DNA of 27,144 bases, taken from IMG/VR virus record IMGVR_UViG_3300021400_000789. One strand, given 5' to 3'. The translations under genes were made by a program, and so were the position numbers. The stretch comes from an uncultured virus (IMG/VR IMGVR_UViG_3300021400_000789) (lineage: Duplodnaviria > Heunggongvirae > Uroviricota > Caudoviricetes). Positions 1 to 27,144 of this stretch are shown piece after piece; positions within the stretch are counted from its first letter, which is position 1; every line of letters starts with the position of its first letter. The notes below the pieces were generated by a model, which saw nothing but the letters and a program-made list of their open reading frames with translations, made no database searches and was not told the DNA's origin.

Positions 1-1
1 C

Positions 2-403
2 CTCACACCAGCCGCAAAGAAGAAACTCATGATCGCGGACAACAAGATCTTCAACCTCGGCGTCGAGAACCTGACCGTCCTGAACGAGTTCATAGAGGAA
101 CTGAGGGACGACCTCGACATACCGGGCTTCGATGAAGACATCCTCCGGGACATGGTGGCGGATGCCGAGGAAGTGACCGAGACGATCGCAAGCTACGGGC
201 TGCTCGATGAAGAGGAAGTGCAGGAAGTAAGGCAGGCAAGTGCCGAACGGGAAGCGAGGCGGGAAGCCTCCCCTGAGCCCACAGAAAGAGCTGTGAGCGC
301 TCAGAACAGCCCAGACGACTTACAGACTGCCGAAGCCGGGGAGAGCGCTGAGAACGGCAGATTCATCACATGCCCCAAGTGCGGTGAGAAGATATGGCTG
401 TAA
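2..403 (+). CDS. ParB-like N-terminal domain protein, 5'-truncated, with C-terminal CPKCG knuckle
   Basis: The frame is open from base 2 (LTPAAKKKLMIADNK..., resembling the end of a phage ParB-like domain), so ATG 29 is probably internal. Acidic linker, then FITCPKCGEKIWL; overlaps the next gene. Confidence 0.7.
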   Translation, partial: LTPAAKKKLMIADNKIFNLGVENLTVLNEFIEELRDDLDIPGFDEDILRDMVADAEEVTETIASYGLLDEEEVQEVRQASAEREARREASPEPTERAVSAQNSPDDLQTAEAGESAENGRFITCPKCGEKIWL

Positions 404-1548
404 AGCGGAAGCAGGGAACGATCAACGTGGTGCAGGCCGCGGAGATGCGTGTACGGAACGTCTTTAGGAACGGCCTCCCTGTGTACATGAGCTTTTCCGG
501 AGGGAAGGACAGCCTGTGCCTCGCGAACGTGACCCTCGAACTGATCCAGAGGGGCGAGATCGACCCGGCACAGCTGACAGTTCAGTTCATCGACGAGGAA
601 GCGATCTTCCCGTGCATCGAGGAGATGACCAAACAGTGGAGAAGGAAGTTCCTCATGGTGGGAGCGAAGTTCGCGTGGTACTGCATGCAGTACAGGCATT
701 TCAACTGCTTCAACGCATTGGAGAACGACGAATCCTTTATATGCTGGGACGCGGAAAAGTCTGACAGGTGGGTAAGACAGCCACCGCCGTTCGCCATAAG
801 GAACGACCCGCAGCTCCGGGAAAGGGTGGACTCCTATCAGCAGTTCCTCGACAAGAAGTGCGCGATGGGGATGACGATGGTCGGCGTACGGACAGCGGAA
901 TCGCTGCAGCGCCTCCAGAACATCGCCAAGGTCCCGCACCAGAGGAAAGGATCACTGGGAAGACGGAAGATCTATCCGATCTACGACTGGAAGGATTCGG
1001 ACGTCTGGCTCTACCTGAAGGAGCACAAGGTCGACATCCCGGACATATACCTCTACATGTGGCAGGCCGGCGCGACCAGGAGACAGATGCGCGTCTCGCA
1101 GTTCTTCTCCGTCGATACCGCAAGGTCGCTCGTCAAGATGAACGAGTATTACCCGCACCTGCTCGACTCCATCATACGCCGTGAGCCGAACGCCTACCTC
1201 GCCGCCCTTTACTGGGACTCGGAAATGTTCGGCAGGAGCACGAGGACGAGGCGCACGCTCGAAAAGGAGACAGAAAAGAAAGACTACCGTGCGGAACTGA
1301 ACCACGTTTTCAGGAACTTCGACACGTATTTCCAGACAAAGCACAAAAGGAAAGTGGCAAGCGCCTACAGGAACTTCTACCTGTCGACCGCCGCGCTCCT
1401 GAACGACCAGCAGGCAAAGAGCCTGTATGAATCACTGATGGCCGGCGACCCGAAGCTGAGGAGCCTGAGGGCGCTGTACCAGAACGTCTACAGCAAATAC
1501 GTGGAAAGCGCGAAGGAAGAATTGAAAGCGAGGCCGAATGATGGATAA
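394..1548 (+). CDS. PAPS-reductase-family PP-loop protein (IbrA-like)
   Basis: PP-loop SFSGGKDS, plus FIDEEAIFP, GVRTAESLQR and YPIYDWKDSDVW motifs; adjacent to a ParB-like gene as in ibrAB. Confidence 0.88.
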   Translation: MAVKRKQGTINVVQAAEMRVRNVFRNGLPVYMSFSGGKDSLCLANVTLELIQRGEIDPAQLTVQFIDEEAIFPCIEEMTKQWRRKFLMVGAKFAWYCMQYRHFNCFNALENDESFICWDAEKSDRWVRQPPPFAIRNDPQLRERVDSYQQFLDKKCAMGMTMVGVRTAESLQRLQNIAKVPHQRKGSLGRRKIYPIYDWKDSDVWLYLKEHKVDIPDIYLYMWQAGATRRQMRVSQFFSVDTARSLVKMNEYYPHLLDSIIRREPNAYLAALYWDSEMFGRSTRTRRTLEKETEKKDYRAELNHVFRNFDTYFQTKHKRKVASAYRNFYLSTAALLNDQQAKSLYESLMAGDPKLRSLRALYQNVYSKYVESAKEELKARPNDG

Positions 1549-2062
1549 GAAACTGTCCGCACCGTTATCCACCCTCCAGTGGGTGGACAGGGATGCATTG
1601 AAACCGAATGATTACAACCCGAACAAAGTATCCGAAGAGAACCTGAAACTGCTGACACAGTCCATCCTCACCAACGGCTGGACGCTCCCGATCGTGTGCA
1701 GGGAAGACCTTACCATCATCGACGGGTTCCACAGATGGACAGTGGCGGGAAGGGAACCGCTTAGGTCCAAGCTCGACAACAAGGTGCCAATCGTCATCGT
1801 CATCCATAAGGAACACGCCGAGGACATTTACGGAACGGTCACGCACAACCGGGCAAGAGGAACGCACCTTCTGGAACCAATGAAGGCGATCGTCAAGGAG
1901 CTGATCGGTGAGGGCAAGTCCGTCGAAGAGATCGGCAGGGAGCTCGGCATGCGTCCGGAAGAAGTGTTCCGGCTGTCGGACTTCAGCCGTGAGGACTTCC
2001 TGAACATGATGGTTGCAGGAAACACGAAGTATTCCCAGGCGGAATACATCACAAGGATATGA
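1538..2062 (+). CDS. ParB/Srx-domain protein (IbrB-like)
   Basis: PNDYNPN, IIDGFHRW and THNRARGTH motifs; C-terminal HTH-like segment (SVEEIGRELGMRPEEVFRL). Confidence 0.88.
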   Translation: MMDKKLSAPLSTLQWVDRDALKPNDYNPNKVSEENLKLLTQSILTNGWTLPIVCREDLTIIDGFHRWTVAGREPLRSKLDNKVPIVIVIHKEHAEDIYGTVTHNRARGTHLLEPMKAIVKELIGEGKSVEEIGRELGMRPEEVFRLSDFSREDFLNMMVAGNTKYSQAEYITRI

Positions 2063-2123
2063 CCAAACACGTACCGCAGCAAGAAGCGGCCGGCGCTCAC
2101 GGAAAGCAAGTGGCGTCAATCAT

Positions 2124-2213
2124 GGGAACATAGCTCAACAACAACGGAAAGAGCGCGGGGCGCGCTTAAACTCAGGAGAATCCGAGGTGAAGGTTCGAAT
2201 CCTTCTGTTCCCG
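2124..2213 (+). ncRNA. tRNA-like element lacking a canonical anticodon loop
   Basis: Acceptor GGGAACA(2124-2130)/TGTTCCC(2206-2212); TA linker; D-stem GCTC/GAGC; T-arm GAAGG-TTCGAAT-CCTTC(2189-2205). The anticodon arm is a 4-bp stem closing a ~21-nt loop. Confidence 0.75.
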
Positions 2214-2304
2214 GTCAGCGACGGCGCGTTCTGTCGTTCTGATATCATATGCTTTTTTCATCCTCTGGCGAGTGAAATACCGGATGGTACGTAGCTCGCT
2301 GTAT

Positions 2305-2378
2305 CGCGGGGTGGAGCAGTACGGCAGCTCGCGAGGTTCATACCCTCGAGGTCGCAGGTTCAAATCCTGCCCCCGCTA
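2305..2378 (+). tRNA. tRNA-Met(CAT), initiator-like
   Basis: Acceptor CGCGGGG/CCCCGCT with C1:U72 mismatch; D-stem GAGC/GCTC; anticodon stem CGAGG/CCTCG with loop TTCATAC (CAT at 2339-2341); T-arm GCAGG-TTCAAAT-CCTGC; discriminator A; CCA not encoded. Confidence 0.93.
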
Positions 2379-2565
2379 CTCAAAACTCGAAACTCATATT
2401 GAGGCTGATACAGATAGGAATATCTGAGCATGGGAACTGCAAACGATGCGCCAACATCGAGCGGTTCCCTTAATTAGCGCATAAGCACGGCAGGGCTCCT
2501 TTTCCCAATCTGAGCATCCTGGTCCGCGCAAAGTTATACCGGATATTTTTATGCGGATTCCGGGT

Positions 2566-2617
2566 GAGGCGCACTGCATGGCGAGTACGGACGCTGTGCG
2601 GTGTGCTTCGAATTTTT
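2566..2617 (+). terminator. Long hairpin followed by a T-run; possible terminator or 3' end of the RNA block
   Basis: Uninterrupted 18-bp stem 2566-2583/2592-2609 with five G-U pairs, 8-nt loop, then GAATTTTT. Confidence 0.5.
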
Positions 2618-2739
2618 AGCATATTTTTGAATTTATTTGTGTTCTATTCGATATGACACAAAATGCGTATAACATTTTCGGCTTGCGCTGAAATAGTCAG
2701 ACAATGCCGAAATAAACAAATAGAGCAAAGGAGGGAGAC

Positions 2740-3735
2740 GTGCCAAGAGCGAGAAACCCTAACAGGGATAAGGCGAAAGAGCTTTATTTGGAATCCAAGG
2801 GGAAACGCCCGCTCGTCGATATCGCGAAAGAATTGGACGTCTCACCCGGCGATATCCGAAAATGGAAGTCCATGGACAAATGGGTCAATGAACTTCCGTC
2901 ACGCTACCGGAAGGAAGATACATCAGCTGAAAAGAACGTTCCCAAAATGGATAAGAGCGTTCCGAAAGCAAAAAATAATAAATCCGCGAAGAAAGAGAAC
3001 GTTCCGAAAGGGAAGGAACCCACGCCGAAGAGGAAGCGCGGAGCGCCTCTCGGGAACAAGAACGCAGTCGGGAAGGGCAGTATAGCCAAGGGCGAGAAGC
3101 GTGCCCTCAAGCACGGCGGGTACTCGAAGATATTCTGGGATTCGCTCGACGATGAGGAGCGTGAATTCCTTTCCCTTATGACGGAAGTCGATGAGGAACA
3201 GATACTGATCGAGGAGATACAGCTGTTCTCCATCCGCGAGCGCAGGATCATGAGGGCTATCAACATGTACAAGACGGACCCGGAATACAAGAAGGGGCTG
3301 TACATCGCTGGTGTTGACAGCAGGAAGACGAAGCGGGTGTTCGAAGGGTCAGCGGAAGAGAAGGAAAAGCAGAAGGCGGTATATGAAGTACTCGAGGAAT
3401 CCGGGCAGGTCGTTCCGGGTGTCGAGGTGCAGACCAATACGAGGACGGAAGCAACGGCCAACCTCATTGCGAGGCTGGAGCGCGAGCTTACTTCCATCCA
3501 GAGCCAGAAGTCCAGAGCGATCGCATCGCTCAACCAGATCAGGAAGAATAAGTTCGAACAGGATGTCCAGATGCAGAAGCTCCCGTTCGAACTCGAACAG
3601 ATGGACGCGAACATCGAGCGCACAGACGCGCTTACGAACAAGCTCCTCGGATCCGACAATGTGCTTGAGGACCTGAGCGAGACCGATAAGATGCTCTACG
3701 GAGAGGACGGTGATGCGGATGCGGACACGGTCTGA
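2740..3735 (+). CDS. terS: Terminase small subunit
   Basis: GTG start after AAAGGAGGG; N-terminal MPRARNPNRDKAKELY...IAKELDVSPGDIRKWKSMDKW HTH and RGAPLGNKNA motif; directly upstream of TerL. Confidence 0.9.
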   Translation: MPRARNPNRDKAKELYLESKGKRPLVDIAKELDVSPGDIRKWKSMDKWVNELPSRYRKEDTSAEKNVPKMDKSVPKAKNNKSAKKENVPKGKEPTPKRKRGAPLGNKNAVGKGSIAKGEKRALKHGGYSKIFWDSLDDEEREFLSLMTEVDEEQILIEEIQLFSIRERRIMRAINMYKTDPEYKKGLYIAGVDSRKTKRVFEGSAEEKEKQKAVYEVLEESGQVVPGVEVQTNTRTEATANLIARLERELTSIQSQKSRAIASLNQIRKNKFEQDVQMQKLPFELEQMDANIERTDALTNKLLGSDNVLEDLSETDKMLYGEDGDADADTV

Positions 3736-5185
3736 ACGCAGGCAGCTGAGGTGCTGGAAGGACAGAAGGGAAACGAGGCGTGAATCACGGCTCCATTTCA
3801 TGTGGAACGAGAAGCACAAGGAATATATCCGGAAGTGCGTCTCGAACACGTACAACATCGCTGAGGGTGCTGTCCGAGCAGGAAAGACCGTCGACAATGT
3901 GTACGCCTTCGCACATGAGCTGAAGACCCACCCGGACAAGATGCACCTGGCCACAGGGAGCACCGGAGCCAATGCTAAGCTGAACATCGGTGACTGTAAC
4001 GGCATGGGGCTTGAATACATCTTTGCCGGCCAGTGCCACTGGGGGAAGTACAAGGGCAACGAGTGCCTGATCATAAATGGTCCGGATACCGGGCACAAGG
4101 AGAAAATCGTCATCTTCGCAGGCGCCGCTCTCGCGTCATCCTACAAGAAGATCCGCGGAAATTCATTCGGAATGTGGATCGCTACCGAGATTAACATACA
4201 TCACGACAACTCCATCAAGGAAGCGTTCAACCGTACTGTCGCATCGCATCGAAGGAAGTTCTTCTGGGACCTGAACCCGGACCATCCGAACGCCCCGATC
4301 TACACGGAGTACATCGACAAGTATGTGGAGATGGACAAGACGGGCGATCTCCTTGGCGGCGTGAACTATATGCAGTTCACGATCTTCGACAACATCAGCA
4401 TCGAGGAAGATGCGAGGAAAGCGTTCATTTCGCAGTACGTCCCCGGGACTATCTGGCACAACAGGGACATCCTCGGACAGCGGAGCATTGCAGAAGGTCT
4501 GATCTATAAGACCCTTGCCGGCGAGATGTCGCTGCCGAAGGGACAGAAGAAACCGCACTCCATCACCATTGCCGAGGCTCGGCAGATGCGGTTCGCCAGG
4601 GTCATCGTAGGCGTTGACTTCGGCGGGAACGGATCGGGACATGCGTTCGTTGCCGTGGGGCTCCCGGTCGGGTTCAACCAGATCGTTGCCATACGGAGCA
4701 GGAGATACGTCGAGGGAAAGATGGACCCGGACACCAACCAGCTCGTGAGGGACATATCATCCCAGGAGCTGTGCAAGCTGTTCCTAGATTTCGTACTTTG
4801 GGTGCGTGGCAACTTCGGCCGCGTCGACAATGTCTATGTGGATTCGGCTGAGCAGGTGCTGAAACGCGATTTCTCGAATACGCTCAAGCGGAACAAGCTC
4901 GGCGGCATCCCGGTGTCCGACGCGATGAAGACTTACATCAACGACAGGATATTCTGTCTCGACATCCTGTCCGCGAATGACAGGTTCTTTTATGTCGAGG
5001 AAGAATGCCGGTCCCTTATGGATGCCATAAGCTCGGCCATATGGGACAAGAAGAAGCCAACGAAGAACGAACGTCTTGATGACGGAACATCGGACATTGA
5101 CTCGATGGATGCCTTCGAGTACACGTTCGAGAGGTATATACCGAAGCTGCTCAGAGGCTTCGGATTCAAACCAGGTCAGAATTAA
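3713..5185 (+). CDS. terL: Terminase large subunit (PBSX-like)
   Basis: Walker A EGAVRAGKT, Walker B-like WIATE, coupling motif DLNP, nuclease acidic motifs VGVDFG, YVDSAE and DSMDAFEY. Start uncertain (GTG 3710 or ATG 3713 after GGAGAGG). Confidence 0.93.
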   Translation: MRMRTRSERRQLRCWKDRRETRRESRLHFMWNEKHKEYIRKCVSNTYNIAEGAVRAGKTVDNVYAFAHELKTHPDKMHLATGSTGANAKLNIGDCNGMGLEYIFAGQCHWGKYKGNECLIINGPDTGHKEKIVIFAGAALASSYKKIRGNSFGMWIATEINIHHDNSIKEAFNRTVASHRRKFFWDLNPDHPNAPIYTEYIDKYVEMDKTGDLLGGVNYMQFTIFDNISIEEDARKAFISQYVPGTIWHNRDILGQRSIAEGLIYKTLAGEMSLPKGQKKPHSITIAEARQMRFARVIVGVDFGGNGSGHAFVAVGLPVGFNQIVAIRSRRYVEGKMDPDTNQLVRDISSQELCKLFLDFVLWVRGNFGRVDNVYVDSAEQVLKRDFSNTLKRNKLGGIPVSDAMKTYINDRIFCLDILSANDRFFYVEEECRSLMDAISSAIWDKKKPTKNERLDDGTSDIDSMDAFEYTFERYIPKLLRGFGFKPGQN

Positions 5186-5196
5186 AGGAGGCATTC

Positions 5197-6702
5197 ATGG
5201 GACTGGTAGATGTGATCAAAGGAATAGGAGGGAGGTTGAAAGGCATGTTCCTTGGAAGGACTACGATCGAGAAGAAGATGAAGGTTCAGACGGTCATCTC
5301 CAAGAAGATGGAAGAATCCATCCAGCTCTGGGGTGAGATGTACATGAACCACCCGCCGTGGGAGGGAGAGGTAGAGCACGGCGCGTGCATGAACCTTCCG
5401 TCTGCGGTCTGCTCAGAGTTCGCCAGGCTGATCCTGACGGAATTCGATTTCTCCCTCGACGGGAACGATATGTCGGACTTCATCAAACTGCAGATGAAGT
5501 CGCTGCTCCGTCCGGACAACATAGTGAAATATGTCGAGGCGTATTCCGCATACGGAGGGATCGTATTCAAGCCGTACGTCAAGTCGGTCGACGGGAACGG
5601 GATCCCGAACAGGATCGGTATTGACGTGCTGTACGAGAACGAGTTCTATCCGCTCGCGTTCGATGACGATATGGTCACGTCGGCCATATTCGTCGATTCA
5701 CTGAAGAAACAGAGATACATGTACACCCGGCTCGAGATGCACACATGGACGCCGGAGAAGTACACGGTCGTCAACAAGGCATTCCGTTCCGAGGAGATCT
5801 ATAACTTCACAGATACGGAGACTGCCGGGGACAACGTGCGTGACCGCTTCAGGGAAGAAATCCCGCTGACAGACGTCGAGGAATGGGAAGGCATCCAGCC
5901 CGAGGTCGAGATAGCGAACATCGAGACCCCGCTGTTCGTTTACATTAAGGTGCCCGTGCCGAACACCAGCGACCCGAAGTCACCGCTCGGCGCTTCCGTT
6001 TTCCATCGCGCGGAAATGGACTTCCGGGAGGCAGACAAGAAGTATGGCGGATTCGTCTGGGAGTATGAAGCCAAGAAAGCGAAGATCTTCGCGGACTCCA
6101 CCATGTTCGACGAGGAGCGTGACGAGGAAGGCAACCTTCAACTGAGCGGAATAGACCAGAAGCTGTTCCGCCTGCTCCATTCGGATACGAGCCTTAATGA
6201 AGGAACTAAGAACCTTATCGAGCCGTACGGTCCGGATATCCGGGACACGGCATGGATCAACGGACTGAACGAAGACCTGCGGCAGATAGAATTCAAGTGC
6301 GGTCTTGCATACGGAACGCTGAGCCATACGACGGAAGTCGAGAAGACGGCGGAAGAGATCAGGATGTCCAAGCAGAGGAGCTACCATTCCGTCAACCTTA
6401 TGCAGCAGGCATGGGACGACGGTCTGAAGGAGCTCTGCCAGGTACTCAAGACATACTGCCGGCTGTACGGCATCGTGGCGGACGCGGATGTCGAACCCGT
6501 CATCACATGGGGAGACGGCGTCCTGCAGGATACGGACAAGGAGCTGCAGATACGGATGCAGCTGGCGAACAGCGGATACCTCCGGAAGGAATACGTCACG
6601 TCGTACTGGTTCGGATGCTCTCCGGAGCAGGCGCTTGAGGAATACATGCCCGCGGACGTCCCTGATGCCGAAGAAAGGTTCCCGTTCACGGGGAATTCAT
6701 GA
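5197..6702 (+). CDS. Portal protein (SPP1 gp6/A118-like)
   Basis: 501 aa directly after TerL; AAAGGAGG RBS; motifs SPLGASVF, KTAEEI and ITWGDGV. Confidence 0.9.
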   Translation: MGLVDVIKGIGGRLKGMFLGRTTIEKKMKVQTVISKKMEESIQLWGEMYMNHPPWEGEVEHGACMNLPSAVCSEFARLILTEFDFSLDGNDMSDFIKLQMKSLLRPDNIVKYVEAYSAYGGIVFKPYVKSVDGNGIPNRIGIDVLYENEFYPLAFDDDMVTSAIFVDSLKKQRYMYTRLEMHTWTPEKYTVVNKAFRSEEIYNFTDTETAGDNVRDRFREEIPLTDVEEWEGIQPEVEIANIETPLFVYIKVPVPNTSDPKSPLGASVFHRAEMDFREADKKYGGFVWEYEAKKAKIFADSTMFDEERDEEGNLQLSGIDQKLFRLLHSDTSLNEGTKNLIEPYGPDIRDTAWINGLNEDLRQIEFKCGLAYGTLSHTTEVEKTAEEIRMSKQRSYHSVNLMQQAWDDGLKELCQVLKTYCRLYGIVADADVEPVITWGDGVLQDTDKELQIRMQLANSGYLRKEYVTSYWFGCSPEQALEEYMPADVPDAEERFPFTGNS

Positions 6703-6716
6703 CGGAGGTGTGAGGT

Positions 6717-7940
6717 ATGCTGACACCGGAATACCTTGCGGGATGCAGTGATTACATCCTCGGGCTGTACGACCAGCTGGAAACGCAGATCATCACCGAC
6801 ATCGCAAGGCGGCTCGTGGAGAACGGATACCCGACGGACACGGCCATATGGCAGTACCAGCAGGTGCAGGAGATCGGGGCGCTGCAGGACGAGGTCAACC
6901 GTCAGATATCGGAGATGACCGGGAAGACAGCGAAGGAGATCGAGAAGCTGTTCAAGGAAGCCGGGGCGATTAACATCCAGACGAACGCTGCGCCTTTAGT
7001 GGCTGAGGGCATCGAGGTGGACAGGAGCATGTCCATCGCCATGCGTCAGGTGCTTGAGGCGGAGATAAGGCGGACACAGGGAGACCTGATGAACCTTACG
7101 AGGACAACGGCGGGTACAGCCGCCTCTCTCTACCAGCAGATGTCCAACCAGGCGTACATGCAGTCCATCTCAGGTGCGTTCTCACCGCAGCAGGCCTTAC
7201 GTGCTGCTATCATCGGCGCGGCGCAGGAAGGAGCTTATGTGCAGTTCGCGAAGAGGAAAGACCACCTTGACGTTGCGATCCGCAGGAACCTGCTGACTTC
7301 CGTCAACCAGACAGCGGCTAAGCTGACCGAGATGCAGGCGGAAGCGATGGACGTGGAGTATTACGAGGTGTCAGCGCATTTCGGGGCGAGACCTTCCCAC
7401 TCCGTATGGCAGGGGAAGATCTACAAGATCGACGGAAGCTCGTTCGAGTACCCGAACTTCGCGGATTCCACGGGGTACGGCACAGCAGGCGGTCTGTGCG
7501 GGGTGAACTGCCGGCACAACTTCTATCCGTTCTGGCCGGGGATATCAAAGCCGAACTGGCCGCAGGAACGTCTGGACGAGTTCGAGAACCACCGGGTGAA
7601 GTACAAGGGAGTCGAGTATTCGGATTACGAGGCATCGCAGGAACAGCGTGCGCAAGAGAGGAACATCCGGGAACTGCGGAGACAGCTCGCATCCCTTGAC
7701 GCAGCCATGCAGGCAGCCACGGACGACGAGATGGAGGAAGAGCTGTCGGAGGATTTCAAGAAGAAAGCAAAGATCCTGAAAGCCAGGGAGAGGGAATTGA
7801 AGAAGTTCTGCAGGGAGACCGGACGGACATACGAGAGCAACCGAGTGCAGGTGGTCGCCTACAAGGACAAGAACGGAAGGGTCGTGCGCTTCGGTCGTTC
7901 TACATCGCAGAAGGCTGTGCACGCCAGCAAGAAGGATTAA
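6717..7940 (+). CDS. Minor capsid / head morphogenesis protein (Phage_min_cap2-like)
   Basis: MLTPEYL start; EVSAHFGARPSH...WQG and GLCGVNCRHNFYPF motifs; follows the portal. Confidence 0.88.
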   Translation: MLTPEYLAGCSDYILGLYDQLETQIITDIARRLVENGYPTDTAIWQYQQVQEIGALQDEVNRQISEMTGKTAKEIEKLFKEAGAINIQTNAAPLVAEGIEVDRSMSIAMRQVLEAEIRRTQGDLMNLTRTTAGTAASLYQQMSNQAYMQSISGAFSPQQALRAAIIGAAQEGAYVQFAKRKDHLDVAIRRNLLTSVNQTAAKLTEMQAEAMDVEYYEVSAHFGARPSHSVWQGKIYKIDGSSFEYPNFADSTGYGTAGGLCGVNCRHNFYPFWPGISKPNWPQERLDEFENHRVKYKGVEYSDYEASQEQRAQERNIRELRRQLASLDAAMQAATDDEMEEELSEDFKKKAKILKARERELKKFCRETGRTYESNRVQVVAYKDKNGRVVRFGRSTSQKAVHASKKD

Positions 7941-7999
7941 GTAACAAAGTGAAACTAAAGTGAACATATTGCCCGCACAGGGCAGGATAAGGAGGTAAC

Positions 8000-8749
8000 A
8001 TGGGAGCAAAGGGAACATCATTCAGCTCTTTCGTAGACAGGCTGAACGAGATCATGGCGAAAAGAGGAGTATCACCCGGCAGGCTCGCCGAACAGATCGG
8101 TGATACGGAAAGCAGGGTCAAAGAGTATATCGCAGGGCAGAGGTGCCCGAATGCAGTGATCATCATGAAAATCGCGGAAGCACTCGGCACTTCTCCCGAA
8201 TGGCTCTACGGCCTCCCGGAAAAGAAGACCATGTTCTTCTCGGAAGCGCTCGACGCCATGAAGCATGGAGCGAAGGTGAAGCTCCCCACATGGGCCGGCT
8301 ACTGGGAATGGGACAGCGAGAAGCAGACCGTCCTGATGCACTGCCGTCCGGAAGAATCCGATAATGGCGAACCTGTCCTTGATATCCGGGAATCACAGCG
8401 GGTTGAGTACACGCTCCGCAATATCTGTTCGACTGAATGGATGATCGCGGATGAAGACAACTGCCCGAAGCTCGGCGGAAGGCAGACGGGTCTCTCATTT
8501 GGTGATGCCATCAACATGGCCAAGCGCTACGGAAAGAAGATCGCCCGTGCCGGCTGGAACGGGAAGGGACAGTACGTGGAGCTTGCGACCTGCATCAGCT
8601 ACAAGAACGCTGCCGGCAAGACGGTCAACGCGGAGCATGACGCGATCGGGAACAAGGCGTTCGCTTTCGTCGGGACATCCGGCGTTCAGATGGGATGGCT
8701 CGCGTCTCAGGCCGACATGCTTGCGACCGACTGGGAAGTAGTCGAATAA
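8000..8749 (+). CDS. XRE-type HTH fused to two tandem DUF2829/Tad2-like domains
   Basis: RBS TAAGGAGG. aa ~10-72 form an HTH (RLNEIMAKRGVSPGRLAEQIG...P...IIMKIAEALGTSPEWLYG). aa 78-150 read FSEALDAMKHGAKVKLPTW...ICSTEW. aa 165-249 read FGDAI...GKKIARAGWNGKGQY...GWLASQADMLATDWEVV, the DUF2829/Tad2 signature. Confidence 0.85.
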   Translation: MGAKGTSFSSFVDRLNEIMAKRGVSPGRLAEQIGDTESRVKEYIAGQRCPNAVIIMKIAEALGTSPEWLYGLPEKKTMFFSEALDAMKHGAKVKLPTWAGYWEWDSEKQTVLMHCRPEESDNGEPVLDIRESQRVEYTLRNICSTEWMIADEDNCPKLGGRQTGLSFGDAINMAKRYGKKIARAGWNGKGQYVELATCISYKNAAGKTVNAEHDAIGNKAFAFVGTSGVQMGWLASQADMLATDWEVVE

Positions 8750-8763
8750 CAGGAGGACCCGGC

Positions 8764-8973
8764 ATGGCAAAGAAAAAGAAGGACAAGAAACAGAAGAAAC
8801 AGAAGATCCGCATATTCTTCCGGGACGGGAAGAAGGACATCATCCCGCAGAAGTTCTGGGATGATTACGAAGTCCTCGCAAAGGATAGCGGAATCTATCT
8901 CATCATCATCAAGAATGAACAGTGGATTGCCGGCTACAACATGCGTGATGTGACGGCATTCACAGTCGGATAA
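8764..8973 (+). CDS. Small hypothetical protein with Lys-rich N-terminus (69 aa)
   Basis: AGGAGG at 8751-8756 precedes ATG 8764 (MAKKKKDKKQKKQKIRIFF...). The track's 8695 start overlaps the upstream gene. Confidence 0.75.
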   Translation: MAKKKKDKKQKKQKIRIFFRDGKKDIIPQKFWDDYEVLAKDSGIYLIIIKNEQWIAGYNMRDVTAFTVG

Positions 8974-8984
8974 GGAGGAAATTT

Positions 8985-9260
8985 ATGGGAAGCAAAGAAT
9001 ATATCCAGTTCTGCAAGGAGCAGATCGTCGAGTATTACAACGGAAGGGCGGACAAGACCGATAAGAACGGGCACATCACGACGGATGACGTGTTCGTCGT
9101 CTGGTACAGCAAGACGCTTCAGAACCAGAAGGCCCTGCTCAGCACGACCGTCCCTGACGGCATGTACTACGAGGTCACGTTCAACGGTGACAAGTCCGAA
9201 GCGTATCTGGATGCCTACAAGAAGTGGGAGAACAAGTGCATCCATGTAAGCAGCAAATAA
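8985..9260 (+). CDS. Conserved phage protein, DUF6275-like
   Basis: TAAGGAGG RBS; motif VFVVWYSKTLQNQKALLST...DGMYYEVTFNGDK.E.YLDAYKKWEN. Confidence 0.8.
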   Translation: MGSKEYIQFCKEQIVEYYNGRADKTDKNGHITTDDVFVVWYSKTLQNQKALLSTTVPDGMYYEVTFNGDKSEAYLDAYKKWENKCIHVSSK

Positions 9261-9309
9261 CCCGGGAACATATCCGTTCCCATCACAGATCAGATCAAGG
9301 AGGTGAACA

Positions 9310-9966
9310 ATGTCGATATTTCATAAAACGATTGTTGCTGTGGAAGTAAAGGATGACAGCCCGGAGACAAGGGAACGCCTTACGTCACAGCTCTGCATGG
9401 AAGACCCTGTGTTCGTGTACAACGATACGACGGGCGCGCTCGAGCTCATGCTTCCCCGTGAAGAGGATGGCAGTATATCAACGGTACCGCTCGGGAAGTG
9501 GCTGTTCCGGAACGATGAAGGGAAATTCGGGTTCCTTTCCTACGATGAACTGGTGGAGCAGTACGGCCAGCCGATCGAGGGAACGGAAGATTTTGGGACG
9601 GCAACGTCAAGGAAGCTCTTCATATCATGCCCGATGAAGGGGCGGAGCGAAGAGGTGGTCTACCGGGAATTCGACAGGCTCTGCAGGGTCGCCGAGGCAT
9701 ATTTCGATGAAACGTTCGACGTTATTGAATCCTTCTTCGAGGAAGAGCCTCCGGAAGGGATCACGGGTGACAAGGCTGCCGTCTGGTATCTCGGAAAATC
9801 GATCTCGAAGATCTCCGAGGCGGATGTCGCGATCTTTGCGGAAGGCTGGTATGACGCCAGGGGATGCAGGGTCGAGCACGATGTCTGCAGGTCGTACGGC
9901 ATCCCTGTCATTGAAGTGGAGCTCCATAAGGCCCGCCGGCCAGAACCTGTGGAGTGTGAGCCTTGA
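9310..9966 (+). CDS. Two-domain protein: small phage beta domain plus DUF4406-like (nucleoside deoxyribosyltransferase-like fold) domain
   Basis: AAGGAGGTG RBS; C-domain from ~9610: KLFISCPMKG...ISEADVAIFAEGWYDARGCRVEHDVC..YGIPVI. Confidence 0.7.
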   Translation: MSIFHKTIVAVEVKDDSPETRERLTSQLCMEDPVFVYNDTTGALELMLPREEDGSISTVPLGKWLFRNDEGKFGFLSYDELVEQYGQPIEGTEDFGTATSRKLFISCPMKGRSEEVVYREFDRLCRVAEAYFDETFDVIESFFEEEPPEGITGDKAAVWYLGKSISKISEADVAIFAEGWYDARGCRVEHDVCRSYGIPVIEVELHKARRPEPVECEP

Positions 9967-10241
9967 CCTGCAGGGCTGCGTTCGAATGTGAGGCGTTCAT
10001 GCTTACGGCGGACGCAGAACGCACAGCACCGTCCTGGTTCTGCATCAGGGCGAGGCAGGGGCTGATACAGCTCGACTTCAGGATCGTGGACGGTTCATCG
10101 AAGCTCCGCGGGTGCACGATCCAGACAGGACGTGGGAACATCACGGCCAGCGTCGGGGATTATATCGTGAAGTACCCGAACGGCCACCTGTTCCCGTTCG
10201 ACAAGAAAACTTATGAAAGGCTCTTCTTAACATGCACATAA
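9963..10241 (+). CDS. Hypothetical phage protein with GDYIVK...G.LFP motif
   Basis: TTG start overlapping the upstream TGA (TTGA); GGAG 8 nt upstream; motif ASVGDYIVKYPNGHLFPFDKKTYERLF. Confidence 0.7.
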   Translation: MTCRAAFECEAFMLTADAERTAPSWFCIRARQGLIQLDFRIVDGSSKLRGCTIQTGRGNITASVGDYIVKYPNGHLFPFDKKTYERLFLTCT

Positions 10242-10591
10242 GCAAAAAAGTCAACGTGCTCGGAGTCAGGTACAAGATCAGGCTCCGGACATCAGATGAA
10301 GATGAAGATCTCAAGGGATGCGACGGTTACTGCCGTGAGTACCAGAAGCTCATCGCGGTAAGGGACTACAGAAGGGAAGACGTGATAGGATGCGCCAGCC
10401 GGAAAGAGGCAGAGAAGTGCATCAAGCATTCGCTCCGCCATGAGATCGTCCATGCGTTCCTGTTCGAATCCGGGCTTGGCTGGGATTCGGATGCGGCAGA
10501 ACACTGGGCAGTCCACGAAGAACTTGTGGACTGGATCGCCCGGATGCATCCGAGGATTCAGAAAGCGTACAAGGAAGCGGGATGCGCATGA
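10232..10591 (+). CDS. HEXXH zinc metallopeptidase-like protein (ImmA/IrrE-like zincin)
   Basis: LRHEIVHAFLFESG motif with downstream EELVD as candidate third ligand; upstream DGYC and IAV strands. Confidence 0.75.
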   Translation: MHISKKVNVLGVRYKIRLRTSDEDEDLKGCDGYCREYQKLIAVRDYRREDVIGCASRKEAEKCIKHSLRHEIVHAFLFESGLGWDSDAAEHWAVHEELVDWIARMHPRIQKAYKEAGCA

Positions 10592-10649
10592 CCATGTGAG
10601 CTCGTGGAATGACCATAGTCGAGATTTTAAGGAAAGGAGGTATATTTAT

Positions 10650-10694
10650 TTGCCGAGCAGCAAATTGACCATCAGAAGCCCGTCCAGGAGGTGA
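10650..10694 (+). CDS. Putative 14-aa leader peptide (MPSSKLTIRSPSRR)
   Basis: Perfect SD AAAGGAGGT(10633-10641) lies 8 nt before TTG 10650; the stop codon lies inside a hairpin. Confidence 0.35.
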   Translation: MPSSKLTIRSPSRR

Positions 10695-10754
10695 TCCATA
10701 TATCTCCCTTGCCTGAGGGTGAGAAGGCAGTAATAATCTGGTAAGTGCATTAGA

Positions 10755-10788
10755 AAACAATCGATAACAATGGAAACAATCGATAACA
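10755..10788. repeat. Direct repeat AAACAATCGATAACA x2
   Basis: Identical 15-mers at 10755-10769 and 10774-10788 in an AT-rich intergenic stretch. Confidence 0.85.
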
Positions 10789-10865
10789 CGTTATGGGATT
10801 GTTCATATTCTGCAGCCAGTCGTAACTTATTCAATCTTACAGTTATACAACTAAATTTTCACGGA

Positions 10866-10900
10866 AGGGAGTGCCGGTCCACAGCCGGCACTCTTTATTT
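10866..10900 (+). terminator. Intrinsic terminator-like hairpin
   Basis: GAGTGCCGGT(10869-10878)/GCCGGCACTC(10884-10893), loop CCACA, followed by TTTATTT. Confidence 0.7.
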
Positions 10901-10998
10901 GTCCTGGGCACGACGCTATAAAAGGTCCGCACGTTCATGCCCCGGCGGATGGGGGCGTTTACAAGTACGTCCTGAGCGGATGACTGAGTGAACAGTCG
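10900..10998 (+). promoter_or_regulatory. Structured 5' leader of the scaffold gene (two H-type pseudoknots plus a hairpin)
   Basis: PK1: TGTC/GACG and GGGC/GTCC. PK2: ATGCCCC/GGGGCGT and GGATG/CGTCC. Hairpin TGACTG/CAGTCG. Confidence 0.55.
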
Positions 10999-11038
10999 CT
11001 TAAACCAAATCAGCAATAAGCCATGAAAGGAGTACATT

Positions 11039-11764
11039 ATGGCATACGATTTCTTAAAGAAACTCTTCCCGGCGAATGAGGACGGGACACCGAAGGCAAT
11101 GACCTTCGAGGAACTCGAAGCAGCGATCAGCGCGGACAAAGGCATCAGCCTCGTCAACCTCAAGGACGGCGGATACGTGTCGCAGGACAAGTTTGACCGC
11201 AAACAGCAGGAACTGGCACAGGCCCAGTCATCCATCGAGACCCTGAACGGCACGATCGCAAAGAACACCACAGACCTCGAGGAACTGCAGAACCAGATCA
11301 AGGCGGCTGAGGGCGATGCGTCGAAGATCGCGGCTCTCACAAGCCAGGTCGCACAGCTGCAGACGGACGCAAAGACAGCAGCCGATAAGTATGAAGCGCA
11401 GCAGAAGGACTTCCAGAGCCAGCTCGAGAAGCAGGCGAACGAATTCGCGATCAAGACAAGGGTCGGCGGATTGAAGTTCTCATCCGCCTCAGCGAAGCGC
11501 GCATTCACACAGGACATCCTCGGCGCAGGTCTCAAGGTCGATGGTGAGAATGTCCTTGGCTTCGACGATTATGTCGCGAAGTACAAAGCGGAGATCGACC
11601 CGGACGCATTCGCGAAAGAGGAAGAGCCGAAAGAACCGGAGCCGAAGAACCAGACACCGCCCCCGATCTTCTCGGGCGGTACGCATAACGGCACAGGCGC
11701 AGGGAAGGAGAATGACTTCTCCAACCTGTTCCACTTCACGCAGGTCAACCCTGTGATTAAATAA
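11039..11764 (+). CDS. Capsid scaffolding protein (Phage_GP20-like)
   Basis: GYVSQDKFD motif, long coiled coil, Pro/Gly-rich tail; immediately upstream of MCP; AAAGGAG RBS. Confidence 0.85.
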   Translation: MAYDFLKKLFPANEDGTPKAMTFEELEAAISADKGISLVNLKDGGYVSQDKFDRKQQELAQAQSSIETLNGTIAKNTTDLEELQNQIKAAEGDASKIAALTSQVAQLQTDAKTAADKYEAQQKDFQSQLEKQANEFAIKTRVGGLKFSSASAKRAFTQDILGAGLKVDGENVLGFDDYVAKYKAEIDPDAFAKEEEPKEPEPKNQTPPPIFSGGTHNGTGAGKENDFSNLFHFTQVNPVIK

Positions 11765-11780
11765 AGGAGATTAGAAAGCA

Positions 11781-12818
11781 ATGGCTATTACAGGCATCAA
11801 CTATGCAGAGCAGTACCTTACAACACTTCTCCAGAGCTTCCCGTATGTACTCTACTTCGGTGAGCTCTTCAATACCCCGGCAAACGGCCGCTACGAGTTC
11901 ACTGGTCCGAGCACCATCCAGATCCCGAACATCAATGTCAACGGCCGCAAGGACGGCAACATGGACCAGCTCACGACCAAGGGCAGGAACTTCGGTCTTA
12001 CCTACAAGACCCTTGAGCTCACCCGCCACCGCACATGGGACACGCTTCTCCATCCGGAGCACGTGAACCGCACGAACGGCATGGCTACGATCGCCAACGC
12101 CACGCAGGTCATGAACCAGGAAGAGAAGTTCCCGGAGATGTCCGCGTACCTCGTTTCCAAGCTGTTCGCTGATTATGTCGAGGCTGGCAAGAACGTCGTT
12201 ACGACCACGCTCACTGTCAACAACATCCTCAGTGTATTCGATGACATGATGGTCTCCATGGACGACGCGCGTGTACCGAGAGCCGGCAGGATCCTGTACA
12301 CGACACCGGGCGTCGGCAAGCTCCTGAAGGAAGCAGCTGACCTTCAGCGTTCCTTCGCTGTCCAGACCGGCAACCAGAGCGTCCAGAGACAGATCGCGAA
12401 CCTTGACAATGTCAAGATCGTCGACTACATCCCGACCGACATCATGAAGACTGCCTATGACTTCTCCTCTGGCTGGGCTGTCGGCGCTACGGCACGCCAG
12501 ATCAACATGATGCTCGTCCATCCGGACGCAGTCATCACCCCGATCAAGTACACCTTCGCCGGCCTCGACGAGCCGAGCGCGGCGCATCAGGGCAAGTACT
12601 ACTACTTCGAGGAGTCCTTCGAGGATGTATTCCTCCTCCCGCTGAAGGAAGGCGGCATCGTGTTCCACGCAGACGCTGATACAGCGACCTACACTGCAGT
12701 ATCGAACCCGTCCGGCAACCCGAAGACACTCGGCTACTACGTCCTGTCCGGCAACACCTATATCCTGACAGAAGATGAGGCGGTCGTCGCAGGTACAACG
12801 TACTACACGAAGTCCTGA
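11781..12818 (+). CDS. Major capsid protein
   Basis: 345 aa after the scaffold; NYAEQY, EEKFPEM, VPRAGRILYTTP, QINMMLVHP and YFEESFEDVF motifs; strongly biased codon use. Confidence 0.9.
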   Translation: MAITGINYAEQYLTTLLQSFPYVLYFGELFNTPANGRYEFTGPSTIQIPNINVNGRKDGNMDQLTTKGRNFGLTYKTLELTRHRTWDTLLHPEHVNRTNGMATIANATQVMNQEEKFPEMSAYLVSKLFADYVEAGKNVVTTTLTVNNILSVFDDMMVSMDDARVPRAGRILYTTPGVGKLLKEAADLQRSFAVQTGNQSVQRQIANLDNVKIVDYIPTDIMKTAYDFSSGWAVGATARQINMMLVHPDAVITPIKYTFAGLDEPSAAHQGKYYYFEESFEDVFLLPLKEGGIVFHADADTATYTAVSNPSGNPKTLGYYVLSGNTYILTEDEAVVAGTTYYTKS

Positions 12819-12839
12819 TCTGACACACGCAGCTAAGAA

Positions 12840-12865
12840 GGGGGCGCTCAACGCGCCCCTGTTTT
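12840..12865 (+). terminator. Terminator-like hairpin after MCP
   Basis: GGGGGCGC(12840-12847)/GCGCCCCT(12853-12860), loop TCAAC, then GTTTT. Confidence 0.6.
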
Positions 12866-12882
12866 AACGAAAGGACATAATC

Positions 12883-13218
12883 ATGAAATATATCGCAAGA
12901 AAGAAGAACGTCGAGTACAGGATCGATGAAACAGAGATCGGCCGCTTCCTGGCGGACGGATGCACGATCTTCGTTGACGACGGAACCGGCTTCCGTGTCT
13001 ATAAGGCACCTGCCGGCAAGGAAGACCTGCAGAACAAGGTGAAGAACCTTGAAGCGGTCATTGCCGACCTGAGGAATCAGGTAACGCTCAAGGACAGCCA
13101 GATCATCAGCCTTACATCCGATAATACGGCACTCAAGAAGGAGAACCAGAAGCTCAAGGCTGAGCAGGCAGCCGCGGAGGACGCTGCGGCTAAGAAGGGC
13201 GCCGGCAAGAAGGGCTGA
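12883..13218 (+). CDS. Hypothetical coiled-coil protein between MCP and adaptor
   Basis: AAAGGA RBS; heptad-rich C-terminal half; fills the gap in the operon. Confidence 0.75.
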   Translation: MKYIARKKNVEYRIDETEIGRFLADGCTIFVDDGTGFRVYKAPAGKEDLQNKVKNLEAVIADLRNQVTLKDSQIISLTSDNTALKKENQKLKAEQAAAEDAAAKKGAGKKG

Positions 13219-13251
13219 CACCTGAACTGCCAGCCGTGAAAGGAGGGCTGA

Positions 13252-13680
13252 ATGGACAGGCCGTATGTTGATTACAATTATTACACCTCGGAGTATTTCG
13301 GGAACAAGATACCAGAGGATGAATTCATTGCTTTCGCCAGGAAGGCAAGCCTGAAGATGGATGCCTTCACCTTCGGGCGGCTGGCGCGGTGGGATCGGTC
13401 CTGCTATCCGGATTCCGTGTTCGATGCGTGCTGTGCAGTAGCTGAGGCTATGTATGAATACGACGCACAGCAGAAAGCGATATCCGAAGCCACGAGCGGC
13501 GGGGCGGTCAAGTCCGAGAGCAACGACGGATATAGCATATCGTTCGCCTCGACGGACAGGACGGCAGACGCGAAATCACAGGACAGGGATATAAGGGAGG
13601 CTATTGAATCCTATCTAGGGCATTCCGGGCTTCTCTTCCGCGGCGTGTCCAGAAAGTGGGATTCGGGTAAACAGCCATGA
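13252..13680 (+). CDS. Head-tail adaptor
   Basis: YVDYNYYTSEYFG, ACCAVAE, KSESNDGYSISF and YLGHSGLLFRG motifs; position after MCP. Confidence 0.8.
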   Translation: MDRPYVDYNYYTSEYFGNKIPEDEFIAFARKASLKMDAFTFGRLARWDRSCYPDSVFDACCAVAEAMYEYDAQQKAISEATSGGAVKSESNDGYSISFASTDRTADAKSQDRDIREAIESYLGHSGLLFRGVSRKWDSGKQP

Positions 13681-14114
13681 TCACGAACGCAGACATCACC
13701 ATATTCAACAAGGTGCTCGGCGACGACCGGAGGGACGTATTCCTTCCGACGCATATTTACGGCGTCTCATGGTATGACGCGCACGACGGTTCACAGCCAA
13801 CTTCACTGTCTCTGCCTGAAAGGGAGAAGTACATCGTGCGGATCCCGATATCCGCAAGCGTTTCCGACGATAAGGAATACATCGATGCTGCCCTGTACGA
13901 CGAGCTGACCGACCAGCAGCGTGAAGGATACTGGACCATCCAGACATCCTGCATCGTTGCGCATGGGATCGTGAACGTCGATGATGGCGGGGACGGCATC
14001 ACCGAGGACGAGATCCTGTCGCTGAAGACCAAGCTTTTCACGGTGAACACCTACGCGGACAACACTATCCGGGGAACGAAGTTTACCAAGCACTGGCGGA
14101 TAGGAGGCTTCTAA
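13677..14114 (+). CDS. Head closure / neck protein
   Basis: MITNADITIFN start, GVSW and terminal HWRIGG motifs; ATGA overlap with the adaptor gene. Confidence 0.72.
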   Translation: MITNADITIFNKVLGDDRRDVFLPTHIYGVSWYDAHDGSQPTSLSLPEREKYIVRIPISASVSDDKEYIDAALYDELTDQQREGYWTIQTSCIVAHGIVNVDDGGDGITEDEILSLKTKLFTVNTYADNTIRGTKFTKHWRIGGF

Positions 14115-14503
14115 TGGCTGGCGTGAGCTTCAATATTCCCGGACCGATTACTGCAAGCTCCGTAGGGTTTACTGGTTCGCTAGAATGGAAACCTGAATTT
14201 CCTTCAGCCTGTGGTCAAAGATTTTCTAAAGCACAAAAGTTTGTTGATTCAGAGGTGCTTCGTTACTGTGATCCGTTAGCACCAAAAGTTACTGGTTTTC
14301 TGATAGTAACCGGTAAACTTGGGACAGTACTGGGAAGTGGTGTGGTTAGTTACACTGCTATATATGCCGCGACACAGTATTACAAGACCGCGCAGACAAG
14401 ACCGTACGACGCAAACAGAGGCGGCAGGTGGTTCGAGAGGATGAAGGTGAGACACAAGCAGGACATCCTCGAAGGTGCCAAAAGAATTGCAGGAGGTGGT
14501 TAA
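14114..14503 (+). CDS. Neck / tail-completion protein (Minor_capsid_2-like)
   Basis: AQKFVDSEVLRYC.P..P..TG.L, YA..QYY and RG..WFERMK motifs; TAATG coupling. Confidence 0.78.
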   Translation: MAGVSFNIPGPITASSVGFTGSLEWKPEFPSACGQRFSKAQKFVDSEVLRYCDPLAPKVTGFLIVTGKLGTVLGSGVVSYTAIYAATQYYKTAQTRPYDANRGGRWFERMKVRHKQDILEGAKRIAGGG

Positions 14504-14928
14504 TGGCTGACCATATCATCAATGCCATAACGGATTATTTCAAGAAGTGCCCGCTCCTGAGGGGCGGTGTTTTCCGTGTCGATGCGCTCGGCCCGAGACC
14601 GGTCGAATACGTCATCGAGACATCAATGTTCACGCCTGTCCTCAGGACTTACGTGAACGGGGACACGGAACGGCAGTACCAGTTCTCGTTCGGATCCAGA
14701 GAGTATTATTCGATGGACAGGCTCCAGATGATGAGCGCGAGCGGGTTCTACGAAGATCTGTGCGACTGGGTGGAATCCCAGAGCAGGGAAGGAAAACTCC
14801 CGGAGCTCCCGGAAGGGATGTATGCAGATTCCATAGAGGTTCTGTCACCGGGGTATATCTATGACATTACCGGAAAGAACGCACGGTACCAGATGCCGAT
14901 GCGGTTGATTTACACAAAGGAGGCTTAA
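14503..14928 (+). CDS. Tail terminator protein
   Basis: AGGAGGTG RBS and TAATG overlap give start 14503 (MADHIINAITDYFKKCPLL); RQYQFSFGSRE and ARYQ...LIY motifs; precedes the tail tube gene. Confidence 0.75.
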   Translation: MADHIINAITDYFKKCPLLRGGVFRVDALGPRPVEYVIETSMFTPVLRTYVNGDTERQYQFSFGSREYYSMDRLQMMSASGFYEDLCDWVESQSREGKLPELPEGMYADSIEVLSPGYIYDITGKNARYQMPMRLIYTKEA

Positions 14929-14930
14929 CA

Positions 14931-15446
14931 ATGCCAAAAGGACATGCGGTTCTCAGACATGAGTTCGCCGACTACCTGAACGTCGGCACAATAGAAACAC
15001 CGAATTACGTTCTGATGGGCTACGGCTTCACGACTCTCGACGAGACGTTCGGCGCCCAGACAGAGGAAACGAAGTACGTCAACGACAAGACAGCATCCAC
15101 AGATGTTGTGTCGTACACGTCCAACTTCCCGTTCACTGCGCACCTGATCAAGTCCGAAGATGCAGTTATTGCACTGTACAACGTCGGACGCAACCACCTG
15201 ACCGGTGGAGATGCTGAATTTGAATACGTCAGAGTTGAGCTTTGGGATCAGGCAACCGAAGAATCCAATGGTGAAGAGACACCTGTTGCCAACACGTTCA
15301 AATCCCGGAAGTTCGTTGTTTCTGCAGCCGTAGAAGGAGTCAGCGGTGAAAGCAAGCAGGAAATGACAGGAACGCTTAACGCTGTCGGTGATCCGGTCGA
15401 TGGCACGTTCAACACGCAGACAAAGGCATTTACACCTGCAGCCTGA
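14931..15446 (+). CDS. Major tail (tube) protein
   Basis: LMGYGFTTLDE, KYVND and GTLNAVGDPVDGTFNTQTKAFT motifs; AAAGGAGG RBS. Confidence 0.82.
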   Translation: MPKGHAVLRHEFADYLNVGTIETPNYVLMGYGFTTLDETFGAQTEETKYVNDKTASTDVVSYTSNFPFTAHLIKSEDAVIALYNVGRNHLTGGDAEFEYVRVELWDQATEESNGEETPVANTFKSRKFVVSAAVEGVSGESKQEMTGTLNAVGDPVDGTFNTQTKAFTPAA

Positions 15447-15481
15447 TCGAAGTAAGAAAAAGATAAACGGAGGATGAATAT

Positions 15482-15880
15482 ATGTCAGAAATGGAATATA
15501 ACGGTGTAAAACTCGAATTAGACCTTCTCGATGCCGATGAAATGGAAAGATATGAAAACGCCCTTGCAGATACAAGGACGCTCATCAGCGACCAGAGTCA
15601 GTACGAAGGGAAGAAGAACTCTGAGCAGATGCGTATTCAGATCAGCATCATTGATGATTTCTTCGACAATCTGTTCGGCAAAGGAACGTCCGGACGTATG
15701 TTCGGTAAGAATGCTGACCTTCGTAAAAGGATCGATGCTTTCGGCATGGCTGCCAATCTCGGAGCACAGCTCACCGATGAGGTCAATGCCCTGAAGGAAA
15801 AGTACAATCCCGAAAGACTTCCCAACAGGGAGCAGAGAAGGAAGAAGAAGTATAACAACCGCACCCGTAAATGGCAGTAA
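15482..15880 (+). CDS. Tail assembly chaperone
   Basis: Acidic helical protein after the tail tube; FFDNLFGKGT and NREQRR motifs. Confidence 0.72.
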   Translation: MSEMEYNGVKLELDLLDADEMERYENALADTRTLISDQSQYEGKKNSEQMRIQISIIDDFFDNLFGKGTSGRMFGKNADLRKRIDAFGMAANLGAQLTDEVNALKEKYNPERLPNREQRRKKKYNNRTRKWQ

Positions 15881-16506
15881 ATATCCTTCTCGACCCCGTT
15901 CCTGAAGAAGTTGAAATAGGAGGCACGATGTATCGCATTAACAGCGATTATCGTGTCTCTGTTCTTTTTGAGCTTATGATGTCAGATGATGAACTCGACG
16001 CAAGAGACAAGATAGCACTCGCCCTCGACCTGTATTACGGCTGTGTGCCAGATGACATAGGGCAAGCCGTAGAAAAGCTTCTTTGGTTTTACCGGTGCGG
16101 AGATGAAGTGAAAAAGAAGCAGGAGAAAAGGTTCGATGAAAAGACCGGTAAGTTTGTCCCTGTAGACAACAGCAAGACATCTGATCTCGTTTACTCGTTC
16201 GAACACGATGCGCAGTACATATACGCTGCTTTCATGGAGCAGTACGGCATTGATTTGACAGAGGAAGACATGCACTGGTGGAAGTTCCGTGCATTGTTCA
16301 GGTCGCTGAACGAAAGTACAAAGTTCGTAAAGATAATGGGGTATAGAAGCATTGAAATCAGTCCAAGCATGTCAAAACAGCAGAGGATGTTCTATGAAAA
16401 CATGAAAGAGCTGTACGCACTTCCTGTTTCTCAGAAAGAGCAGGATAGACAAGATGCTATCGTTGCCGCACTCATGGGGGACGGTGATGTATCAGGTTTG
16501 CTTTGA
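15871..16506 (+). CDS. Gp15-family protein (second tail chaperone)
   Basis: INSDYR, YSFEHDAQYIYAAFMEQYGIDL and MHWWKFRALF motifs. Confidence 0.85.
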   Translation: MAVNILLDPVPEEVEIGGTMYRINSDYRVSVLFELMMSDDELDARDKIALALDLYYGCVPDDIGQAVEKLLWFYRCGDEVKKKQEKRFDEKTGKFVPVDNSKTSDLVYSFEHDAQYIYAAFMEQYGIDLTEEDMHWWKFRALFRSLNESTKFVKIMGYRSIEISPSMSKQQRMFYENMKELYALPVSQKEQDRQDAIVAALMGDGDVSGLL

Positions 16507-16513
16507 AACAGAT

Positions 16514-16684
16514 ATGAAAGAAAAAAACGTTAAGACCCAGGTCGTGTGTCCGGTATGTGGATATCTGATGCCACTGTTTTTCGATGAACAGGCCGAGTCG
16601 AAAGGTATATTCGTTACGTGCAAAGGCAGAGGATGCAAGGCTGTCTTTGAAGTCATAGTGAAAAAAGGAGAACAGATTAGGTAG
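16514..16684 (+). CDS. Small four-Cys zinc-finger protein (Mu Com-like), 56 aa
   Basis: VVCPVCG...IFVTCKGRGCKAVFEV; ATG 16514 lies 7 nt after the upstream stop. Confidence 0.68.
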   Translation: MKEKNVKTQVVCPVCGYLMPLFFDEQAESKGIFVTCKGRGCKAVFEVIVKKGEQIR

Positions 16685-16734
16685 AGCCATCATGAGCCGA
16701 TAATCGTTCGCTGCATGAAAAGAGGTGAAACAGA

Positions 16735-19700
16735 TTGTCTTATGATGGAACACTGAAATTCGATACGAAAATCGACAGCAGTGGTTTTCAAAAAGGAATC
16801 AGTAAGATCAGCAATATCGCACAGACCGGTCTTGCTGCTGCTACGGCAGCACTCGGAGTCGTATCTACAGCAATAAGTGCGATTGGTACGTTTTCCGTAA
16901 AGGCAGGAGGTGATTTCGAAGCCTCTATGTCCAACGTGGCCGCTATCGCAGGTCTTACCTCGAAAGAGGCTGGCAGTGATTACGACATTCTGGTGAAGAA
17001 AGCGAAAGAAGTCGCGAGCCAGAGCAAGTTCACCGCTGCTGAGACAGCTGATGCCCTTTCTTACATGGCTATGGCCGGATGGAAGACGGAGGACATGACC
17101 GCCGCCCTGAGCAGCGTCGTCAACCTCGCAGCCGCATCCGGACAGGACCTTGCGTCGACGTCAGACATCCTGACAGACGCAATCACAGCTCTCGGCCATA
17201 CAGCGAGCGATTCGACAGGCATCGTTGATGAGTTCGGCAACGAGGTCTCATATGCGACCCATTTCGCGGACATACTTGCCGCGGCATCGTCAAACGCCAA
17301 CACGAACGTCGGTATGCTGGGCGAGTCCTTCAAGTACGCTGCGCCTGTCGCTGGTGCCCTTGGAATCACGGCAGAAGATACATCCATCGCACTTGGATTG
17401 ATGGCGAATGCCGGTATCAAGGCATCACAGGGCGGCACGGCACTCCGTACCGGACTTTCTAACCTAGTCAAGCCGACCAAGCAGATGCAGACTTACATGG
17501 ACAAGTACAACATTGCCCTTGTAAAGAATGCGGACGGCTCCGTCAATCTCCGGGACACAATGGAGTCCCTTCGAGAGAAGATGGGCTCCCTCAGCACGAC
17601 GGAACAAGCCGCCGCAGCATCCGCGATCTTCGGCAAGGAAGCAATGTCCGGATGGCTTGCCATTATCAATGCGTCTGATGCGGATTTCGAAAAGCTGACG
17701 AGCGCGATCGACAACTGCGACGGTACTACCCAGAAGATGGCCGACACCATGAACGACAACCTCAAGGGCCAGCTCACGATGCTCCAGTCACAGCTGGACA
17801 TCCTCGGCGTGTCGATCTATGAATCCCTGCAGGTGCCGATGAAGGGCGCTGTGCAGACTCTGCGTGAATTTGCCGATGAACTTCAGAAGGCATACGATGA
17901 GGGCGGTATGGATGCCCTTATCGGCAAGTCAGGCGAGGTCCTTGCCGGCATGGTGACAGAACTGGCGCAGGCAGCGCCTCAGGTCGTCGAAGTCGCGCTG
18001 TCGGTCGCAAGGTCGTTCATTTCGTCGCTCCTGGCTAACAAAGCGGAGGTCGCGTCAGCCGGATCCGAACTGGTCACGACGCTCATCACGGGAATCATCA
18101 GCTTCTCCGGAGATCTCTGGAGCTGCGCTGTAGAGCTGTTCGCTGAATTCCTCAAGGGCATTGCGGACAACACGCCGCAGATCGTTACGGCAGCGCAGAA
18201 CGCGATTATACAGCTCGGCACCGCCCTGGCAGAGAACGCTCCATCCATCGCCAGTTCAGCTGTACAGATCATAAGCGCACTTGCCAAAGGATTCATGCAG
18301 GTGCTCCCACAGCTGATCGACATCGGAAAGCAGATCATCGAGGGAATCATACAGGGGGTATCCGAGGAATCGCCGCAGCTCGGCGCGTTCCTGTCCGGAA
18401 TGTTCGAAGGGGTTCAGGAAGTCCTTGGCCCCGCTGTTGACGCTCTCAAGACGGCATTCGAGGCGGTATCGTCCGCACTGTCGAGCATAGACCCGGCCAC
18501 AGCGCACCAGATTGGCAAGGCGATTGCAAAAGTAGTTGCGGCATTTATAGCATTTAAAGCCGTGCGAACAATCACAGGTGTGGTATCGACCATCGGTGGA
18601 AGTTTAACTGGCTTAGCAGGCAATGTCACATCATTTGCGAAAAAAGCTGTCGAAGGTTTTGAGCTTTGGAGTGGCGGAGCAGGAACACTGTCAGAAGTCC
18701 TTGCTCTTGAGTTCCCAAAGATTGGCGCAATTGTCGGTAAAATTGGGGGGCTATTTGGTTCTGGTGGACTCATTTCCACCATCGGATCAAGTCTTTCAGG
18801 TGTTGCGTCTGCTGCTGCAACGGGCATAGCAGGTATTGGATCAACAATAATGACAGGATTCGGCGCAGTAGTCGCAGCTATCGGTGCGGGACCGCTTATA
18901 GCCATAGCAGCAGCCATAGCAGCGATTATCGCTGTTGTATGTAACTGGGATGAAGTAAAGACTTTCTTCACCGAGACACTGCCTAACTGGTGGAATGAGA
19001 CAGCGTGGCCTGCTATAACCGGTTTCTTTGAAGCAGCCGGTCAATGGTTGTCAGAACTGCCCGGAAAGGTTGTTGCTTTCTTCACCGGCATCATAGAATC
19101 CCTCGGTGAATGGGTCGCTTCGGTAGGCGAATGGATAGCTGAAAACGTGCCAATGCTGATTGAAGCTATCGTAACGTTCTTCAGTGAACTGCCGTACAAG
19201 ATAGGATACGCAATCGGTTTCTGCATCGGTACATTTGTGTCATGGTGCGCAGACGTAATAAATTGGATAGTTGAGAACGTTCCGCTGATTATCGACTCGA
19301 TATGCACGTTCTTTAAGGAGCTTCCCGGAAAGGTATGGGACTTCCTGAAAGAGACATGGGATAACCTCGTTACATGGGGAAGCGACATGCTCGAAAGCGC
19401 AGGAAAAGCTGCAGAAGACACTATAAATGCTGTCGTGGAGTTTTTCACAGAGCTTCCCGGAAAATTGTGGGAGTGGCTTAGCCAGACATACGAAAAGGTC
19501 GTTAAGTGGGGAGAAGATACCCTTGACAGTGCAAAAAAGGCTGCAGAAGATATCATAACCGCAGTGGTCGACTTCTTTAAGGAGCTTCCCGGAAAGGTAT
19601 GGGAATGGCTGACAGAAACAGTCAGTAAAGTCACAGAGTTCGGAGCAGACCTGTTAGAAACAGGGCGACAGGCTGCACAAGACTTCTTCGACGGGTTCAT

Positions 19701-20232
19701 CAATATTTTGACTGACCTGCCCGGTAGAATGTACGACATAGGATCTGATATCGTTACCGGTGTATGGGACGGTATAAAAGACATGGGAGACTGGTTGTGG
19801 GGCAACGTTACCGGTTTCTTCTCTGGACTTGTAGACGGTGTTGCAGATGGACTTGAAATCGGCTCTCCGTCCAAAGTTTTCGCAAGAGAAGTAGGACGTT
19901 GGATACCACCAGGTGTAGGAAAAGGCGTTGAGACAGCAATGCCCGATCTGATATCCGACACACAGGACCAGATGGAAGAGTATGCAAAGAAAATGACTGA
20001 CACGGTGAACAAAGAGACGTTCAAAGTTAAATTCGATTCCGGAACGTCAGAAACGTACAGGGCAGGAAGAGATAATGAAGGTGCGTTTGTCCACAGAGAT
20101 GCAGAAGTCAGCATAAGCGGAGAGATACATACTCACGTAGAAATCGACAAAGAAGAAATCGGAAACGCAACCACGCCGATTGTCGACCGTAACTTTGCAA
20201 GAATTGACCAACACAAGAAAAGAGGTGGTTAA
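16735..20232 (+). CDS. Tail tape measure protein (TP901-like core)
   Basis: 1165 aa, Ala/Gly-rich; YMAMAGW, GESFKYAAP, ANAGIKASQGGTALR and IGSPSKVF motifs; Trp-periodic repeats; TTG start after AGAGGTG. Confidence 0.95.
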   Translation: MSYDGTLKFDTKIDSSGFQKGISKISNIAQTGLAAATAALGVVSTAISAIGTFSVKAGGDFEASMSNVAAIAGLTSKEAGSDYDILVKKAKEVASQSKFTAAETADALSYMAMAGWKTEDMTAALSSVVNLAAASGQDLASTSDILTDAITALGHTASDSTGIVDEFGNEVSYATHFADILAAASSNANTNVGMLGESFKYAAPVAGALGITAEDTSIALGLMANAGIKASQGGTALRTGLSNLVKPTKQMQTYMDKYNIALVKNADGSVNLRDTMESLREKMGSLSTTEQAAAASAIFGKEAMSGWLAIINASDADFEKLTSAIDNCDGTTQKMADTMNDNLKGQLTMLQSQLDILGVSIYESLQVPMKGAVQTLREFADELQKAYDEGGMDALIGKSGEVLAGMVTELAQAAPQVVEVALSVARSFISSLLANKAEVASAGSELVTTLITGIISFSGDLWSCAVELFAEFLKGIADNTPQIVTAAQNAIIQLGTALAENAPSIASSAVQIISALAKGFMQVLPQLIDIGKQIIEGIIQGVSEESPQLGAFLSGMFEGVQEVLGPAVDALKTAFEAVSSALSSIDPATAHQIGKAIAKVVAAFIAFKAVRTITGVVSTIGGSLTGLAGNVTSFAKKAVEGFELWSGGAGTLSEVLALEFPKIGAIVGKIGGLFGSGGLISTIGSSLSGVASAAATGIAGIGSTIMTGFGAVVAAIGAGPLIAIAAAIAAIIAVVCNWDEVKTFFTETLPNWWNETAWPAITGFFEAAGQWLSELPGKVVAFFTGIIESLGEWVASVGEWIAENVPMLIEAIVTFFSELPYKIGYAIGFCIGTFVSWCADVINWIVENVPLIIDSICTFFKELPGKVWDFLKETWDNLVTWGSDMLESAGKAAEDTINAVVEFFTELPGKLWEWLSQTYEKVVKWGEDTLDSAKKAAEDIITAVVDFFKELPGKVWEWLTETVSKVTEFGADLLETGRQAAQDFFDGFINILTDLPGRMYDIGSDIVTGVWDGIKDMGDWLWGNVTGFFSGLVDGVADGLEIGSPSKVFAREVGRWIPPGVGKGVETAMPDLISDTQDQMEEYAKKMTDTVNKETFKVKFDSGTSETYRAGRDNEGAFVHRDAEVSISGEIHTHVEIDKEEIGNATTPIVDRNFARIDQHKKRGG
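19045..19836 (+). repeat. Six 44-aa (132-bp) repeats within TMP
   Basis: (E/D)LP motif codons begin at 19054, 19186, 19318, 19450, 19582 and 19714. An identical 32-mer occurs at 19309-19340 and 19573-19604. Confidence 0.85.
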
Positions 20233-20234
20233 CA

Positions 20235-20948
20235 GTGGGCGTGATCGGAGTAAAGTTCGGAGACTATCACTCGTATGATGACTGGAAGCTGAAGCTGAAA
20301 GAGATTGAAATAGGCAGCCCTGGGGCAAAGCTAGTTGAAATCGATGTCATGGGAATGGATGGTGTTCTCGATCTTACTGAAGCTGTAACAGGAAGTGTCC
20401 GGTACGGAAAACGGACACTTCGTTTTGTTTTTGACGCAAGAAATTGCGGATATAGGAAATGGGCGGATCTCATAAGCGAGATATCGAACAAGATACACGG
20501 AAAAAAGGTTCGGATCGTCCTTGACTGTGACAACGAGTATTACTACGAAGGAAGATGTACTGTAGATACGTCAAAGATTAACGACATAACATCTGAGTTC
20601 GTCATTACATGCGAGTGCTATCCGTACAAGACCGCAGTTGCCTCCGAAAACGGAGATTGGCTTTGGGACCCGTTCTCGTTCGTAAACGGAGTTATTCACA
20701 AGAAGTATGAGTTCACGATTAACAGCCCTAGCCAGTGGGTCGGAAAGGAAATCATCGGATACCCTGTCAGCTATGGAGTTTCGTTCACATGCAGCTCCGC
20801 TATGGATGTAAAGTTCAACAATGTTGTGTACAGCCTTCCTGCCGGCAGTACCATGCTCGAAGAGATCGAGTTGTCCGACGGCACAAACACGGTGTATTTC
20901 CGTGGGACCGGCACTGTAGATGTGCTTGCTAAAGGAGGTTCGCTGTAA
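20235..20948 (+). CDS. Distal tail protein (Dit)
   Basis: Follows TMP; FGDYHSYDDW, GMDGVLDLTE, YYYEGR, ECYPYK and WLWDPFSF motifs. Confidence 0.82.
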   Translation: MGVIGVKFGDYHSYDDWKLKLKEIEIGSPGAKLVEIDVMGMDGVLDLTEAVTGSVRYGKRTLRFVFDARNCGYRKWADLISEISNKIHGKKVRIVLDCDNEYYYEGRCTVDTSKINDITSEFVITCECYPYKTAVASENGDWLWDPFSFVNGVIHKKYEFTINSPSQWVGKEIIGYPVSYGVSFTCSSAMDVKFNNVVYSLPAGSTMLEEIELSDGTNTVYFRGTGTVDVLAKGGSL

Positions 20949-23929
20949 TGTATACGATTTATGCTCTTGTCGGGGACGACAGGTATCTCATCCATAACCC
21001 ACGCATGCGAACCATGCAGGTAGGCAGCCCGTATTTTGAGCTTGCCGACAACCTTAACGGACAAGCTGAGTTTTTGGTGTACAAGACACATCCGTACTAC
21101 GCACATGTCAAAAAGCTTACCACAGAGATCGTCGTCATGGATGAAGACGACGAAGTGTTCAGAGGGCGTGTGCTGTACGACGATGAGGACATGAACGGAA
21201 CCAAGCACGTTTTCGTAGAAGGTCAGCTCGGATACCTTAACGACAGCATCCAGAGACCTGCTGTGTATCGCAACGTCTCGATTTCCACGTACCTCGGAAC
21301 GCTTCTTGAGAACCACAACGCACAGGTTGAAGAAGGAAAGAAGTTCTATCTTGGGCGTGTTACCGTCACTGACAGCAACAATTCCATTTACAGATACTCG
21401 AACTGGGAGACCACTAGAAAATGCCTAAAGGAAAAGCTTGTCGACCGGCTAGGTGGTCATTTCGTGATCAGGTGGGGGCAGGACGGCCTTCGATACCTCG
21501 ATTATCTCGCTGATTACGATTATTACAGCGACTGTGAACAACCGATAATGTTCGGCAAGAATATGCTCGATTATTCCAAGACGATAACCGCTGCAGACAT
21601 TGCAACGTGCATTATTCCGCTTGGATACAGACTGCCTGAAGAACAGCAGGACCCCACTCTGCAGGAGCAGAGATTAACGATAGAAAGTGTCAATGGTGGT
21701 GTCGACTACGTGACAGACAATAATGCAATCGCAATGTACGGCAAGATTTTCAAGACTGTAATAAACGACGATGTAACCACCGCTACCTATCTGAAAGCCT
21801 GGGGCGAGAATTATCTTCGTACCGTTCAGTACGAAAAGCTTGTGCTCGAACTAAAAGCAGTTGATCTTGGACTTATCAATAAAGACCTCGACCGATTCAA
21901 AGTCGGAAAGAGGATACACTGCATCTCCGAGCCTCACGGAATGGACGTGTGGCTTCCGTTGACAAAGATGAGAATATACCTCACGAGGTACGAACAGAAC
22001 ACCGTCACAATCGGAAACGAGAGTGTCGTTGCAAGCTATACGTCATCGAATGCACAGACAACCGGAGATTTGGAAAAGACCATACAGCTCCTGCCGACAA
22101 AGAAAGAAATTCTCGAACAGGCGATCAGAGATGCAACTGCCATGCTCAATGCATACTGCACCGGTGGTTATGCAATCCATACGCCTAACGAGTTCATTGT
22201 TGCAGACAACACCGATCCCGAAGATGCCGTAAACCTTTGGCGGTGGGGTTTGGGTGGTCTTGCTCATTACAGCCAGGGATACGACGGACCGGTTGACGGA
22301 ATTGCCCTCACGATGGATGGCAAGATTAACGGAAACATGATCCTCGCAAATTCCATAGCTGCAGCAAGTATCGACCTTGGATACAGAACGTCAGTCGAAA
22401 AGGCGATTTCAGACGGAGACGAGCAAGTTGTTACTGAGCTTGAGAACAGTATCACGAACGCAGAGAACAGGATTAGGCTGTACGCATCCTCGGAAGCAAG
22501 GCGTATGTCCATGAAAGAGTACGTCACGAATGGCGAACAGGAAACGCTCGACATAAGCTCGTTCACTGTCACAGGTAACGGTGCATCCGTCACAGAAGCG
22601 CAATTCTTGAATCTGTCATGCTTCAAGGTCCAGTTCAACAGCTCGTCGACAGTCTATATCAGCCAGGACCTCGGAAATCTGCCGGCAGGAACGTACCTGA
22701 TTGAAGTCACCTTCGCATTTCCGCTTGACAGCGATGGTCTGACAACGCTCAGACCTACATCGCTTGCATATGGTTTCTCCGGGAACCTCAGGACTGTCAG
22801 CTTGTCTACGTACACCGGAAATGAAATGCATACTGTCCAAAGAGCATTAGAGATCACGGCAGCGTCAAAGACGATTTCAGTTGCTGTCAACGGTGCAGCC
22901 GGTACGATTCTTTACGTCACGAATATCCGGGTCCTCAGAGACCTCACCGAATTGATCGAAGACGTATCGGCGGAACTGACAGTACAGGCAGATTCTATCC
23001 GTTCAACAGTAACATCGCTGTATGAAAATATGCAGCACAATTACTGCTTGAACTCCAATTTCTCGGACTCGTCGAATTACTACGAAGGATGGGTAAGATC
23101 GAACGAAAGCTACGTCGTCAGAACGACGTATAGCGGAAAGTCATGCCTTTCGATTGCGAACCAGTCTTCCGGAAACCAGTACGCAGGATACTCTTTTGAA
23201 GTTCCCAAGGTGTCGGATGTCAAAGTTCGCTTTAAGGTTGCTTGCAGAACGGCAGATGTTGGAACAGCTAACGCAGAAGTGCTCATCGGCTCCAAATCAA
23301 TATTCACTGATGACGGATTTATAGGTTCCACGTGGAAAACGTTCGAAGTCGATTTCAGCAATGTTCCTGCAGGAACCCGTTATGTTTACATACGTAACAC
23401 TGTTAGCAACACGACTATCTACATCACCGACGTTGAGATTCTTGGGTACGGCAGTGCGTACTACGAATCACAGATCAAGCAGAACGCTGACGCTATAAGC
23501 CTCCGGGTAACGTCCAGTCAAGCACAATCACTTATTGATCAGAGTGCCGATACTATCAGATTGAAGGCGAATAACATCGTGTGGACAAGCACGTATTCGT
23601 CGATGACCTCAGACGGAAAGCTCACATGTACATCTGCTGACATCAAAGGAAAAATCACGTCCACTGATGGAGAAGAAGATATGGTCCTCGACAGCTCCAT
23701 GCTGATTGGAAAGCACGAAGGTGCTCAATGTGGCTATCTTGACCTCAGTGCGTATTACAACTCCGGTTACGAGGTCGCACTTGGAAGCCAGCATGACATG
23801 TACCTTGAAATCGGAGGTTCCGGTACGCTTTATATCGTTCAGATGTCCGGAAACACAAAATATACATGCGGTTATTTCGACAGAAATGGTTGGCACGGAG
23901 ATGTTCACGGAACTGTGCATGCTACGTGA
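20948..23929 (+). CDS. Tal / tail spike with C-terminal carbohydrate-binding-like domains
   Basis: N-terminal prophage-tail-type region (FRGRVL, YLNDSIQ, FGKNMLDY, TCIIPLG, SVNGG.DY); later WRWGLGGL and ALTMDGKI; then two beta-rich modules separated by coiled coils. Confidence 0.82.
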   Translation: MYTIYALVGDDRYLIHNPRMRTMQVGSPYFELADNLNGQAEFLVYKTHPYYAHVKKLTTEIVVMDEDDEVFRGRVLYDDEDMNGTKHVFVEGQLGYLNDSIQRPAVYRNVSISTYLGTLLENHNAQVEEGKKFYLGRVTVTDSNNSIYRYSNWETTRKCLKEKLVDRLGGHFVIRWGQDGLRYLDYLADYDYYSDCEQPIMFGKNMLDYSKTITAADIATCIIPLGYRLPEEQQDPTLQEQRLTIESVNGGVDYVTDNNAIAMYGKIFKTVINDDVTTATYLKAWGENYLRTVQYEKLVLELKAVDLGLINKDLDRFKVGKRIHCISEPHGMDVWLPLTKMRIYLTRYEQNTVTIGNESVVASYTSSNAQTTGDLEKTIQLLPTKKEILEQAIRDATAMLNAYCTGGYAIHTPNEFIVADNTDPEDAVNLWRWGLGGLAHYSQGYDGPVDGIALTMDGKINGNMILANSIAAASIDLGYRTSVEKAISDGDEQVVTELENSITNAENRIRLYASSEARRMSMKEYVTNGEQETLDISSFTVTGNGASVTEAQFLNLSCFKVQFNSSSTVYISQDLGNLPAGTYLIEVTFAFPLDSDGLTTLRPTSLAYGFSGNLRTVSLSTYTGNEMHTVQRALEITAASKTISVAVNGAAGTILYVTNIRVLRDLTELIEDVSAELTVQADSIRSTVTSLYENMQHNYCLNSNFSDSSNYYEGWVRSNESYVVRTTYSGKSCLSIANQSSGNQYAGYSFEVPKVSDVKVRFKVACRTADVGTANAEVLIGSKSIFTDDGFIGSTWKTFEVDFSNVPAGTRYVYIRNTVSNTTIYITDVEILGYGSAYYESQIKQNADAISLRVTSSQAQSLIDQSADTIRLKANNIVWTSTYSSMTSDGKLTCTSADIKGKITSTDGEEDMVLDSSMLIGKHEGAQCGYLDLSAYYNSGYEVALGSQHDMYLEIGGSGTLYIVQMSGNTKYTCGYFDRNGWHGDVHGTVHAT

Positions 23930-23965
23930 AATACCTTGTCGTAAAAACTTTGAGAGGAGACAGAA

Positions 23966-24283
23966 ATGGGTACACCAATGATAACGTACTGCATGAAAAA
24001 AGCGTCTGTTGAAAAGGAACTGCTTGCAGTAATCGATGATGTTATGGACAGGTCTGGCCTACCGCACTTTATGTTGGTAGACATTCTCAGAGCTGCCCTT
24101 GTTGCAGAATCTCAGAAAGCGTATAGCGAGCTTGCGAATGACTCTGAATCTACGATCAGACAGACGCACGACTACTATAAGGAAAAGATGAAAGAAATGG
24201 AAGAGGCTGCCGAAAACGAAAAGAAAGAGCTGATAAATGCCTTTGAGAACCATGAAAGCATCGACATGAACGAGCAGGCTTAA
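23966..24283 (+). CDS. Hypothetical protein (helical / coiled coil)
   Basis: GAGAGGAG RBS; 105 aa; in operon. Confidence 0.7.
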   Translation: MGTPMITYCMKKASVEKELLAVIDDVMDRSGLPHFMLVDILRAALVAESQKAYSELANDSESTIRQTHDYYKEKMKEMEEAAENEKKELINAFENHESIDMNEQA

Positions 24284-24300
24284 CAGGAAGGAGGTATGAA

Positions 24301-24684
24301 ATGTCAGCGATTTCTGTTTATTTAGAAAGATTGCGGTCTGCTTTATTTGGCGAAGATGTAAGGGGCGCAATAATCGGGGCGATTACCGAGTGCTATGACA
24401 ACGTAAACGACCCGAGACTGCGCACAGATGCGCTTGAAGCAGCACTTCAGCATAAAATCGATCAGGGCGAGATGGCGGCGCTCACGATCGGTGATGGTAC
24501 TATCACCGGAGCAAAGCTGGCGAACGGCACGATTCCGAAGGCAAAGCTCGACCCGAGCATTACATTCGACGCGGATCCAGCGCTTGATACAACGTCAACA
24601 AATGCAATCCAGAACAAGGCAGTTGCGGAGTATATCACACTTTCAACGGCGCAGATCGCGGCCATTACAGGGCTTCTTGATTAA
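24301..24684 (+). CDS. Putative baseplate / fibre-anchoring protein
   Basis: AAGGAGGT RBS; N-terminal ALFGEDVRGAI motif; IGDGTITGAKLA and TSTNAIQNKAV fibre-type motifs. Confidence 0.6.
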   Translation: MSAISVYLERLRSALFGEDVRGAIIGAITECYDNVNDPRLRTDALEAALQHKIDQGEMAALTIGDGTITGAKLANGTIPKAKLDPSITFDADPALDTTSTNAIQNKAVAEYITLSTAQIAAITGLLD

Positions 24685-25170
24685 GGAGGAATACTATGAT
24701 TTCACTTGTAGATACAAGCAAATCAACTGGAACAATTAACGGATCGGCGCTGAGCAAGGAAATCATGTCTTTCGTGGGGCTCAGCACCGATGAGAAACCC
24801 ACCGGACAGTTCAACGGTTCAGCGATCGCCAACGGCTCAGTGTTCATCGTCATGGATTCAGGTGAAGCCTACATGTATGACGAAGACAACAGTCAGTGGC
24901 GCGCGCTGTAAAGGAGGTGCGGTATGCAGATTGGATTTGTCATTGCGCTGATCCGCGCCCTTATGCCGAAGACCGTAGAACAGATGAGCGCAGCCGGCGG
25001 GGCTGGTGACGCGGGGAAGGTTCTCGCGGTCGGTCCGGATGGAAAGGTAAAGACTGAAACTTTGACGAGTGGATCTGTTGTGATAGACAGCGAACTGTCG
25101 ACGGCATCAACCAACGCGGTACAGAACAAGGCAGTTGCGGAGCATATCGCGCTTTCAACGGCGCAGATCG
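24610..25170. repeat. 49-bp direct repeat (24610-24658 and 25122-25170), 46/49 identical
   Basis: CAGAACAAGGCAGTTGCGGAGyATATCrCrCTTTCAACGGCGCAGATCG near the 3' ends of two genes. Confidence 0.9.
24696..24911 (+). CDS. Small hypothetical tail-region protein
   Basis: TAAGGAGG RBS; GLSTDEKP...NGS.F..MDSG..Y.YD....W pattern. Confidence 0.75.
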   Translation: MISLVDTSKSTGTINGSALSKEIMSFVGLSTDEKPTGQFNGSAIANGSVFIVMDSGEAYMYDEDNSQWRAL

Positions 25171-25196
25171 ATGCTCTGACAGATCTGCTTGAATGA
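24924..25196 (+). CDS. Small tail-region protein sharing its C-terminal module with 24301..24684
   Basis: AAAGGAGGTG RBS; DAGKVLAVGPDG and STASTNAVQNKAV motifs. Confidence 0.72.
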   Translation: MQIGFVIALIRALMPKTVEQMSAAGGAGDAGKVLAVGPDGKVKTETLTSGSVVIDSELSTASTNAVQNKAVAEHIALSTAQIDALTDLLE

Positions 25197-25208
25197 AAGG
25201 AGTAGCCA

Positions 25209-26306
25209 ATGGCTTTATTTGATGATTTATCAACAATATTTGGCGCATACGCGACCAAAATAAATTCCCTAAAGAGCAATTTAGGTAACATCGCGAACCT
25301 CGATACATCGGTGAAAACCAGTATCGTCGACGCGCTCAATGCGGCCCAGGCTGATATAGATGCCGCAAAGACCGATTTAGGTAGTTTGGGAGATGTGTCT
25401 ATTAAGTATTATCATCCGGATTATGATACCTATGTTGTGCTTGATGGAGAAGGGTATATTATCCCCACGAACAATGAAAGCCATGAAATGAGATATTATC
25501 ATCCTGATTATGAGGGTGTTGTACTCAATAAATCTGGCTATGTCGTACTTTGCGGAGCAGAGCACAAGGAATCCCCGTTAGTAGGGTTGAAACTGTCAAT
25601 TATCGGAGATTCTATATCAACTTACAGTGGCTATATACCGTCTGGATATGCTACTTATTATCCGAACGGGAATGTGTCGAGCGTCGATAATACGTGGTGG
25701 CAAAAGCTGATACATAAGACAGGTCTGAGACTTTGTGTTAATGCTTCGTGGTCAGGGTCAAGACTTGGCGTAGACACTTCACAGCGTACAGACGCTTACT
25801 CAGGTGCATCAGACAAGAGGATAGCAGATTTGGTCAATCCGACAACGCAGGAAGAACCGGACATAATTATCTGTTATATTTGCACTAACGATTGGGGGAA
25901 CAGTGTTCTGATCGGTGACTACAACAGCAAAATGGATATTCCTTATGATGGAGCCGTAACGACAATTTCAGAAGGTTATGCGCTTATGCTGTATAAGCTG
26001 AGGACAACATATCCTGATGCAAGAGTGTACTGTGTTACGCACTTAGACGGGAGACACCACCCAATTAACGGAGATGAAGCATTCCCGATTGTCGATAACA
26101 ATAATCAGACGCTTCATGAAGTAAACCACATGATAATTGAACTGGCTCATGTGTTTGGAGCAAAGGTTATTGATTTGGAAACGAGCGGAGTTCACCCGTG
26201 GAACATAAGCGAGTACACAGTAGACGGGCATCTGCATCCCAATGATAAGGGAATGACGCTCATCGCTGAGCAGGTTTATAAAGTGTTAATGCAGGATTAT
26301 TCATAA
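25209..26306 (+). CDS. SGNH/GDSL hydrolase with fibre-like N-terminus (candidate receptor-binding esterase)
   Basis: Blocks IIGDSIS, NASWSGS, YICTND and DGHLHPN; N-terminal GNIANLDTSVKTSIVDALN fibre-type motif; AAAGGAG RBS. Confidence 0.85.
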   Translation: MALFDDLSTIFGAYATKINSLKSNLGNIANLDTSVKTSIVDALNAAQADIDAAKTDLGSLGDVSIKYYHPDYDTYVVLDGEGYIIPTNNESHEMRYYHPDYEGVVLNKSGYVVLCGAEHKESPLVGLKLSIIGDSISTYSGYIPSGYATYYPNGNVSSVDNTWWQKLIHKTGLRLCVNASWSGSRLGVDTSQRTDAYSGASDKRIADLVNPTTQEEPDIIICYICTNDWGNSVLIGDYNSKMDIPYDGAVTTISEGYALMLYKLRTTYPDARVYCVTHLDGRHHPINGDEAFPIVDNNNQTLHEVNHMIIELAHVFGAKVIDLETSGVHPWNISEYTVDGHLHPNDKGMTLIAEQVYKVLMQDYS

Positions 26307-26318
26307 CGGAGGTGCGGC

Positions 26319-26951
26319 ATGGCATTAAATTTTACAAGTAACGTAATTCAGTTAAACGATGTTGACACAAAGGCTCTTTCGGGCAAAAAAATCTGGTTTG
26401 AAGATTTTGAGTTCAGCGGGAATGAATATAATAAATCAATTCCGCCAAGGTACTTCATCGACGTAAACGCAGGAGGAGCATCGGGGAGTGAAAGCGGCGT
26501 AGCGGATAATAGTCCATTCAGATTTTTCAGCACATATAAGACAGGGAAAAGTCTTTCTTCACTTATTGCAAGCGGCGCAAAATATGCGTATGTAATGACA
26601 GGTACCTTTTATAAACAGTCTGAGCAGAAATATCAACTTAGTAATCAGATATCTACTGTAGTAATGGCGAAGAAGAACAGCTCTAATAAGTGGGAAGCCG
26701 TAATGGATGCATCAGGGCTGATTAGTGTCGATGATGGATTCAAGTATGGCATAAAAATAGTAAATGTTCTTGCAAAAGACACTGATGCAGTAACTGGGTT
26801 TGACATTGACCTTGTCGAAATGGTGCTTGACCTGCAGTATTTTGCAAATAAAGGCGCAGATACATTGTTCTGTGCATATCCGAAGAACGAGGTAACGAAC
26901 ACGCTGATTGAAAAGCCGAGGGTTTACTTTATTTGTGAGTCAAATGAGTAA
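26319..26951 (+). CDS. Hypothetical beta-rich protein, low GC
   Basis: GGAGGTG RBS; 210-aa ORF; no family recognised. Confidence 0.75.
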   Translation: MALNFTSNVIQLNDVDTKALSGKKIWFEDFEFSGNEYNKSIPPRYFIDVNAGGASGSESGVADNSPFRFFSTYKTGKSLSSLIASGAKYAYVMTGTFYKQSEQKYQLSNQISTVVMAKKNSSNKWEAVMDASGLISVDDGFKYGIKIVNVLAKDTDAVTGFDIDLVEMVLDLQYFANKGADTLFCAYPKNEVTNTLIEKPRVYFICESNE

Positions 26952-26954
26952 GTA

Positions 26955-27052
26955 AACTAAACGCCCATATCACACCGATGATCGAAGCGTTTATGAAATC
27001 GCTGTAAGTCTGTTTGCTTGCTCTATGGTTGCGGAAGAATGGGCGTTTAGTT
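26955..27052. repeat. Perfect 14-bp inverted repeat with 70-bp spacer
   Basis: AACTAAACGCCCAT(26955-26968) and ATGGGCGTTTAGTT(27039-27052). Confidence 0.9.
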
Positions 27053-27144
27053 CCCTACTACTCAATGGCTTTATGCACAAATCTATTTTTTGTTGTGCTT
27101 AGCCCATTGAGATAATCTATCTTTTTTATAATATCGGTACCGTC

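What the first reader, a model, noticed from the sequence alone, without database searches (positions are those of the whole stretch)
8000..8749. XRE HTH fused to tandem Tad2/DUF2829 sponge domains: possible phage sensor-regulator of host immune signals
Seen: one uninterrupted 249-aa ORF with a strong RBS, comprising a complete XRE-like HTH, a divergent Tad2-like domain (from 8231, no clear internal SD) and a canonical one (from ~8492; RAGWNGKG, W.ASQ.D.LA.DW). Established: Tad2 (DUF2829) is a tetrameric sponge that binds Thoeris gcADPR, and some homologs bind CBASS cyclic dinucleotides; characterised members are small stand-alone proteins. Inference: a dimer of this chain could rebuild the four-domain Tad2 assembly and present two HTHs, turning a sponge into a one-component transcription factor that reads immune second messengers and switches phage genes. 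I do not know of a described example, but could not search for one.
Basis: partly seen in the sequence, partly recalled or inferred. Interest (0 to 1): 0.85.

Follow-up and report, generated by a model that had tools for sequence, protein, structure and literature searches.

The report
Phage Tad2 sponge fused to HTH
A gut-phage gene joins a DNA-binding switch domain to a doubled copy of a known "sponge" that soaks up bacterial alarm molecules; the join is real but confined to one phage lineage, and most likely lets the sponge gene regulate itself.

Summary
Window 8000-8749 (+) is one 249-aa ORF with a strong Shine-Dalgarno. It has an XRE helix-turn-helix (HTH, residues 1-77), a divergent Tad2-like domain (78-160) and a canonical Tad2 domain (161-249).

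The gene sits in a cluster of small accessory genes between the minor capsid and scaffold genes of a siphovirus-type phage.

The doubled Tad2 part is a common stand-alone protein of about 170 aa (phrog_1048). In relatives it starts at the codon that is Met78 here and occupies the same genomic slot.

The HTH join is not an assembly artefact. It appears in 82 protein variants, 5 DNA loci, and DNA- and RNA-library contigs that bridge the junction. However, it is confined to one cluster at 90% identity. Only 2 of 150 distant representatives carry any HTH, and both are rare and truncated.

The HTH is the fastest-evolving part (dN/dS about 0.3-0.4). No operator, promoter or source gene could be established.

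Best reading: a sponge with a built-in, Aca-like autoregulator, as in AcrIIA1 and AcrIIA15. The ligand-sensing transcription-factor idea is not excluded but has no support. It is a new variant of a known kind, of moderate interest.

The parts
7941..7999 (+). 59-bp upstream region that came in with the HTH. It holds the direct repeat AAAGTGAA at 7946 and 7957 (11-nt period; a third copy in some strains), a 5+5 inverted repeat at 7970-7984, and the Shine-Dalgarno AAGGAGG at 7989-7995.
   Evidence: The repeat occurs only here in the window and in the 65-kb related record. The inverted repeat is not above chance: 49 of 100 shuffles give at least one match. No sigma-70 consensus promoter was called.
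8000..8749 (+). Fusion gene, 249 aa plus stop
8000..8230 (+). XRE-type HTH domain with linker (residues 1-77)
   Evidence: Pfam HTH_3 scores 35.4 bits when scanned alone. The fold matches P22 c2 repressor at Z 11.9, rmsd 1.9, 67 aligned, and also SinR, C.AhdI and 9iaq.
8231..8479 (+). Divergent Tad2-like domain (residues 78-160). It starts at the Met that is the start codon of stand-alone relatives. It keeps the Trp of the WNG motif but lacks the Asn and the SQxD motif.
8480..8746 (+). Canonical Tad2 domain (residues 161-249) with GWNGKG and SQAD motifs
   Evidence: PF11195 scores 72 bits. PDB sequence hits to SPO1 Tad2, SptTad2, ModTad2 and HgmTad2/AcrIIA7 have E 2e-8 to 8e-8. The fold match to SptTad2 is Z 11.6.
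8764..8973 (+). Small lysine-rich ORF (69 aa), conserved directly after the tandem Tad2 gene in relatives
   Evidence: found in 6 of 80 viral loci
8985..9260 (+). DUF6275 gene; this domain is fused to Tad2 in other phages
   Evidence: Pfam E 3e-35. The fusion cluster P0236 has 58 members.
9310..9966 (+). Gene with a DUF4406-like C-terminal domain (nucleoside deoxyribosyltransferase-like); this domain is fused to Tad2 in other phages
   Evidence: Pfam gives 20.3 bits, below the cut-off of 22. phrog_355 matches at E 4e-12. Fusions seen: P0189, P0238, P0253 and P0022.

Best explanation
The gene encodes a phage counter-defence sponge of the Tad2 family in single-chain, two-domain form: one degenerate and one canonical domain. 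In one lineage of animal-gut phages this sponge has gained an N-terminal XRE HTH, together with 59 bp of new upstream DNA.

Shown: the three domains, the reality of the fusion, its confinement to one lineage, and the decay of the old internal ribosome-binding site.

Inferred: the canonical domain still binds Thoeris-type ADPR-derived signals. The HTH most likely works as a built-in, Aca-like autoregulator that sets the level of transcription of the sponge gene (and perhaps the accessory genes after it), independent of ligand. This is what the HTH domains of AcrIIA1, AcrIIA13 and AcrIIA15 do for anti-CRISPR genes.
For: Domains.

The fusion is real:
- 82 sequence variants; all 15 listed are 249 aa.
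- 5 DNA loci all have an intact frame.
- A 2044-nt DNA contig and a 363-nt DNA contig bridge position 8231. RNA-library contigs of 597 and 457 nt also bridge it.

Ancestry:
- Of the 120 best homologues, 119 lack the HTH. They are 163-279 aa, mostly 170-172 aa, and are up to 77% identical to residues 78-249.
- Stand-alone copies sit in the same slot after the minor capsid gene, behind good Shine-Dalgarno sites. That site has decayed in the fusion.

Ligand motifs: W186, N187, S237 and D240 are kept and one Thr is Ala. This is relative to HgmTad2 W21/N22 and S90/T92/D93, whose mutation reduced gcADPR binding (passages read). The mapping is by motif.

HTH constraint: dN/dS is about 0.3-0.4, changes are mostly conservative, and no frame is broken.

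Local target: the AAAGTGAA repeat upstream occurs nowhere else in the window or in the 65-kb related record.

Precedent: AcrIIA15 represses its own transcription while blocking Cas9 (PMC10901769, title and start of abstract in the listing). For AcrIIA39, only the closest homologues were fused to HTH domains (passage).
Against: - No operator was established. The only inverted repeat (5+5 bp) is what chance gives in 49 of 100 shuffles, and XRE dimers usually bind inverted rather than direct repeats.
- No sigma-70-like promoter was called upstream.
- An RNA-library contig runs from the capsid gene into the ORF. This is compatible with read-through transcription that an autorepressor could not control (contigs cannot show transcripts).
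- The HTH is the least constrained part: 25 of 77 sites vary, against 4 of 89 in the canonical domain. The 6 synonymous and 8 non-synonymous changes are too few to exclude neutrality.
- Tad2 genes are not generally partnered with HTH genes. A home-made XRE profile found an HTH ORF within 1 kb at E < 1e-3 in only 5 of 131 loci. Two of these are the fusion itself and two are near-identical to each other.
Confidence: 0.45

Rival explanations
1. Ligand-gated one-component regulator. Binding of an immune second messenger to the Tad2 domains changes the HTH's DNA binding, so the phage reads host alarm signals and switches genes, for example de-repressing its own sponge.
For: - The architecture (N-terminal XRE HTH, short linker of about 10 residues, C-terminal small-molecule-binding and oligomerising domains) is that of many one-component regulators.
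- The ligand motifs of the canonical domain are intact.
- The internal Shine-Dalgarno has decayed, so most product should be the fused chain.
Against: - There is one lineage only. 0 of 52 genome loci and 0 of 71 phage records carry the fusion, and only 2 of 150 representatives have any HTH. Both of those lack Tad2 helix 1 and are rare: 2 sequences on 3 contigs, and a singleton.
- The HTH evolves fastest.
- No sign of coupling could be computed. Inter-domain confidence is modest (pTM 0.66).
Confidence: 0.12
2. Incidental recent fusion. An HTH cassette landed upstream and in frame, and the sponge works as in stand-alone relatives. The HTH is dispensable baggage or on its way to loss, and some protein may start at Met78.
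For: - Single lineage.
- Synonymous divergence of the HTH segment (0.125 against L002) is lower than that of the neighbouring domain (0.21), as expected for a younger or recently swept segment.
- The HTH has the highest dN/dS.
- Met78 is invariant in 15 of 15 variants.
- Tad2 is fused to many unrelated domains in representative proteins, some surely gene-calling artefacts.
Against: - The frame is intact in all 15 listed variants and all 5 DNA loci, although HTH identity falls to 75%.
- Changes are mostly conservative.
- The strong Shine-Dalgarno sits at the HTH start and there is none at Met78.
Confidence: 0.25
3. The HTH acts on other DNA, such as a host defence operon or the phage's own lysis-lysogeny genes. 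The Tad2 domains then serve mainly as the dimerisation module.
For: XRE regulators such as CapH control defence operons; CapH appears among the fold matches at Z 10.1. The related 65-kb phage record carries 8 HTH_3 genes, so regulatory cross-talk is conceivable.
Against: The closest paralogue in that phage is only 37% identical. The upstream motif has no other copy in the phage. The host genome is not available.
Confidence: 0.1
4. The tandem Tad2-like unit is not a nucleotide sponge but has another role, for example anti-CRISPR activity as first claimed for the DUF2829 protein AcrIIA7.
For: The degenerate N domain lacks most ligand-contact motifs. AcrIIA7 activity is still debated (passage). 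phrog_1048 is of unknown function.
Against: The canonical domain keeps the contact motifs and is 26-37% identical to solved sponges.
Confidence: 0.08

Closest known systems
Tad2 sponges (SPO1 gp34.65, HgmTad2/AcrIIA7, SptTad2, ModTad2; PF11195)
   Same: The C-terminal domain is a clear sequence and fold homologue with the WNG and SQxD contact motifs. It is phage-encoded and sits among small accessory genes.
   Different: This protein has two domains in one chain, the first degenerate, plus an N-terminal HTH. Solved members are single-domain chains of about 90-105 aa that form homotetramers. Oligomer state and ligand are untested here.
Stand-alone tandem Tad2 proteins (phrog_1048; e.g. gp19 of Ruminococcus gnavus phage phiRg507T2_3, 67% identical over residues 75-249)
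   Same: Same two-domain unit and the same position after the minor capsid gene. Relatives are up to 77% identical.
   Different: They lack the HTH and the 59-bp upstream segment. They start at the Met that is residue 78 here, behind a strong Shine-Dalgarno.
HTH-fused anti-CRISPRs (AcrIIA1, AcrIIA13, AcrIIA15, AcrIIA39 relatives)
   Same: An N-terminal HTH is joined to an anti-defence domain. For AcrIIA39, HTH fusions were likewise seen only among the closest homologues.
   Different: The inhibitor class differs: a small-molecule sponge rather than a Cas9 binder. There is no sequence kinship, and autorepression and the operator are not shown here.
Csa3-type regulators (CARF + HTH) that sense cyclic oligoadenylate (recalled, not from a call)
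   Same: They would be the functional analogue if the sensor reading were true: an immune-signal-binding domain joined to an HTH.
   Different: They are host-encoded, have unrelated folds and are widespread. Coupling is not shown here.

Membership tests
Tad2 / PF11195 | Sequence match above the Pfam gathering score | tested here: met
   Whole protein 85.3 bits. The C domain alone scores 72 bits against a cut-off of 25.
Tad2 / PF11195 (middle domain, residues 78-160) | Sequence match above the gathering score, or a clear fold match | tested here: inconclusive
   Pfam gives 20.8 bits, below 25. hhalign to the C-domain profile gives 94%, E 1.5e-7. The Foldseek top 18 ranks are all Tad2 chains, but the best E is 0.036. 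I accept it as a divergent Tad2-like domain.
Tad2 / PF11195 | Fold: N-terminal helix plus antiparallel sheet, as in solved Tad2 | tested here: met
   SptTad2 Z 11.6, rmsd 3.8, 81 aligned. HgmTad2 Z 11.4. SPO1 Z 11.2. ModTad2 Z 10.6.
Tad2 / PF11195 | gcADPR-contact residues (HgmTad2 W21/N22, S90/T92/D93) | tested here: met
   In the C domain W186, N187, S237 and D240 are kept and the Thr is Ala239. In the N domain only the Trp is kept. The numbering is mapped by motif, not by a structure superposition.
Tad2 / PF11195 | Tetrameric assembly (here: a dimer of two-domain chains) | not testable with these tools
   It needs SEC-MALS or a solved structure.
Tad2 / PF11195 | Binds and sequesters gcADPR, His-ADPR or cyclic dinucleotides | not testable with these tools
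   Needs ITC or a native gel.
XRE / HTH_3 (PF01381) | Sequence and fold of a Cro/C1-type HTH | tested here: met
   35.4 bits against a cut-off of 23. P22 c2 Z 11.9, SinR 11.6, C.AhdI 11.2.
Self-regulating anti-defence protein (AcrIIA1/AcrIIA15 type) | HTH and inhibitor domain in one chain | tested here: met
Self-regulating anti-defence protein (AcrIIA1/AcrIIA15 type) | Operator in its own promoter | tested here: inconclusive
   There are locally unique direct repeats and a 5+5 inverted repeat, but the inverted repeat is at chance level and no promoter was called.
Self-regulating anti-defence protein (AcrIIA1/AcrIIA15 type) | Represses its own transcription | not testable with these tools
   Needs a reporter assay or EMSA.
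Ligand-sensing one-component regulator | The architecture recurs across lineages, as for established sensor families | tested here: not met
   One cluster at 90% identity. 1 of the 120 best homologues, 2 of 150 representatives (both rare and truncated), 0 of 52 genome loci and 0 of 71 phage records carry it. Caveat: the 50% library files this fusion under a 171-aa representative, so other fusions could be hidden in the same way.
Ligand-sensing one-component regulator | DNA binding changes with the ligand | not testable with these tools
   Needs EMSA with and without ligand.

The most novel reading that the evidence does not exclude
The fused chain is a phage-encoded transcription factor that senses host immune second messengers through its Tad2 domains. 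For example, it could release its own promoter when gcADPR or His-ADPR appears, so that the sponge is made on demand. That would be the first viral regulator that reads bacterial alarm molecules.
Probability: 0.12. Interest if true: 0.85.

Novelty: new variant of a known kind. Interest (0 to 1): 0.45.

Why it matters
If the HTH regulates the sponge gene, the Acr-Aca logic of tight control over anti-defence expression would extend to signal sponges. That control could matter because some hosts appear to detect sponges through decoy nucleotides (Panoptes; PMC12657218, seen only as the start of its abstract in a listing).

The protein is also a ready-made test of whether a sponge fold can act as the sensor domain of a regulator.

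Separately, the work shows three things that are uncharacterised in the papers I could search. Single-chain two-domain Tad2 proteins with one degenerate domain are abundant in gut phages. Tad2 is repeatedly fused to or adjacent to DUF6275 domains. It is likewise repeatedly fused to or adjacent to DUF4406 domains.

Tried and rejected
- **Homodimer prediction.** Residues 75-249, 2 copies, scored 0.30 against a mark of 0.42, so there is no verdict either way.
- **Source of the HTH.** The 77-aa part found only the same fusion records in viral contigs and metagenome contigs. In the 5.8-billion-protein search it found only its own cluster, plus a 67-aa piece that ends mid-domain and reads as a fragment of the fusion.
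- **A false lead.** tblastn reported loci L004, L005 and L007 as matching residues 29-249. Their ORF list shows a stand-alone 172-aa gene and no HTH.
- **ESM Atlas.** It returned only generic HTH clusters at scores of 0.79 or less, which is not informative.
- **Operator and promoter search.** Nothing was above chance except the local uniqueness of the direct repeat. RNA folding of the leader gave z -0.18.
- **Paralogue check.** The nearest HTH in the related phage is 37% identical.
- **HTH hits in L113 and L123.** These lie 2.5-2.9 kb from Tad2 at 33-36% identity and are generic.
- **NCBIfam.** It gave only a sub-threshold RstR-like HTH hit, 27.6 bits against a cut-off of 80.
- **Own genome.** It is not held, so the host and its defence systems could not be examined.
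- **Literature.** Searches for Tad2 with helix-turn-helix, DUF2829, Tad2+Thoeris+Aca and Tad2+Thoeris+tandem found no description of an HTH-Tad2 or tandem-Tad2 protein. Of these papers I read passages only from five. bioRxiv supplements were not seen.

Full report
**The sequence**

Window 8000-8749 (+) is one open frame of 249 codons. AAGGAGG lies at 7989-7995, four bases before the ATG.

Pfam finds an XRE-type HTH_3 at residues 17-69 and the Tad2-like domain PF11195 in two stretches, the best at 166-248. PHROGs matches residues 75-249 end to end to phrog_1048 (E 2e-50, function unknown).

**Context**

All large ORFs run on the + strand and read as a siphovirus-type phage. In order they are:
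- ParB-like, PAPS-reductase-like and ParB-like genes;
- two tRNA genes;
- small and large terminase, portal, and minor capsid protein 2 (6717-7940);
- a run of small accessory genes (8000-10591);
- a 450-bp non-coding stretch with a terminator-like hairpin (10866-10896);
- scaffold, major capsid, connectors, tape measure, Dit and tail proteins.

The finding is the first gene of the accessory run.

**The three domains**

A full-length AlphaFold model (pLDDT 87, pTM 0.66) was compared with solved structures.
- Residues 4-73 match Cro/C1-type repressors: P22 c2 Z 11.9, SinR 11.6, C.AhdI 11.2.
- Residues 162-249 match SptTad2 (Z 11.6), HgmTad2/AcrIIA7 (11.4), SPO1 Tad2 (11.2) and ModTad2 (10.6).
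- PDB sequence hits to the same Tad2 proteins have E 2e-8 to 8e-8.

The middle domain alone is below Pfam's cut-off (20.8 against 25 bits) and barely similar to the C domain by BLASTP (E 0.15). Three other results place it in the family:
- Its profile matches the C-domain profile at 94%, E 1.5e-7. This is after removing three rows whose first domain is canonical; with them the match is 98.5%.
- Its own model (pLDDT 94.4) returns only Tad2 chains in the first 18 Foldseek ranks. The E-values are weak, best 0.036.
- The alignment shows the same helix and strand layout.

I therefore accept it as a divergent Tad2-like domain.

The ligand-contact motifs differ between the two domains. The middle domain keeps the Trp of the GWNGKG motif but has lost the Asn and the SQxD motif. 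The C domain keeps W, N, S and D and has Ala for the Thr. The reference residues are HgmTad2 W21/N22 and S90/T92/D93, whose mutation reduced gcADPR binding (passages read). My mapping is by motif.

**The doubled Tad2 is an ordinary stand-alone protein**

The near-length homologue search found 5309 proteins at E <= 0.001. Of the 120 best, 119 lack the HTH. They are mostly 170-172 aa, up to 77% identical, and cover residues 78-249.

In related viral contigs the 172-179-aa gene lies in the same place, directly after the minor capsid gene. It is followed by the same small lysine-rich ORF and a DUF6275 gene.

These genes start at the codon that is Met78 here, behind AAGGAGG-type sites. In the window the corresponding bases read GGAAAAGAAGACC and encode the linker. 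The fusion therefore arose by insertion of about 290 bp, comprising 59 bp of upstream DNA plus the HTH, in frame in front of an existing gene. The old ribosome-binding site then decayed.

**Is the fusion real and how common is it?**

It is real.
- Its 90% cluster has 82 distinct sequences. All 15 listed are 249 aa, from several archives and many contigs.
- Five DNA loci carry an intact frame.
- Contigs of two DNA runs bridge 8231: 2044 nt covering 7700-8871, and 363 nt covering 8033-8392.
- Contigs of two RNA libraries also bridge it: 597 nt covering 7776-8372, and 457 nt covering 7857-8298. RNA-library contigs do not prove transcription.
- 20 listed runs from 12 studies, recorded as animal gut including bovine, hold at least part of the stretch, 7 of them half or more. 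I laid only 4.

It is also narrow.
- The HTH part finds only its own cluster, plus one fragment.
- 0 of 52 loci in species-representative genomes carry it.
- 0 of 71 matching phage records carry it. The best isolate matches are a Ruminococcus gnavus phage (67%) and a Dorea phage (61%), both without the HTH.
- Among the 150 best representatives at 50% clustering, 2 have an HTH. P0222 has 2 sequences on 3 contigs, beside three 83-aa stand-alone forms in the same cluster. P0281 is a singleton. Both lack the first Tad2 helix and have a different layout.

One caveat applies. That library files the window's fusion under a 171-aa representative, so other N-terminal fusions could be hidden in the same way.

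A home-made XRE profile was checked on known HTH ORFs it had not been built from. It found an HTH ORF within 1 kb of Tad2 at E < 1e-3 in only 5 of 131 loci. Two of these are the fusion and two are near-identical to each other. HTH partners are therefore not a general feature of Tad2 loci.

**Constraint on the HTH**

Variable sites among the 15 variants:

| Domain | Variable sites |
|---|---|
| HTH | 25 of 77 |
| Middle domain | 14 of 83 |
| Canonical domain | 4 of 89 |

Pairwise dN/dS over 5 DNA sequences:

| Domain | dN/dS |
|---|---|
| HTH | about 0.3-0.4 in the pairs with most changes (6 synonymous and 8 non-synonymous changes against L002) |
| Middle domain | 0.1-0.18 |
| Canonical domain | 0.02-0.07 |

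The HTH is thus kept open and changes mostly conservatively. The counts are too small to exclude neutrality. Its lower synonymous divergence (0.125 against 0.21-0.46) fits a younger or recently swept segment.

**Search for a target**

The new upstream DNA holds AAAGTGAA twice with an 11-nt period. Some strains have a third copy. It also holds a 5+5 inverted repeat at 7970-7984.

The direct repeat has no other exact copy in the window or in the 65-kb related record. The inverted repeat is what chance gives in 49 of 100 shuffles. No sigma-70 consensus promoter was called.

The related phage has 8 HTH_3 genes. The nearest to the fused HTH is only 37% identical.

**Mechanism**

The canonical domain most likely still sequesters Thoeris-type signals. 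This is inferred from the motifs and from homology.

For the HTH, the simplest reading with precedent is an Aca-like autoregulator built into the anti-defence protein. AcrIIA15 is the clearest precedent (PMC10901769; title and start of abstract seen in the listing). AcrIIA1 and AcrIIA13b appear in the same listing, and only the start of each abstract was seen. The HTH fusions of AcrIIA39 are likewise restricted to its closest homologues (passage). I give this reading 0.45.

The other readings and my odds are:

| Reading | Confidence |
|---|---|
| Incidental young fusion | 0.25 |
| Action on other DNA | 0.10 |
| A non-sponge role of the tandem unit | 0.08 |

Nothing computed here speaks for coupling between ligand and DNA binding, and nothing excludes it.

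**Verdict**

It is a new variant of a known kind: a Tad2 family member with a lineage-specific HTH, parallel to HTH-fused anti-CRISPRs. I found no description of an HTH-Tad2 or tandem-Tad2 protein in four literature searches. I did not test that note.

Noticed in passing
window 8985-9260 and 9310-9966; proteins P0236, P0189, P0238, P0253, P0022: The DUF6275 gene and the DUF4406-like gene that follow the Tad2 gene here are found fused to Tad2 domains elsewhere. DUF6275-Tad2 forms a 58-member cluster on many long contigs. DUF4406-Tad2 includes a RefSeq protein of Enterocloster asparagiformis seen on 43 contigs. In L003 the DUF4406-like gene lies directly upstream of the tandem Tad2. A relative of the window's DUF6275 protein lies within the flanks of 12 of 80 viral and 7 of 52 genome Tad2 loci. 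For the DUF4406-like protein the counts are 3 of 80 and 4 of 52. This Rosetta-stone pattern marks both domains as candidate partners or alternative counter-defence modules.
   Followed up: partly
window 8231-8749 and phrog_1048: Single-chain two-domain Tad2 proteins with a degenerate first domain are abundant in gut Clostridia phages: 5309 near-length hits. They are of unknown function in PHROGs. How many ligand pockets such a pseudo-heterodimer keeps is open.
   Followed up: partly
window 8764-8973: A small ORF with a lysine-rich N-terminus and no family match is conserved immediately after the tandem Tad2 gene in relatives.
   Followed up: no
window 10591-11039: A 450-bp non-coding stretch lies between the accessory genes and the scaffold gene. 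It has a 15-nt direct repeat around an ATCGAT core (about 10757-10795), two promoter-like sites (10619, 10709) and a 13-bp-stem terminator-like hairpin at 10866-10896. There is no Rfam match.
   Followed up: no
window 2124-2213 and 2305-2379: The phage carries two tRNA genes between the ParB-like gene and the small terminase gene. ARAGORN calls one as tRNA-Met (CAT). Rfam calls both.
   Followed up: no
window 2-2062: A ParB-like gene, a PAPS-reductase-like gene (phrog_2302, E 1e-87) and a second ParB-like gene lie ahead of the packaging genes. This may be a DNA-modification or partition module.
   Followed up: no
protein P0198 (213 aa): This Tad2-like representative has a weak RyR-domain match, at about the Pfam cut-off, in residues 117-171 of the stretch that matches Tad2. 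A 2026 preprint mentions a gcADPR sponge related to the ryanodine receptor (passage).
   Followed up: no
window 7946-7967; L002; runs X5 and X16: The copy number of the 10-11-nt AAAGTGAAAC-type repeat upstream of the fusion gene varies between strains, with 2 or 3 copies.
   Followed up: partly
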